From contig OY761556.1 of NCBI GenBank assembly GCA_963664705.1, positions 6,016,001-6,080,000 of the forward strand: a stretch of 64,000 nt of DNA. Reading direction: 5' to 3'. Below are positions 1-64,000 of this stretch, one piece after another. The position numbers were made by a program, and so were the translations under genes. Numbering within the stretch: position 1 is the first letter of the stretch; each line of letters starts with the position of its first letter. A model generated the notes under the pieces. It saw only the letters and a program-made list of their open reading frames with translations. It was not told the DNA's origin and searched no databases. The stretch comes from Acidobacteriota bacterium (lineage in GTDB: Bacteria > Acidobacteriota > UBA6911).

Positions 1-483
1 GATGCCAATCCCGCCCATCACATGGATAGTCAGATTACCGGGATGATCACGGAAGGGGCCGCGATCGGCTCCGATCCGGCATTGCAGGCTTCCAAGGACA
101 ATCCGTTCAGGGCCTATGTGATAGGCAGTGCCTATCACCAGTTGTTGAATGCGGCCGGATTGTGCTCCCTCTATACGGTTGCGACCTCCCCGCCTCCTAT
201 CGCCGAACTGATTGAAGGGGCCTGTGGCTGGGATTTTGGGTGGGAAGCGGCCATGACCGCGGGCCGTCGAATTCTAACGCTGAGGCAGGCTTTCAATGCC
301 CGGGAGGGATTGACTCCAGACCAGTTTGAGTTGCCTAAACGTATTGCCTCCACCGCCAGAGTGAATTTTTCCGGTTTGAGAGACGGGTATTTTCAGGAGA
401 TGGGGTGGGACCTCAAATCGGGCAAACCTTCAAAACAGTCGCTCAATGAACTGGGCTTGTCCCAATTGACCTCGGATCTATAA
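1..483 (+). CDS. Aldehyde:ferredoxin oxidoreductase (AOR/WOR family), C-terminal part; 5' truncated by window edge
   Basis: Frame open from base 1; AFOR C-terminal motifs GLCSLY, GRRILTLRQAFNAREG, LPKRI, YFQEMGWD..GKP....L..LGL. Confidence 0.85.
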   Translation, partial: DANPAHHMDSQITGMITEGAAIGSDPALQASKDNPFRAYVIGSAYHQLLNAAGLCSLYTVATSPPPIAELIEGACGWDFGWEAAMTAGRRILTLRQAFNAREGLTPDQFELPKRIASTARVNFSGLRDGYFQEMGWDLKSGKPSKQSLNELGLSQLTSDL

Positions 484-492
484 AAAACGCGA

Positions 493-557
493 CGTCCTGC
501 CAACCCTTTTTTAGTGCCGGAGTCTGACCCCCGGTATTGAAAAAAAGGTGGCAGGAC
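493..557. terminator. Imperfect inverted repeat between convergent genes; candidate bidirectional terminator
   Basis: GTCCTGCCAACCCTTTTTT (493-511) pairs with AAAAAAAGGTGGCAGGAC (540-557). Confidence 0.45.
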
Positions 558-566
558 ATCTCGTAT

Positions 567-2309
567 TTATCTCCACTTATCCACAGAAGCGCTGGAAAGA
601 TAGCCGAAATCGGCAGCCTGCCAGAAAAGATTCGTCCCGCCTCCGACCGAAAGGATATGGATGTTGGTCGGACGTGCAATCAGCGGAATCTTTTCCGTGC
701 GCGGAAGCTTCATCCACGATGCAAAGGGCTCGGCCCCCTGTCTGGCTGTGGGCAGAATGAAGTTTTGCACGCTGTAGTAATTATCCAGCCATTCGCCCAC
801 TGTCGTTGTGGTGTTCTTGAAAACGTAATCGATCAACTGCTCCTTGGAATTGAATCCTTCTCTTTCCTTGAGCTGCTTGATGATGGTTGGATCCAGCAGC
901 AGAGTTGCCGGAGAGAATGGGCTGATGAATTTCAGCCAGAACGGAATCTGTTCGGCAAAGGGCTTTCCAAAGCTTTGGTCCGGATGCGTTATTCCCCATC
1001 CGCCAAAAGTACTGACAACGCTTTCCTGCTTTTTAAAACCCTTCTGCACGTGATACGGGTTCCAACCTTCCGGAAGCTCCTCTTCATTTTCAGGCATGCA
1101 CAGGTTGTTATACATGAGGTTGTTGCCCTGGCTGCCCATGTATACCTGGCCGGGATGCGCCCCACCGTCGAGGTTAATAGACATTAGAGTCCAGGCTCTT
1201 CCAATGACGGAATTTGCCTGATTGAACGGACCGAGCGCGCCAATGCCGGCGTTCATCTTTATTTCGTTGCGGATTGGGCCGTTGACCACCACCATTCTGG
1301 CGAACGAGGTGGTGGAGGTGAACACGGACGGGACGCCGGTGGATGCCAAGGCCAGAATGACCGGGAAATGCTCCGGCTTTGCCCCGGCCATTACCGCGTT
1401 GACCGCAACCTGTTCGACGTTGTAGCTCCAGGCAGGGTGAGGCGAAGAAGCCTGCATTTTCCCTACCAGTTCGTCCGGCTTATGGCTTGTCCCCTTCAGC
1501 ATTTCAGCGACTCGAGCTTCGGTCGGCAGCACAATAGGAAGCCCGTCTGTCCATTCATTGTCAAGGAAGAGGCGGGTCAGGTTTTCGGGTGTATCAGGCT
1601 TGACCAGTCTGGGCGTGGGTTGCTCGATGAATCCCTTCTTACTGTCTTCCTCGCTCAGGGGTGTAATCAGGGCCGCGACGATTTCCTGCAAGACGGGTTT
1701 GCCCGTTACAGGGTCGTTCCCCTGCAGGTATTTCCGGCAGGTCTCTGCCGGTACTCCCGTAATCGGGTGCGGAACAAAAGTGAAGCGCTGATTAGGCATA
1801 CCGCGTTTGAAAGTGTAATTTTTAACAAGATCCTGGAAAACTCTTGTAACAACCGGGGCGGTAGGAACTCCAAGTTTTTCGAGTGTCAAACAATGGCCGA
1901 CGACCGACGGCGAGCATGAACTTCAATGCCCGACCCCCATGATGGTTCCGGCGCCCGCTGCCTTTATTTCGGCCCATAACTTTTGATCGTCATCAAAGTA
2001 TGTGCCCGCCTTGGTCCGCACAACGAAATTTGCTTTGGGATATTTTTCGCTAAGCAGCTTCTGCATTTCTGTAAAAAACTGGTGCGTGTCGGTGAATCCG
2101 ATATCGACGATGTAGATAGTTTTCCCGTCGAGGGAGGTAAACCGTGGGGCCATCGGGACTCTCGCGATTGGCGGCGGCTGTCCCATGGGATTCAACACGG
2201 TGATCTTGGGCTCCTGCGCCTGCAGAATCCCGAAGAACGCCGGGACGAAAAAGATGACTGCAAGGTATAAAGCAACCGTTTTCTTTCTCAACGTATTTCT
2301 CCTTACCAT
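567..2309 (-). CDS. UGSC-family (seleno)protein, ~580 aa, signal peptide, in-frame UGA (Sec129) in a UxxC motif
   Basis: ORFs 1923-2369 and 567-1889 are in frame and separated only by TGA at 1923-1925; read-through gives GVGH-U-SSCSPSVVGHCLTLEKLGVPTAPVVT; C-terminal WTDGLPIVLPTEARV and AVNAVMAGAKPE motifs; hydrophobic N-terminus ending LQA-QE. Confidence 0.8.
1893..1917 (-). promoter_or_regulatory. Candidate bacterial SECIS hairpin just 3' of the in-frame UGA
   Basis: mRNA after UGA reads AGUUC AUG CUC GCCG UCGGUCGU CGGC CAU; GCCG/CGGC and AUG/CAU pair, GGU in the loop at +18 to +20; the stem is short. Confidence 0.4.
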
Positions 2310-2523
2310 GAATCGGGCGGTGTTATGCCAGGGGGATACGTGCTTGCCGCAGCCGGCGGATCGCCACAAACCGATTCGGTTTTGCTGGCGATTCGATGCG
2401 GTTTTCCCCGTTCCCGTTTTTCTACTCTATCACCGGAAGACGCCGAATCAGGAACTTTTCTTGGATTCGCGTCGTATCACTACGATAGAATTTCAGGACG
2501 AAACCTTTGCCGGGGAGAGGAAA

Positions 2524-3507
2524 ATGAAACTGCGCAATGCTGCCGTGCTCTCGATTCTAGTGATTCTTGGGATTGCCTGTGTCGGTGCGGTCAGGGCCGT
2601 ATATACCGACGTGTCCGTGAAGGCCTCGGCCCCGGAATTTGCGGCCGGACTGAAGTTTATCCCATCGGACTATCAGTTTGTGTTCGGAGTCAATGTTCAG
2701 AAATTGGCGCAAAGCCGTACCTATTCCAGCTTCCGGCAGGCCAGCCCGGCCAACAAAGATCTCGCCCTCTTTACCGAGAAGACAGGACTGGACCCTGCGC
2801 GGGATATTTACTATCTCGTTGGAGGAGGGAATGGAAAGGAAAAGGCCTCAGGGATCCTGATCGCTTCAGGCGCATTTAATAAAGGTGCCATCATGAACTA
2901 TGCTCGGGCAAAATCGGCGGCAGTGGAACAGTCCTATGCCGGGACTTCCATCCTGGTGTTTGCCGATGCTCCCGGCAATTCCGTTCAAAAGGGGATTGCC
3001 TTCGTGGATGATCAGGAGATTGCCCTTGGAGATGTGGAATCTTTGAAGCTGGTTCTGGATATCAGAGGACAGGAGAACCGGAGCATCCTGAACAACCGGA
3101 CCATGATGTCTCTTGTAAGAAGTGTCGACGCGGACGAAATGTTCTGGTTTGCCGGGGATGCTTTTGGGCTGATCTCCAGCGCTCATTCCCCGGCTCCATT
3201 GGCCGCGCCGCTACAGACCGGCGGTTCCAACATCAAATACATTGTCGGCAGTCTTAATATCGGCGATGCTCTGACGGGAAAGGTCACCGCTACGGCCATT
3301 ACGCCGGAGCAGGCGACCAAGCTGGCCGATGCTGTGCGTGGACTGATTGCCCTGGGGCAGTTTAGCGGAGACAAGAATCCGGCTTTGCGGGGATTGCTCG
3401 GCGGAGTCACGGTGACCCAGAATTCCGACCAGGTCCGTCTGGATTTGAATGTGCCGGCCGATGTGCTGACGAAGATGGGCCAGCGGACTATGGAAAAGCT
3501 GCAGTAA
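2524..3507 (+). CDS. Exported hypothetical protein (DUF3352-like)
   Basis: ATG 2524 after GGAGAGG; N-terminal hydrophobic signal; FIPSD..FVFGVNV and LIALGQF motifs. Confidence 0.7.
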   Translation: MKLRNAAVLSILVILGIACVGAVRAVYTDVSVKASAPEFAAGLKFIPSDYQFVFGVNVQKLAQSRTYSSFRQASPANKDLALFTEKTGLDPARDIYYLVGGGNGKEKASGILIASGAFNKGAIMNYARAKSAAVEQSYAGTSILVFADAPGNSVQKGIAFVDDQEIALGDVESLKLVLDIRGQENRSILNNRTMMSLVRSVDADEMFWFAGDAFGLISSAHSPAPLAAPLQTGGSNIKYIVGSLNIGDALTGKVTATAITPEQATKLADAVRGLIALGQFSGDKNPALRGLLGGVTVTQNSDQVRLDLNVPADVLTKMGQRTMEKLQ

Positions 3508-3590
3508 TACCTTTATTTGCGGGAGCGCTACCGCACCGGCGGCGCTCCCGGTGGACGCCACTCCATTCCAAGCCGAAAGAGTTCCCTTGC

Positions 3591-4364
3591 TTAACTGTCG
3601 CGCCGGGCGCGTCCGTATCTGATCGAAAGCGGATGCCGCAGCGCGCGGGGCACCAGGGGATAGATTGTCGTAAACAGCCTGTACCGCCAGCCCGGAACCA
3701 CGAACAGCTTGTTCTGCCCCAGACTGTTCAAGGATTTTTCCACTACATACTCCGCCGATGTCCACAGACTGCGCGGGATCATGCGGATATCCATTTCCGC
3801 GCTTTTGTGGAATTCGCTATGGGTGAACCCGGGGCATAAAGCCTGGATGCGCACGGGTGAATTGGCCGCCTTCAATTCGAGGTAAAGGCCTTCCGTGAAG
3901 GCATTGATCCATGTCTTGGTGGCGCAATAGCTGACATTGAAGGGGGTGGCAGTAAAGCCGGCGACCGAAGAGACGTTGATGATATTTCCTGCGCGGTTCT
4001 TCACCATTTTGTGGAGTGCCGCATGCGTGAGCCGTTCGATGGCAATGACATGCAGCCGGTGCATTCTATCCTGGGGTTCCACGGGCACTTCAAAGAACTC
4101 CCCTTGTACGCCGAAGCCAGCATTATTCACCAGGAACTCCAGTTCCGGTTCTGCCTGGATACGCTCTTCGATCCTATGGAGATCGGCGGCCTCCGATAGA
4201 TCTGCCTGGATGATCTCGCAGTTTTTCAGTTCCTCCGCGAGTTTAGCCAGGCGCTCTTTGCGCCGGGCAACCAGAATCAGGTGATATCCTTTGGCGGATA
4301 GCTTTCGTGCAAAAACTTCTCCGATTCCGCTGGATGCTCCCGTAATCAGTGCCAATGCTTTCAT
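3591..4364 (-). CDS. SDR family NAD(P)-dependent oxidoreductase
   Basis: ITGASSGIG, LVNNAGFG, NVSS and YCATK (YxxxK) motifs. Confidence 0.93.
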   Translation of the reverse strand: MKALALITGASSGIGEVFARKLSAKGYHLILVARRKERLAKLAEELKNCEIIQADLSEAADLHRIEERIQAEPELEFLVNNAGFGVQGEFFEVPVEPQDRMHRLHVIAIERLTHAALHKMVKNRAGNIINVSSVAGFTATPFNVSYCATKTWINAFTEGLYLELKAANSPVRIQALCPGFTHSEFHKSAEMDIRMIPRSLWTSAEYVVEKSLNSLGQNKLFVVPGWRYRLFTTIYPLVPRALRHPLSIRYGRARRDS

Positions 4365-4443
4365 GGTCGCCAGGTTTTCCGTATTTAAGATTCGCTGCGG
4401 CTTTTCGCGCTGGTTGCCGCGAATTCTCAAAATTGTGCAAATT

Positions 4444-5238
4444 CTATTTTTTGACTGCGGTCCACGTCTGTTCCCGGCCTTTGGATGTGACGGTTCCTGA
4501 GATGGAATTGCCGTTGACCTGACCGGAGTACTGATCATCCCCGCACTGGAAGCTGATGCGGCTTGCATCCATTTTCCCATTTTTCAGCGGGATTTCCTTT
4601 CCATTCACATTCAGGGTGCCCTGAATTTCCTGGAATTCCTGGGTCATCTTCAATTCGGCATTGCCCGGTGTGGAGGTCCAAACTCCCGCAGCCTTCGCCG
4701 GCACAATCCACAGATAGGCTGTCCGCCCCTCTCTTTCGACCGTTTTGTCGTAATGCCAGTCGCCCATATTGAAGGCGTGGGCAACAATGCGCGTTCCGGG
4801 TTTCAGATTCAGTATGGTCGGACGCAGCTTGAGATTGAGTGCCGGGAGAAGATACATCGTAATGACAGTCGCCTGGCTCAGGTCGGTTTCGAAAAGATCA
4901 GCCTTGGCAAAACTGGCTTTTGAAGAGACTCCCGCTTTTTCGGCGTTGAGTTTGGATAATTCCACCATTTCGGGATTGTATTCAATGCCCATGGCTCGAG
5001 TGCCGCGTTTGGCAGCGGCGATCACAATACGGCCGTCACCGGATCCAAGGTCAATCAAGTAATCCGCCGGCGTAAGATCTGCCAGGTTGAGCATTTCCTG
5101 TACCAGTTCATCCGGCGTCGGCACCCAGATAACATCCTTGCCCTCCTGCCCAACGCTTGGTTCATATTTCTGGGCATTTGCGACAGGCACACAAAACAAG
5201 GCAGCTATGATCAGCCCAGTCCAGATTGCTTTTCTCAT
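4444..5238 (-). CDS. Class I SAM-dependent methyltransferase with signal peptide
   Basis: DVIWVPTP, motif I LIDLGSGDGRI, GIEYN, TMYLLP; signal MRKAIWTGLIIAALFCVPVANA-Q. Confidence 0.88.
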   Translation of the reverse strand: MRKAIWTGLIIAALFCVPVANAQKYEPSVGQEGKDVIWVPTPDELVQEMLNLADLTPADYLIDLGSGDGRIVIAAAKRGTRAMGIEYNPEMVELSKLNAEKAGVSSKASFAKADLFETDLSQATVITMYLLPALNLKLRPTILNLKPGTRIVAHAFNMGDWHYDKTVEREGRTAYLWIVPAKAAGVWTSTPGNAELKMTQEFQEIQGTLNVNGKEIPLKNGKMDASRISFQCGDDQYSGQVNGNSISGTVTSKGREQTWTAVKK

Positions 5239-5300
5239 ATTCACTCCCGTGTTTGTAATTGTCCCCTGGAATCTCAATCTGGATACACAGTGTAAGACAA

Positions 5301-5331
5301 AATGACGAATGACGAAATACGAATGACGAAT
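5301..5331. repeat. Heptamer tandem repeat (AATGACG) x ~4
   Basis: aatgacg aatgacg aaatacg aatgacg aat. Confidence 0.85.
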
Positions 5332-5351
5332 CAGCAGTGCCAAAAACAAAA

Positions 5352-5412
5352 ACGCCACGAATTACGCAAATTCCACGAAGGGTATTCGTGCAATTCGTGC
5401 AATTCGTGGCGT
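5352..5412. repeat. Nonamer-based REP-like palindrome (ACGCCACGAATT...AATTCGTGGCGT)
   Basis: 12-bp terminal inverted repeat plus tandem ATTCGTGCA units; sister copies at 45232-45301 and 51859-51914. Confidence 0.8.
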
Positions 5413-5463
5413 CCTGTTTTCGGCTTGATTGTTCCCGGAGTCTCCTGCCCTGTCTCGTAATTC

Positions 5464-6003
5464 CTAACAGCGGGAAGCGATCCAGCCGCTGCCGCACAGA
5501 GTAAAGCACTCTCCGCAGGCCCGGCATGAAAGCTCGGCGCCTTCGACAAGGGCCGGTTTCCGTTCGACGCCGCGTCCCTTGAAATAAATTTTGTTCTGCT
5601 TTTTGACGTCAGAGCAATACCGCAGACAAAGTCCGCAGAGACTGCAGTCGGTCATACCGGTTTTGAACCTTGATGAAGTAACGCCGTATTCCTCTGCATA
5701 CAACTGCCACGACGGCCAGAGAAGCTCGATGATCATTTTACGGATCTTTCTCACTTTTTCCGTACTGGTCTGGACCTTCAATCCCTCTTCCGCAGGATAG
5801 ACGCAGGATGCGACCAGTCTCTTCCGTCCCCACTTGGTTTCAATCTCAACCACGCACATGCGACATCCGCCGTAGTCTTCCAGCCTGTCGTCATGGCATA
5901 AGGTTGGAATCTTGATTCCCATCGATCTTGCTACCTGCAGGACGGTTTGACCTTCTTCTGCCTGAACTGCACGGCCATCGATTTCCAGATTTACTTTTTC
6001 CAT
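5464..6003 (-). CDS. Fe-S protein resembling the NuoG/HydA N-terminus ([2Fe-2S] + 2x[4Fe-4S]); no catalytic domain
   Basis: IPTLCH, GGCRMCVVE, VASC; CSLCGLCLRYC and CRACGECFTLC; ends at 179 aa; GAGGT SD. Confidence 0.88.
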   Translation of the reverse strand: MEKVNLEIDGRAVQAEEGQTVLQVARSMGIKIPTLCHDDRLEDYGGCRMCVVEIETKWGRKRLVASCVYPAEEGLKVQTSTEKVRKIRKMIIELLWPSWQLYAEEYGVTSSRFKTGMTDCSLCGLCLRYCSDVKKQNKIYFKGRGVERKPALVEGAELSCRACGECFTLCGSGWIASRC

Positions 6004-6013
6004 GGTGACCTCA

Positions 6014-7921
6014 CTACTTTGATGCGGGCGCTGCCGCTGGTTGTTGCTGCATTGAGTTTGCCGGCACTTTGATGACGGCCCTGCATTTTTCAGGACAGGC
6101 CGAGAAGCACGCGCCGCACTTGATGCACTTGGCCTGAATGACCGTGTAGACTTTGTCTTCCGATTTGTTGATGGCTGCCACCGGGCAATTGCGCAGGCAG
6201 GCTCCGCATTTCGAGCATTTTTCCTGATCGATGTCATAGGCAATCAGGGAGGCACAGACGCCCGCCGGGCAACGTTTTTGCCGGATGTGCTCGAGGTATT
6301 CCTCGCGGAAATACTTCAGCGTGCTGGCGACCGGGAACGGCGCGGATTGACCCAGGGCGCAGAGAGACGCGGCTTCCATGAACTCCGAGAGCTCTTCCAG
6401 GAGCTGCAAGTCCCCTTCCTCTCCCTGTCCGGAAGTGATCCGGTTCAGGATATTCAGCATCTGACGCGTACCCTCCCGGCAAGGGACGCATTTCCCGCAC
6501 GATTCATGGGCAAGGAAGTTGATGTAGTAGCGGGCGGTATCCACCATACAGGTGTCTTCGTCCATGACGATCATTCCGCCCGAACCCATCATCGAGCCGA
6601 CCTTGGTGAGCTCGTCGAAATCGACCGGCAGATCGAGAAGCGATTCGGGAATAACTCCACCGGAGGGACCACCGGTCTGCACCGCTTTGAATTTCTTCCC
6701 CTTCGGGATGCCGCCGCCGATCTTGAAGATGATATCGCGGAGCGAAATGCCCATCGGGACTTCGACCAGCCCGGTATTTCGCACTTTGCCGACCAAGGAA
6801 AAAATCTTGGTGCCCTTGCTTCCCTCGGTCCCCATTCCGCGGAACCATTCCGAGCCGTGATTAATGATGTGCGGAACATTGGCCCAGGTTTCCACATTAT
6901 TCAGACAGGATGGTTTTCCCCAGAGTCCCTTTTCCGATGTGTGGATGTATTTCGGACGAGGTTCCCCGACCTTGCCTTCGATGGCACTCATCAGAGCGCT
7001 CGATTCGCCGGAAACGAAGGCGCCCGCTCCGCGGTGAATTATCACATCAAAAGAAAATCCGGATCCGAGGATGTTCTTGCCCAGCAGTCCATATTCCCGG
7101 GCCTGGTCAAGCGCCATCTGCGCATGTTTGCGGGCAAGCGGGTATTCCTGGCGAACGTAGATGAACCCTTCGGAAGCTCCAATGGCATAGGCGCCGAGAA
7201 TGAGACCCTCAAGAACTCCGTGCGGGTTTCCTTCGAGCAGGCTGCGATCCATGTAGGCGCCCGGATCGCCTTCGTCCGCATTGACGATGACATACTTCGG
7301 TTCACCGTGGGCCTTCTTTGTGGTTTCCCACTTCCGACCGGCCGGGAATCCGCCACCACCGCGCCCACGCAGGTTGGCAGCCTTCACTTCGTTCAACACC
7401 GCTTCGGGCGTCATTCCGGATAGCGCTTTGGCTAAGGCCGAATATCCGCCGACTGCAATGTAATCGAGAATATTGGAGGCATCGATCTTCACGTTATTCT
7501 CGAGAAGCACGCGCTTCTGGTATTTGTAAAACGGAATTTCCTCCAGGTGAGTCAGGCGTTTTCCGCTGTCTTCATCAAGATACAGAAGCTTGTCAACGGA
7601 GCCGTTGCTGCCGGCCAGCTTGTCGACAATAGCGGGAATGTTTTTTTCCTGAGTGCCAACGTAGCAGACATCGGACGGCTGAATGACAACCAGGGGGCCG
7701 CGTTCACAGAAGCCGTGGCATCCCGTTCGGCGAACGCCTACTTTGTCGGAAAGGCCTCGTTGCCCAATTTCCTTTTCGAGCGATTCTGCAAGGGCTTCCG
7801 CTCCATAGGCCCGGCAGCCAGTGCCGGCGCAGACCGCCAGCCAGGTTTCCTTCGCGTTGCGCTTGGCGAGAATCTGATCTTTAAGTTTTGAAAGATCCGC
7901 AGGGGTTTCTATGCGAGACAT
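6014..7921 (-). CDS. nuoF: NuoF/HydB/BfuB-type FMN/NADH-binding subunit with N-terminal [2Fe-2S] and C-terminal 2x[4Fe-4S]
   Basis: CAGTGC..GCHGFC, LRGRGGGGFP, NADEGDPGAYMDR, GGPSGG, ESCGKCVPCREG, CSKCGACLRNCP, CIKCGACFSACP. Confidence 0.93.
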   Translation of the reverse strand: MSRIETPADLSKLKDQILAKRNAKETWLAVCAGTGCRAYGAEALAESLEKEIGQRGLSDKVGVRRTGCHGFCERGPLVVIQPSDVCYVGTQEKNIPAIVDKLAGSNGSVDKLLYLDEDSGKRLTHLEEIPFYKYQKRVLLENNVKIDASNILDYIAVGGYSALAKALSGMTPEAVLNEVKAANLRGRGGGGFPAGRKWETTKKAHGEPKYVIVNADEGDPGAYMDRSLLEGNPHGVLEGLILGAYAIGASEGFIYVRQEYPLARKHAQMALDQAREYGLLGKNILGSGFSFDVIIHRGAGAFVSGESSALMSAIEGKVGEPRPKYIHTSEKGLWGKPSCLNNVETWANVPHIINHGSEWFRGMGTEGSKGTKIFSLVGKVRNTGLVEVPMGISLRDIIFKIGGGIPKGKKFKAVQTGGPSGGVIPESLLDLPVDFDELTKVGSMMGSGGMIVMDEDTCMVDTARYYINFLAHESCGKCVPCREGTRQMLNILNRITSGQGEEGDLQLLEELSEFMEAASLCALGQSAPFPVASTLKYFREEYLEHIRQKRCPAGVCASLIAYDIDQEKCSKCGACLRNCPVAAINKSEDKVYTVIQAKCIKCGACFSACPEKCRAVIKVPANSMQQQPAAAPASK

Positions 7922-8982
7922 GCTTGCGCCTCCTCTTTCTGTAGTGTCTTGATGATTTTCTCGAGCTTGCTCCGTGAGGGATCTCGGTGATACTGCGAGT
8001 CGATCTGAACCACGGGAGCCAGGGCGCAGCAACCAATGCAATGGACTGTCTCGAGTGTGAATTCCTGTTTACTGTCAGTTTGACCGGCCTCGATTCCGAG
8101 CAGAGCGGAAATCCTGGTCAGCACTTCGGAGGCTCCGCGCACGTGGCAGGCCGTTCCAGTGCAGACCTGGACCGTATGCCGGCCGCGTGGTTCAAGGCTG
8201 AACGCCTCATAGAAGTTTGCCACGATATAAATCTCGCGAAGCGGAATGTTCAGCCGGCCGGAAATCCAGCTCAGAATGTGTCTCGGAAGCCAACGGAAGG
8301 TTTCCTGTACATCCAGGAGCACCTGAATCAGAGCATTCTTCTGGAAATCATATTTGCGCATGATTTCGTCGACTTTCAGCAGCTCCTCCCTGATATCCAG
8401 GATCGCCCGTTCCTTCTTTTTGATCTGGCCCAGGCTTTCCGCGTGGTACTTGGCCTCGCTTTCCAGGTAGGTGAGTTCATCGAGGAGTTGCCGTTTTTCA
8501 AGGCCAAGGGAGTATGCTTCCCCGAGAACATCCAGTCCCTGCAACAGCAGGTCGTATTTGTCGGACGGATGCGGCTGCGCGGGAGCCTGCATTTTTTTCG
8601 CTTCCCGGCGCAGGTTGCTGAGCCCAAGCGCCCGGCGCACGGTTTCAAGCAGCTTTTCCGCTTCAAACGGTTTGGTCAGGAAATCAAAAGCTCCCAGCTT
8701 CATGGATTCCACTGCGGAATCAACGGTCGCATTTCCAGTGACAACGACCGGGACCGCGGCCGGATCAATCCTGATGATTTCCGATATTGCTTCGAGCCCC
8801 GTCATCCCCTGCATTTTCAGGTCGAGGAGCACAACCCCCGGATGGGAGGACGCTACGGCTTGAATGCCTTGCTGTGCGTTTTTGGCGACAGAGGTACGGT
8901 AGCCGCCGGCTTCCAGTATCCGGCTGCACGTCTCCAGAAAATTTTCCTCGTCGTCAATAATAAGTACATCTATTGGGCGCAT
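7909..8982 (-). CDS. Response-regulator receiver domain fused to a NuoE/HydC-type [2Fe-2S] subunit
   Basis: REC: IIDDE, LLDLKM, VVTG, LTKPF; helical linker; NuoE: ALIQVLLDVQ..F.WLP, ANFYEAF, CTGTACHVRG, CIGCCALAP; overlaps the nuoF-like start. Confidence 0.9.
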   Translation of the reverse strand: MRPIDVLIIDDEENFLETCSRILEAGGYRTSVAKNAQQGIQAVASSHPGVVLLDLKMQGMTGLEAISEIIRIDPAAVPVVVTGNATVDSAVESMKLGAFDFLTKPFEAEKLLETVRRALGLSNLRREAKKMQAPAQPHPSDKYDLLLQGLDVLGEAYSLGLEKRQLLDELTYLESEAKYHAESLGQIKKKERAILDIREELLKVDEIMRKYDFQKNALIQVLLDVQETFRWLPRHILSWISGRLNIPLREIYIVANFYEAFSLEPRGRHTVQVCTGTACHVRGASEVLTRISALLGIEAGQTDSKQEFTLETVHCIGCCALAPVVQIDSQYHRDPSRSKLEKIIKTLQKEEAQACLA

Positions 8983-9107
8983 CGACGCCCCCTGAGTGGC
9001 TTCCATAGGCAACCTCTTGATAGCTGTTTGATTGCTTTTTTTGGCAGATAGCTTCCATCATCCAGGATACAACCGGATAGACATCACACTTTGCCGCAAA
9101 TGTGCTG

Positions 9108-9122
9108 GCAAGACGTGTGCCA
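9108..9122 (-). promoter_or_regulatory. Sigma-54 (-24/-12) promoter for the REC-NuoE operon
   Basis: Minus strand TGGCAC-ACGTC-TTGC, exact match to TGGCAC-N5-TTGC, ~125 bp upstream of ATG 8982. Confidence 0.75.
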
Positions 9123-9560
9123 GAACCCAATCCCAGACATCCGTTGCTGAAATAGTTTTCCAGGAAACTAACTAAAAAGAATAAAACACTTATGTTACGG
9201 CGTCCAGATTCATTTGATTCCTTTCCAAAGGAAGGCAAACTGTTTTTTGTGCGGCCGATACATTAAGTATCACAATAGAGTGAGTCGATACAAATCCGGC
9301 CAGTGGATGTGCATGAGATATGGAGGTGAGGGTGTCAAGCCGGGTAGGCCTGTGGATGAGCCCGAATTTGCTGTTTACTCGTTTGAGTAAAATATTTGTG
9401 AATTTTATCTTGACAGAATACACGCCACTATTAACAATAGGAACATAACTAATCCTTTGGTAAATGTGCGAAGTGGTGCGGGCCGGAAGTAATTTCTAGT
9501 TGGATTTTAGGCACATCGACCGAATTGCATTACCAGCCTTTTCTTTCAAAATGGTGTCTT

Positions 9561-9887
9561 ATGACATACAACAGGCGTCAGCTTTTGAAGGAACTTGATG
9601 TGCTTGTCTCCACAACTCCGCGAATCAGGCTATCTGAGATCGCGCGTACCCTTGGCGTGGACCGGCATACCATCGAAAACGCGATGCGTTCCAGCAGAAG
9701 CATCTCGTTTCGCGAATACAAGCGCAACGAGCTATTGCAGATGGCAAAAGCAATGCTCGATCAGCCCAATGTATCGGTCAAGGAAGTAGGGATAAAGTTG
9801 GGCTATTCGTCGGCGGCGTCGTTTTCCCGTTTCGTACAGAAGTCGACAGGCAAGAGTCCGAGTCAGCTTCGGAAGGAAATGGTCTAG
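9561..9887 (+). CDS. Small AraC-family HTH regulator (DNA-binding domain only)
   Basis: LSEIARTLGV and SVKEVGIKLGYSSAASFSRFVQKSTGKSPSQLRK AraC signature; 108 aa. Confidence 0.88.
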   Translation: MTYNRRQLLKELDVLVSTTPRIRLSEIARTLGVDRHTIENAMRSSRSISFREYKRNELLQMAKAMLDQPNVSVKEVGIKLGYSSAASFSRFVQKSTGKSPSQLRKEMV

Positions 9888-10111
9888 ACGGAAATCCGGT
9901 GGGACATCAGTTTGAGATAGGAAATAGGATCTTATATCTCAAATCGTCCGGTGCCGTTGCATAACTCTACGTGTATTTTGCCTTTTCCTAATCCCCCCTA
10001 TTTCTGATTTTCCCAGTCCTGGAATCCGTCTGCCTGGATCGTCCGTGTTATTCGTTTGTGCAAATAACCCCTAAAGTTGTCCCAATGAATTACACATATG
10101 GCTAAATAAAA

Positions 10112-10482
10112 TGAAAAGTACGCCATATATACAATGGAATTAGCCAATAAGGTAAGCCTTTGAAGTTGCTTCATCGGAGAGCGAAGTGATCTACTAATGG
10201 CCATTAGAGTTTAGGTGTATTGCGCTTCAGGGATGGATGGATTGTGTATCGACAATCCATCGCAGTCATCCGGGATGGGTGTTGATTTAACAGTCATAAC
10301 GGGGATTCCATTTTTTGTTTTTTTCGCGGCCCGGACTGGTACCTCGAACCGAACAGTGCGGATGGTTCGGCTGTCTTCTGGCGAGGAAGGGTTGCGGACA
10401 TTCGTTCTCATCGAAGGTGGATACATTTTGACTCTGGAAACGGAAGCTTTTTCGTAGTTTTACTTTTCAGGAGGAAGCATAG
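10112..10482 (+). promoter_or_regulatory. Conserved upstream leader of TBDR-1 (homologous to 15043-15406)
   Basis: Collinear shared blocks including an identical 19-mer ATAACGGGGATTCCATTTT (10296-10314). Confidence 0.6.
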
Positions 10483-13400
10483 ATGAGGAGATTTTTACTG
10501 GTAGCGATCCTTTTGGTGCTCGCTTCGGCTCCGGCTTTCAGCCAGTCGAATGCAACACTATATGGTGTCGTTGCCGACGCAACGCAGGCCGTATTGCCCG
10601 GAGTCACCGTCAAGGCGACGAATCTGGAAACGGGCATTGCGAAAACTGCGGTTACAAATGCAGCCGGCGTATACAACTTTGCGGGCATGCAGGTTGGCTC
10701 GTACGACGTTATGGCGGAGTTTACGGGTTTCCAGACCCAGACCTTCAAAGCCGTGAAACTGGGCAACAATGCTCAAGTCCGGTTGAATTTCTCGCTGGAA
10801 ATCAAAAAGCTGGAGCAGCAGGTCGAAGTCAACATCCAAGCCGATAATCTGACTTTGGATACGAGCGCTTCTTCCGGCTCCAAGCTGGACGAGAAGAAGG
10901 TTTCGGAACTCCCGGTCGTCAACAGCAACGTACTCAGCCTGATCAAGGTTATGGGTGGCGTCACCCTGACCGAGAGTCCGATTTTCGGAGCTGACGACAC
11001 ACAGTTTGCAGGCGTCAGCGCGGCTAACGTCAACCTGACCCGTGATGGCGTTACGGCGAATGACGTACGGTACAACACCGGATTGAACTCGCCCGTATAT
11101 CTGAACCCTGAAATGGTCGGCGAATTCAAGATGGTGCTGGCACCGGTCGATGCCGAGATGGGACGCGGCAATGGCCAGGTGTCGGTTGTAACCCGTTCGG
11201 GCGGCAATGCCTATCATGGCAGCCTCGTATGGAACAACCAGAACACCTTCCTCGATGCGAACGAATGGTATGAAAACAAAATCGGACGCGAGCGAGACTG
11301 GCGCAATCAGAACGAATACACGCTCAGCATCGGCGGACCGATAATCAAGAACAAGACGTTCTTCTTTGCTTCGTGGGATCACCAGTTCTCCGCGATCCGG
11401 CAGAACAACGTCAACCAGCAGGTGCCGACACCCTGCGCCCGCAAGGGCATCTTCCGCTATCTTACAAATGTGAGCGGTGGAAATGTTTTGACCAATCCAT
11501 CCGGCGATGGATCGACCTACAACCCGTATGTAACCGCAACCGTGAATGCGGATGGTTCGCCCCGAACGGATGTTATCGTTCCCGGAACCACGGCCGCGGC
11601 GGCTCTGAACCAGATCAGCGTTTTCGGCGCTCTGCTGAAGACGCCCAAAACCAACGACTGCTCCGACGTCACCGTGGATTCAGCCACCGGTTGGCCGACA
11701 GCCGATTGGGTTAATTATTCCGCACCCTATGATCCGCTGCGCACTCCGGATGCCACAGGGTATTACAAGCGGTTCCTGCCGATCATTCCGACGCCGAACA
11801 ACTACCAGGTCGGAGATGGCTTGAACTTCGGCGGCTACCGCTATGTCCGTCATCTGGACGGCGGCGACAACATCTACGGATTGGGCGAAGGTCCGAACCG
11901 GAGACAGATCAATTTCCGTATCGATCACAACTTTAATGCGATGCACCGCATCAGCGGCACCTACAGCTATGAGAAAGACAACGGCGAAGACAGCTTCCCG
12001 ACGTTGCCCTCCAATAGCTGGGGCGGCGCGCTGCTGCGCAATCCGCAAAGCTTTGTTATCAACCTGGTGTCGACTGTTCGGCCGACCCTGCTCAATGAAG
12101 CGCGTATAGGTCTCACACGCACCCAATCCCATACCTATGATCCGTACTACAACCCTAAGAACGGTGATGCTCTGAAGAATAAACTTCAGGAGCTCTTCCC
12201 GACTACCTCCGGGGTACCGGTCGTCATAGGACTTGGCGGCGTCGGATCCTATCCGGCCACCAGCAACATGTTTGCCATTGCCGGCGGTGTCAACGTCTGG
12301 GGCAGCGGCCGAGGAAACTTTGCCTCTACCTGGGGCGGCCATGACCCACGCTGGTCCTATGCCGATACCGTTACCTGGACAAAAGGCCGACATGCAATGA
12401 GGTTCGGCGCGGAGCATCAGAGAACGCAGTCGTATCAGGAAATGAGCGGCACCCTTTCCTTCACCACCGGTGCCAGTGGAATTCCGGCCGTACGCGGCGG
12501 AGCTCCGGTATACAGCGGGTTTGGCGCCAATTCGGGCCTTCACAATCCGTTCTTCCTCACTCCTACACTGCCGGGAATGGCGGGCGGTATGTATTGGGGC
12601 AACGTGTTGGGCGGCGCCTATACGCTCATGAACACGCTGGCCGGAAACATTACCGATGTTGACCAGTATCGTTTTGTCAACTCTCCGACCGCCACGGCGT
12701 ACAATGATCCGAGCAAGGGCGAGTTGATGCGCATCACCGATTACCGCGCCAACACGTTCAGCTTCTTCATGCAGGATGACTGGCGGGTAACCGACAGTTT
12801 CACTTTGAACCTTGGGATGCGCTATGACTGGTACGGTGTTCCGTACCTCAAAGGCGGCATGACCGCAGGGATCAAGGGCGGGGCTCTCAATGTTTTCGGT
12901 CGTTCCGGAAACAGCTTCGCGGACTGGATGCAGCCCGGAACCATGAACAGCAATGGTACCGTTACCTACAAGGGAACCGATGCCGTGCTGGCCTTCATTG
13001 GACCGGATTCCCCGAATCCGAATGAACAGGTCTACAACGACGATTACAACAACTTCGGCCCGGTGTTCGGTTTCGCCTGGCAGCTCCCCTGGTTCGGCAA
13101 AGGCAAAACCACGATCCGCGGCGGCTATCAGTTGAGCTACATGCCCGGTGGAAGAGCGGCTTCCGCTGCCTTCTCCATGCCGAAGATCGAGTATGTGACA
13201 GACTATAAGCCCAATTCGGCAATGCCGTATATCAACCTTTCGAACCTGTCTCAGTTGCTGCCGGTTGTACCGACTCCTTCGTACATCAAGCCGGTGGCGG
13301 CGGATCCGGTGGCCCCGGTGGCGCAGCGCTCGCAGGCGGTTACGGTATTTGATCCGAACATGCGTACGCCGTATGTTGAAAACCTCAACCTGTCGATCAC

Positions 13401-14808
13401 GCGCAACATCACATCCAACCTAATCCTGGATGTTCGCTACATCGGCACGCTGCAGCGCAAGAACACCAGCACCATCGACCTCAATTCCGCGAACATCTGG
13501 AACAACGGGTTGAAGGAAGCTTTTGATACCGCACGTGCCGGCGGCGAATCTGCTTTGCTGGACAAGATGTTTGCCGGTATCAATATCGCCGGATCCAACA
13601 ACGCCTTTTTCAACGGCTATGGACCGGTGGGAACCGTGTATAACGGTGTCCAGCAGACCGGCGCGATGCACCTCCGCGCCTTCAGCGGGACCAATGCCAA
13701 TCTTGCCAACGGCAATTACATTGCCTTGGCCCAGACGCTGGCAACGATGAACTACGATACAACCATCGTCGGCAACTCCGGATTGCCTGCCATCGGCACT
13801 GACACCAATGGCGCCGTACTCCGGTACAACAAATTCCCCGAGAACTTCATCTACACCAGCCCGCAGTTTTCCAGCGTAAGCTGGACTGGAAACCACAACA
13901 ATTCCAATTACCATTCGCTGCAGGCCCAAGTTACGATGCGTCCGACCCACGGGTTCAATCTCCAGGCTACCTATACCTGGAGCAAAAACCTCGGAGCGTT
14001 GGCCTACACCGATCCGCGAAACAGGGCATTGGATTACGGTCCAAACGGCATGGACCGCAACCACGCGCTGGCAATCAACGGCGGATTCGAGTTGCCTTTC
14101 GGACCGGGCAGGTGGCTGCTGAACGGCAAAAACGGAGTCGTATCCCGTATAGCCGGTGGATGGCAGATGAGCTGGATCGGCAACGTTTCCAGCGGCAGGC
14201 CGTACAGCATTACCACGTCGAATACGACGCTGTATGGGGCGACGGCTCCAAACCGCATCGGAACGTTTGAGCCGGGCAACAAGGGGAGTATTGTTTGGCC
14301 GAACGGCGCTTCAACCGGTAATTTCTACGCGAAAGCGGATGGAACAGCCAAGTACTCGCTGGTAGCCGATCCGCAATGCCAGAACGTCACCACCGCTCAG
14401 AACCTTCAGGGTTCGTGCACGCTTTGGGCTTTCGCTGAGAACGGCGATGCGTCCAAGTTGGTATTCGTGAATCCGTATCCGACCCAGCGCGGCAACTTCG
14501 CTCAGAATTCTCTGAGACAGCCCGCCATCTGGAGCGCGGATATGGCGATGTCCAAATCCATCAGAATCACAGAGGGTAAAACTCTCCAGATCCGCATGGA
14601 TGCGACCAACATCTTCAACCATGCACAGCCTTCGGCCGGTGCATTCCAGTCGGGCGTGGTCAGAACCAGAGTACCGGGCGCTCCCGCGGCTACGATGGGC
14701 TCCTACTTTGATTTCACCGATTTTTCTTTTGCTCAAAGGCCCCTGGGCTATGTGAGTTCGAAAGTCGGTTCGCGTACATTCCAGGCGAAGGTTCGGTTGG
14801 ACTTCTAA
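10483..14808 (+). CDS. Oar-type TonB-dependent receptor with carboxypeptidase-regulatory-like N-domain (paralog 1)
   Basis: Signal peptide; GVVADATQAVLPGVTV, VTRSGGNAYHGS, GGPIIKNKTFFF, QDDWRV..FTLNLG.RYD; C-terminal RLDF; AGGAGG SD. Confidence 0.93.
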   Translation: MRRFLLVAILLVLASAPAFSQSNATLYGVVADATQAVLPGVTVKATNLETGIAKTAVTNAAGVYNFAGMQVGSYDVMAEFTGFQTQTFKAVKLGNNAQVRLNFSLEIKKLEQQVEVNIQADNLTLDTSASSGSKLDEKKVSELPVVNSNVLSLIKVMGGVTLTESPIFGADDTQFAGVSAANVNLTRDGVTANDVRYNTGLNSPVYLNPEMVGEFKMVLAPVDAEMGRGNGQVSVVTRSGGNAYHGSLVWNNQNTFLDANEWYENKIGRERDWRNQNEYTLSIGGPIIKNKTFFFASWDHQFSAIRQNNVNQQVPTPCARKGIFRYLTNVSGGNVLTNPSGDGSTYNPYVTATVNADGSPRTDVIVPGTTAAAALNQISVFGALLKTPKTNDCSDVTVDSATGWPTADWVNYSAPYDPLRTPDATGYYKRFLPIIPTPNNYQVGDGLNFGGYRYVRHLDGGDNIYGLGEGPNRRQINFRIDHNFNAMHRISGTYSYEKDNGEDSFPTLPSNSWGGALLRNPQSFVINLVSTVRPTLLNEARIGLTRTQSHTYDPYYNPKNGDALKNKLQELFPTTSGVPVVIGLGGVGSYPATSNMFAIAGGVNVWGSGRGNFASTWGGHDPRWSYADTVTWTKGRHAMRFGAEHQRTQSYQEMSGTLSFTTGASGIPAVRGGAPVYSGFGANSGLHNPFFLTPTLPGMAGGMYWGNVLGGAYTLMNTLAGNITDVDQYRFVNSPTATAYNDPSKGELMRITDYRANTFSFFMQDDWRVTDSFTLNLGMRYDWYGVPYLKGGMTAGIKGGALNVFGRSGNSFADWMQPGTMNSNGTVTYKGTDAVLAFIGPDSPNPNEQVYNDDYNNFGPVFGFAWQLPWFGKGKTTIRGGYQLSYMPGGRAASAAFSMPKIEYVTDYKPNSAMPYINLSNLSQLLPVVPTPSYIKPVAADPVAPVAQRSQAVTVFDPNMRTPYVENLNLSITRNITSNLILDVRYIGTLQRKNTSTIDLNSANIWNNGLKEAFDTARAGGESALLDKMFAGINIAGSNNAFFNGYGPVGTVYNGVQQTGAMHLRAFSGTNANLANGNYIALAQTLATMNYDTTIVGNSGLPAIGTDTNGAVLRYNKFPENFIYTSPQFSSVSWTGNHNNSNYHSLQAQVTMRPTHGFNLQATYTWSKNLGALAYTDPRNRALDYGPNGMDRNHALAINGGFELPFGPGRWLLNGKNGVVSRIAGGWQMSWIGNVSSGRPYSITTSNTTLYGATAPNRIGTFEPGNKGSIVWPNGASTGNFYAKADGTAKYSLVADPQCQNVTTAQNLQGSCTLWAFAENGDASKLVFVNPYPTQRGNFAQNSLRQPAIWSADMAMSKSIRITEGKTLQIRMDATNIFNHAQPSAGAFQSGVVRTRVPGAPAATMGSYFDFTDFSFAQRPLGYVSSKVGSRTFQAKVRLDF

Positions 14809-14836
14809 TCGCAACCTGAAACCTGTGTAGTACCGG

Positions 14837-14879
14837 ACTCCCCTGTGCAGTCGGAAGGCTGTGCAGGGGAGCCCTTTTT
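14837..14879 (+). terminator. Rho-independent terminator of TBDR-1
   Basis: CTCCCCTG...CAGGGGAG stem followed by CCCTTTTT. Confidence 0.8.
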
Positions 14880-14934
14880 AATGACGAATGACGAATGACG
14901 AATGACGAATTACGAATGACGAATTACGAATAAC
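14880..14934. repeat. Heptamer tandem array (AATGACG/AATTACG) x ~8
   Basis: Seven full units plus a partial one directly after the terminator. Confidence 0.92.
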
Positions 14935-15042
14935 CCGCCAGGAAGTCGTTCTCCTTCTCAATACCTCAAATCAATCATCCTATTTTGGCCAAAATGATAA
15001 TGATGAAATGGACCGGGAAATAGCAGATGTGGCCGGGAAATT

Positions 15043-15406
15043 TGAAAATTGCGCCATAAAGAGAATGTTATTAGCCATTATGGTAACTGAATGCAGTTGC
15101 GTCATTGTAAGGCCCAATGGTCTACTAGGGCCATTCAGGGTTGAATGTATTTCTCTTCATGGATGGGGAGCGGCCTGGCTAGTGGCTGAAATACCCATGA
15201 CCTGGATGAGTGTTTGAAGCAACATCAATAATAACGGGGATTCCATTTTAGTTTTGCAGCACGACTGCTGAGGTTCAGAGGCAGGTGGTGGTGTCGTTAT
15301 TTGCCTTTGACGAAAGTGTCGGCTGCGAGCACTCATCTATACAGAGGAAGAATCCATTCATCTTAGGAACGGAAAGCTTTCGAGTGATCCATACTCAGGA
15401 GGAAAT
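15043..15406 (+). promoter_or_regulatory. Conserved upstream leader of TBDR-2 (homologous to 10112-10482)
   Basis: Shared blocks TTAGCCAnTAnGGTAA, TCTACTAnnGGCCATT, ATAACGGGGATTCCATTTT (15231-15249), CAGGAGGAA. Confidence 0.6.
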
Positions 15407-18400
15407 ATGAGGAGATTATTACTGGTAGCGATTCTCTTGGCGCTCGTTTCGGCCCCGGCCTTCAGCCAGTCGAACGCAACGCTGTACGGGATCGTTGCCG
15501 ATGCAACGCAGGCAGTGCTGCCCGGCGTCACCGTGAAGGCGACGGATCTCGATACGGGCATCGTGAAAACTGCGGTCACCAATGCTGCCGGCGTTTACAA
15601 CTTTGCGGGCATGCAGGTTGGCTCGTACGATGTTTCGGCGGAGTTTACCGGTTTCCAGACCCAGACCTTCAAGTCTGTGAAACTGGGCAACAGTGCCCAG
15701 GTCCGGTTGAACTTCAGCCTTGAGATCAAAAAACTCGAACAGTCGGTTGAGGTAAATATTCAGGCGGATAATCTGGTTTTGGATACCGGCGCATCATCCG
15801 GATCAAAGCTGGATGAAAAGAAGGTGGCGGAGTTGCCGGTTGTAAACAGCAACGTGCTCAGCCTTATCAAGGTCATGGGCGGCGTCACAATGTCGGAAAA
15901 CCCGATCTTCGGTGCTGACGACACGCAGTTTGCCGGCATCAGCGCATCGAACATCAACCTGACGCGCGATGGTGTTTCAGCCAACGACGTTCGTTGGGCA
16001 ACGGGACTCAATTCCCCCGTGTACCTGAATCCCGAAATGGTCGGCGAATTTAAGATGGTTCTCGCCCCGGTCGATGCGGAAATGGGACGCGGCAATGGCC
16101 AGGTATCGGTTGTGACGCGGTCGGGCGGAAACGCCTACCACGGCAGCGCGGTCTGGAACAACCAAAACACCGCGCTCGATGCCAACCAGTTCGTGGATAA
16201 CAGAACAGGCCGTGTTCGTGATTGGCGCAACCAGAACGAATACACCATCAGCATCGGCGGACCGATCATCAAGAATAAAACGTTCTTCTTCGCATCTTGG
16301 GATCAGCAGTTCTCCATCATGAAACAGAACAGCACCGCCAACAACCTGTCCCCGACTCCGTGCGCCCGATTGGGGATCTGGCGTTATATGAGCAATATAA
16401 ATGGCACGAACATTACAGCGAATCCTGGCGGGACTGGAACGGTGCAAAGCCCGTATACCTCTCCGGTCACTGATGCCCAGGGCGTGCCTTTGACGACAAT
16501 CAATCTGCCGGGCGGCGCGACGATGCCGGGAACACTCAATTACATCAGTGTTTTCGGTAAACTGCTGAAGACTCCCCAGACGAACGACTGCTCGGATGTT
16601 GCGGTTGATTCCGCCACCGGGCTGCCCACCTCTGCCTGGGTCAACTACGGCGCTCCTTATGATCCTCTTCGGACGCCGGATGCCTCTGGGTACTTGAAGA
16701 GGTTTATGCCTTTGATCCCGAAACCGAACAATTACCTTATCGGCGATGGATTAAACTGGGGTGGATTCACATATGTTCGTAGGCTGAGCGGTGCGGATAA
16801 TGTTTACGGAATCGGCGAAGGACCGAACCGGAAACAGATCAACTTCCGTATCGACCACAACTTCAGCTCGAAGCACCGGATCAGCGGCACCTACAGCTAT
16901 GAAAAAGACAAAGCGATGGACGCGTTCGCATCCATGCCCACAAACAGCTGGGGAGGAGCCGTACTCCGAAGTCCGCAAAATTTTTCAGTTAACGTTACAT
17001 CGACGTTAAGACCAACACTGCTCAATGAAGTTCGCGTCGGGTTGACCCGTACGCAATCGAGCACCTATGACCCCTACTACAATCCTGAAAACGGCGATCA
17101 GCTGAAAAACAAGCTGCTCGAGCTGTATCCCAATGCCGCCAATCTACCAATCCTGGTCTCCATAGGCAACTTTGGCCTCGGGACCGGAAACGGTGCGACC
17201 AATGGTATGCACGTGTATGGCACCGGTCGTGGAAACCAGGCTGCGACCTGGGGCGGATATGATCCGCGCTGGGTGTATGCGGATACTCTGACCTGGACCC
17301 GCGGCAGACACTCCATGAAGTATGGAGCGGAGATGCAGCGAGTGCAGTCATTCCAGAATCAGCGGGGCGGAATTTCATTCACCACCGGTATGTGGTCGTA
17401 TCCGACTTTATACGGCGGCGCGTATGTTGCCCCGAGCGCCAGCGCCTTCGGAGCCAATTCCGGTCTTTCCGATGCAGCCGGCAACGCGAATTATACTGCG
17501 ATGCCGAACGTAGCGGGAAGTGCCACCTATGGAGCTGTGGTAACCGGTGCGTATCAATTGATGAACACGCTGGCGGGCAATATTACGACTGTCAACCAGT
17601 GGAGATTCGTGAACTCGCCGACGGCGACGACTTATAACGATATCTCCAAGGGCGAGGACATGCGATTCAGCGATGTCCGTGCCAACCAGATCAGCTTCTT
17701 CTTCCAGGATGACTGGAGAGTTACGGACAGCTTCACTCTTAACCTCGGTCTCCGCTACGACTGGTATGGCGTGCCGTACCTCAAAGGCGGTATGACGAAC
17801 GGAATCAAAGGAGGCGCCCTGGCTGCCTTCGGACGTTCCGGATCGAGTTTCGACGACTGGATGAAGCCCGGAACCATGAATGCGGACGGCTCCGTAACCT
17901 ACAAGGGAAAAGACGCCGAACTGGCCTTCATCGGACCGGATTCCCCGAATCCTGATCAGCAGCTTTACAATGACGACTGGAACAACTTCGGTCCCGTGTT
18001 TGGATTTTCGTGGCAGGTGCCGTGGTTCGGAAAAGGGAAAACCACTCTTCGCGGCGGCTATCAGATGAGCTACATGCCTCCGGGAAGACTGGCCGCGGCT
18101 ACAGTCAGCGCGCCAAAAATCGAATCCACGATTACCTACTCTCCGAATGCAAATATGCCGTACATTAATCTGAGTAATGTTTCTCAGATTAGTCCCACCT
18201 GGCCGATTCTGACGGTGACGGCCGGCGTTAAGCCGGTTGCCGCTGATCCGGTTTTCCCCGTTACTCAGCGGACACTGGGGATTACGGTGTATGATCCGAG
18301 CATCGTTGTTCCATATGTTCACAACCTGAACATGTCCATTACGCGCAACATCACTCCAAACATCATGCTGGATATCCGCTACATTGGAACCTTGCAGCGG

Positions 18401-19777
18401 AAGGGACAGTCGGGAGTCAACCTCAACGCCGCCAATATCTGGAATAACGGATTGAAGGAAGCTTTCGACGCGGCGCGAGCCGGCGGCGAATCAGCGTTGC
18501 TGGACAAGATTTTCAAGGGCATCAATATCGCCAATTCTGGATCCGCAAACGCGCCAGTCGGCACGTACAATTCGGCTGGTGTGTACCAAACAGGTGCGAT
18601 GCATTTGCGCGCTTCCAGTTCTTTCTATGCCAACCTTGCCAACGGCAACTACATTGGTCTTGCCAATACGCTGGCAACGTTGAACTACAACACCACCCGG
18701 CCAGGCAATTCCGGTCTGCCGGCTATCGATACCAACGCCGTGACTGGATCGGTTCTTCGTTATAACAACTTCCCCGAGAACTTCATCTACACCAGTCCGC
18801 AGTTCTCGAGTGTAACGTTGAATGGGAACAACACCCATTCCAACTACCACTCCCTGCAGACGCAGGTCACGATCCGGCCGACCCATGGCTTCAACCTCCA
18901 GGCGACACATACCTGGGCGAAGAACCTTGGGAATTTGGCTGTAACCGATCCTCGAAACAGAGCGCTCGATTATGGTCCGAACGGGCAGGATCGCCCGCAT
19001 GCGTTTACCGTCAACGGTGCTTTCGAGCTTCCGTTTGGGCCGGGACGCTGGCTGCTGAACGGCAAAAACGGGATCATTTCCCGCATTGCCGGTGGCTGGC
19101 AGATGAGCTGGATCGGCAACATTTATGCCGGCAACCCGTTCACGCTGACGGCTTCGACTACCCAGTTGTATGGCGCCGCGGTGCCGAACCAGGTCGGCGA
19201 GTTCGACCGCAATTCAGGCAAAGTTGTCTGGCCGAAGGGTTCCTACAGCGGCAGCTATTTCTTTGATGAAAAAACGCAGGCGGCGAAATATACGCTTGTG
19301 AAGGATCCCCAGTGCAGCAACGTTACAACGGCACAGGGCCTGAATAATCAATGTACGTTGTATTCGTTCGTTGATGCCAGCACCCTGGTCAATGGTGCGG
19401 CCACAGCGGATACCAAGTACATCTTTGTCAACCCGTACCCGGGAGAGCGCGGCAATTTCCAGCAGAACTCGCTGAGACGGCCGGGCACCTGGAGTGCGGA
19501 TATGGCGATGAGCAAATCCATCCGGATCACTGAAGGCAAAACCCTGCAGATCCGCATGGATGGCACGAACATCTTCAACCACGCGAACCCCTCCGGCTCT
19601 TCTGCAGCCTCCGGTGTGAGCGGTCGTATTTTTGTTCCAAGTGCTCCGGCTGCCGTGATGGGCAATTACACAGGAACCGGGGAGACTATTTTTACAGCTT
19701 CACGCCGCCCCTTGGGTTATGTTGATTCCAAAGTCGGCGCCCGTACGTTCCAAGTCAAGATGCGACTCGATTTCTAA
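15407..19777 (+). CDS. Oar-type TonB-dependent receptor (paralog 2)
   Basis: Same architecture as 10483-14808; first ~290 aa nearly identical; C-terminal RLDF. Confidence 0.93.
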   Translation: MRRLLLVAILLALVSAPAFSQSNATLYGIVADATQAVLPGVTVKATDLDTGIVKTAVTNAAGVYNFAGMQVGSYDVSAEFTGFQTQTFKSVKLGNSAQVRLNFSLEIKKLEQSVEVNIQADNLVLDTGASSGSKLDEKKVAELPVVNSNVLSLIKVMGGVTMSENPIFGADDTQFAGISASNINLTRDGVSANDVRWATGLNSPVYLNPEMVGEFKMVLAPVDAEMGRGNGQVSVVTRSGGNAYHGSAVWNNQNTALDANQFVDNRTGRVRDWRNQNEYTISIGGPIIKNKTFFFASWDQQFSIMKQNSTANNLSPTPCARLGIWRYMSNINGTNITANPGGTGTVQSPYTSPVTDAQGVPLTTINLPGGATMPGTLNYISVFGKLLKTPQTNDCSDVAVDSATGLPTSAWVNYGAPYDPLRTPDASGYLKRFMPLIPKPNNYLIGDGLNWGGFTYVRRLSGADNVYGIGEGPNRKQINFRIDHNFSSKHRISGTYSYEKDKAMDAFASMPTNSWGGAVLRSPQNFSVNVTSTLRPTLLNEVRVGLTRTQSSTYDPYYNPENGDQLKNKLLELYPNAANLPILVSIGNFGLGTGNGATNGMHVYGTGRGNQAATWGGYDPRWVYADTLTWTRGRHSMKYGAEMQRVQSFQNQRGGISFTTGMWSYPTLYGGAYVAPSASAFGANSGLSDAAGNANYTAMPNVAGSATYGAVVTGAYQLMNTLAGNITTVNQWRFVNSPTATTYNDISKGEDMRFSDVRANQISFFFQDDWRVTDSFTLNLGLRYDWYGVPYLKGGMTNGIKGGALAAFGRSGSSFDDWMKPGTMNADGSVTYKGKDAELAFIGPDSPNPDQQLYNDDWNNFGPVFGFSWQVPWFGKGKTTLRGGYQMSYMPPGRLAAATVSAPKIESTITYSPNANMPYINLSNVSQISPTWPILTVTAGVKPVAADPVFPVTQRTLGITVYDPSIVVPYVHNLNMSITRNITPNIMLDIRYIGTLQRKGQSGVNLNAANIWNNGLKEAFDAARAGGESALLDKIFKGINIANSGSANAPVGTYNSAGVYQTGAMHLRASSSFYANLANGNYIGLANTLATLNYNTTRPGNSGLPAIDTNAVTGSVLRYNNFPENFIYTSPQFSSVTLNGNNTHSNYHSLQTQVTIRPTHGFNLQATHTWAKNLGNLAVTDPRNRALDYGPNGQDRPHAFTVNGAFELPFGPGRWLLNGKNGIISRIAGGWQMSWIGNIYAGNPFTLTASTTQLYGAAVPNQVGEFDRNSGKVVWPKGSYSGSYFFDEKTQAAKYTLVKDPQCSNVTTAQGLNNQCTLYSFVDASTLVNGAATADTKYIFVNPYPGERGNFQQNSLRRPGTWSADMAMSKSIRITEGKTLQIRMDGTNIFNHANPSGSSAASGVSGRIFVPSAPAAVMGNYTGTGETIFTASRRPLGYVDSKVGARTFQVKMRLDF

Positions 19778-19800
19778 TTGGATCTAGTCCTGACTTACTG

Positions 19801-19844
19801 AACTCCCCTGCGCGGCCGCGAGGCTGTGCAGGGGAGTTTTTTTT
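19801..19844 (+). terminator. Rho-independent terminator of TBDR-2
   Basis: AACTCCCCTG...CAGGGGAGTT followed by a T-run; homologous to 14837-14879. Confidence 0.85.
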
Positions 19845-19871
19845 GTTTACTGGTGTGCCGCATGTTATTTG

Positions 19872-19976
19872 CAGAATTTCAGATTCCAGATTTCAGATTT
19901 CAGACCAAGACCGGGGAGGACTCTGGGAGTGCCGCTGTTCCGGCTAAGGCTGCATATCATATGCTCTAACCCCTGG
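19872..19976. repeat. ~100-bp dispersed repeat, copy 1 (CAGATTT heptamers + CTGGGAGTGCCGC core, ends CCCTGG)
   Basis: 39 bp (19880-19918) identical to 39551-39589; remainder similar up to CCCTGG. Confidence 0.85.
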
Positions 19977-20141
19977 TAAAGATAAGCGCGAGAAAGATCT
20001 GAAAGGGCGAAAGATGAGTGGTGTTAGGAGGAGATTCAGAAGGGAAGTTTCGTGTGAATTCGTGGAATTCGTGGCGGGAACACAGCCGGATTGCGGACCG
20101 CGGCATTCAATCCGCAGTCCGCAATCATGAGATCTCAATTA

Positions 20142-20864
20142 CTAGAAGGCGATGTTTCCTGCGAAAATCATCTTCTCGGTCTTAAATTCCTGGAAGGCCT
20201 GGCCACTGCCCATCCCCATGGCCGGATATGCAAATTCCAACTTGATCGATTTGTCCTGCGGCGTGATGATCGGTTTCCCATCAACCTCACGCGGGAAGAT
20301 AAACTGGAACGATCGGCTTCCCCCCTGGGCCGTAATATAACGTGCAAGCGGCACTTTGGTTTTTCCGCACGTCAGATACACCTGGGTTTTCAGCAATTCC
20401 AGTGTTTTGGTCTGCCACCAGCGCGCCAGATCCTGATCCCTCGTATTGTCATTGGTTTCATAGCTCACATTCACAACAACCGCGTCCGTCGGGAACCCAT
20501 CAAGTAACGCGGATGCCTGTTTGTCAAAGGCCTGTTTTTGATCAGCAGCAAGACTGTCATATTTGTTTGCGATCTGGCCCTGTCGTACCATGGCCTGGCG
20601 CACCGGCAGAGCGGAACGGAACTGAATCCAATATCGGATATAAGGCTGACCGCCGTCCGTGCTGGTCTTATTGGATGCGTTGTCCATGACCTGAACCGAT
20701 GTCAGTTCAAATTTCTGGGCCCACGGAGAATCCTTGAGCAATTTGTCACAATCTTTGGCCGACCATTCCTTATATTCCTTGGCTTCCCAGAAATCCTTTC
20801 CTGCAATTGCAATGCTTGCAGTCAGGAGCAAAAGAGGCACTATAATGCACAGCATTTTTTTCAT
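20142..20864 (-). CDS. Exported hypothetical protein
   Basis: Signal peptide MKKMLCIIVPLLLLTASIAIA; FWEAKEYKEWS..DC.KLLKDSPWA motif; GGAG SD. Confidence 0.8.
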   Translation of the reverse strand: MKKMLCIIVPLLLLTASIAIAGKDFWEAKEYKEWSAKDCDKLLKDSPWAQKFELTSVQVMDNASNKTSTDGGQPYIRYWIQFRSALPVRQAMVRQGQIANKYDSLAADQKQAFDKQASALLDGFPTDAVVVNVSYETNDNTRDQDLARWWQTKTLELLKTQVYLTCGKTKVPLARYITAQGGSRSFQFIFPREVDGKPIITPQDKSIKLEFAYPAMGMGSGQAFQEFKTEKMIFAGNIAF

Positions 20865-20957
20865 GGCAAACTCCCTGATAATAGATTCAAGTTTAAATTG
20901 AGCGATTCATTTTAGCGCATTTATAGAGCGTTTTAATGTTATAGCACAAGCAAAAAA

Positions 20958-21039
20958 CACGGAGGACACCAGGAGGCCGCCCACTGGGCGCACCATGGTG
21001 TCCTCCGTGCTCTTGCCCGCGAGACGCCGGTGCTCCCAG
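20958..21039. repeat. Palindromic/REP-like repeat cluster
   Basis: Perfect 14-bp IR CACGGAGGACACCA / TGGTGTCCTCCGTG, then GCCCGCGAGACGCCGGTGCTCCCAG (reverse complement of a CTGGGAG-type REP). Confidence 0.6.
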
Positions 21040-21065
21040 CGAGCATTTTTAAGAGAAACGCAATG

Positions 21066-22424
21066 CTACTGTTTTTGTTTGTCGAGTAGTCCGTACTTCT
21101 GCATTTTCTCGCGCAGGGTTTTTCGATTGATTCCGAGATATTCCGCCGCTTTCGATTTGTTTCCGTGGAACTGTTCCAGCGCATTGAGGATCTCGTTCTG
21201 TTCGAGTCGCGCCAGGCTTCCGCCGGTCGGCGCCTTCGGGCTGGAAATGTCCGTCATCTCATAGGGAAAGTCCCCGGCACCGATCAAATTTCCTTCGCCG
21301 GTGACAATCGCGGATTCCAGGGCGTTGATCAGTTCCCGCACATTGCCGGGCCACTCCCGTCTTTTCAAAAAACGCATGGCTTCATCAGAGATGCGCAGCG
21401 CGGGGCGGCCTTTTTCGGAAGCAATCTTCCTTACGTAATAATCTACCAGCGTCGGAATATCTTCGAGCCGTTCGCGCAATGGCGGTACGGAAATATGAAC
21501 AACGTTCAGCCTATAATACAGGTCCTCGCGAAACTTGCCCTCCCGGACCGCCTGGGGCAGATCGCGATTAGTCGCCGAGATGATGCGCACATCGATTTTT
21601 TTCTTGGTCGTACTTCCCACGCGGGAAATCTCCCGTTCCTGGACCGCGCGCAGAAGACGGGCCTGCATATTGATGCTTATGTTGGCGATCTCGTCGAGAA
21701 AAAGCGTTCCTCCCTCGGCCAGCTCAATTTTCCCAACGGTGTTTTCGATCGCTCCGGAGAAAGCGCCTTTCACATGCCCGAACAGTTCGCTCTCAAAAAG
21801 GCTTTCCACCAGCGTGCCGCAGTCCACCGTTACGAATCTTCTATTTGAACGGTTGCTGAGATTGTGAATGGCGCGGGCAACGACCTCTTTGCCGACGCCG
21901 GTCTCCCCGGTCACCAGTACCGTGGAATCAACCGGGGCGGCCTTCTGAATCAGGCGCACTACCTGGCTCATTGCTTCAGACCGTCCAATCAGAGATTGGG
22001 ACATTATCTTTCTCTCGAGTCCCTGGCCGATGCAGGCATTCTCGAGAGCTCTGCGCGCAGCCGTTGCCGCCCGTTCCACGCGGGACTCCAGAACTTCCGG
22101 CTTGAACGGTTTGGGAAGATAATCGAAGGCACCAGCTTTGATGGCATCCACGGCAGAATCATACGTCGCATGGCCGGCAATGATAATCACGGCTGTATTG
22201 GGAGATTCCTGCTTCAGCCGATTCATCACATCCATCCCCGGCATGCCCGGCATTCCCAAATCGAGCAAAGCTACATCGAAGGATTCCAGCCGGATTTTTT
22301 CCAAAGCCTGGTCTCCGTTTTCGGCAATAGCCGTGGCATAGCCTGCCGAGTCCAAGGCCTGGCGGCATGCCACGCGCATGGATTCGTCGTCGTCGATAAT
22401 AAGCACTCTGGAGCGAAGAGACAT
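21066..22424 (-). CDS. Sigma-54-dependent NtrC-family response regulator (REC-AAA+-Fis HTH)
   Basis: IIDDD, LLDLGMP, PKPF; GETGVGKE, ESELFGHVKGAFSGA, LFLDEI, FREDLYYRLNV, WPGNVREL; NKSKAAEYLGINRKTL. Confidence 0.95.
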   Translation of the reverse strand: MSLRSRVLIIDDDESMRVACRQALDSAGYATAIAENGDQALEKIRLESFDVALLDLGMPGMPGMDVMNRLKQESPNTAVIIIAGHATYDSAVDAIKAGAFDYLPKPFKPEVLESRVERAATAARRALENACIGQGLERKIMSQSLIGRSEAMSQVVRLIQKAAPVDSTVLVTGETGVGKEVVARAIHNLSNRSNRRFVTVDCGTLVESLFESELFGHVKGAFSGAIENTVGKIELAEGGTLFLDEIANISINMQARLLRAVQEREISRVGSTTKKKIDVRIISATNRDLPQAVREGKFREDLYYRLNVVHISVPPLRERLEDIPTLVDYYVRKIASEKGRPALRISDEAMRFLKRREWPGNVRELINALESAIVTGEGNLIGAGDFPYEMTDISSPKAPTGGSLARLEQNEILNALEQFHGNKSKAAEYLGINRKTLREKMQKYGLLDKQKQ

Positions 22425-22426
22425 AT

Positions 22427-22488
22427 CGAATGACGAATGACGAATGACGAATGACGAATGGCCGGGATATCCGGCCATTCGTCATTCG
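22427..22488. repeat. Heptamer array (CGAATGA) x ~5 ending in a perfect 18-bp hairpin
   Basis: CGAATGACGAATGGCCGG-GATAT-CCGGCCATTCGTCATTCG. Confidence 0.9.
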
Positions 22489-22505
22489 GTCGATGCGTCA
22501 AAAGA

Positions 22506-23000
22506 TCAGACCTGGACGTATTTTTCGCCTTTTACGCCGCAGATCGGGCAAGCGGCGGGGGGATTTCCCATCTCAATGTGACCGCAGACCGGGCAAAGAT
22601 AGAATTTCGTTTCGGATAGATCTTTGCCTTGTGCAACCGCTTCGAGAGCCAATCGGTAAAGCTCTGCGTGGACGGCTTCCGCCTTCAGAGCCATGTTGAT
22701 CATCCGCTTTCCCTTGTGGTTTTCCTGTTCGGCGGTTGCAAGCATGGGTGGATACATTTCCTGGAACTCATAGGTTTCACCCGCTACGGCAGCCTTCAGG
22801 TTGTCTGCCGTAGACTGTACCATGTCCAGCGCGGAGAAGTGCCCAAGCGCGTGAATGGTCTCCGCTTCGGCAGCGGTCCGGAACAGGCGCGCTACATTTA
22901 CAAATCCTTCCTGTTCAGCTTTTTTTGCGAATGCCAGGTATTTCCGGTTTGCCTGGCTTTCTCCTGCAAATGCTTGTTTGAGATCGTCACTTGTAGCCAT
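22506..23000 (-). CDS. rbr: Rubrerythrin
   Basis: AFAGESQANRKY, AEAETIHA, ETYEFQEMYP, EAVH; rubredoxin-like CPVCGH and CPICG; GGAGG SD. Confidence 0.95.
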   Translation of the reverse strand: MATSDDLKQAFAGESQANRKYLAFAKKAEQEGFVNVARLFRTAAEAETIHALGHFSALDMVQSTADNLKAAVAGETYEFQEMYPPMLATAEQENHKGKRMINMALKAEAVHAELYRLALEAVAQGKDLSETKFYLCPVCGHIEMGNPPAACPICGVKGEKYVQV

Positions 23001-23053
23001 AGTACAGCCTCCGAGTGTTGAGTATTGGTCAATGCAATAAAATGCCAAGATTT

Positions 23054-24160
23054 TCAGATAAGGCGATTCGGTGCAAACGCATCTGCCGCCGGATGACTGC
23101 TTTTCCCGTCGGCAATCCAGTCGGCCGCGATCGTTCCGACGACCGGTGCGCAGGTGATGCCATGACCTCCCATTCCTGCAACCCAGAAGAGTCCCTGGAG
23201 TCGCGGGTCCGAGCCAATGACAAACAGCTCATCGGGCGCGAACGTGCGCATTCCGGACCAGGCGCGTCCTACGCGGGCGTCGGACAAAGAAGGAAGCCAA
23301 TGAGCCGCCTTTGTGGCGATTCGCTCGACTTCGGCATGATCCATGATTTCCCCTTGCTCCGGCGTTACCTTAACCGTGTCGCAACCGCTCATCAGCAGTC
23401 CGCCGCTTTCCGGTCGGAAGTAGAACTCCTCTCCCACAATCCAGATTACCGGCCACTGAGGATTTACTTGAGGCAGCGGTTCGGTTACCAGCAAATGACG
23501 GCGGAAAGGGGTGAATGGCAGCGCATAGCCGCTGAAAGTATCGGCCAGCGACGCCCAGCCGCCATTGGCTACCACTACTTTGGATGCTTCCATCAGGCCT
23601 TCGCTTGTTTCGACACCCACCACTTTTCCGTCACGAACTGCCAGTTTTTTAAACTCCCGGCCAAGGCAAAATTCAGCCCCCGCGCGTGTCGCGCCACGCA
23701 GGAATCCCTGTAGAATCGCGTGTACGTCGAGAACGCCGTCGTCAGGTTTGTAGGCAACACGCTTCAGTCCCGGAGCCAGAATAGGTACTTGCTCGTAAAC
23801 ACGGGAAGCGTCTTCCTGGATCAAGCCGGTTTCAGGATTGTCGTCGCACCACTTGCGCAGGGTTGCAACATGTTCCTGGCGCGCTGCCAGGTAGACGCCA
23901 ACGCGGTTGACCAGCGTTTCCGATGAAAAGCCCTCCGGCGGATTGTGGTAGAACTCCGCTGACTGGCAGGCAAGGCGATTCAAGAGCGGCGTCGGGATCA
24001 TTGTGCGCAGGATGGCAGCATTCCGTCCGGTAGATTGCGTTCCGGCAATTTTCTCTCTTTCGAGAACGGTGATATTTTTCAGGCCTTTCCTGGTCAAAAA
24101 ATAGGCGGTGGCCACACCCGCCATTCCGGCGCCAACAATAATGATACGGTCTTCAGTCAT
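23054..24160 (-). CDS. FAD-dependent oxidoreductase (DAO/sarcosine oxidase beta family)
   Basis: IIVGAGMAG, STGRNAA, YFRPESGG, WSGMRTFAPD, GMGGHGIT. Confidence 0.9.
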   Translation of the reverse strand: MTEDRIIIVGAGMAGVATAYFLTRKGLKNITVLEREKIAGTQSTGRNAAILRTMIPTPLLNRLACQSAEFYHNPPEGFSSETLVNRVGVYLAARQEHVATLRKWCDDNPETGLIQEDASRVYEQVPILAPGLKRVAYKPDDGVLDVHAILQGFLRGATRAGAEFCLGREFKKLAVRDGKVVGVETSEGLMEASKVVVANGGWASLADTFSGYALPFTPFRRHLLVTEPLPQVNPQWPVIWIVGEEFYFRPESGGLLMSGCDTVKVTPEQGEIMDHAEVERIATKAAHWLPSLSDARVGRAWSGMRTFAPDELFVIGSDPRLQGLFWVAGMGGHGITCAPVVGTIAADWIADGKSSHPAADAFAPNRLI

Positions 24161-24262
24161 TCAAATGATCTCCAATGGAACGCTGAATCATACCATGGGA
24201 GTTCGGAGTTTTGAGTTTCATTGAAATCAGAAATTCGCTCAATTTTTGAAATGCAGAGCCCT

Positions 24263-25423
24263 TTATGCCTGAGCGATTTCATCGAGAGCCGAGGCTGCCT
24301 GGCGAACATCATCAACCGTGGTCAGGAACCCTACGCTGAAGCGGACAAAACCATCCGGAAAAGTTCCGAGGTGCCGGTGAGCATAAGGCGCGCAGTGTAG
24401 ACCGGAGCGGGCAGCCACATCGAACCTCTCGTCCAGAATGGCGGCCAGTTCAGCGGGAGAAAGCCCGGGCAAATTTATTCCTATCAATCCCACTCGATTG
24501 ATCCCGGCGCGCTCCAGAATTGCGCGATCCGCGCCATACCAGGAGAAAAGCCCCGGATCGCGAAGGTTGCGATAGAATTCGTCGATCAGTGAGCGCTCAT
24601 GTTCCAGTACCTCCGAGACACCCCTGGCCAGGAGCATTCGCACTCCCTCTCTGAGACCGGCAAGACCGAATACGTTTGGAGTTCCGCCTTCCAGCCGGTG
24701 CGGGAACTCGGATGGCTGAGTCGGGGATGAAGAGTCTCCCCCGGTGCCTCCTTCGCGCCAGGGTGCCACTTCGACTCGTTCCCCAACCACCAGGCCTCCA
24801 GTGCCCGTAGGGCCCAGCAGCGCCTTGTGCCCGGTAAAAGCCAGGAGGTCCAGGCAGTCCGTTTCAAAATGAATCGGGACCACTCCGGCGCTTTGAGAAG
24901 CATCGACCAGGAACAGTGCATTGTGTTCACGCACGGAATGGCCGATCGTTGCGATATCCTGGATGGTGCCTGTGACATTGGACGCATGGGCAAGGGCCAC
25001 AAGGCGCGTTGACGGCTTGAAGGCCCTGCCAACCGCATCGGGATCGATTTGATGATGCGCGTCTGCCGGCAGGCGTGTGAGTGTGATCACGCCGTCCCGT
25101 TCCATCTGGTTTAGCGGTCGTGATACAGAGTTGTGTTCGAGTACCGAAGTGATGACGTGATCTCCCGGTCGCAGCACACCCTTGATGGCCATATTCAGGG
25201 CGTCCGTGGCGTTGAGCGTAAACACAATCCGTTCCGGACGGGAGAAGCCGAACAGCCTGGCCAGGAGACGACGCGTTTCGTTGATCATGGCTTCCGCTTC
25301 GACGGCGCGGCGATGTCCGCTGCGTCCAGGATTGGCGGCAGAAGAACGGGCAAAAGAGTCCATCGCCTGGAATACCTGCTCAGGTTTTGGGAAGGATGTC
25401 GCTGCGTTATCAAGATAGATCAT
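24263..25423 (-). CDS. Class V PLP aminotransferase, cysteine desulfurase/selenocysteine lyase family
   Basis: YLDNAATSFPKP, EHNSV, HASNVTG, DASQSAG, TGHK, EGGT, RSGLHCAP. Confidence 0.92.
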   Translation of the reverse strand: MIYLDNAATSFPKPEQVFQAMDSFARSSAANPGRSGHRRAVEAEAMINETRRLLARLFGFSRPERIVFTLNATDALNMAIKGVLRPGDHVITSVLEHNSVSRPLNQMERDGVITLTRLPADAHHQIDPDAVGRAFKPSTRLVALAHASNVTGTIQDIATIGHSVREHNALFLVDASQSAGVVPIHFETDCLDLLAFTGHKALLGPTGTGGLVVGERVEVAPWREGGTGGDSSSPTQPSEFPHRLEGGTPNVFGLAGLREGVRMLLARGVSEVLEHERSLIDEFYRNLRDPGLFSWYGADRAILERAGINRVGLIGINLPGLSPAELAAILDERFDVAARSGLHCAPYAHRHLGTFPDGFVRFSVGFLTTVDDVRQAASALDEIAQA

Positions 25424-25516
25424 GGGTCGCTCCATACGCAGCAGACGTACCACGCAGTGGTGTGCGAAGTCAAGAAGGCAGGAGGCAGGAGACAGGGGAA
25501 CTGACCGGCTGTTATA

Positions 25517-26308
25517 ATGAAGCCGATGGACCCCTTACAGTCATTTTTAGCTCATTTTGGGATTCAACCCGATCGCGCGCCACTCGATCTGCTGACGCGG
25601 GTTGCCTCGGCGTTTGCACGCCTGCCGTACGAAAATATCACAAAAATCATCAAGCATGCGGAGGCGGGGACTCCTGAAAAGGCGCGTCGATATCCGGCAG
25701 AAGTGATTCAGAACCATATCGATTGGGGCACCGGCGGCACCTGTTTCTCACTGACCTCGGCATTGCTTCATCTTGTGCGCAGCCTGGGATTCCGAGCGGA
25801 GTGCGTTCTGGCAGACCGTCGCTACGGGCCGGACACGCATTCCGCTTTATTGATTTGGATTGATGGTATTCCGCATCTTCTGGATCCAGGGTACCTGATA
25901 GTCAATCCGATCCCCGTTGCGGCTGTAGAGAAAGAGATAAACGTGGGTTTTAACCGCCTAATCCTCGAGCCGGATGGGCAAAACAACCGGATGTCGCTCT
26001 CCACAATCCGGAAGGGGGCAAAAACATTCCGGCTGACCTACAAAACGGATCCGGTGGATCCGGGGCAGTTTCTCAAGGCGTGGGATGCTTCCTTCGATTG
26101 GGATATGATGCATTACCCGCTGCTCACAAGGACGGCGGAGTTCGGTCAGGTTTACCTGCGGGGATCCAGGCTGCAGGTCAGCGGACTCGATTCGGTTCGT
26201 GCCCAGGAAATAGGAAGCGATCAACTGGTGGCTAAAATTTCGGAGGCATTCCAGATTGAACCATCGCTGGTTGTTCACGCACTTTCGATTCTCAAACATG
26301 GAGGATAG
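25517..26308 (+). CDS. Arylamine N-acetyltransferase family protein (start may be 25526)
   Basis: LPYEN, GGTCF catalytic Cys, THSAL His, LLDPG Asp. Confidence 0.8.
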   Translation: MKPMDPLQSFLAHFGIQPDRAPLDLLTRVASAFARLPYENITKIIKHAEAGTPEKARRYPAEVIQNHIDWGTGGTCFSLTSALLHLVRSLGFRAECVLADRRYGPDTHSALLIWIDGIPHLLDPGYLIVNPIPVAAVEKEINVGFNRLILEPDGQNNRMSLSTIRKGAKTFRLTYKTDPVDPGQFLKAWDASFDWDMMHYPLLTRTAEFGQVYLRGSRLQVSGLDSVRAQEIGSDQLVAKISEAFQIEPSLVVHALSILKHGG

Positions 26309-26311
26309 CCG

Positions 26312-26851
26312 GTGGCAAAGCCTCAGAATGTAGACCCGGTAAAGCTCCTGGTAGGAATTCTCTGGGCGCAGCCCGGACCACTGCAAGATGCCGCGGAGAT
26401 GCTGACTCAGAACTGGGGAAGCATCGATTTTACGGGGCCGGATCATCCTTTTGACATAACGAATTATTATGAGCCCGAAATGGGAGGGAGTTTATACCGG
26501 CGCCTTGTTACTTTTGCCGGCCTTGTGCCGCCCGATATTCTCGTTGAGGCAAAACACACTTGCAATGCCATCGAAGACAAGCTGGCCGGTGCACGGGGCC
26601 GGCTGGTTAACCTGGATATCGGTTACCTGGATCATAACAAGATTGTATTGGCCAGCTTCAAGGGAGCCGGGCAGAAAGTTTATATAAAAGATGGTGTCTG
26701 GGCGGACCTCGTGGCGCGGTATCGGGGCGGGCGGTACGCTCCTTTTGAATGGACGTTTCCGGACTTCAAAGATGGACGCTATGATCAGGAGCTTTTACAA
26801 ATACGCCAGACGTATCTCCTCCAGAGAAAATCTGCATTGATAGAAGCGTAA
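26312..26851 (+). CDS. DUF4416 family protein
   Basis: FDITNYYEPEMG, RLVNLDIGYL, FEWTFPD motifs. Confidence 0.8.
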   Translation: MAKPQNVDPVKLLVGILWAQPGPLQDAAEMLTQNWGSIDFTGPDHPFDITNYYEPEMGGSLYRRLVTFAGLVPPDILVEAKHTCNAIEDKLAGARGRLVNLDIGYLDHNKIVLASFKGAGQKVYIKDGVWADLVARYRGGRYAPFEWTFPDFKDGRYDQELLQIRQTYLLQRKSALIEA

Positions 26852-27002
26852 GAACATCACGGACCATCGCCTTTCTTACGATTTTTCGAATTAGCATCTG
26901 CCAACTCCTTGACTTCATTGAACTCCTGGTTAAAGATACACGCAGTAATCTTGAATCGGTGTTGATGGGCAGCCACATTCTTATTCTCGGGAATATCACC
27001 AG

Positions 27003-27587
27003 ATGAACTTTTGGCGTGAGTCTGGGAAGAGCTTTCTGAACTATTCAAAATATATCTTGCCTGCCGGGGGCGTGGCGGTTCTTGCCACAGTATTGGGAGT
27101 CGGTTGGTTTACCCAGCCTGACCGGTTTGTCCGCGGATATCAGCCGGTGCAGCCTATCCCTTATTCGCACCAGCTTCATCCCGGTACGCTTCGCATTCCG
27201 TGTCTCTATTGTCACTCCGGTGCGCAGCGATCACGGCAGGCCGGAGTTCCGCCGGTCGAGAAGTGCATGAATTGCCACCGGGTAACCAAGACCGATAGTC
27301 CGTATATCAAGAATCTGACTGCAATCTATAATTCCGGAAGGCCGATGCAGTGGAAGCGGATTCACTCGCTGCCCGACCATGTCTATTTCGATCACAGGCC
27401 GCATGTGAATGCCGGCGTATTGTGCCAGACCTGTCACGGTGAAGTGCAGACGATGAATGTTGTCTATCAGCAGATGTCCATGCGGATGAGTAATTGTCTT
27501 GGGTGTCACCGTGATCCCAAGAGTGCGCTTCCAGCCGGGTCGGCAATCAAGAAAGGTCCGGAACACTGTTACGCCTGTCATCGGTGA
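27003..27587 (+). CDS. actA: Alternative complex III pentaheme cytochrome c subunit
   Basis: N-terminal TM; P.QPIPYSHQLH; five CxxCH (CLYCH, CMNCH, CQTCH, CLGCH, CYACH). Confidence 0.9.
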   Translation: MNFWRESGKSFLNYSKYILPAGGVAVLATVLGVGWFTQPDRFVRGYQPVQPIPYSHQLHPGTLRIPCLYCHSGAQRSRQAGVPPVEKCMNCHRVTKTDSPYIKNLTAIYNSGRPMQWKRIHSLPDHVYFDHRPHVNAGVLCQTCHGEVQTMNVVYQQMSMRMSNCLGCHRDPKSALPAGSAIKKGPEHCYACHR

Positions 27588-27662
27588 CGTGATCAGAAAA
27601 TTTCCGGGAGGCCGCTGCCGGAGCTGGCCGCGAATCCCGGTGAGTGCGAAGGATATATCTGA

Positions 27663-30596
27663 ATGTCTCTGCCCAATGGAATTGACCCAATTTCGCGCCG
27701 AAGATTTCTGACGCTTCTCTCGGCCTCTGCTTCTCTGGCCTTGGGCTCTTCCTGTTCTAGAATCGATCGCGGCACAATCGTACCCTATACGCGAAGACCA
27801 GGAGAGAGCATTCCGGGCGTTGCCACCTATTACGCCAGCACATTCCAGGAGGGACTGACGACACTGGGTGTTCTCGTCAAGACCCGTGAGGGGCGGCCCA
27901 TCAATATTGAAGGCAACGCCGAGCATGCGGTGTCCCGCGGGAAGACCGGTCTCCGCGCGATGGGAGATCTGTTGGGGCTCTATGATCCGGATCGGCTGCG
28001 AACTCCAAGCCATAGAGGAGGAGCTTCTTCCTGGGACGACGCGATCAATTCCATGGCGAAGGCCCTGTCGGACGCGCGGTTGCTGGAAAAGCCGATTCTT
28101 TTGCTTACCGGAGCAATGCTTTCGCCAACACAGAAAGCACTTCTGTATGATCTCCGGCTTGCCTTCCCGACTCTGCTCCACGCTGCCTGGGAGCCATATA
28201 CCCCAACATCCGGGATTGCGGCATCCGCGGCTTTGTACGGCAACGCGGTCCTGCCCAGACTGCACCTGGATCGAGCGGATGTGATTCTTTCGCTGCAATC
28301 CGATTTTCTGGGGAGAGACCCCAATGCGTCCGTGTTTACGCAGGATTTTGCTTCGAGACGCATTGTGTCCGGTCCGAAAGCCTCTATGAACCGCCTCTGG
28401 GTTCTTGAAGGTGGAATGACGATTACGGGCGCCAATGCCGATCAACGCATTGCCGTCCGGCCGTCAAAAATTGCGGAGCTCGCGGTTGCGGTTGCCCGGC
28501 AGTTGCACCAGGCTCACTCTCTCCCGCTTCCGGCGGGCTTGAAGGCAGAGGATTTGGGCAGGGTTGAGGTTGAATCCGCTGCCCGGAATGCGGGTATAGA
28601 TCCTTCCATTCTACGACTGCTGGCTGAAAACCTGGCGGGAGCAAAGAGTGCATCGCTTGTTTTGGCCGGCCCGGAATTGCCAACGGAAGCGCACGTGGCT
28701 TGCGGTCTGCTCAATTCCATGTTGGGAGCTGAGGGGAATACGCTGGACACGAATTCTGCCTCTCAATCTCCGGCGCTGATCAATCTTCCGGAACTCCAGT
28801 CGCTTTTGAAGGAAGCCGCGCAGGGGAAATATGCGGTTGGAATTTTCTGGGGTGCGAATCCGGCCTATGCTTTCCCGGATGCCTCCTTGTGGAAAAGCGC
28901 AATCGCCAAAATCCCCGAAAGCTATCGAATCGGATTGTATGAAGACGAAACTGCGCTCGATTGTGCGTGGCGGCTTCCGGAAAATCACTGGTTGGAATCC
29001 TGGGGAGATTTTGATCCGGTCGCCGATTACTCCAGCCTGCGGCAGCCGGTGATAGGAACGATTCATGACAGCAGGCAGGGCGAAGATATCCTGGTTGCCT
29101 GTCTGAGGAAAATGAAGATCCAGGGACCTCGCAGTTATCTCGAATACCTGAAATCGCGCTGGCAATCCGAGGTGTGCCCGGCAGACAGCCCGGTGCCCTT
29201 CGAAACCTTCTGGAACGCAGCCCTGCATGATGGCGGCGTTCGGCGTGAGCCAAAGCCCCAGAGCTTACCGGCAATGAACATTGAGGCGGTCAGGAACGCC
29301 TTGAGCGCGGTCGGCAATGCCGGGACGCAATCCACGGGCTTTGAAATAGCGCTCGCTCCCGGTTCCGCCGTCTATGACGGCCGGTATGCCAACAACGGCT
29401 GGCTGAATGAACTTCCCGATCCCGTTACAAAAGCCACATGGGGGAATCCGTTGCTCCTGTCCGCTACGGATGCCGAACGGTTGGGTGTTCGCGAACATGA
29501 TGCCGTCAGGATTACCGCCGGGGGGAAGAGTGTGGAGGTGTCGGTCCTTATTCAGCCCGGGCAGGCCTCCGGAGTAGCGTCTCTCGCGCTCGGCTATGGT
29601 CGCAGAACGGGATCCGTAGCGATCGATGTCGGTGCCAACGCTTACTCGCTGATGGATGTTGCTTCAAAAACTCCATACCTTCTCTCCGATGCAAAACTCG
29701 CTCGCGTCAGTGCCGATAAGCGGAAGCTCAGTCCCAGGACGCAGGATTTCGACCAGCAGGGAAGCCGCGATTTGGCGCGCTCCTGGAGTCTGACTCAGTA
29801 TTCTGCGGAAGTGAGCAAAGAGACACACGGCCATTCCGCGGAAGCGCTTCCCTCGCTTATCCCGAACCCGGAATTTCCAAATCAGAAATGGGGCATGGTG
29901 ATCGACCTTTCGGCCTGCACTGGGTGCAGTGCCTGCATGATTGCGTGCCAGTCTGAAAACAATATCCCGGTTGTGGGTCCGGATCGAATTGCCGTCGGCA
30001 GAGGCATGCATTGGATTCGGATTGACCGCTATTACGAAGGAGATGCAAGGAATCCGAAAGTGCAGCTGATGCCAATGCTGTGCCAGCATTGCGATAATGC
30101 TCCATGCGAGATCGTATGCCCGGTCAATGCTACGACACATAGCCCGGATGGATTGAACCAGATGGCATACAACCGGTGTGTCGGCACGCGGTACTGTTCG
30201 AATAACTGCCCGTTCAAGGTCAGACGTTTTAATTTCTTCGATTATACATCGATGAAAAAGGAACCGGAGAGCCTGGTATTTAATCCGGAGGTGACCGTTC
30301 GTCCGCGCGGAGTCATGGAAAAATGTACGTTCTGCATCCAGCGGATTCAAAACGCAAAGCAGAATGCGAAATCGGAATCCCGTCAAATCAGGGATGGAGA
30401 AATTCAACCCGCCTGTGTCGCGGCATGTCCGGCGAATGCCATGGTATTCGGCAACGTGAATGACCCACAAAGCCGTGTGTCCAGGCTGATGAAGATGAAT
30501 CGGAAATATCGCCTGCTCGAGGATTTGGGGATTCGGCCGTCCGTAACCTATCTGGTGGACATTTCAAATCCGGCTATCAAGAAGGACAAGGCATGA
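27663..30596 (+). CDS. actB: Alternative complex III ActB (molybdopterin-oxidoreductase fold + Fe-S domain)
   Basis: Tat motif SRRRFL and lipobox-like LGSSC; REGRPINIEGN; CTGCSACMIACQ, CQHC..PC..CP, CVGTRYCSNNCP, CTFC..PACVAACP. Confidence 0.93.
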   Translation: MSLPNGIDPISRRRFLTLLSASASLALGSSCSRIDRGTIVPYTRRPGESIPGVATYYASTFQEGLTTLGVLVKTREGRPINIEGNAEHAVSRGKTGLRAMGDLLGLYDPDRLRTPSHRGGASSWDDAINSMAKALSDARLLEKPILLLTGAMLSPTQKALLYDLRLAFPTLLHAAWEPYTPTSGIAASAALYGNAVLPRLHLDRADVILSLQSDFLGRDPNASVFTQDFASRRIVSGPKASMNRLWVLEGGMTITGANADQRIAVRPSKIAELAVAVARQLHQAHSLPLPAGLKAEDLGRVEVESAARNAGIDPSILRLLAENLAGAKSASLVLAGPELPTEAHVACGLLNSMLGAEGNTLDTNSASQSPALINLPELQSLLKEAAQGKYAVGIFWGANPAYAFPDASLWKSAIAKIPESYRIGLYEDETALDCAWRLPENHWLESWGDFDPVADYSSLRQPVIGTIHDSRQGEDILVACLRKMKIQGPRSYLEYLKSRWQSEVCPADSPVPFETFWNAALHDGGVRREPKPQSLPAMNIEAVRNALSAVGNAGTQSTGFEIALAPGSAVYDGRYANNGWLNELPDPVTKATWGNPLLLSATDAERLGVREHDAVRITAGGKSVEVSVLIQPGQASGVASLALGYGRRTGSVAIDVGANAYSLMDVASKTPYLLSDAKLARVSADKRKLSPRTQDFDQQGSRDLARSWSLTQYSAEVSKETHGHSAEALPSLIPNPEFPNQKWGMVIDLSACTGCSACMIACQSENNIPVVGPDRIAVGRGMHWIRIDRYYEGDARNPKVQLMPMLCQHCDNAPCEIVCPVNATTHSPDGLNQMAYNRCVGTRYCSNNCPFKVRRFNFFDYTSMKKEPESLVFNPEVTVRPRGVMEKCTFCIQRIQNAKQNAKSESRQIRDGEIQPACVAACPANAMVFGNVNDPQSRVSRLMKMNRKYRLLEDLGIRPSVTYLVDISNPAIKKDKA

Positions 30597-31999
30597 AATC
30601 GGGATCCACACTCACATCAGGGGACTTGGTGCTGGAGCGCTTGCAGCCTCAGCCGGTCATCAAAGGGACCGTCAGTATTGGCGGTCTCGATGATCAAGTC
30701 CTGGCGCCGGTTGCCGTCAAGCCGCCTCCGGTTTGGTTCATTGCTTTTGCCATTACTTCAGCGGCCATGCTTCTGGGCTTTTCTCTGATCGGCTATACGA
30801 TTGCCACGGGTATCGGAGTTTGGGGAAACAACATACCTGTTGCGTGGGCGTTCGATATCATCAATTTCGTATTCTGGGTAGGGATCGGGCACGCGGGGAC
30901 GTTGATTTCTGCGATTCTTTTGCTTTTCCGCGCGCGCTGGAGAAATGCGATTTCGCGGTTTGCGGAGGCGATGACGATTTTTGCCGTGATCTGTGCCACC
31001 ATCTTCCCCCTTATCCATGTAGGACGTCCCTGGATAGCCTTCTGGCTTTTCCCCTATCCAAATCAGCGGGGGATCTGGCCGAATTTCCGGTCGCCGCTGC
31101 TTTGGGATGTGTTCGCCGTCAACACCTATTTCGCCGTTTCGCTGCTCTTCTGGTTCATGGGGCTGGTTCCTGATCTTGCCTCTCTGCGCGACCGTACCGT
31201 GAACAAAGTGCGCAAGTTCGTTTATTCAATGCTATGCCTCGGCTGGCGCGGCGCATCATCGCATTGGAATCACTACGAACGAGCCTATCTTGTCATTGCC
31301 GGGCTGGCCACGGGACTCGTTCTCTCCGTCCACAGCGTGGTTTCTTTCGATTTTGCCACCTCGCTTGTCCCCGGGTGGCACATGACCATCTTCCCGCCCT
31401 ATTTTGTTGCGGGCGCAATTTTTGCCGGCTTTGCCATGGTTGTGATGGCCCTGGTCGTCGTGCGGACCACCATGCATCTGGATAACCTCATTACCGATTA
31501 CCACCTGGATGTGATGAATAAGGTCATCCTGACCTGCTCCTGCCTGATGGGGTATTCCTATCTGATGGAGGGATTCACCGCGTGGTACAGCATGAACCCT
31601 TATATTCACCATACATTCATGCAGTACCTGTTTGGGACCTATGGGTGGGCCGGCTGGCTGACGCTTTCCTGCAATGTTCTGATCCCCCAGTTGCTGTGGT
31701 TCGGTCCGATTCGCAGGAGCTATACGGGGATGATTTTTGTGGCAGTCGCGGTGACCGTCGGGATGTGGTTCGAGCGCTTTGTCATTATAGTGAGCTCATT
31801 GCATAAGGATTTTCTCCCGTCCGCGTGGCACATCTACAAACCGACGCTGGTTGATTTTGGCATTCTGCTCGGATCCTTTGGCCTGTTCTTTACGCTGGTG
31901 CTTCTGTTCGCCAGGGTGCTGCCGGTCATCGCCACGACCGAGATGAAGATGAGTCTGCCGGGTTCGCAGCCGCACCGGGAAGGAGGAAGGCATGAATAG
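30593..31999 (+). CDS. actC: Alternative complex III ActC (NrfD family quinol-binding subunit)
   Basis: NFVFWVGIGHAGTLISAIL, RFAEAMT, NFRSPLLWDVFAV, SVHSVVSFDF, WFERF. Confidence 0.95.
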   Translation: MKSGSTLTSGDLVLERLQPQPVIKGTVSIGGLDDQVLAPVAVKPPPVWFIAFAITSAAMLLGFSLIGYTIATGIGVWGNNIPVAWAFDIINFVFWVGIGHAGTLISAILLLFRARWRNAISRFAEAMTIFAVICATIFPLIHVGRPWIAFWLFPYPNQRGIWPNFRSPLLWDVFAVNTYFAVSLLFWFMGLVPDLASLRDRTVNKVRKFVYSMLCLGWRGASSHWNHYERAYLVIAGLATGLVLSVHSVVSFDFATSLVPGWHMTIFPPYFVAGAIFAGFAMVVMALVVVRTTMHLDNLITDYHLDVMNKVILTCSCLMGYSYLMEGFTAWYSMNPYIHHTFMQYLFGTYGWAGWLTLSCNVLIPQLLWFGPIRRSYTGMIFVAVAVTVGMWFERFVIIVSSLHKDFLPSAWHIYKPTLVDFGILLGSFGLFFTLVLLFARVLPVIATTEMKMSLPGSQPHREGGRHE

Positions 32000-33125
32000 C
32001 CAATCCATCTTTTCCGTTGTCGGCGTCTTCAACAGTGCGCAGTTGCTGATGAAAGCCATTCCACGGATCCGGACGAAAACCTCCGCAAGATTGGAAACAT
32101 ATACGCCATATCCCATCGAAGGGATCGATAAGCTGCTGGGACTTCGAAAATCTCCGATCGGAGGAATGGTCCTCGTTATGGGGATCATCGGCGCAATTTC
32201 GACCCTGGCTTTTGAGCTGTGGACGAGTGGGATCGATTATCCGCAGATGACGGCAGGCAAGCCGTACTTTTCATGGGAAGCCCTTGTCCCGATCATGTTC
32301 GAAGTTACGGTTCTGTTTGCGACCTTTACTTCCGGGCTCGGGATGTTGCTGCTGCTGAACCGTCTTCCTTTTTTCCGGCATCCCATGCTGCATTCCAAAT
32401 CCCTGCGACTGGTTACGAGGGATAGGTTTGCGCTGGCCGTTGAATCTGCCGGATCCGACATTGATGCGGATGCCATTTCGAAAGAACTGCAGCAAGCCGG
32501 GGCTGAGTCGGTTGAGATACTGGAGCAGCCGGCCCCGCTCGGAGTGATGTCGGCGAACTTTTTTGCAGCAGTAATCGGGGCTATCGCGGTTTCCTGCCTG
32601 CTCGCGGGCTTTTTGACTTATTGGGCAACGAAGCTCTTCCCGATATCCATTCCGGTGGTGCATATGCTGGATCAGCCGCGACTGGATCCGCAGCGGGCGA
32701 GCAGCTTTTTTAAGGATGGCTTTGGAATGCGGATGCCGGTTCCCGAGACGGTTTCCCACGATTCAATGCCGTATACCATTAAAAAACAGGAGAATGCCGG
32801 AGATCTGGTCAACCCGCTGCCCCGGTCTGCCGCGGTACTGAATCGAGGACGGCAGGTTTATACCAACACTTGTTCTGTCTGTCATGGGGTCCTCGGGAAT
32901 GGGATGACATCGCTGACGGCTGCCTATGGAGCCAAGCCGGCAAACCTGGTATCTCAGCAGATCATTGAATTGCCCGATGGGAAAATTTATCACGTAATTG
33001 TGAATGGCAAGAATTCGATGCCTTCGTACATGGCGGACTTGCCCGAAAATGATCGATGGGCTGCAATTCATTATGTCCGGGTACTGCAGAGAGCGATGAA
33101 TGCCAAGGACGAGGATGTAAAGTAA
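31992..33125 (+). CDS. actD: Fused ActD (DUF3341) and ActE monoheme cytochrome c
   Basis: YTPYPIEG, GKPYFSW..VPIMFE; then MLDQP, CSVCHG and MPSY. Confidence 0.88.
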   Translation: MNSQSIFSVVGVFNSAQLLMKAIPRIRTKTSARLETYTPYPIEGIDKLLGLRKSPIGGMVLVMGIIGAISTLAFELWTSGIDYPQMTAGKPYFSWEALVPIMFEVTVLFATFTSGLGMLLLLNRLPFFRHPMLHSKSLRLVTRDRFALAVESAGSDIDADAISKELQQAGAESVEILEQPAPLGVMSANFFAAVIGAIAVSCLLAGFLTYWATKLFPISIPVVHMLDQPRLDPQRASSFFKDGFGMRMPVPETVSHDSMPYTIKKQENAGDLVNPLPRSAAVLNRGRQVYTNTCSVCHGVLGNGMTSLTAAYGAKPANLVSQQIIELPDGKIYHVIVNGKNSMPSYMADLPENDRWAAIHYVRVLQRAMNAKDEDVK

Positions 33126-33191
33126 TTTACGATTTACGATTGGAAACAACCGCATGCCTTTTTGCTGCAGATGCAATCGTAAATCGTCAAT
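33125..33191. repeat. Inverted pair of heptamer repeats (ATTTACG) between actDE and actF
   Basis: ATTTACGATTTACGATTG (33125-33142) vs CAATCGTAAATCGTCAAT (33174-33191), 17/18 complementary. Confidence 0.75.
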
Positions 33192-33206
33192 CGGTACAGG
33201 AGATAT

Positions 33207-34352
33207 GTGGTGAATTCGGAGACCAATACCAAACTGACAATTGCCGCGTTCCTCGGCCTGGTTGGGGTTGTTGCCGCATCTTTCTATGCCGGTTGGGAAC
33301 GGTTCTGGGCAAACTGGATCCTCTGGTTTCTTTTTCTGCTCACAATCGGTCTCGGCTCACTTTTCCTCGTGGCATTGGAGCATGTGGTGGGCGCGAAGTG
33401 GAGTATTCCGCTTCGACGCGTTCCGGAGCGTCTCTCCAGCCTTGTTCTCCTGATGGCTCCGGCTGCGTTGCTCGCATTGTTTTCCCTGCGATACCTTTAT
33501 CCATGGACGAGACCGGAGGCAGCGCAGAATCCCCTTGTCGCCGGGAAAGCCGCCTGGCTGAATGTCCCGTTTTTTTCGCTTCGAGTCGTGCTTTGCGCGG
33601 GCCTGTGGTTCCTGGCATACCGGATTATGGTATCCGGGTCTCTAAGGCAGGATGTTGATCGCGATCCCCGATTCAATCTGCGAGCGCGACGCTTCTCGCC
33701 GTTCTTCATGTTTGTTTTTGGAATTACCATCACGGTGGTAGCCTTCGACTGGATCTCGAGCCTCGAGCCTGCATGGTACAGCGATATCTTCGGGGTCTAT
33801 GTTTTTGCCGGGACTTTCCTTGCGGGGCTTGCTGCGACTACGCTGGCGCTGCTGTATCTGAAAAGCCGTGGAAGACTGCAGGAAGTGGGTCCGGACCACA
33901 TGTATAACCTGGGCGGTTTTCTTTTTGCCTTCACGGTTTTCTGGTCCTATATCGGGTTTGCCCAGTATATGCTCATGTGGTATGCCAATCTGCCGGAAGA
34001 GGTTTACTGGTACAGCGAGCGACTTGAAGGGGCCTGGGGGCTCATACTTCTCGCATTGGCTGTATTTCATTTCCTCGTCCCCTTTTTCATCCTGATCCCC
34101 CGGGACGCCAAGGGCAGTCCGAAGTTTCTTTTTTACACCGCCGCCATCATGCTTGTTTCTCACTGGCTGGACCTGTACTGGATGATTTTTCCGGTTTTGA
34201 AAAAGGGTTTGCTCCTGGGATGGCCTGAGTTGGCCTTTGGCCTGCTCTTCATTTGTGGTGGTCTCTTCTGGCTTCGACGTTTGATGAATCGAGGATCCGA
34301 TATGCCGGTAGGGGATCCTTTCCTGAGCCAGGGATTGGAGTTCCACCTATGA
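33207..34352 (+). CDS. actF: Alternative complex III ActF membrane subunit
   Basis: W...LRRVPE, LYPW, WLNVPFF, DWISSLEPAWYSDIFG, QYMLMWYANLPEE. Confidence 0.9.
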   Translation: MVNSETNTKLTIAAFLGLVGVVAASFYAGWERFWANWILWFLFLLTIGLGSLFLVALEHVVGAKWSIPLRRVPERLSSLVLLMAPAALLALFSLRYLYPWTRPEAAQNPLVAGKAAWLNVPFFSLRVVLCAGLWFLAYRIMVSGSLRQDVDRDPRFNLRARRFSPFFMFVFGITITVVAFDWISSLEPAWYSDIFGVYVFAGTFLAGLAATTLALLYLKSRGRLQEVGPDHMYNLGGFLFAFTVFWSYIGFAQYMLMWYANLPEEVYWYSERLEGAWGLILLALAVFHFLVPFFILIPRDAKGSPKFLFYTAAIMLVSHWLDLYWMIFPVLKKGLLLGWPELAFGLLFICGGLFWLRRLMNRGSDMPVGDPFLSQGLEFHL

Positions 34353-35266
34353 TCGAGAAATATGTGGATTCGGCGGAACTCAAGCGGCTTCTGTCCACAC
34401 TGGTGGTAATTCTGGGCTGCCTGCTCGTGGCGGGATTGTTTGCAAGCATCGTTGTGCCGGGACTGAGAAATGCCAACCAGCCTCCTAGCCCCACAGCCGT
34501 TGTCCCCGTTATCGGAGAATCCGGCTGGCTGGATCCTACGGAGTTTCCGCCGCAAAAGGGGCAGGAGATTCCCCCGGTGGATCCCAAGACTCTGATGAGT
34601 GCCACGCCGGAGTTGATTGCCCGCGGGAAGAGTCTGTTTGAGAGCAACTGTACGAGTTGCCACGGGGCTTTGGGACACGGCGATGGGCCCGCTGCATCCA
34701 CCATGAAGCCGCCTCCCCGTAATTTTTCGAGCCCCAACGGATGGGTGAATGGATATCACGCGCCGGGTATCTATAAAACACTGAGCGAAGGTATTGGCGG
34801 CACCTCCATGGCTTCCTTTGATTACTTGCGGAAAAAGGATCGAATGGCGCTGATGCATTATGTTCAGGCACTCGGCACTTTCCCGCATAATACGGCGCCT
34901 CCGAAATTGATGGAAAGCCTGGCCCAGACGCTGGCCTCCGCAGGCGAGAGAACGCCGAACAAGATTCCGGTCAGTATGGCCATGAATAAGCTCCGCGAGG
35001 AATTCCCGGCGGCTCCCAAACTGGTCATTGATGAAAATGACCAGAGTCCAGGCGGCGTGTTGCTTCGGAAAGCGGTGCTTGACCCTGTCCGCGCGTCCCA
35101 GTTTCTTGCGCAGTCATCAACCTGGCGCGCGACGTATCGGGATTTTGCCGCATCTGTACTTCTGGATATTCCGGAAAACGGCTTTTCAACAGCATTGGTT
35201 TCGCTGAAACCGGCAGAATGGCAATTATTGCATTCGGAGCTTGTTGCTAAAATCAAATCGAAATAG
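34349..35266 (+). CDS. Membrane-anchored monoheme cytochrome c
   Basis: One TM helix; CTSCHG..G.GDGPAA.....PRNF; axial Met in TSMASF; ATGA overlap with actF. Confidence 0.85.
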   Translation: MIEKYVDSAELKRLLSTLVVILGCLLVAGLFASIVVPGLRNANQPPSPTAVVPVIGESGWLDPTEFPPQKGQEIPPVDPKTLMSATPELIARGKSLFESNCTSCHGALGHGDGPAASTMKPPPRNFSSPNGWVNGYHAPGIYKTLSEGIGGTSMASFDYLRKKDRMALMHYVQALGTFPHNTAPPKLMESLAQTLASAGERTPNKIPVSMAMNKLREEFPAAPKLVIDENDQSPGGVLLRKAVLDPVRASQFLAQSSTWRATYRDFAASVLLDIPENGFSTALVSLKPAEWQLLHSELVAKIKSK

Positions 35267-35278
35267 GGGAGAACGACA

Positions 35279-36046
35279 ATGGCCCGGAAGATTGCAGCAT
35301 TCATTCTATTGCTGCTTTTTGCTTCAGCCGGCAATGCTCAGATGCGGGCGCCTTCGGATATCGGGATTGATGAAAAACTCGGAGCCCGGGTTGCGTTGGA
35401 TATTCCTCTCAAGGATGAAGATGGGAACCAGGTCACGCTGCGCCAGTACGTCGACAAGCCGACTATCCTGATGTTCAATTATTTGCGCTGCCCCGGGGTT
35501 TGCCCGGTGCTTATCAACAGTGCGGTCGATGCAGTCAATCGGATGAATCTGGAACCGGGGAAGGACTACCGGCTTGTTGCCGTAAGCTTCGATCACACCG
35601 ACACTCCTCAACTGGCGCGAGAGAAAAAAGCAAATTACCTCAACCAGATGAGACGGCCCTTTTCGCCCGACAACTGGCACTTTCTGACCGGGACCCTTGA
35701 AAACATCAAGGCGGTGGCCGATTCCGCAGGCTTTCGCTATCAGCAGCAGGGGGACATGTTTGTGCATCCCGGGGCGATTATTCTCCTGACGCCGAAAGGG
35801 ATCGTCAGCCGGTACCTGTATGGATCCACCTTCCTGCCGGCGGATATCGAGATGGCGGTGAAAGAGGCAGCGGGCGGCGAAGTGCTTCCTTCAATTTCCA
35901 GGGTGCTGTCGTTCTGTTATGTTACCGATCCGAAGGGACGGGGACGGGTCTTCAGCATCACCCGGTTTGCCGGTGCCGCAACGCTGGTTGTTGCCGGAAT
36001 TTTTATAATTTTTGTTCTCCGGCCAAAAAAGTCTTCAAGTATTTGA
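35279..36046 (+). CDS. SCO family copper chaperone
   Basis: CPGVC (CxxxC), WHFLTG, His in FVHP, SRYLYG; C-terminal TM. Confidence 0.9.
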   Translation: MARKIAAFILLLLFASAGNAQMRAPSDIGIDEKLGARVALDIPLKDEDGNQVTLRQYVDKPTILMFNYLRCPGVCPVLINSAVDAVNRMNLEPGKDYRLVAVSFDHTDTPQLAREKKANYLNQMRRPFSPDNWHFLTGTLENIKAVADSAGFRYQQQGDMFVHPGAIILLTPKGIVSRYLYGSTFLPADIEMAVKEAAGGEVLPSISRVLSFCYVTDPKGRGRVFSITRFAGAATLVVAGIFIIFVLRPKKSSSI

Positions 36047-36062
36047 GGTTAACGATACACCT

Positions 36063-37652
36063 ATGAGCTACCTGATCGAAGGCGGGAAAGGGATCCGGAG
36101 TTGGATCTTTTCTACGGATCACAAGAGGATTGGAGTGCTTTACCTGGTATCCATGGTTTCTCTCTTCTTTGTGGCCGTGACACTCGGCGTCCTGATGAGG
36201 ATCGAACAGCTCACGGTTCAAACGCCCATGTTTTCACCGCAAATATACAACGCGTTTTTTACGGTGCATGGCGTTGTCATGATCTTTATGTTCGTGCTTC
36301 CGGGCCTCCCTGCGGTTTTCGGAAATTTTTTCCTTCCGATTATGCTGGGTGCAAAGGATGTGTCGTTTCCCAGGCTGAACCTGATGTCCTGGTATTTCTT
36401 CATAGTGGGTGCCGGGCTTGTGGTTGCCTCCCTGTTTACAGGTAACGGGCCGCCGGATACCGGATGGACCTTTTATGCTCCTTTCAGCATCAAAACCGGA
36501 ACGAATATCACCCTGGGTGTTTTCGGTGCATTTGTTTTAGGCTTTTCTTCAATCTTGACCGGCCTCAACTTTATTACAACGATTCACAGACTTCGGGCCC
36601 CCGGGATGACCTGGCACCGCATGCCCTTGTTTGCGTGGGCCGTGTATGGAACCGCCTGGATTCAGCTCCTTGCGACACCGATTGTCGGGATCACGCTGCT
36701 CCTGGTGATAGCAGAGCGTCTGTTTGGGATCGGCGTTTTCGATCCCGCAAAAGGCGGGGATCCACTGCTGTATCAGCATCTATTCTGGATTTATTCGCAT
36801 CCCGCGGTCTACATCATGATTCTTCCTGCCATGGGTGCAATCACCGAAATCATCCCGACTTTTGCGCACAAATCGGTCTTTGGCTATAAGGCAATAGCCT
36901 ATTCTTCCCTGGCAATCGCCTTCCTGGGCTCCCTGGTTTGGGGACACCACATGTTTACCAGTGGTATGTCAGAGACCGCCAATCTGATTTTTTCCCTGCT
37001 CACGTTCATGGTGGCCGTCCCCAGTGCCATCAAGGTCTTCAACTGGACTGCGACGCTGTACAAGGGGGCCATTGAAATCAAACCTCCGATGGTTTTTGCC
37101 CTTACCTTCCTTTTCCTGTTCTGCATTGGTGGTTTGACCGGGCTCATGCAAGGTGCGCTTGCCGTCAATGTCCACATTCACGATACCTATTTCATCGTGG
37201 GGCACTTCCACTACGTGATGTTTGGCGGAACAGGGATGGGCTTCTTTGCAGCGCTGCTTTACTGGTTCCCGAAGATGTTCGGCAAGACCTATAACCACAA
37301 AATCGCCGTTCTTTCCTGGGTCCCGATTTTTATCGGATTCAATATGCTTTATTTCGGCATGCTGGTCCTCGGATATATGGGCATGCCGCGGCGCTATTTT
37401 ACCCATTTGCCGCAATTTCACACCGGGCACATTATCGCATCCGTGGGGAGTTTCATCCTGGCCATTGGCCTGGTTCTGTTCTTTGGAAACCTGGTAGTTG
37501 CGCTGTTTAAAGGGAAAAAGGCGGAACAGAATCCCTGGGGCGGGGTCACGCTTGAATGGCAGATTTCAACACCGCCGCCTCAGGAAAACTTTGCCGAGGT
37601 TCCGACAATTCGGGAACGTCCGTACGTCTTCAATCCGGAGGTCTCACGATGA
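36063..37652 (+). CDS. ctaD: Heme-copper oxidase subunit I, type A2
   Basis: TDHKRIG, FTVHG, GWTFY, FWIYSHPAVY (YS motif of A2), WGHHMF, HFHYV, GMPRRY. Confidence 0.96.
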   Translation: MSYLIEGGKGIRSWIFSTDHKRIGVLYLVSMVSLFFVAVTLGVLMRIEQLTVQTPMFSPQIYNAFFTVHGVVMIFMFVLPGLPAVFGNFFLPIMLGAKDVSFPRLNLMSWYFFIVGAGLVVASLFTGNGPPDTGWTFYAPFSIKTGTNITLGVFGAFVLGFSSILTGLNFITTIHRLRAPGMTWHRMPLFAWAVYGTAWIQLLATPIVGITLLLVIAERLFGIGVFDPAKGGDPLLYQHLFWIYSHPAVYIMILPAMGAITEIIPTFAHKSVFGYKAIAYSSLAIAFLGSLVWGHHMFTSGMSETANLIFSLLTFMVAVPSAIKVFNWTATLYKGAIEIKPPMVFALTFLFLFCIGGLTGLMQGALAVNVHIHDTYFIVGHFHYVMFGGTGMGFFAALLYWFPKMFGKTYNHKIAVLSWVPIFIGFNMLYFGMLVLGYMGMPRRYFTHLPQFHTGHIIASVGSFILAIGLVLFFGNLVVALFKGKKAEQNPWGGVTLEWQISTPPPQENFAEVPTIRERPYVFNPEVSR

Positions 37653-38260
37653 GCAGCCCCGCCGCCACTCCGCACAAGGATTACGAAGGTGCCAAGCTGG
37701 GCATGTGGCTGTTTCTGTTTACCGAAATCCTGCTCTTTGGCGGGCTGTTCATCCTGTACTCGGCTTACCGCGCCCGCTACCCGATGGAGTTTCATGAAGG
37801 CGGACAACACCTGAATGTCGTGATCGGAGTGGCTAACACGATTATTCTGCTGACCAGCAGCCTGACGGTTGCAATGTCGATTGTGGCGATTCAGAAGGGG
37901 AATCGAAAGCTTTCCATCTCGTGCCTGATCGCAACCATCATCATGGGCGCCGCGTTCCTGGTAAATAAATACATCGAGTGGAGCGGAGAGATCAGCCACG
38001 GGTTGTATCCGAATTCTCCTGTTCTGGCGCAGCGTCCCAAGGGGGACCAGATATTTTTCGGGCTCTATTACAGCATGACGGGATTGCATGGGCTGCATGT
38101 CATTGCCGGAATCATCGTCCTGTCTGTGATGCTTTTATTTGTGATTCGCGGGAAAATCACCAGCACCGATTTTAACAAACTCGAGAATGGCGGCCTGTAC
38201 TGGCACCTGGTGGATGTGATCTGGATCTTTCTCCTGCCGCTTTTCTATTTGGCGGCATGA
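37649..38260 (+). CDS. ctaE: Cytochrome c oxidase subunit III
   Basis: GMWLFLFTEILLFGGLF, TGLHGLHV, YWHLVDVIWIFL. Confidence 0.94.
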   Translation: MSSPAATPHKDYEGAKLGMWLFLFTEILLFGGLFILYSAYRARYPMEFHEGGQHLNVVIGVANTIILLTSSLTVAMSIVAIQKGNRKLSISCLIATIIMGAAFLVNKYIEWSGEISHGLYPNSPVLAQRPKGDQIFFGLYYSMTGLHGLHVIAGIIVLSVMLLFVIRGKITSTDFNKLENGGLYWHLVDVIWIFLLPLFYLAA

Positions 38261-38266
38261 GGTCGT

Positions 38267-38569
38267 ATGGAAGGTGAGATGGAACACGCTGAACAGCACG
38301 CGCATGTCGTTCCCTACCGGACATTTGTCCGGGTCTGGCTGCTGCTGATATTTCTTACGGCAGCGCTTGTCGCAACCAGCAAGCTCTGGCACGAAGCCTT
38401 ATCGGTTTGGGCTATGCTGATCATTACCCCGGTCAAGGCGGGCCTTGTCCTGTTCTTCTTTATGCACCTCAAGTACGAAAAGCCCTACTTGCGCGCCCTG
38501 GTGTTTTTGACAATAGGATTGCTGACGTTGGTAATCGGTATACTTTTCTTCGATATTCTATATAGGTGA
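38267..38569 (+). CDS. ctaF: Cytochrome c oxidase subunit IV family protein
   Basis: KAGLVLFFFMHLKYE; three TM segments. Confidence 0.88.
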   Translation: MEGEMEHAEQHAHVVPYRTFVRVWLLLIFLTAALVATSKLWHEALSVWAMLIITPVKAGLVLFFFMHLKYEKPYLRALVFLTIGLLTLVIGILFFDILYR

Positions 38570-38573
38570 TACC

Positions 38574-39542
38574 ATGCCGATCATACCCCAGGCTTCGAGT
38601 GCTGCAGGAAGGGTAGACTCGGTCTTCCTGTTCATCTTTATTCTCTGCGTCGTATTTCTCGTGTGCATCACTGCCGCGCTGATTTATTTCCTGATCAAGT
38701 ACAACCGGAAACGACATCCGCAGGCTGTGGACATCGAGGGAAACGTCGTTCTCGAGACGGTCTGGACCACCGTGCCCATTGTGCTTTTCCTCGTCATGTT
38801 CTTCTATGGCTGGACCGATTATCGCTATATGCGCGAGGCGCCCCGCGAGGCCATGGTGATCGAAGCTACCGGCCGCCAGTGGGCCTGGTCGTTCAAGTAT
38901 CCCAACGGGAAGCGGACCTCAGAACTGATCCTGGCAGCGGATAAGCCGGTAAAGATGGACCTTCGATCGCTGGACGTAATCCACGGCTTCTTTATCCCTG
39001 CATTCCGCATCAAGGAAGATGTGGTTCCCGGGAAAGAAAATTTCACATGGTTTGTGCCAACGCAGCTTGGCTCCTTCGATATCGAATGCACGGTCATTTG
39101 CGGCGTGAGTCACGCGAACATGCTGGCAAAAGTGGTGGTTGTGCCCACTTCTGATTTTGAGGAATGGTATTTTGGCGGCGAGGATGCCCCGCTGCCAAAG
39201 GCAACCCGGAAACCGGCGCCGCATCCGGTGGTCGCAAAGGTCGGAGATGCGGACATTCCAGCGCTGAAAATCATGAATCAGCGATTCTGCCCGACATGCC
39301 ACTCCATTGACGGAAGCGCCCTGGTGGGTCCTACATTCAAAGGACTGTACGGCAGCAAACAAATCCTGGTGGATGCCGAAGGCAAAGAGCATCCGGTTAC
39401 AGCCGATGATATGTATTTGGCGCGCGCCATCAACAACCCCGGCATGGAAACCGTAAAGGGCTATCCACCGGCAATGCCCAAAAACCCTCTGCCTGAGCCT
39501 GAGCTCAAACTGGTTATTGAATATATCAAGACGCTGAAATAG
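38574..39542 (+). CDS. ctaC: Cytochrome c oxidase subunit II with C-terminal cytochrome c domain
   Basis: QWAWSFKYP, DVIHGF, CTVICGVSHANM CuA site; CPTCH and AMP. Confidence 0.94.
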   Translation: MPIIPQASSAAGRVDSVFLFIFILCVVFLVCITAALIYFLIKYNRKRHPQAVDIEGNVVLETVWTTVPIVLFLVMFFYGWTDYRYMREAPREAMVIEATGRQWAWSFKYPNGKRTSELILAADKPVKMDLRSLDVIHGFFIPAFRIKEDVVPGKENFTWFVPTQLGSFDIECTVICGVSHANMLAKVVVVPTSDFEEWYFGGEDAPLPKATRKPAPHPVVAKVGDADIPALKIMNQRFCPTCHSIDGSALVGPTFKGLYGSKQILVDAEGKEHPVTADDMYLARAINNPGMETVKGYPPAMPKNPLPEPELKLVIEYIKTLK

Positions 39543-39545
39543 CAG

Positions 39546-39649
39546 GATTCCAGATTCCAGATTTCAGATTTCAGACCAAGACCGGGGAGTACTCACTGGG
39601 AGTGCCGCCGTCCCGGCTAAGGCCGCATATTATTTGCTCTAATCCCTGG
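39546..39649. repeat. ~100-bp dispersed repeat, copy 2
   Basis: Homologous to 19872-19976; last 22 bp (39628-39649) repeated exactly at 43435-43456. Confidence 0.85.
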
Positions 39650-39721
39650 CCTGGAATGAGGCTGGGGCCCATTGGGAAAGCTGGCGTCTTGCCCAATGAA
39701 GCCGGAAGCACGATGCTTCCC

Positions 39722-39922
39722 AGCCCCAGCGGGGGCGGCCAGAACGTAGCCGGGGGTGAGCGCTTTTTGCGAACCCCCGGATTGAATTAGTCATGTAACA
39801 AGCCCTGACGGGGCGGCAGAATGCTGATCTTTCGCCCCTGGCCGGGGCTCTCTCTCCCCCTTATCGCTACCGGGGGTTCGCTGCGCTTCACCCCCGGCTA
39901 CGATCTCTCGGCCCTCCGGGCC
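39722..39922. repeat. REPIN/MITE-like foldback element, interrupted at its end by an IS
   Basis: CGTAGCCGGGGGTGA-GCGC..GCGAACCCCCGG inverted against CCGGGGGTTCGC-TGCGC-TTCACCCCCGGCTACG; nested GCCCC..GGGGC hairpins; resumes after 41765. Confidence 0.7.
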
Positions 39923-40013
39923 CTGGACTTTGGACATTTGCGTATGTTAAGTTGTTATTTGCTATACATACATACGCAGTTGTGGCATTATCTCTGCAAC
40001 GGAGGTTAATGCC

Positions 40014-40367
40014 ATGAAGAAACTAGATCCGCTAGAACTACAAGATCCGATCCAACTCGCTGTGCTTAATGCCTTCGAGGTGGCACTCGATGCCCAGCTA
40101 CGTGCAATTCGAAAGTTAAAGAATCCCGATTCCGTGAAAGAGCAGCGTACGGCAGGGAGTATGTCACAGATCGATATGGTATACGACATACTTCAACGGG
40201 CAGGCAAGCCGCTACATATTACGGAAATCCTGGAACGTATTGAGAAGGTCTTTGGTAAACAACTGGATAGAGAGTCCGTGGTCTCATCCTTAGTGAAAAA
40301 GGTACGTCGCCACGATCGCTTTCTGCGAACGGACAAGAACGTCTTTGCTCTGAAGCAAGGAGAGTGA
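40014..40367 (+). CDS. IS accessory winged-helix (HARE-HTH-like) protein
   Basis: VYDILQRAGKPLHITEILERIEK...F.RTDKNVFAL; GGAGG SD; GTGA overlap with the transposase start. Confidence 0.75.
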   Translation: MKKLDPLELQDPIQLAVLNAFEVALDAQLRAIRKLKNPDSVKEQRTAGSMSQIDMVYDILQRAGKPLHITEILERIEKVFGKQLDRESVVSSLVKKVRRHDRFLRTDKNVFALKQGE

Positions 40368-41743
40368 TCATGCTGCTGCCCTTCTACCGTTCCTTGTTGG
40401 AGCAGAGTTGGAAGGATGTTTTTAAGCAAGCACGGACACTGAAGCGAGGAATTGACCACGCTTTGACGTGGCCTTCGGCCTTGGGTCGAAGGACGATCTC
40501 GCAGATGATCTGTGTGCAAGGGCGGAATCAGGAAGACTGGAGCGCAGATTACAAGTTTTACTCGCGTAGTCATTGGGACGAGCAGGCATTGTTTGACAGG
40601 ATCTCTGAAGAATATCTGAATCGATATCCGAACAAGCCTGTGGTTCTAGCAGTAGATGACACTCGGATAGTAAAGAGCGGAAAAAAAATCCCAGGGGCCA
40701 GCTGGCAAAGAGATCCTTTGTCGCCTCCGTTTCAAGTAAACATGATTTGGGGGCTTCGGTTTCTGCAAGGATCCTTGCTGTTTCCGCACCATTGCGAGGG
40801 TGAATTCTCTGCGCGGGGTTATCCAGTGGCCTTTAGACACGTACCCGTCGTAAAGAAACCCGGGATCCGTGCCAGTGACCAGCAGCGAGAAGAATACAGG
40901 CGATTGAAAAATGCTAATAATCTTTCCACACAATCGTTGGAATGGATTCAAAACTACCGGAACCAGTTAGACAAGATGAAGGCAACAAATCGCACATTGC
41001 GAATCGTCGCAGATGCGAGCTTCTGTAACCGCTGTTTTTATAAAAACCCTCTCGACCGGACAGAGTTGCTGACACGATGTCGGAAGGACGCCCGCCTGTG
41101 TTTCCCTGCACCCGAGGGCAGTGGCCGGCGATATAGTATCGACATCTTCTCTCCTAAGGATGTCCTCGATTCCCAGCGCGCTGTTTTTAAATGGTGCAAA
41201 ATCTGGATGGGCCAAAGAAGACGCCGTATTCGTTACAAGATAGTGGAAGCCGTTCTTTGGCGACGTGGGGCAGGCACTCGGCAATTGCGATTAATTGTTA
41301 TTGCACCCATACCATATAAGCTCTCGCCCAATGCCTCCCGAAATTTTCGTCAGCCAGGTTATTTGCTGTCGACCGACACCTACAGCCCCGTCCGAGACTT
41401 GATCCAAAGCTACTTTGATCGTTGGCAAATCGAAGTCAATCATAGAGACGAAAAAACTGTGCTTAGCGTCGGACAGGCTCAGGTCTGGTCGATGTCGTCC
41501 GTATCGAAACAGCCGGCCTTGACAGTAGCTTCGTATTCCATGCTTTTGCTGGCAGGGTTGCATTGTTTCGGGCCCGGTCGCGATTTTTGTCGCATCCCTC
41601 TTCCGAAATGGCGATCGAACAGTTCACGCGTTTCTTTGCTCGATTTACTGACCTTGCTACGCACAGAAATCATTGAAACGTCTGTCAAGGAGCCCATTTA
41701 TGCGAAAATGGCCCAAAATCTAACCATTTTCGCTAAAACATGA
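40364..41743 (+). CDS. DDE transposase (IS701-like/IS4 superfamily)
   Basis: VLAVDDT, VADASF, YFDRWQIEVNHRDEK (Y-2-R-3-E-6-K). Confidence 0.9.
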   Translation: MIMLLPFYRSLLEQSWKDVFKQARTLKRGIDHALTWPSALGRRTISQMICVQGRNQEDWSADYKFYSRSHWDEQALFDRISEEYLNRYPNKPVVLAVDDTRIVKSGKKIPGASWQRDPLSPPFQVNMIWGLRFLQGSLLFPHHCEGEFSARGYPVAFRHVPVVKKPGIRASDQQREEYRRLKNANNLSTQSLEWIQNYRNQLDKMKATNRTLRIVADASFCNRCFYKNPLDRTELLTRCRKDARLCFPAPEGSGRRYSIDIFSPKDVLDSQRAVFKWCKIWMGQRRRRIRYKIVEAVLWRRGAGTRQLRLIVIAPIPYKLSPNASRNFRQPGYLLSTDTYSPVRDLIQSYFDRWQIEVNHRDEKTVLSVGQAQVWSMSSVSKQPALTVASYSMLLLAGLHCFGPGRDFCRIPLPKWRSNSSRVSLLDLLTLLRTEIIETSVKEPIYAKMAQNLTIFAKT

Positions 41744-41792
41744 TTTGTTTTTGTCCAAAGTCCAGGGCCCTCCGGGCCTAGCGCAAATAGAA

Positions 41793-43434
41793 CCTGACTT
41801 GACCGGTTTGCGTGAAAAACCAGGGTTCCAAATTTCAAAAGGCTTATAAATAGCGGGTCCAATCAGGGTAGCCACCTCAAAATGTGGTTACTAACGACGG
41901 CTAATAATGCGGCTTTCCGGCTTATACTCGGTGCATGACAAGCTTCATCCGGAAAGTGCGTACTAAAAGCGGAGCTACCGCAGTCCAGATTGTCTACAAA
42001 CGCGGGCGTGTGGTCGTAGGCGTTAAACATATCGGTTCCGCGCATAACAAAACTGAATTGGATATTCTCCTTGTCCGTGCGGAGGAAGTGAAGTCTGCCG
42101 GACAACTCAAGCTGGACCTATTTGGCGACATAGAGCCAGAACTATATCTGGAACGCTCTTATTCAGGCCTTCTGTGGGACGTTCTTGGTCGTGAATACCA
42201 GCGTATCGGATTGGACTGCATCAAAGACGATATTTTCAAACAGCTGGTTCTGGCCCGCATCATAGAACCCACATCAAAGCTCGATACAATAAGGGTTCTG
42301 GAAGAACTCGGACTTAATGCCCCATCAAATTCAGCGATTCACCGCTGTTTAAGACGCATAAACGATAACGGCTATCGAGACAATATTTCCAGCAAGTGTT
42401 TTGAACATGTGAAGCCTTCGGCCCTCACGCTTGTTTTGTATGATGTAACCACGCTTTACTTTGAAATACAGCGAGAGGACGCATACAGAAAGCCAAGGTT
42501 ATCCAAAGAACGCCGTCTGGAGCCGCAGATAACGATAGGGCTATTCGTTGATAAGAGCGGCTTTCCATTGGAGGTGACGAGCTTTCAGGGAAACAAAGCC
42601 GAAGTCAAAACCATCGTGCCGGTACTTCAGGCATTCAAGACACGTCACAGCTTAAAAGAGATAGCAGTTACCGCTGATGCCGCCATGCTTTCTTCTGGAA
42701 ACCTCGATTTTTTGGAGAAGTTGGAATACACATACATCGTCGGCTCACGAATATCAAAATGTCCTTATGAAATCGAAGAATACATAAAATTGCCGGGATC
42801 CACGCTAAAAGACGGCCAGGTCTTCGAGTCCAAAATAAAAGTGACCATAGCCGGAAAGCGGACATGCCGGCGTGCAATCTACCAATTTCGTTCCAGACGC
42901 GCGAGGATAGACCTGGCCAATATTGATAAGCTTCTTGCCAAGGCCCAGAGAATGGTCGATGGTAAGAGCGAAGTGAAACGCAACCGCTTTCTGCAAATCA
43001 TTGGCGAACGGAAGGCGATCAACACCGCTTTAGTAAACAAGGCGAGAATGCGGGCGGGAATCAAAGGCTACATAACGAATCTCAATCTTCCTGCACAACA
43101 GGTTATCGATTATTACCATCAGCTCTTTCAAGTTGAGAAGTCTTTCCGAATAGCAAAATCTGATTTGAAGGCTAGGCCGATCTTCCACCACAAACGCGAC
43201 TCCATTGATGCCCATCTAACGGTCGTATTTGCCGCCCTCGCCATCTCACGTCAAGTTGAGGGTGCAACCAAACTGAGCATCAGGAGATTCGTTCAGAAGC
43301 TAAAGCCACTTCGTACGGGTATTTTATCGATTAACGGCGCAAAACAACTCCTAAAACCACGGGTACCGCAAGAGATTTCCGATATTATCGCTTTTCTCGC
43401 CTCATGATGTGGTTACTAATTCGGTCAAGTCAGG
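41793..43434 (+). mobile_element. IS1634-family insertion sequence, 1642 bp
   Basis: Perfect 13-bp TIRs CCTGACTTGACCG (41793-41805) / CGGTCAAGTCAGG (43422-43434). Confidence 0.9.
41935..43407 (+). CDS. IS1634 family transposase
   Basis: RKVRTKSGATAVQIV, HIGSAH, LARIIEPTSKL, LYDVTTLYFE, ADAAMLS, YHQLFQVEKSFRIAKSDL.ARPIFH. Confidence 0.93.
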   Translation: MTSFIRKVRTKSGATAVQIVYKRGRVVVGVKHIGSAHNKTELDILLVRAEEVKSAGQLKLDLFGDIEPELYLERSYSGLLWDVLGREYQRIGLDCIKDDIFKQLVLARIIEPTSKLDTIRVLEELGLNAPSNSAIHRCLRRINDNGYRDNISSKCFEHVKPSALTLVLYDVTTLYFEIQREDAYRKPRLSKERRLEPQITIGLFVDKSGFPLEVTSFQGNKAEVKTIVPVLQAFKTRHSLKEIAVTADAAMLSSGNLDFLEKLEYTYIVGSRISKCPYEIEEYIKLPGSTLKDGQVFESKIKVTIAGKRTCRRAIYQFRSRRARIDLANIDKLLAKAQRMVDGKSEVKRNRFLQIIGERKAINTALVNKARMRAGIKGYITNLNLPAQQVIDYYHQLFQVEKSFRIAKSDLKARPIFHHKRDSIDAHLTVVFAALAISRQVEGATKLSIRRFVQKLKPLRTGILSINGAKQLLKPRVPQEISDIIAFLAS

Positions 43435-43483
43435 TATTATTTGCTCTAATCCCTGGGACGCGAGTGCTGGCGGAGGATAGTTC

Positions 43484-43512
43484 AAAGCCCCGGTTAGGAA
43501 ACCGGGGCTTTT
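43484..43512. terminator. Terminator-like hairpin
   Basis: AAAGCCCCGGTT-AGGA-AACCGGGGCTTTT. Confidence 0.7.
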
Positions 43513-43891
43513 ATGTTCGCAGCAGATTTTGGTGGCGGGAACGATCCCACTGGGATGAGATCGTCGGAAAAGATGAGTGTTTTGCTCGCGCTTCGCTAAA
43601 ATCCTGAAAGGGGGCGGCGATGTTTATACCGCACGCTCTGTTTGCCCCGCTATCCATGGCCTTTGAAGTCTGCCTCGTCAGTACACCTGGTATTCCATGT
43701 ATTCACGACGCAAGCTTCCGAGATAACCATTAGACTCCAGACGATTTAAAATGTTCAATTCGTGGAAACACTCAAAGAGCCCTACGTAGAAATACCCACG
43801 GCGGCGGATTGCGCCCAATTGTGAAACGCCAATCGTAAATCCCCCATAACCTGTGCTATGCTCCACAATTCGCATCCTTGGAGGACAGCTA

Positions 43892-45202
43892 ATGACCGAC
43901 ACCAAAATCACTCTGCCGGAATCCGAGATTCCAACCCACTATTACAACATTCAAGCGGATCTGCCGACGCCTTTGCCGCCGCCGCTGCATCCGGGAACCA
44001 AAGAGCCGATTGGTCCTGAGGCTCTTGCCCCGATATTCCCGATGGAAATCATCCGGCAGGAGGTAAGCCAGGAACGCATGATAGAAATCCCGGATGAGGT
44101 CCGCGATATCTATCGCCTGTATCGACCCAGCCCGGTTTTTCGAGCTCGAGCTCTTGAGGAAGCGCTCGATACGCCTGCCCGCATTTACTATAAATCCGAG
44201 CATGTCAGCCCGGTTGGCAGCCACAAGCTCAATACGGCGCTGATGCAGGCTTATATTAACAAGAAGGAAGGTGTCAAACGCCTGGCAACCGAAACCGGAG
44301 CCGGCCAGTGGGGAAGCGCTTTAGCCTGTGCCTGCAAGTTGATGGGGCTTGAATGCATGGTTTACATGGTTCGGGTCAGCTATGATCAGAAGCCTTACCG
44401 GCGCATTATGATGAAAACCTACGGGGCCGATGTGATCGCCAGCCCTTCGAAGCTTACTGAGGCCGGGCGGGCCGCTCTGGCAGAAGATCCGAATTGCCCT
44501 GGAAGTCTTGGGCTTGCCATTTCCGAAGCTGTGGAAGATACGGTCAAACGGGACGATACACGCTATGCGCTTGGAAGCGTGCTCAATCATGTACTCCTTC
44601 ACCAGACGATTATCGGCCAGGAAGCCCTTCGACAGATGGAACTGGCGGGCGAATTCCCTGACATCGTCATCGGCTGCCATGGAGGCGGGAGCAATTTCGG
44701 CGGGCTGGCCTTCCCGTTCCTGAGAGAGAAAATCAACGGAAAGCAGAAGAACCTGAGGGCTATTGCCATTGAACCGAGTTCCTGTGCGTCTCTGACCACT
44801 GGAAACCGCGAATATGATTTCGGAGACGTTGCCGGAAACACTCCGCTCCTGATGATGCATACCCTGGGTCATAAGTTTATCCCCCCGCCGGTCCATGCCG
44901 GTGGATTGCGATACCACGGATCCGCCCCGCTGGTCAGCCATGTGCTGGCTTCGAAGCTGATGGAGGCGGAAGCTTATCCGCAGGGAGATGTGTTTGCGAG
45001 CGCCCTGAAATTTGCTCAATGCGAGGGCACGATTCCGGCTCCGGAAAGCGCGCATGCCATTCACAGCACAATCCAGCATGCCTTGAAGGCTCGGGAGTCC
45101 GGAGAAAAGAAGGTCATCCTGTTCTGCCTCTCCGGGCACGGCCATTTTGACCTGGGGGCTTACGAGTCGTATCTGGATGGCACAATGGATCTTAAGGCTT
45201 AG
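43892..45202 (+). CDS. trpB2: TrpB2 (stand-alone tryptophan synthase beta-like PLP enzyme)
   Basis: [50 protein letters not shown]. Confidence 0.93.
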
Positions 45203-45231
45203 CTTATTTCATAACAAAGCGAAGTAATCAA

Positions 45232-45301
45232 ACGCCACGAATTGTGCAAATGTGGACGACGGTTCTGACAGGGATCGCGACGTTTGTGCAATGCGTGGCG
45301 T
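45232..45301. repeat. Degenerate ACGCCACGAATT palindromic repeat
   Basis: ACGCCACGAATTG...CAATGCGTGGCGT. Confidence 0.65.
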
Positions 45302-45311
45302 CTTTTTCTAT

Positions 45312-47093
45312 ATGTTGAATTGGATTTCTCTCTTTATCGTATCCGTGATGCTGGCGAGTGTTCCTCTGGCCCCAGCCCAGCGGCCTCCCGCGGAAGAGGT
45401 CGTTGTAACCGCGAATGCTTACCCTATTCCCTTCGAGAATCTCTCCAGGTCTGTGACGGTTTTGAATCGCGACGATATCGAGAGTCTGCCCGTGCATTCG
45501 GTTGCGGATGTTCTTGTTCTGGCGGCCTCGATCGACATGCGGGCTCGCGCTCCCTTCGGACTGCAGGCGGATATCTCCGCGCGCGGCGCCTCCTTTGCCC
45601 AGACCCTGGTTCTTGTGGACGGCGTCCGGATCAACGATTCGCAGACCGGACACCACAATTCCGATTTCCCGGTTCAATTGCAGGATGTGGAGAGGATCGA
45701 GGTTCTGCTTGGCCCGGGATCCTCCATTTACGGGGCGGATGCTTTTGGTGGAACGGTCAACATCATCACGCGGCAAAATGCCGGGAGACTCCGGGGTTCG
45801 ATCTCAGGCGGGCAAAACGGATTCTGGGAAGGCTCGTTCGCAACGGGCTTCAAAAAGGGTGCCATTCGGCAGTCGATCAGCGTTACGGGCAATCGTTCCG
45901 CGGGCTTTGAATATGATCGGGATTTCCGGAATGTCAGCGTCAGTGCCCGGACCGGCGTTGGATCCCATTCCACGGTTTTCGTTTCGCATGTCAACAAGGA
46001 GTTCGGCGCCAATGGTTTTTATGGGCCTTCCCCTTCAAGAGAATGGACGAACCAGACATTTGTCGCTTTTGACCGCAGTTTCGAGCGGAAGTCGGGGAGC
46101 AAGGCGGATCTCCAGGGATACTATCGAACTCACGGAGACCAGTTTTTATACGATACACGGACTCCGGATCTATTCAGGAGCAGCCATCGCACTCATTCCG
46201 CCGGGTTGCTTGCAAAGACGCACTATGCCTTCGCGGACGCAGCCTCGGTTACATTCGGCGGGGAGTTGGGCGGCGACTGGATCGTCTCCAGCAATCTCGG
46301 CGACCATTCCTATTCAAGAACCAGTCTCTTTTCGGAGGTGCAATGGACTTTCGCCAAGAAGGCGGCTCTCTATCCCGGGCTGCGGTTTGATTATTATTCG
46401 AATTTTGGCACAGCAGTAAGTCCCTCACTTTCGGGAAGCTGGTGGGTTGTGCCGCGTATCCGGATCCGGTCATCTATTGGGCGAGCTTTCAGGATTCCAA
46501 CCTTTACCGAGCTGTATTATCACGATCCCAATAACCAGGCTAATGCCGATCTGAAGCCTGAGACTGCCTGGTCTGCTGAGATCGGGTCCGACTTTATTCC
46601 AGCCAGGAGCTGGATGGCTTCCTGGACGCTTTTTGGCCGAAGAGAGAAGAACGTCATTGACTGGGTTCGCACTTCCACATTGGAGAAGTGGCGCACTGCC
46701 AATATGCGGAATCTGCAGACCAGCGGCATCGAGCTTGGTGTTGATCATTCCCTTGGGTCCAGCGCAGGGATTTCCGTTCACTACACGCGGCTATATATCG
46801 ATCCGGGCCCGATTGCGTATATTTCAAAGTATGTGCTCGATTATGCCCGGGATTCCTGGACGGCTTCCGGTTTCCTGCCGCTACCCCTGAAATGGACTTA
46901 TCGGCAAAGCCTGAACTATAAAAGGCGTTCCAACGGCCGCAGTTACTGGCTGCTGGACGGCGGCTTTGAGCGCCGTTTCAGCGGGTTCACTGCGGCGCTC
47001 GATTTCTCCAACCTCCTTAACACGAGCTACCAGGAGGTGGCCGGTGTGAATATGCCCGGCCGCTGGTTCATCCTGACTCTCCGCCGGCAATAG
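45312..47093 (+). CDS. TonB-dependent receptor (BtuB-like plug plus barrel)
   Basis: TonB box EVVVTA; VLVDGVRIND; VERIEVLLGPGSSIYGADAFGGTVNIIT; LKPE; NLLN..Y; MPGRW. Confidence 0.88.
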   Translation: MLNWISLFIVSVMLASVPLAPAQRPPAEEVVVTANAYPIPFENLSRSVTVLNRDDIESLPVHSVADVLVLAASIDMRARAPFGLQADISARGASFAQTLVLVDGVRINDSQTGHHNSDFPVQLQDVERIEVLLGPGSSIYGADAFGGTVNIITRQNAGRLRGSISGGQNGFWEGSFATGFKKGAIRQSISVTGNRSAGFEYDRDFRNVSVSARTGVGSHSTVFVSHVNKEFGANGFYGPSPSREWTNQTFVAFDRSFERKSGSKADLQGYYRTHGDQFLYDTRTPDLFRSSHRTHSAGLLAKTHYAFADAASVTFGGELGGDWIVSSNLGDHSYSRTSLFSEVQWTFAKKAALYPGLRFDYYSNFGTAVSPSLSGSWWVVPRIRIRSSIGRAFRIPTFTELYYHDPNNQANADLKPETAWSAEIGSDFIPARSWMASWTLFGRREKNVIDWVRTSTLEKWRTANMRNLQTSGIELGVDHSLGSSAGISVHYTRLYIDPGPIAYISKYVLDYARDSWTASGFLPLPLKWTYRQSLNYKRRSNGRSYWLLDGGFERRFSGFTAALDFSNLLNTSYQEVAGVNMPGRWFILTLRRQ

Positions 47094-47138
47094 CGGGATG
47101 CATCACGTTTGCCATATTCGTGAAATTCCCGCCAGATA

Positions 47139-48029
47139 CTAGCTTTCGGCCAGCTTGACTCCGGCCAGAGCCTCGATAACGCCGATGACGGCGGCATTGT
47201 CCAATTCCGACATGCCCATCTGGAGCATGGCTTCAAAAAGCTGTGTGTTTGCGGCCGCCGACGGCATCGGGACGCCGTATTCCCGGGCGGTTTCAAGAAC
47301 GATATTCAAATCTTTTGCCTGCATGTAGGCTTTGAAACCCGGCTGGCGATTTCCGGAAAAGAGCCTCGGCGGCTTCACATCAAGCGTCCAGCATTGCGCC
47401 GCACCCCCCTTGATGGCGCTGATTACCTTTTGCGGATCGACTCCGGCCTTTTGCGAGAAGATAAGCAATTCAGCCATCGCCGTCATCTGTGCCGCGACCA
47501 TAATCTGATTGGCCGCCTTTGCGACCTGGCCGGCGCCGGCGTCGCCCACATGGGTAATAGTCTTTCCCATCGCCTTCAGAATCGGCCGGACAGTCTCCAG
47601 GGCCGCTTCACTTCCTCCCACCATGATGGTAAGGGTAGCATCGCGTGCTCCAATGTCACCGCCGCTGACAGGAGCATCCAGCGCCTGCACCCCTTTTTCG
47701 GCCAGCCGGGATGCGATCAGGCGGGCAACTGCCGGCTTGATGGTCGAGTTGTCGACGAAAACCAGGCCGCTCCGCGCCTGTTCAATAACGCCTTCGGGTC
47801 CCAGCGCGACCTTCTCCACGTCCGGGGAATCGGGCAGATTGGTGAAAACAACATCTGACCGGGCTGCCACTTCGGCAGCAGAGAAAGCCTCGGCGGCGCC
47901 CTCTGCAACGAGCTCTTTAACAGAAGCTCTGCTTCTGTTGTGCACAACAAGCGGGAATCCGCCCTTCAGGATGTTCCGTGCGATGGATTTCCCCATGATT
48001 CCCAGCCCAATATATCCGACTCTCAACAT
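47139..48029 (-). CDS. 2-hydroxy-3-oxopropionate reductase / beta-hydroxyacid dehydrogenase family
   Basis: GYIGLGIMG, DAPVSGG, KAANQ, KDL; AGGAG SD. Confidence 0.9.
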   Translation of the reverse strand: MLRVGYIGLGIMGKSIARNILKGGFPLVVHNRSRASVKELVAEGAAEAFSAAEVAARSDVVFTNLPDSPDVEKVALGPEGVIEQARSGLVFVDNSTIKPAVARLIASRLAEKGVQALDAPVSGGDIGARDATLTIMVGGSEAALETVRPILKAMGKTITHVGDAGAGQVAKAANQIMVAAQMTAMAELLIFSQKAGVDPQKVISAIKGGAAQCWTLDVKPPRLFSGNRQPGFKAYMQAKDLNIVLETAREYGVPMPSAAANTQLFEAMLQMGMSELDNAAVIGVIEALAGVKLAES

Positions 48030-48154
48030 AATCATCTCCTCGTTAAGCTGCTTTCCCGGCCTGCGATGCAAACGGGAGCGCACGCACATTCTCCAATTTT
48101 GACTCGATTGTCTGATACAATCAAAGCGCAGGAAAGCAGAAAAGGGGTTTTGTA

Positions 48155-49228
48155 ATGGATCGCAGCGAAATTTTGGGTTGGCTTCGTGAGACGGCGGAAA
48201 CCCGCCTGCAGGAGTTGTGGAGCAAAGCGGATTCAATGCGGCGTGCAATGGTTGGAGATGAGGTCCACTTGCGCGGGCTTATTGAGATCAGCAACCACTG
48301 TGTGCGCCAGTGCCGCTATTGCGGGATCAATGCCTGCGCCGCCGGTATCACACGGTACCGGATGTCTCACGGTGAGATTATTGCCTGCGCGCTCGAAGCC
48401 TCTCGTCTCGGCTACGGTTCCGTTGTCATGCAGGCTGGTGAGGATCCGGGCCTTACCAGGGATTTCGTATCGGGGCTCATCCGGGAAATCAAGCTGTCCA
48501 CGGGATTGGCCATAACGCTTTCTCTGGGTGAAAGAAGCGACGAGGATCTGCTGGCATGGAAGGATGCCGGTGCCAATCGATACCTTTTGCGGTTTGAAAC
48601 TTCGGACCCGTTCCTCTATGACCGCATCCACCCCTCCCTTCCCGGAAGAGTGTCAGACCGGTTTGCTCAGCTCGAGCGCATGCGGGACATGGGATATGAA
48701 ATCGGAACGGGCGTCATGGTTGGAATTCCCGGCCAGTCCTGGGAAACGTTGGCCCAGGATATCGATACCTTTCGCGGCTACGATATGGACATGATTGGAG
48801 TCGGTCCTTTTCTCCCCTCTCCGCACACTCCGCTGGGTGGATCTGAGGCGTCCGGCTTTTATCTGGAGCCTGATCGACAGGTCCCTAATGACGAACTGAC
48901 TACACTCAAAGTGGTGGCGCTGACGCGCCTTGTGTGTCCCGAGGCGAATATCCCTTCCACAACGGCCCTGGCAACCATTGACCCGGAATCCGGTCGCGAA
49001 CTGGGGCTCACACGAGGAGCCAACGTGGTGATGCCCAATGTGACTCCTCCGCAATACCGCGTTCTGTATGAAATCTACCCCGGGAAGGCTTGCGTTCATG
49101 AGACGGCAGCGGTTTGCTATAGCTGCATGGACCGGCGCATCCGCTCCATCGGACGGATTTTCGGGAAAGGACCCGGAGGAAGAAAAGACAGAGGGTTGGT
49201 AACGCTGACTGCTGGTCCCGCCAACTAA
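48155..49228 (+). CDS. hydE: [FeFe]-hydrogenase maturase HydE-type radical SAM protein
   Basis: LRGLIEISNHCVRQCRYCG, TLSLGE, RYLLRFET, NIPSTTAL, GANVVMPN, YEIYPGK. Confidence 0.88.
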   Translation: MDRSEILGWLRETAETRLQELWSKADSMRRAMVGDEVHLRGLIEISNHCVRQCRYCGINACAAGITRYRMSHGEIIACALEASRLGYGSVVMQAGEDPGLTRDFVSGLIREIKLSTGLAITLSLGERSDEDLLAWKDAGANRYLLRFETSDPFLYDRIHPSLPGRVSDRFAQLERMRDMGYEIGTGVMVGIPGQSWETLAQDIDTFRGYDMDMIGVGPFLPSPHTPLGGSEASGFYLEPDRQVPNDELTTLKVVALTRLVCPEANIPSTTALATIDPESGRELGLTRGANVVMPNVTPPQYRVLYEIYPGKACVHETAAVCYSCMDRRIRSIGRIFGKGPGGRKDRGLVTLTAGPAN

Positions 49229-49411
49229 AAACTAAGTTTCCGGTGAAAGTAAAGACTGCTGATAACTTGTGGTTGCGCGTGGATTTCTCATGCCTTCCGC
49301 GGATGCTTAGCATTCCTTAATAATGTTGAACTCCCTCGCCTCTCTGCATATACTTTTTTTGCACTTGTTTATTAAATCAAAAATCAAAACCAGGTATGAG
49401 GGGAGATCTCC

Positions 49412-51793
49412 ATGTACCAGATCGTCAAAAGAGAGCAGTTTGGTCCCGTTACGTTCCTATGGGAAGTTGTTGCGCCGGAGGTGGCGAAGGCATGCCAGCC
49501 CGGACATTTCGTCATGGTTCGCATGGACGAAACGGGCGAACGTATACCCTTGACGGTTGCGGACTTTGATCGCCGGAAGGGGACGGTGACCGTTGTCGTC
49601 CAGGCGGTGGGAAAGACGACACATCAAATGATGGCGCTGCCGGAGGGGGCTTCTGTGCTGGATTTTATCGGGCCTCTGGGGGTTGCTTCTCACCTGGAAA
49701 ATAGAAACAAGGTCGTGCTGGTGGGTGGTGGTTTGGGCGTTGCCCCGGTTTTTCCTCAATTGCGGCTGCATAAAGAACTCGGATCCTACACGATCTCCAT
49801 TATCGGATTCCGCAACAAGGATTTGATGTTCTGGGACGACAAGTTTTCCAAATACTCGGATGAATTCCGTGTCGCCACCGATGATGGCTCTTTTGGCACC
49901 AAGGGCTTTGTGACAGTTGTTCTCGCCGAGGTTTTGAAGGAGCACAAGGAAATTGGCGAGGTTATCGCGATCGGCCCGCTGCCGATGATGAAAGCATGCG
50001 CTGAATTGACGCGCCCGTATGGTATTCGCACCATGGTCAGCCTCAATTCCATTATGGTGGATGGAACGGGCATGTGCGGTTCGTGCCGTGTCACGATTGG
50101 CGACAAGATGAAATTTGCCTGCGTGGATGGGCCGGACTTTGATGGGCATCTGGTGAATTTTGATGAATTGATGCTGCGGCAAAAGCGTTTTGAGTGCGAG
50201 GAAAAAGGATGCTTGCAGCGTTTTGAGGATGAGCGCAAACGGCTGGCCGCGCTGGGTCAGGGTGGCTCCAATCCTGCCGTCCCGGTGGCGCGCAAGCGGC
50301 CCTCTTTAGAGGATCTGTCCACGGTTCCGGATGTACTTCCCTCTTCGACGGAACGGCTGGTGAAAAATATCCGGACAATTGCACCAACGCGAACCTCAAT
50401 GCCGGAGCAGGATGCGGAGGCGCGAGCGAAAAATTTCGAAGAGGTAGCGCTGGGATACACCTTGGAAATGGCGCTGGCTGAAGCGGACCGGTGCCTGCAG
50501 TGCAAGAAGCCAAAATGCGTGGCCGGCTGTCCGGTGGGAATCGATATCCCCGGGTTCATCACCGCATTGTCGCGCAGAGATCTCAAGGAATCATACCGCG
50601 TTCTCAAGAACTCCAATGCATTGCCGGCGGTCTGCGGCCGCGTATGCCCGCAGGAGGTACAGTGCGAGGCAACGTGCGTGGTCGGAAACAAACTCGAGCC
50701 GGTTGCCATTGGAAGACTGGAGCGGTTTGTCGCCGATTTTGCCGTGGGGCGCGGCTGGGATAAGGCGCTGGACAAGAACGCATCGGGCAAGAGAGCGGCC
50801 GTCATCGGATCGGGTCCTGCTAGCCTCGCATGCGCGGGTGATCTGGTCAAAGCCGGCGTAGATGTTACCGTGTATGAAGCGCTGCACGTTGCCGGCGGAG
50901 TTCTCAAATATGGAATCCCCGAATTCCGTCTCCCGAACGATATCATCGATGTGGAGATCGAGGCTCTTGCCAAGCTGGGAGTAAAGTTTGAGCTGGACTG
51001 CATCATCGGGAAGCTGTTTACGATTCCGCAACTGTTGAACGAAATGGGCTACGATGCGGTGTTTATCGCAACTGGAGCCGGGAGTCCCAAGTTTATGGGA
51101 ATTCCGGGCGAAGCCTATAATGGCGTTGTTTCAGCCAACGAGCTGTTGACGCGCATCAACTTGATGCAGGGATTCCGGCAGCCTCTTTATGATACTCCCG
51201 TGGGGATGGGCAAGAAGGTTGCGGTCATCGGTGCCGGAAATACGGCCATGGATGCTCTGCGCGTTTCCATGCGCATGGGAGCAGAGAAAGTTTATCTGGT
51301 TTACCGCAGGAGCATTAAGGAGTCCCCGGCGAGAGCGGAGGAATTGCATCACGCCATCGAGGAGGGAATCATCGCTAAATGGCTCACAAATCCTGTCCGC
51401 ATTCTCGGGAGTGAGGATGGATGGGTAACGGGGATGGAAGTGATCGAGATGGAACTTGGCGAGCCCGACGCGTCCGGACGCCGAAGCCCGGTGCCTAAAA
51501 AAGGATCTGAATATGTTTTGGATGTAGATATGGTTGTATATGCCTTGGGTACGTCGGCAAATCCGATCATTGCGCAGAGCACGCCTGGTTTGAAGACCAA
51601 TCGATGGGGTTATATTGAAATAGACGAGAAGACCGGGATGTCCTCTGTTCCCGGCGTTTTTGCAGGCGGCGATATTGTGACCGGATCGGCTACGGTGATC
51701 CTGGCCATGGGTGCCGGCCGCAGGGCTGCCCGCGGGATGCTGCAATATATGGGTTTGTTGCCGGCCGGCGATGTAGTCCTTTCGGAGGGATAA
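49412..51793 (+). CDS. Fused NfnA-NfnB (NADH-dependent ferredoxin:NADP+ oxidoreductase / Sud / GltD-like)
   Basis: N-half GERIPLTVAD, GGGLGVAP, MVDGTGMCGSCRV, CVDGPDF; C-half RCLQCK..C..GCP, CGRVCPQE.QCE, GIPEFRLP, GAGNTAMD, AGGDIVTG. Confidence 0.9.
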   Translation: MYQIVKREQFGPVTFLWEVVAPEVAKACQPGHFVMVRMDETGERIPLTVADFDRRKGTVTVVVQAVGKTTHQMMALPEGASVLDFIGPLGVASHLENRNKVVLVGGGLGVAPVFPQLRLHKELGSYTISIIGFRNKDLMFWDDKFSKYSDEFRVATDDGSFGTKGFVTVVLAEVLKEHKEIGEVIAIGPLPMMKACAELTRPYGIRTMVSLNSIMVDGTGMCGSCRVTIGDKMKFACVDGPDFDGHLVNFDELMLRQKRFECEEKGCLQRFEDERKRLAALGQGGSNPAVPVARKRPSLEDLSTVPDVLPSSTERLVKNIRTIAPTRTSMPEQDAEARAKNFEEVALGYTLEMALAEADRCLQCKKPKCVAGCPVGIDIPGFITALSRRDLKESYRVLKNSNALPAVCGRVCPQEVQCEATCVVGNKLEPVAIGRLERFVADFAVGRGWDKALDKNASGKRAAVIGSGPASLACAGDLVKAGVDVTVYEALHVAGGVLKYGIPEFRLPNDIIDVEIEALAKLGVKFELDCIIGKLFTIPQLLNEMGYDAVFIATGAGSPKFMGIPGEAYNGVVSANELLTRINLMQGFRQPLYDTPVGMGKKVAVIGAGNTAMDALRVSMRMGAEKVYLVYRRSIKESPARAEELHHAIEEGIIAKWLTNPVRILGSEDGWVTGMEVIEMELGEPDASGRRSPVPKKGSEYVLDVDMVVYALGTSANPIIAQSTPGLKTNRWGYIEIDEKTGMSSVPGVFAGGDIVTGSATVILAMGAGRRAARGMLQYMGLLPAGDVVLSEG

Positions 51794-51858
51794 CCTCAGA
51801 ATGTCGTTGCTGCTCCGGTCAGCTCAGGAGGTATTAAAAGCAATCCAGCCGAAAAATA

Positions 51859-51914
51859 AAACGCCACGAATTACGCAAAGTTCGCGAAGCGTATTCGTGT
51901 AATTCGTGGCGTTT
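51859..51914. repeat. ACGCCACGAATT nonamer palindrome
   Basis: AAACGCCACGAATTAC...GTAATTCGTGGCGTTT, 16-bp perfect arms. Confidence 0.85.
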
Positions 51915-52171
51915 GCTCCACTGTTTTTCCTCAAAACAACGATAACCAATCCTTATCACCCACCAGTGACTCATTAGTTTTTCTTGAATGCATCCGATCA
52001 GGAGAGTATCGTGTTTATGTCCGTATAGCGCGGATGCATAGCATTGCTGAGATGTTGAGCCCGTTTCCAGCCGCCATGGGAGCTGCTTTTCGCAAACATC
52101 TCGGAGATGGGCACACGGATGAGAAGCCGGGAATGTCGGCTCTTCATGTTCATAATCAGAAGGAGGGAATA

Positions 52172-53560
52172 ATGGCCATCAAATCAGAGGATCCTACCTC
52201 ACAACCGGAATCATCAAAGTCAAAGAAGGTCACGAAGGAGGAGTTGCTTGCCAAGGCATATAAACCTGCCGAAGATGCAATGAAACTGCATCCGTTCTAC
52301 AAGGGCAAGCTGGAAACTTCTCCAAAGTGCTGCATTCGCGACTTTGATGACTTCGCTATCTGGTATACCCCGGGTGTCGCCGAGGTCTGCAAAGACATCT
52401 ACAATCACCCCGAGAAGGTGTACGAGCACACCAACAAAGGGAATACGGTTGCCGTTGTCACGGACGGCACACGCATCCTGGGCCTGGGAGATATCGGTCC
52501 GGAAGCCGGCATGCCTGTTATGGAAGGGAAGGGCATTCTGTACAAGTACCTTGGTGGCGTGGATGCATTCCCGATCTGTCTCGACACCAAGGACCCGGAA
52601 GAAATCATCCGAACGGTGGAGTTGCTGCAACCCTCCTTTGGCGGAATCAATCTGGAAGACATTGCCCAGCCGAAATGCTTCTACATTCTGGCGGAGCTGC
52701 GGCGCCGCTGCAAAATCCCTGTATGGCATGATGATCAGCAGGGGACGGCAACGGTTTGCCTGGCCGGTCTTATCAATGCGCTGAAAGTGGTGGGAAAGCG
52801 GATTGAGGATGTCAAGATCACGCTGGTAGGTTCTGGCGCGGCAAATATCCGAATCGGTTCTTTGTATATGGCCTATGGCGCGAAGCCCGGCAACCTGATC
52901 TTTGTCGACAGCAAAGGGACGCTGCACAAGGGGCGCACGGAACTGCAAAAGACGCACAAAGAAAAATGGATGATGTGCCAGGAGACGAATAAGAACCAGT
53001 TGGTGGGAGGCATCGAGGAGGCCATGCGTGGAGCCGATATTGTGTCGGCCGCCTCAACGCCGGGCCCGGATACGCTGAAAAAAGAATGGGTCGCACAAAT
53101 GGCGAAGGATCCGATTGTATTCACTACGGCCAATCCGATTCCTGAAATGTGGCCATGGGATGCGCACGAAGCGGGTGCGGTGGTTGTGGGAACGGGACGA
53201 TCGGATTTTCCCAACCAGATCAACAACTCCCTTGGATTTCCCGGGATCTTCAGGGGAGCATTGGACGTGGCGGCTACGACGATAACGGATCAAATGTGCA
53301 TCGCCGCGGCGGTAGAACTCGCGAAATGTGCCGAGGACAAGGGGCTGCGTCCGGACTACATCATTCCCAAAATGGATGAGCCGGATGTTTTTGTCCGAGA
53401 AGCCGTGGCCGTAGGGTTGAAGGCCATTGAACAGGGTGTTGCCCGCAAAACCCTGACGCGGGATCAGTTGTATCGCCTGGCAGAGATGATGATTTATCGC
53501 GCCCGGAGCGAGACTCAGGTCAAGATGAAAGAAAAGGTTATTCCTGAGGCTCCGGAGTAA
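52172..53560 (+). CDS. NAD(P)-dependent malic enzyme
   Basis: WYTPGVA, VTDGTRILGLGDIG, PVMEGK, GGINLEDI, HDDQQGTA, TGRSDFPNQINN; AAGGAGG SD. Confidence 0.94.
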   Translation: MAIKSEDPTSQPESSKSKKVTKEELLAKAYKPAEDAMKLHPFYKGKLETSPKCCIRDFDDFAIWYTPGVAEVCKDIYNHPEKVYEHTNKGNTVAVVTDGTRILGLGDIGPEAGMPVMEGKGILYKYLGGVDAFPICLDTKDPEEIIRTVELLQPSFGGINLEDIAQPKCFYILAELRRRCKIPVWHDDQQGTATVCLAGLINALKVVGKRIEDVKITLVGSGAANIRIGSLYMAYGAKPGNLIFVDSKGTLHKGRTELQKTHKEKWMMCQETNKNQLVGGIEEAMRGADIVSAASTPGPDTLKKEWVAQMAKDPIVFTTANPIPEMWPWDAHEAGAVVVGTGRSDFPNQINNSLGFPGIFRGALDVAATTITDQMCIAAAVELAKCAEDKGLRPDYIIPKMDEPDVFVREAVAVGLKAIEQGVARKTLTRDQLYRLAEMMIYRARSETQVKMKEKVIPEAPE

Positions 53561-53661
53561 GGCTCCAGTTTCTGTCGCAGGGTATTGCAATCCTACCGGC
53601 GACCGTGTGATTTCATTGGGAGTGCCAGGCACTCCGGTGTATGATCAAAGCATAATAAAGG

Positions 53662-53701
53662 AAAGGGGACGTTTCACCCATGTGAAGCGTCCCCTTTTTT
53701 T
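53662..53701 (+). terminator. Rho-independent terminator
   Basis: AAAGGGGACGTTTCAC-CCAT-GTGAAGCGTCCCCTTTTTT. Confidence 0.75.
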
Positions 53702-53714
53702 AAATGGAGCTATC

Positions 53715-55268
53715 ATGTTTTTTGAAGATCCGATTCGCACGATCGATGTGGAGCTGCCGGCCGGCTGGAGTTACAACGTTTTTGAGTCAACCTTGACCGA
53801 CTTTTATTTCACTCGCTGGGATTGCCCCAGCGAAATCGTCGGCGTCCATGTCAGACCGGCTTCCGTGCCGCAGGACGAGCCGAATGAGAGCTGGATTCAA
53901 CAGATTCAGTCTCATGTCGGCGAAAAAGTTGTTTTGACTCCGGGTGAACTGGAGACCGGCTGCATCCTGGTTGCCAATTTCGGATCCGATCAAGGACCTG
54001 CCCAGCGCGTTGCCTTTATTCGCGGGCCGAAGGTTGAGTTGGTGGTCGAACAGCGGTCGCTCGAACGGCAACCCGATCGGTGGGCTCCTCTGGAACTCGC
54101 TGCCCGGACAGTCGTTTCCGCGGTGAACTTTGGCAAATTCAAAGGTTCCGGCGTTGAGGAATTCAACCAGTGCATGGATAACGCCAATCAGGCGCTGGGC
54201 AAACAGGACTTTCCCGCGGTAATCACTGCGCTCCAGCAGGCAATCGATATTGGAACGTTCGCCTGGTTGTATAGCCTGGCCCCGCCGGTCAATTCACCGG
54301 ATCTGAATGCGGCGGTGCGCGTGGCCCAGGCGATGATGCATGCCGCCGGCATTACCGGCGATTCGTTGATGCAGCGGAATTCCGAATGTGTCCTGCGCAG
54401 AAGTTTGTGCACCCTGGAGCGGATGGAGTCTTCGGATGAAGTCGAAAGAATGAAGAAGGATCTGACCCAGGCGCTGGATCTCATGATTGCCGAGCTGCTC
54501 GATAGGACGGAGGAAAAGGCTTCGGGTGCCGTTTCGCCGGTACTTGCGATGCGCGAGCGGGCTTTCCGCTCCATCCGGTTTGCAGAAGATGCATTGAGTG
54601 GACCGGATTTTGAGAATGCTTATAATCTTTCGGGCCTGGCGGCGGATGATCTGATTGCGCTTCTTTCGCTATTTCGCAGGCCTCAGGCTCAGCCGGAGGA
54701 GATTCCAGAGGAGATTGCGGCTCATCTGGTCGGCCAGGGCATCACCGATCCCGCCGCGCAAAGAGAAACATTGCGCAAAGCGCGGGAATCCTTTCTTTTA
54801 CCACCGCTCGTTTCGGCTCTCCAGCTTCGCTTCTGCTGCGCCCTCCAGCTGGGGACCTTTGGCTTCACCGATGCCGCTGAAACCCTGCTTCCCATCGCGC
54901 GGCTGTTGCACAGCGAAAATCCGGACGATTCGGGAATTGCAATGAACCTGGCTTTGTCATGGACGCTTTGTGCCGGTGCGGCAATTCTCCAATCCGGAGA
55001 TCAATCCATAAAGAATACGGAGCAGTATCTCGGCAATGCCGAACAGGTGCTCGGTTCGATTGTGGATGCAAGTGGGGCCGATACTGGGTGGATTCGATTC
55101 CAGGATCGCCATTTTGAGGGGATATTGCAGGCTCTTCAGAGACGATTGGCCCGCTTGGAGGAGGAGGAACACTCTGACGAGAGAAAAGTATTGGCCGGCA
55201 TCTGCTCCCGGTTTGAGAAACTCTCGGCAGAATTCCGGCACAGAGCAGGTGCTGCCCCGGCCAAGTAG
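53715..55268 (+). CDS. Hypothetical protein (small alpha/beta N-domain plus helical C-region)
   Basis: Long ORF, GGAG SD before ATG 53715; no recognised catalytic motif. Confidence 0.7.
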   Translation: MFFEDPIRTIDVELPAGWSYNVFESTLTDFYFTRWDCPSEIVGVHVRPASVPQDEPNESWIQQIQSHVGEKVVLTPGELETGCILVANFGSDQGPAQRVAFIRGPKVELVVEQRSLERQPDRWAPLELAARTVVSAVNFGKFKGSGVEEFNQCMDNANQALGKQDFPAVITALQQAIDIGTFAWLYSLAPPVNSPDLNAAVRVAQAMMHAAGITGDSLMQRNSECVLRRSLCTLERMESSDEVERMKKDLTQALDLMIAELLDRTEEKASGAVSPVLAMRERAFRSIRFAEDALSGPDFENAYNLSGLAADDLIALLSLFRRPQAQPEEIPEEIAAHLVGQGITDPAAQRETLRKARESFLLPPLVSALQLRFCCALQLGTFGFTDAAETLLPIARLLHSENPDDSGIAMNLALSWTLCAGAAILQSGDQSIKNTEQYLGNAEQVLGSIVDASGADTGWIRFQDRHFEGILQALQRRLARLEEEEHSDERKVLAGICSRFEKLSAEFRHRAGAAPAK

Positions 55269-55346
55269 CGTAACCGGTTGCCTCTTTCCACATGCAGCAA
55301 CCTGTTCGCCTGTTCGTGGGCGTGATTCTGTTCTCGGAGGTTGCAC

Positions 55347-56312
55347 ATGAACCCAGACGTCGTCCGAGCCATTCCCGAAATGGTTGAGTCCGGGATTTTG
55401 GAGGATGAAAAAGCCTTAACGCTGCTCCGTATTGCACGCGGCGAACTGTTGTCCGTTCACGCAGAAATTCGATTTCTGTTTTACCTGGGTGTCCTGGCCT
55501 GCACCGCGGGCGCCGGGTTCCTGATCAGTGACAACTATAGGCAGATCGGTCCGCTTGCCGTCGCCCTTTTTATTGGCGCGGCTGCCGCGTCCAGTTTCGG
55601 ACTGGCGGTCCGGAAAGCGCCTCCTTTTTCCTGGGGCGAAGTCCCGTCTCCGTCGATCGCCTTTGATTACCTGCTTTTGTTGGGCGTGCTCCTTGGAGCC
55701 GCAGATCTTGCCTTCATCGAAGTTCAATGCACGAACCTGGGCGCGCATTGGCCCTGGCATTTGCTGATCACTGCCATCCTTATGGCTGGCATCGCAATCC
55801 GTTATGATTCACGCACGGTCTTTTCGCTGGCTCTTTCCACTTTTGCCGCCTGGCGCGGAGTGTCGGTATCTCTGATTGAGGTGTCTCTCTGGCGTTTTTC
55901 CAGCGAGCCTTTGCGGTCAAATGCAATTGCCTGCGGCATCCTTTTTATTGCCCTGGGCCACTACTTGCTGCGGACGCATCGGAAGCCGCATTTCGAGCCC
56001 GCGGCTGCCTACCTCGGATGGCTGCTTGTCCTGAGCGCATTTGTCTATGGCGGATCGGTGAGAGGAGTGGAGGGAGCTGTCTATATTTTTCTGCTTCTTG
56101 CAACCAGCAGCGTGTTGGCCTGGCATTCCTTCAGGCAGAGGAGGTTTCCGCTGTTCACGGTTGGCGTCGTAGCCGCTTTTATTGCGCTCCTGGAGATCGT
56201 GTCGAAATGCCGGCTCGGATTTGAATTGGCCGCTCTTGCAACCTGTGCCATTGCGGTTGTGATGATCATCTTTCTCTGGAAAACGCATCGCACCATGAGG
56301 GGGTCCTTATGA
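55347..56312 (+). CDS. DUF2157-type membrane protein
   Basis: LSVHAEIRFLFYLGVL, FDYLLLLG; many TM segments; GGAGG SD. Confidence 0.75.
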   Translation: MNPDVVRAIPEMVESGILEDEKALTLLRIARGELLSVHAEIRFLFYLGVLACTAGAGFLISDNYRQIGPLAVALFIGAAAASSFGLAVRKAPPFSWGEVPSPSIAFDYLLLLGVLLGAADLAFIEVQCTNLGAHWPWHLLITAILMAGIAIRYDSRTVFSLALSTFAAWRGVSVSLIEVSLWRFSSEPLRSNAIACGILFIALGHYLLRTHRKPHFEPAAAYLGWLLVLSAFVYGGSVRGVEGAVYIFLLLATSSVLAWHSFRQRRFPLFTVGVVAAFIALLEIVSKCRLGFELAALATCAIAVVMIIFLWKTHRTMRGSL

Positions 56313-57463
56313 GGCGGGCGGCAATCCTGGCGGATCGAAGGCAGGCGGTAAGAGATGCAGCAAGAGATTGGGTTAAGTCCGGCTGGATGGATGAAAACGC
56401 CTTTGCCAAAGTGGAGCAGCTTTATCCCGATGACCGCGTGCGCACCGGCCCTGCGTTCCGCATTCTTTTCTTTGTTTTGACCTTAGCCGCAATTGCCGCC
56501 TTCCTCGGAGCATTTTACAGCCAGATTAACCATGCTGAGACGGCGGCCTTGTTTGCCCTGGTTGTTGGGGGGATCTGTGTTGTTGCGACTGAATATCTGG
56601 TTAATGAATCCAGGCGCCGGCAGGGTGGAATAGAAGCGGCCGTTTCGGTTGCAGCTACAGCCAACCTGATGGTTGGCGCAACAGTGCTTGTTCTGGAGTC
56701 CTGGAGAACCGGCCGTGTTGTCGAGGTCCTGCTGTTTCTTCTCTGTGGATTGCTCTTGGGCGCGGCAGCCTGGATCTGGGGATACTGGCCCTACGCAGCG
56801 CTTGCATCCGCATCCATTTTCGGCGCGGCAATCAGTATGTCGGACGGGAAATTTGTATATCTGGTTGTTGCTGCTGCAGCCTGCGGCGGGATGATTCCCC
56901 TGGGTAATTCGGCAAAGCTGCCTCCTTCTTTAAGAAGGTCCTTTATTGCCTTCTCCGCTGTTGCGATAGCGGCACTATATGCGGGAGTAAGTGTTTTCCT
57001 GTTCGACAAGCATTTTTTTATATCGTATCCGTATGTGGATCCCTTTCCCCGATGGCTGTCGATTGTGTTGACCGGCTTGGTGCCGTGCGCTGTTTTTCTG
57101 ATCGGGCTGCTCAGAAAACAGAGGTTGCTCATAGTTTTGGGGTTTGGGCTCGGGCTTTTGTCTTTGGTCACCCTGAGAGCCTATGTGCACGTGGCGCCTG
57201 TCTGGGTTGTTCTTTCCGCATCCGGAATTGCGTTAATGGCCGGTGCGGCAGCTTTGCGCCACTACCTTGATTCCGGGCCGGGTTCGGAACGCAATGGATA
57301 TACCGCACGCCCGCTGACCGGGCAGCCGGAAAGACTGCGCGCGGCCGAAATCATCACAACTTTGGGAATGGCGACCCCGCAGACAACTGCCCCGGCGGAG
57401 CATTCGGAGTTCCACGGGAAAGGCGGTGAGTTTGGCGGCGGCGGTGCGTCCGGCAAATTTTAA
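56309..57463 (+). CDS. Polytopic membrane protein, partner of the DUF2157 gene
   Basis: ATGA overlap; many TM segments; C-terminal GKGGEFGGGGASGKF. Confidence 0.75.
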   Translation: MRRAAILADRRQAVRDAARDWVKSGWMDENAFAKVEQLYPDDRVRTGPAFRILFFVLTLAAIAAFLGAFYSQINHAETAALFALVVGGICVVATEYLVNESRRRQGGIEAAVSVAATANLMVGATVLVLESWRTGRVVEVLLFLLCGLLLGAAAWIWGYWPYAALASASIFGAAISMSDGKFVYLVVAAAACGGMIPLGNSAKLPPSLRRSFIAFSAVAIAALYAGVSVFLFDKHFFISYPYVDPFPRWLSIVLTGLVPCAVFLIGLLRKQRLLIVLGFGLGLLSLVTLRAYVHVAPVWVVLSASGIALMAGAAALRHYLDSGPGSERNGYTARPLTGQPERLRAAEIITTLGMATPQTTAPAEHSEFHGKGGEFGGGGASGKF

Positions 57464-57534
57464 GTCCTCTCGAAAGCCGGCCAGTTTCGAGAATGGATAC
57501 CGCTGGATCGAGCAGACAATATAAAAGAGCTTTC

Positions 57535-57675
57535 GATAACCGCGATAACCGCGAAGACCGCAAAGAAAATATTTTGGTAGGCTTTGCGCTTATCGGTCTC
57601 GCCAGATCATTCATTACACTATGTAATTGCCCGGCAGCAAAAAGATCCTTGCGGTCTTCGCGGTCTTTGCGGTTC
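57535..57675. repeat. Inverted pair of nonamer tandem repeats
   Basis: GATAACCGC GATAACCGC GAAGACCGC AAAG vs CTT GCGGTCTTC GCGGTCTTT GCGGTT, ~80-bp spacer, between convergent genes. Confidence 0.75.
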
Positions 57676-57689
57676 GCATAAGTCCGGTT

Positions 57690-58910
57690 CTATTCATAAC
57701 GAAGGGCTTCGATCGGGTCGAGCTTTGATGCCTTCAGCGCTGGATACCATCCGGCCGCGATCCCGATGCCGGCCGCAAAGGAAAAGGCTACGCCGATCGC
57801 AGTTGTTGAAATCAATGTTGGCCAGCCGAGCGAATCCGAGATCAGTTTGGACGCAACCGATCCAAGGATGATCCCCAGTACTCCTCCGAATATGGCCAGC
57901 ACGACCGCTTCCGCCAGGAACTGGAATTGGACATCTCCGCCGGTTGCGCCGACCGCCATCCGGATGCCGATTTCCCGCGTGCGTTCGGTGACTGAGACCA
58001 GCATGATGTTCATTACACCTATTCCGCCCACGATCAGGCTGACCAGCGCAATACTTGCCAACAGGAGTGTCATTACCTGGTTTGAGTTGTTGGCCAGCTC
58101 CGCCATGTCCGCAAGGTTGCGAACCTGAAAATCATCCTCCTCGCTGCGCGCTATGCGGTGCCGCTGTCGCAGAAGATCTGAGATCTCAGCCTGGGCTGTT
58201 GAGGAAGCTTCCTCGGTCACGGCAGACACCATGATGCTGTTGACGAATGTGATCCCCAGCATTTTTTTCTGTACGGTTGTATACGGCGCAATAATAGTGT
58301 CGTCCTGGTCCTGGCCCATTCCGCTCTGGCCTTTTGGTTTGAGTACTCCGACGATTCGCCATGGCATGTTGCGCATGCGGATCTCCTGGCCGATGGGATC
58401 TGATCCGGCGAAGAGATTATCCGCCACGGTTTTTCCCAAAACACAGACTCGCTGTGCCGTCAAAACATCCTGCGTGGTGAAGAAGGATCCCTTTTCAACC
58501 TCCCACAAGCGGATTTCGGGAAAATGCGTGTCATAGCCTTGAATATTTGTAAACCAGTTCTGGTTTCCATATACGACGGATGCGCTTGTGCGGACGAGCG
58601 GCGACGCGTACTTTACAGCCGGACACTCGCGCTCAATAGACTGGGCATCGTCAACCGTCAGGTGACTTGTTGTACCCAGTCCCATGCGAACTCCACCGGA
58701 GTTGAGCGCGCCCGGCGTGACAAACAGCATGTTGCTTCCGGTGCCTGCAATCTGCTGCGCGATGGTTCGCTGTGCGCCCTGCCCGACACTGACCATGGCG
58801 ATGACGGCTCCAACGCCAATAATGATGCCCAGCATGGTCAGCACGGAGCGCATTTTATTTCTGCTTAATGCCTTTACCGAGACGCGGAATATGGTGAGCA
58901 AGAGTATCAT
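57690..58910 (-). CDS. MacB/FtsX-family ABC transporter permease
   Basis: [49 protein letters not shown]. Confidence 0.94.
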
Positions 58911-59713
58911 AGCTCCTCCGCCGGCGGCAGACTGGCCAGAACGGCCGCCGCATTGCGTCGGGTCTGGACAATCTGGTCGCGTTTGACGCGCCCGTCGCGA
59001 AAATAGATCACGCGCCGGGCGAATTCAGCTATATCGGGTTCGTGCGTCACCAGGACAATGGTCAGGCTCTCCTTTTCGTTGAGCTGCTGGAAGATATCCA
59101 TGATCTCGATGCTGGTGCGGCTGTCGAGGTTTCCCGTTGGTTCATCCGCCAGAAGTATTGACGGGTGATTGACAAGGGCGCGGGCTATCGCCACGCGTTG
59201 CTGCTGTCCGCCCGAAAGCTGAGATGGAATATGGTCCACGCGATTCCCTAATCCGACCTTTTCCAGTGCGGCGCGTGAGAGCCTGTGCCGGTCGGCGGCT
59301 CGCATGGAGGCATAGATCAGAGGCAGTTCAACATTTTCCAGAGCGGAAGTGCGACTCAGCAGATTGAATCCCTGGAAAACAAATCCCACATGTCTGTTGC
59401 GGATGTGTGCCAGATCCACTCGCGAAAGCAGGGCGACGTCAGTACTTTCCAGCAGGTAGGTTCCTTCCGTCGGTTTGTCGAGGCACCCCAATAGATTCAT
59501 GAAGGTCGATTTTCCGGAACCGGAAGCGCCCATGATGGCGACAAACTCTCCCCGGCAGATCTCGAGGGAAACGCCGCGCAGTGCATGAACCTTCATATCC
59601 CCCATTTCATAGGTCTTGTGAAGATTTTCTACCCTGATTACGGTTTCGAGATTCCTGTCGGTCGCATCCTGCGCTTCTTCGTCAAGGAGCTGCCGTGCAT
59701 ATTGTGTGCTCAT
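58907..59713 (-). CDS. ABC transporter ATP-binding protein (MacB/LolD type)
   Basis: [32 protein letters not shown]. Confidence 0.95.
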
Positions 59714-59735
59714 AGATCCTCCCTCTGAGAATGGC

Positions 59736-61235
59736 CTACCGCATGGGCCGGCCCATCGGCATTCCCCCCACGCCGCCCATTCCAGGCATACGCGTGGTCA
59801 TGGAGGTGTTTGAGCGGTTTCCCGCTAACTCAGTGCTCAGGATAACCTTGTCTCCTGCGTTCAGCTTTCCATCCGTGATTTCGGTCTGTACGCCATCCGT
59901 CAGGCCGGTTTTCACTACAACAGGGCGGATAAGATTGTCCGGGCCGACAACCCAGATCGGTATTCGCCTGCCTCGGCCCGAAGGCCCGTTTGCGGACTGT
60001 CCGGTCCGATTCACCATGTTTCCGCCGGAAGCACGATTGGCCGAAGAAAAGCCCATGGCATTGCTTCCTGCCGCCCGCTCTGAATTCGGAGCTCCTCCTT
60101 GTGCACGGTTTTGATAAAAGCCGTAAAATGTTTCCTCGCCCGCTCTTTTGAATGCATTGGCCATTTCGGTGTCCGATAGAGTCGGGCGGAAGCGAAGCGC
60201 CGCATTTGGGATTCGGAGCACACTGTCGACCTTTTCAATGACGATCTTCACGTTGGCCGTCATCCCCGGCTTGAGGCGCAGATCTGGATTGGAGACGTCT
60301 ATTACCGCGTTATAGGTAACGACATTCTGAACAGTGGTGGCAGCCAGCCGAACCTGCCGGATGGTGCCGTGGAATGTCTCGCCCGGATATGCGTCCACTG
60401 TGAAGCTGGCCTCCATCCCAGGTTTGAGTTTGCCGACATCCGCCTCATCGGTATTGGTGACAACCTGCATCTTGGTCAGGTCTTCCCCTATCGTGAACAT
60501 GGTTGGAGTAGAGAAGCTTGCGGCCACCGTTTGACCGCGATCGACATTGCGGGAAATGACCGTTCCGGAAATCGGACTTGTAATGATCGTGTGCTCCAGA
60601 TTTACCTGGGCATTCTTCAGATTGGCGTGCGCCTGGTCTAAACGCGCCTGGTCGGCTTTCATTGCAGATTGAGTTGCATCCTGCTGGGCTTGCGTCGCAG
60701 TCAGCCCGGCTTTCGAGGCGTCCATGGAAGCCTGGGCTGAATCAAGATCATCCCTTGTTTCCAGGCCCTCGTCAAACAACTGCTTCGTCATGTTGTATTT
60801 TCGGGTGGTGTTGAGCAGGTCGACCTTTGCTTTTTCAATGTTGGCTTTTGCCGTGGCGGTTGCCGCAACATCGTTGTTGATAATGGCTTCATCGGTCTTC
60901 ACGTTAGCCTCTGCCTGATCCAACTGCGTTTGAAATAACGCCGGATCCAGTTTTGCGAGCACCTGGCCCTTTTTTACCTCGGAGTTAAAGTCGGCGTATA
61001 GTTCTGAAACGGTGCCGGATACCTGCGTCCCCACCGCCACCGTTGTTACTGCCGCCAGAGTCCCGGTCATCTCCACCTGGGTGATGACGCTTCCGCGATC
61101 GACGGTTCCGAAGATGTAGGCGATCTTTTCTGTTTTCGCGGTGAGAAATTCCCAGGCGCCAAATCCGCTGGACCCTATGACAAGGATCAGGCCCAGCCAA
61201 AGATATCGTTTTGCGTACCAACGGCGTGCAGACAT
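59736..61235 (-). CDS. MacA-like periplasmic adaptor subunit
   Basis: N-terminal TM; [39 protein letters not shown]. Confidence 0.92.
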
Positions 61236-61630
61236 ATGCGTCCCCTTTCTTGCATTCGGGGCCGTTCTTCCTGGGCCCTTGGGAAGGACCCCCGAGCTTA
61301 CTGATAGTAGATACGGAAAAGAGGTATACTTATTTCAGGATTTTGCAGCGCTATGGCGTGAGAAATCTCTAATGAATACAGGCTAATAATAGGATATTGG
61401 AAATTGCATATTGAGATGGGTATTACTACGTAGGGTCGCTGAGAGCAAGGGAGAATCGGAGGGACACGGGGCTTTTTTGCGGCATGCCCAGGCGGCTTCC
61501 GTGTTCTCCGATTTTTTCCCCTGACTTGACCAAACCAGGCCACAGTTTTCGGATTATGCTGCAACTGGATCAGCGATTTATCAGCATTCCTGAAATTTGC
61601 GCCTTGGTTCTCTCCTAAACCGGGCGGCGT

Positions 61631-62449
61631 TTATGCGAAGACGATTTTGGGCATCTTCCTGTCAGGAAGTCTGTAGTACCTCGCGTCAGGATAGCCAATC
61701 ATCAGTGGGTAGTGATGCGGATAGGATTCAGGTATTCCCACCGCCTGTTTGACTGCCGGTGAATTGACCATGGCTCCCTGAAGCAATCCGGCCCAGCAGG
61801 TTCCCAATCCCATGGCAGGCGCAAGCAAGTCGAGGTAAGAGAGCGACAGCGTCAAGTCCACCATCCCGTTCATTGCTTCCCTGGGTGCGATGGCGATGAC
61901 AACGGCGGGTGCATCTCTGAGGACGGTATCCGATCCCGAATCCCAGCCGGCAACGACTCTTGGCAGATACGGGCTGGCGGCGACTATCTTCGGATCCTTT
62001 ACCAGTTCCCGAACCCAGGAGACGGCCTGGGCGGAGACCTCTCTAATTTTTTTGGAGTCGGTAAGGATGAGCCACTCGACCATTTGGCTGTTTCCACCGG
62101 TTGGGGCATAACGCGCGCCTTCAACAATCAGTTTTCGGATCTGAGCATCTTCCACAGGTTTTTTCAGAAAATGTCGGATGGAGCGGCGATTGCGGAGGAA
62201 CTGCAAGGCCTGCTGTTCGCTGATTCGAAGATCCTCCCGGATCAGAGGCGATGTTTCGATTGGGATTTTTTCATGGCTCAAAGCGCCGTGGGGACATGCT
62301 GCAACACAGTGGCCGCATTCCAGGCAGGTGGATCCGGGAATGATCTCCGGGTAGCCATCTTCCGGCAGCTGTATGATAACCGCGGGGCATTCCCGAACGC
62401 AGAAAGCATCGCGAGAGCATTTTGTTGCATCAATTTTAAGCAGTCCCAT
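61631..62449 (-). CDS. Nitroreductase family protein with N-terminal ferredoxin domain
   Basis: CSRDAFCVRECP, CLECGHCVAACP; RRSIRHF, YAPTGGNSQ, GLGTCWAG. Confidence 0.9.
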   Translation of the reverse strand: MGLLKIDATKCSRDAFCVRECPAVIIQLPEDGYPEIIPGSTCLECGHCVAACPHGALSHEKIPIETSPLIREDLRISEQQALQFLRNRRSIRHFLKKPVEDAQIRKLIVEGARYAPTGGNSQMVEWLILTDSKKIREVSAQAVSWVRELVKDPKIVAASPYLPRVVAGWDSGSDTVLRDAPAVVIAIAPREAMNGMVDLTLSLSYLDLLAPAMGLGTCWAGLLQGAMVNSPAVKQAVGIPESYPHHYPLMIGYPDARYYRLPDRKMPKIVFA

Positions 62450-62615
62450 AGTGTCTAGTGCCTCCAAGTCTCAGAAAAACCTGAGTGATATGCCGAAATT
62501 TATCGGTGAGGCAGAGCATAGTGAGGTCTGGCGCTATTGTCAAATCGTTACAAGGGTATTCATTTGCGAGGTTTTCTGCTAAGGTATCTGCTCACCATGA
62601 CCGATTGAACGAGAC

Positions 62616-62906
62616 ATGAATAGGCGAAATAGAACTCGATTTAAGACTGATCTAACGGTAACGGTTCGTTGTTCGGAGCTTCCGGGCGGCAGTGCCAAAG
62701 CCAGACTGGCGGATCTCTCCGTTCATGGACTAAGCCTTATTTTGCAGGATGAGCTGCCATCTTCCGCAGTGGTTCATGTAGAGTGGGGAACAGTGAAATT
62801 CACGGGCGAGGTGGTGTATAGCCGACCGCACAACCATGAGTTTCTTGTTGGGCTGAAGGTTGAAGACTCCGTTTACGAGACTGCAAGAAAGCACGCCAAC
62901 CAGTAA
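62616..62906 (+). CDS. Stand-alone PilZ domain protein
   Basis: RRNRTRF (RxxxR) and DLSVHG (DxSxxG). Confidence 0.8.
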   Translation: MNRRNRTRFKTDLTVTVRCSELPGGSAKARLADLSVHGLSLILQDELPSSAVVHVEWGTVKFTGEVVYSRPHNHEFLVGLKVEDSVYETARKHANQ

Positions 62907-63219
62907 TACCCATCCGAGCACCGCCATCCTGGTCATTGGGGCTGAACGGACTTTTTGCAGGTCATGTCTGTTGCCCGTGCTTCAGGCTCTTCCCAATTAC
63001 GGGTTTACGGCAATCTCTCCCTGGTGGCGTTTCTCTCCTTGAGCGGATGCTCAAGGACAGGTTCGGATTGAAACAACGTCACGAATCCATCGTATTTAGG
63101 AGCGCCCCATTGCGCGCGGATTTGGCTATGAAACTCCTAATCTCAATTTGCCGTTATCCTGCTGTTTCGGTGTACAATCGCCCTGTTCCAAGCGTAATCC
63201 ACGGCCCCAGGAGGTCCAG

Positions 63220-64000
63220 ATGAGAAAGCATCCCTACCGATCAGCCCTTCTTGTTGTGCTCTGTCTTTATGGGCTGATCCCTCAGGCACTCGTAACCGCT
63301 CAGACGAAAGAAGGCGCGTCGGCGCAAGCAGTTGATTCCAAAAGCAATACTCCCGGCTTTTTTCATGTATTCAATATTTTCCATGAAAAATCGGCTCCGC
63401 GATTGGTGCTTGAGAACTCTCCCCGAATCGAAAGCCTGATTCAGAACGGCAAACTTACTTTGACGCTTTCAGATGCCTTGGCTTTAGCGCTGGAAAACAA
63501 TTTGGACATAGCCGTTCAGCGCTACATCCCTGAGTTTTCGCAGACGGATCTCCTCCGAACCAAAGCGGGGCAGTCTCCCCGAGGGTTCACGGGAGGCTCG
63601 ACTCCGGGCGGGCTGACCGCGGGAGCTTTGGGCGCCGGCATTAGCGGGTCTGGCGCCGGATCGGGGGTCGGAAGTGCCGGCGGTATCACAGGGGGCGGCG
63701 GTGCGGTTCAGGTCGGGTCTTCGGGAAACTTTGATCCTACCTTGAACGTGAATTTCAGTTATGACCGCGTGACATCCCCACTGAACAGCAGCGTTGTGTC
63801 CGGTATCTATAATGTTTTTGGGCAGACCACGGCTTTTACGACGAGCTATGCCCAGCTTTTTGCTCCCGGCACAAGCTACTCCTTAACCCTGAATGGACAG
63901 CATTCGAGCTCGACTCAGCAAAACCTCCTTTACAATCCCACTTCCGTGACGCGATTTGCACTGGGCGTGAATCAACCGCTGCTCAATGGCTACGGTCGGC
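63220..64000 (+). CDS. TolC-family outer membrane protein, 3' truncated by window edge (absent from ORF track)
   Basis: AGGAGG SD, ATG 63220; signal peptide; NSPRIESLIQNGKLTLTLSDALALALENNLDIAVQRY, FDPTL, QPLL; frame open to window end. Confidence 0.85.
   Translation, partial: MRKHPYRSALLVVLCLYGLIPQALVTAQTKEGASAQAVDSKSNTPGFFHVFNIFHEKSAPRLVLENSPRIESLIQNGKLTLTLSDALALALENNLDIAVQRYIPEFSQTDLLRTKAGQSPRGFTGGSTPGGLTAGALGAGISGSGAGSGVGSAGGITGGGGAVQVGSSGNFDPTLNVNFSYDRVTSPLNSSVVSGIYNVFGQTTAFTTSYAQLFAPGTSYSLTLNGQHSSSTQQNLLYNPTSVTRFALGVNQPLLNGYGR

Follow-up and report, generated by a model that had tools for sequence, protein, structure and literature searches.

A UGA-containing UGSC-fusion gene, very probably encoding a selenoprotein with a predicted export signal, and its multiplication in one acidobacterial genus

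In the window, the 64,000-nucleotide stretch of an acidobacterial genome analysed here, two open reading frames that gene calling keeps apart are, as comparison with relatives confirms, one genuine UGA-containing gene. The gene product is very probably a selenoprotein, in which a UGSC-family domain with a U-x-x-C motif is fused to a large C-terminal domain and preceded by a predicted export signal. Our best explanation, to which we assign a probability of roughly 0.6, is that the UGA is decoded as selenocysteine (Sec) and that the product, some 575-580 residues long, is exported and likely acts as a periplasmic selenol/thiol redox enzyme. With 31 UGA-containing paralogues, 28 of them with export signals, the source genome presents an expansion that seems to be new. 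An exported selenoenzyme fusion of about 580 residues had been proposed in an earlier note on this DNA; the proposal is supported here, and the details of fold and motif are corrected. The features are collected in Table 1.

Table 1. Coordinates of the gene and its neighbour in the window.
Feature	Position	Strand	Basis or remark
Whole gene	567..2309	minus	First in-frame ATG to TAA stop (567-569); 580 codons, one of them UGA
Predicted Sec-type signal peptide	2217..2309	minus	By eye: basic n-region, hydrophobic core, LQA before QEP
Shine-Dalgarno-like AAGGAG	2299..2304	minus	Read from sequence; 7 nt upstream of TTG 2291
More likely start codon TTG	2289..2291	minus	Inferred; product M-RKKTVALYL..., Sec then residue 123
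UGSC-family domain, residues 38-193	1731..2198	minus	PF24696; modelled as flavodoxin-like alpha/beta
In-frame UGA, predicted selenocysteine codon	1923..1925	minus	U129 counted from the ATG
TGC, putative resolving Cys of U-S-S-C (C132)	1914..1916	minus	Sequence; motif is U-x-x-C
SECIS-like hairpin GCCGUC-GGUC-GUCGGC	1896..1911	minus	Starts 11 nt past the UGA
C-terminal domain, residues 224-580 (357 residues), 'Unknown_1' of the 2008 paper	570..1640	minus	Alignment, model
AOR C-terminus, neighbour of the gene	1-483		

The ORF list halves the gene into 1923..2369 (148 aa, ending ...IMGVGH before the TGA) and 567..1889 (440 aa, with a TTG start). As the earlier note had claimed, the split falls on TGA 1923-1925 in a frame that otherwise runs on stop-free. 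Both ORFs lie in this one frame, and translation of 567-2309 with TGA read as U yields 580 residues with U129 as the single recoded codon. The junction peptide reads ...IMGVGH-U-SSC-SPSVVGHCLTLEKLG... and continues as SPSVVGHC; the claimed UxxC motif is thus indeed at the junction (TGA 1925-1923, TGC 1916-1914). U129 and C132 are kept in 29 of 30 aligned paralogues. The number 129 is correct when counted from the ATG, but the true start is more likely the TTG at 2291-2289, which aligns with the GTG start of the orthologue L016 and would shift the Sec to the position given in Table 1.

The Pfam family UGSC (PF24696) matches the recoded protein with 99.6 bits (gathering cut-off 25; E 2.9e-28), and the alignment covers profile positions 2-157 of 172, uninterrupted across the UGA. 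Since the match spans residues 38-193, a stop at the UGA would cut the domain mid-way, which contradicts the notion of two separately initiated genes. In the genus, matches were found in all 24 other genomes, 11-36 in each, and 149 of the 150 matches listed carry an in-frame TGA. Since the alignment to a curated domain model runs on across the UGA and nearly all listed matches of the genus share this codon, the join is beyond chance. With NCBIfam NF041046 the score is 77.1 bits, below the equivalog cut-off of 125; by these scores the protein is a domain-level UGSC relative and not an equivalog of the short stand-alone UGSC proteins. A database search returned 7862 homologues at E ≤ 0.001, of which the best 120 are all 386-446 aa long. 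These are the lengths expected when genes are called from the first start 3' of the UGA. Gene callers cut these genes at the UGA, and the family is therefore invisible in standard annotation.

Relatives across phyla were collected in a scan of one genome per species, which gave 603 relatives with the same architecture, and the best 80 of these were read. At the Sec column they have TGA in 63 cases (a pattern picked out 56, reading by eye the other 7), Cys in 13 and Leu in three, and one was unreadable. The expectation of the earlier note that homologues would have Cys or Sec at this column is borne out. The Cys forms are mostly from Alphaproteobacteria; altogether the 80 span Thermodesulfobacteriota, Acidobacteriota, Chloroflexota, Rokubacteria, Binatia, Latescibacterota, Actinomycetota and Bacillota and also include Alpha-, Beta- and Gammaproteobacteria as well as one Nitrosocosmicus bin. 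Such an alternation of Sec and Cys is what would be expected of a catalytic selenocysteine.

The machinery required for selenocysteine is present. The genome of 6.89 Mb has two each of tRNA-Sec, SelA, SelB and SelD, all above curated cut-offs, and the check for selA, selB, selC and selD suggested by the earlier note thus found all four, each in two copies. The tRNA-Sec genes score 70.6 bits each and, according to ARAGORN, are both tRNA-SeC with the anticodon UCA. One of the two SelD genes carries an in-frame TGA itself.

A short GGU-loop hairpin 3' of the UGA had also been described, and it is present at 1911-1896, though it is not more stable than shuffled sequences. The stem of five pairs is interrupted by one U.U mismatch and closed by a GGUC loop. 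The energy of the hairpin is not above chance, with a z of -0.43 against dinucleotide shuffles of a 76-nt stretch and of -0.04 against synonymous-codon shuffles, and this weakness in the gene's own copy counts against our explanation. Among the 31 paralogues the codon-shuffle z has a mean of -0.94, and 11 are below -1.64. Five paralogues with GD-U-GSC have no hairpin at the corresponding place, and Rfam at gathering thresholds gave no match in the whole 64-kb window. The support for the hairpin is comparative, the stability of the single copy being unremarkable. Of 20 sequences of the genus, whose proteins are 71-84% identical, 13 share an unchanged 17-nt core, GCCGUCGGUCGUCGGCC, and two further sequences convert the U.U mismatch to G-C. 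In 44 Sec forms across phyla that have the peptide GH/GL-U-S[ST]C, a GGUC-loop stem lies at a fixed distance (mean MFE -12.9 kcal/mol in 33 nt), whereas the stem is absent from 13 Cys forms with a nearly identical peptide (mean -7.7 kcal/mol); the Mann-Whitney p of 4e-5 for this difference is overstated, since the relatives are not independent. In 47 aligned Sec forms, five of eight pairs change on both sides, and the covariation score is 0.216 compared with a shuffled mean of 0.119 (reached by none of 500 shuffles) and 0.179 for the best slid control.

The protein is predicted to be exported. By eye and in a hydrophobicity scan, its N-terminus, MVRRNTLRKKTVALYLAVIFFVPAFFGILQA/QEP, has a basic stretch and some 20 hydrophobic residues followed by LQA/QE, so the signal peptide noticed before is present by inspection. 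The conserved domain starts directly after it, where the cytoplasmic relatives begin, and the structural model has a low-confidence N-terminal helix at residues 2-25. Inspection of the 31 Sec paralogues revealed 27 Sec-type signals and one Tat-like signal (SRRSFLK), which makes 28 paralogues with predicted export; of the others, two lack a signal and one lacks a recognisable start.

The paralogues were found with tblastn of the protein against its own genome, which gave 35 loci, 31 of them with exactly one in-frame TGA, placed in a U-x-x-C at the same column. Their motifs are U-G-S-C, U-S-S-C, U-S-T-C, U-S-V-C, U-S-L-C and U-S-Q-C and, further, U-D-G-C, U-D-S-C, U-W-G-C, U-P-G-C and U-H-G-C. 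The idea that U-S-S-C is a special variant did not hold, U-S-[ST]-C being the commonest motif of the fused subfamily. Four loci are without the stop. Two of these are divergent; in the third the column is occupied by Leu (GQ-L-DTC), and the fourth, with PSSS, lacks both Sec and Cys. Together with SelD, the 31 UGSC-fusion genes bring the selenoprotein genes of the genome to at least 32; a crude genome scan for open frames in which a TGA is followed by a GGU-loop hairpin picked up no more than 7 of these 31 genes and is unfit for counting the selenoproteome. Of 150 other genomes sampled evenly over the phylum, only 11 had matches at E ≤ 1e-20, one or two in each, mostly to the C-terminal domain and without the TGA. 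Among the genomes examined, those with the expansion all belong to a single acidobacterial genus. In a FastTree phylogeny of 98 sequences, the paralogues take at least 10 separate positions among relatives from other Acidobacteriota and from Thermodesulfobacteriota, and some are recent duplicates. The protein of the window is sister to two proteins from Thermodesulfobacteriota (support 100). Signal-less forms make up a separate clade of 43 with no member from the source genome. In the literature on UGSC, on selenoproteins of Acidobacteria and on exported or expanded bacterial selenoproteins we found no description of this expansion.

AlphaFold2 on an alignment of 30 paralogues gave a model with a pLDDT of 90.8 and a pTM of 0.88. 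In the model U129 lies between a strand (121-127) and a helix (132-145), with the U-x-x-C at the helix N-terminus. VIA-align with residues 58-222 listed 50 matches that are mostly flavodoxin-, CheY-, TIR- and Rossmann-like with Z 8.5-10.8, at the top 8s7v_H (Z 10.8, rmsd 4.1, 137 aligned) and 7te2_A (Z 10.2, rmsd 2.4, 113 aligned); no entry titled thioredoxin was among the 50 listed for this part of the predicted model. The modelled UGSC domain therefore looks flavodoxin-like, which is a common arrangement but apparently a new assignment for this family, and not thioredoxin-like as the earlier note had supposed. In the model, the resemblance to thioredoxin is in the U-x-x-C at the helix N-terminus and not in the fold.

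The claimed fusion to a large conserved domain stands: the C-terminal domain is conserved in paralogues and relatives, with D255, P262, T263, S332, G344, G370, R371 and E409 invariant. Modelled alone, it reached a pLDDT of 88.6 and a pTM of 0.90. Foldseek with the whole model against the PDB gave nothing at E ≤ 0.001. For the C-terminal domain, the wide VIA search had a best Z of 5.4 and no chain at Z ≥ 8, which is not proof of a new fold, Pfam and NCBIfam at E ≤ 10 returned no family, and a profile of the 30 paralogues had no match among PDB sequences at E ≤ 1. The best Foldseek match of the domain, class I fumarate hydratase, had only E 0.028 and a probability of 0.15, and none reached E ≤ 0.001. 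That this domain matches no solved structure or family seems to be a new result, and that the searches gave no functional lead counts against our explanation.

A hint to the reaction comes from the relatives across phyla. Of their 80 loci, 29 have an ORF for a thioredoxin reductase (TrxR)-like flavoprotein of about 310 residues in the flanks, and in 20 of the 80 it abuts the gene on the same strand, by reading of coordinates. Four of four of these proteins tested scored 262-319 bits with the thioredoxin-disulfide reductase model TIGR01292, below its cut-off of 343. They have a C-A-S-C motif, both Cys of which are invariant in 22 of 22 aligned sequences. In Rhizobium puerariae the order is an AMP-binding enzyme, the fusion protein in its Cys form, and the TrxR-like gene, which overlaps the stop of the latter; on chromids of Neorhizobium the fusion is found under the annotation 'hypothetical protein'. 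An ABC ATPase (17 loci), TctC (8), an amidohydrolase (7) and other solute-binding proteins also recur among the neighbours, and SelA, SelB or SelD adjoin the genes of relatives in 4-5 loci each. This adjacency of cytoplasmic relatives to a TrxR-like gene, apparently new, supports an electron path in which NAD(P)H would reduce the TrxR-like protein, this the U/C-x-x-C, and this in turn the substrate.

The neighbourhoods in the source genome are different from these. The TrxR-like gene is absent from all 35 paralogue neighbourhoods. A Pfam search put the number of OMP_b-brl_4 barrel genes at about 36, more than the 10 loci obtained by tblastn with one such protein, and by coordinate arithmetic 12 of the 35 paralogues are ≤ 6 kb from one of them, where about three would be expected. 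For the gene in the window the nearest barrel gene is about 8.8 kb away. Seven paralogues, the one in the window included, are near a gene for aldehyde:ferredoxin oxidoreductase (AOR).

From these data the following sequence of events may be envisaged. SelB would bind the hairpin and insert Sec at the UGA, and the signal peptide would direct the still unfolded chain to the Sec translocon for export. In the flavodoxin-like domain, U129 and C132 may then cycle between selenolate/thiol and selenenylsulfide, and substrate binding would fall to the C-terminal domain, in which D, T, S, R and E residues are invariant. In the cytoplasmic relatives the adjacent flavoprotein, with its C-A-S-C centre, may pass electrons from NAD(P)H to the U/C-x-x-C. 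Because this partner would feed the motif, the reaction of the family is most likely a reduction of some small substrate by two electrons. NAD(P)H is absent from the periplasm. For this reason, and since no TrxR-like gene lies near the 35 paralogues, the reductase cycle proposed for the exported protein is borrowed from a different clade, which counts against our explanation.

An exported thiol/selenol-disulfide oxidoreductase with proteins as its substrates, comparable to Dsb or thioredoxin, may also be considered; the C-terminal domain would then be a client-binding module and not a small-molecule enzyme. The U-x-x-C at the helix N-terminus, the predicted export and the lack of an NAD(P)H-linked partner near any paralogue of the source genome would all be in line with such a function. 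However, the modelled fold is flavodoxin-like, relatives are found amid catabolic and transport genes (solute-binding proteins, amidohydrolases, AMP-binding enzymes), and 31 diverged copies suit many substrates better than one housekeeping role. We regard this function as unlikely.

The barrel genes invite another thought, namely a periplasmic carrier that binds a metal, a metalloid or a sulfur/selenium species via Sec/Cys and passes on material imported by the barrels, with no redox turnover. In its favour, 12 of 35 paralogues, and not the roughly three expected by chance, are close to an OMP_b-brl_4 gene, and published accounts of some selenoproteins place Cys/Sec metal sites in proteins encoded next to transporters. 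The distance of about 8.8 kb from the gene in the window to its nearest barrel gene speaks against it, redox cycling is suggested by the TrxR-like gene next to the cytoplasmic relatives, and the paralogue alignment has no conserved set of His/Cys ligands besides U and C. Such a carrier is improbable in our view. That the UGA is a true stop, leaving a 128-residue secreted fragment and a 440-residue protein from TTG 1889, or a pseudogene, we consider hardly credible: standard gene calling yields exactly that split and the hairpin of this copy is weak, but the UGSC domain would be cut mid-way, the TGA is kept in 31 paralogues and 63 of 80 relatives and alternates only with Cys (13) or Leu (3), and the Sec machinery is complete.

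Returning to the exported redox enzyme, it is tempting to speculate that the genus maintains a whole set of selenoenzymes in the periplasm. Each genome would have some 30 exported UGSC-fusion paralogues, in which a flavodoxin-like U-x-x-C module is joined to a catalytic domain of a fold unseen in solved structures. They would handle different compounds that enter via TonB-dependent-like barrels, and would be served by a periplasmic electron donor and not by the NAD(P)H/TrxR-like route proposed for the cytoplasmic relatives. This wider picture is tentative and, taken as a whole, rather doubtful. If it were true, the genome, with at least 32 selenoprotein genes, 31 of them from one family, would come near the published record, given as at least 46 in the deep-Sep paper (PMC12013277), and this in a phylum that is listed with only 4 selenoprotein genes across Acidobacteria in a 2006 survey (PMC1794560).

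UGSC proteins are among the most abundant selenoproteins of aquatic metagenomes, with 255 Sec forms in the Global Ocean Sampling data according to Zhang and Gladyshev 2008 (PMC2398784), and their function is uncharacterised. A UGSC module fused or coupled to a conserved domain without known fold offers a handle on this function. A second is provided by the cytoplasmic forms, which bring their own TrxR-like gene, and by the Cys forms in cultivable rhizobia, which would make genetics and enzyme assays easy. The roughly thirty-fold multiplication of the exported form in one genus implies many substrates and a large outlay on selenium.

How does the protein compare with known systems? In glycine/sarcosine/betaine reductase (GrdB) and D-proline reductase (PrdB) a selenenylsulfide is re-reduced through a TrxR-type flavoprotein. 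The would-be likeness is that of a U-x-x-C selenoprotein fed by such a flavoprotein; in contrast to this, the exported copies in the source genome have no TrxR-like neighbour, and the GrdB/PrdB Pfam family was not among the matches of either half at E ≤ 10, a search in which few weak matches pass the HMMER filters. The table of PMC2398784 gives UxxC as the motif of PrdB.

A close likeness is to the UGSC family itself, with a domain above the Pfam cut-off and Sec/Cys in a U-x-x-C at the equivalent place. The 'UGSC-containing protein' is described in PMC2398784 as a major selenoprotein family with UxxC, in 255 Sec and 21 Cys forms; a census of 2016 that covered more than 5200 genomes has 33 UGSC genes, from 26 organisms (PMC5029168), and a 2026 review, where it touches on these proteins, calls them still largely uncharacterised (PMC13188914). 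This agrees with the description of the family in the earlier note, which held that it carries Sec or Cys in such a motif and has no established function. From the short UGSC proteins (NF041046) the protein in the window differs by the signal peptide and the extra domain of 357 residues. As to the fold, a thioredoxin-like one is supposed in PMC2398784, whereas the model obtained here best matches flavodoxin-like structures.

A fusion of UGSC to a conserved domain, Unknown_1, was reported in the same paper (section 9, Figure S1A; Global Ocean Sampling). The two-module architecture is common to both, with Unknown_1 C-terminal to UGSC, and the published block AVNGVMAGC.PEYMP...NG aligns by eye with AVNAVMAGAKPEHFP...VVVNGP here. 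The Cys of MAGC, which is marked as conserved there, is Ala (MAGA) in the protein of the window, and this counts against our explanation; among 73 readable relatives this column has Ala in 67 and Cys in 6. A signal peptide, an expansion of paralogues or a partner gene is not reported in that section and figure for the published fusion. A further counterpart is on plasmid NZ_CP084884.1 of Natrinema zhouii, where a 'UGSC family (seleno)protein' and a 'hypothetical protein' correspond to the two modules in the same order, with 28.5% identity over 90% of the query. In contrast to the fusion, these are two unfused genes overlapping by 4 nt, and the annotated UGSC gene has no in-frame stop. Since the modules are fused in bacteria and encoded by separate, overlapping genes in haloarchaea, they apparently belong together. 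By its sequence, the gene described here belongs with the UGSC/Unknown_1 fusions already in print, as a variant with predicted export.

The genome encodes two divergent and complete sets for Sec insertion, one clustered and one dispersed. The two SelA proteins share only 41% identity, the stems of the two tRNA-Sec differ (column identity 82%), and among the 30 genomes of the genus that were searched, only 5 have two selA genes. The selD match of the clustered set lies in an open frame of 572 residues as against 311 positions in the model; since the frame far exceeds the model length, the product may be a fusion protein.

Five paralogues of the selenoprotein, with the motif GD-U-GSC-TKF/Y, do not have a hairpin within the 33 nt where other paralogues carry one (z from −0.63 to +1.18), and their SECIS may be located elsewhere. 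In some paralogues Sec is replaced by Leu, giving GQ-L-DTC or GQ-L-DTN, and the signal peptide is absent. Because further Acidobacteriota and bins labelled as Deltaproteobacteria also keep this Leu form, it may represent a redox-altered branch of the UGSC-fusion family.

Genes for aldehyde:ferredoxin oxidoreductase (AOR), such as the one that converges on the selenoprotein gene in the window, are found near 7 of the 35 paralogues of the genome, and the 19 orthologous loci gave five full matches to AOR and two at the edge. The divergently transcribed ORF on the other side was not assigned to a Pfam family and is retained beside the orthologue in only 3/19 loci. Further along the window, a run of redox genes encodes a 2Fe-2S/4Fe-4S protein, a NuoF-like FMN/4Fe-4S subunit and a fusion of a response-regulator receiver with a thioredoxin-like 2Fe-2S ferredoxin domain. 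The two giant outer-membrane proteins are of the class whose genes, in other parts of the genome, show enrichment around the selenoprotein's paralogues.

Coordinates of the features (G000:C1, this genome's own contig, outside the window)
Feature	Location	Strand	Remark
AOR C-terminus	window 1-483	+	convergent with selenoprotein gene
Divergently transcribed ORF	window 2185-3507	+	internal Met, then signal-peptide-like stretch MKLRNAAVLSILVILGIACVGAVRA
Redox gene run	window 5464-9012	-	
Giant outer-membrane protein	window 10483-14808	+	1441 aa; CarboxypepD_reg + OMP_b-brl_4
Giant outer-membrane protein	window 15407-19777	+	1456 aa; CarboxypepD_reg + OMP_b-brl_4
selB, selA, selD, tRNA-Sec (clustered)	G000:C1:3072623-3078305		
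selD match (clustered)	G000:C1:3076698-3077621		
Dispersed Sec-insertion set	G000:C1 2046792, 3461774, 3657373, 6559014		
GD-U-GSC-TKF/Y paralogues	G000:C1 1683892, 1726784, 2672499, 3015265, 6772844		n=5
Leu form	G000:C1:2728377-2730218	-	also in other genomes, loci L080, L084, L086

In some proteobacterial relatives (loci L125, L130 and L131) a gene for SelB, SelA or a SelD-like (AIRS) protein lies no more than a few kb from the UGSC-fusion gene, and the fusion protein may be a main reason why these genomes retain the Sec trait.
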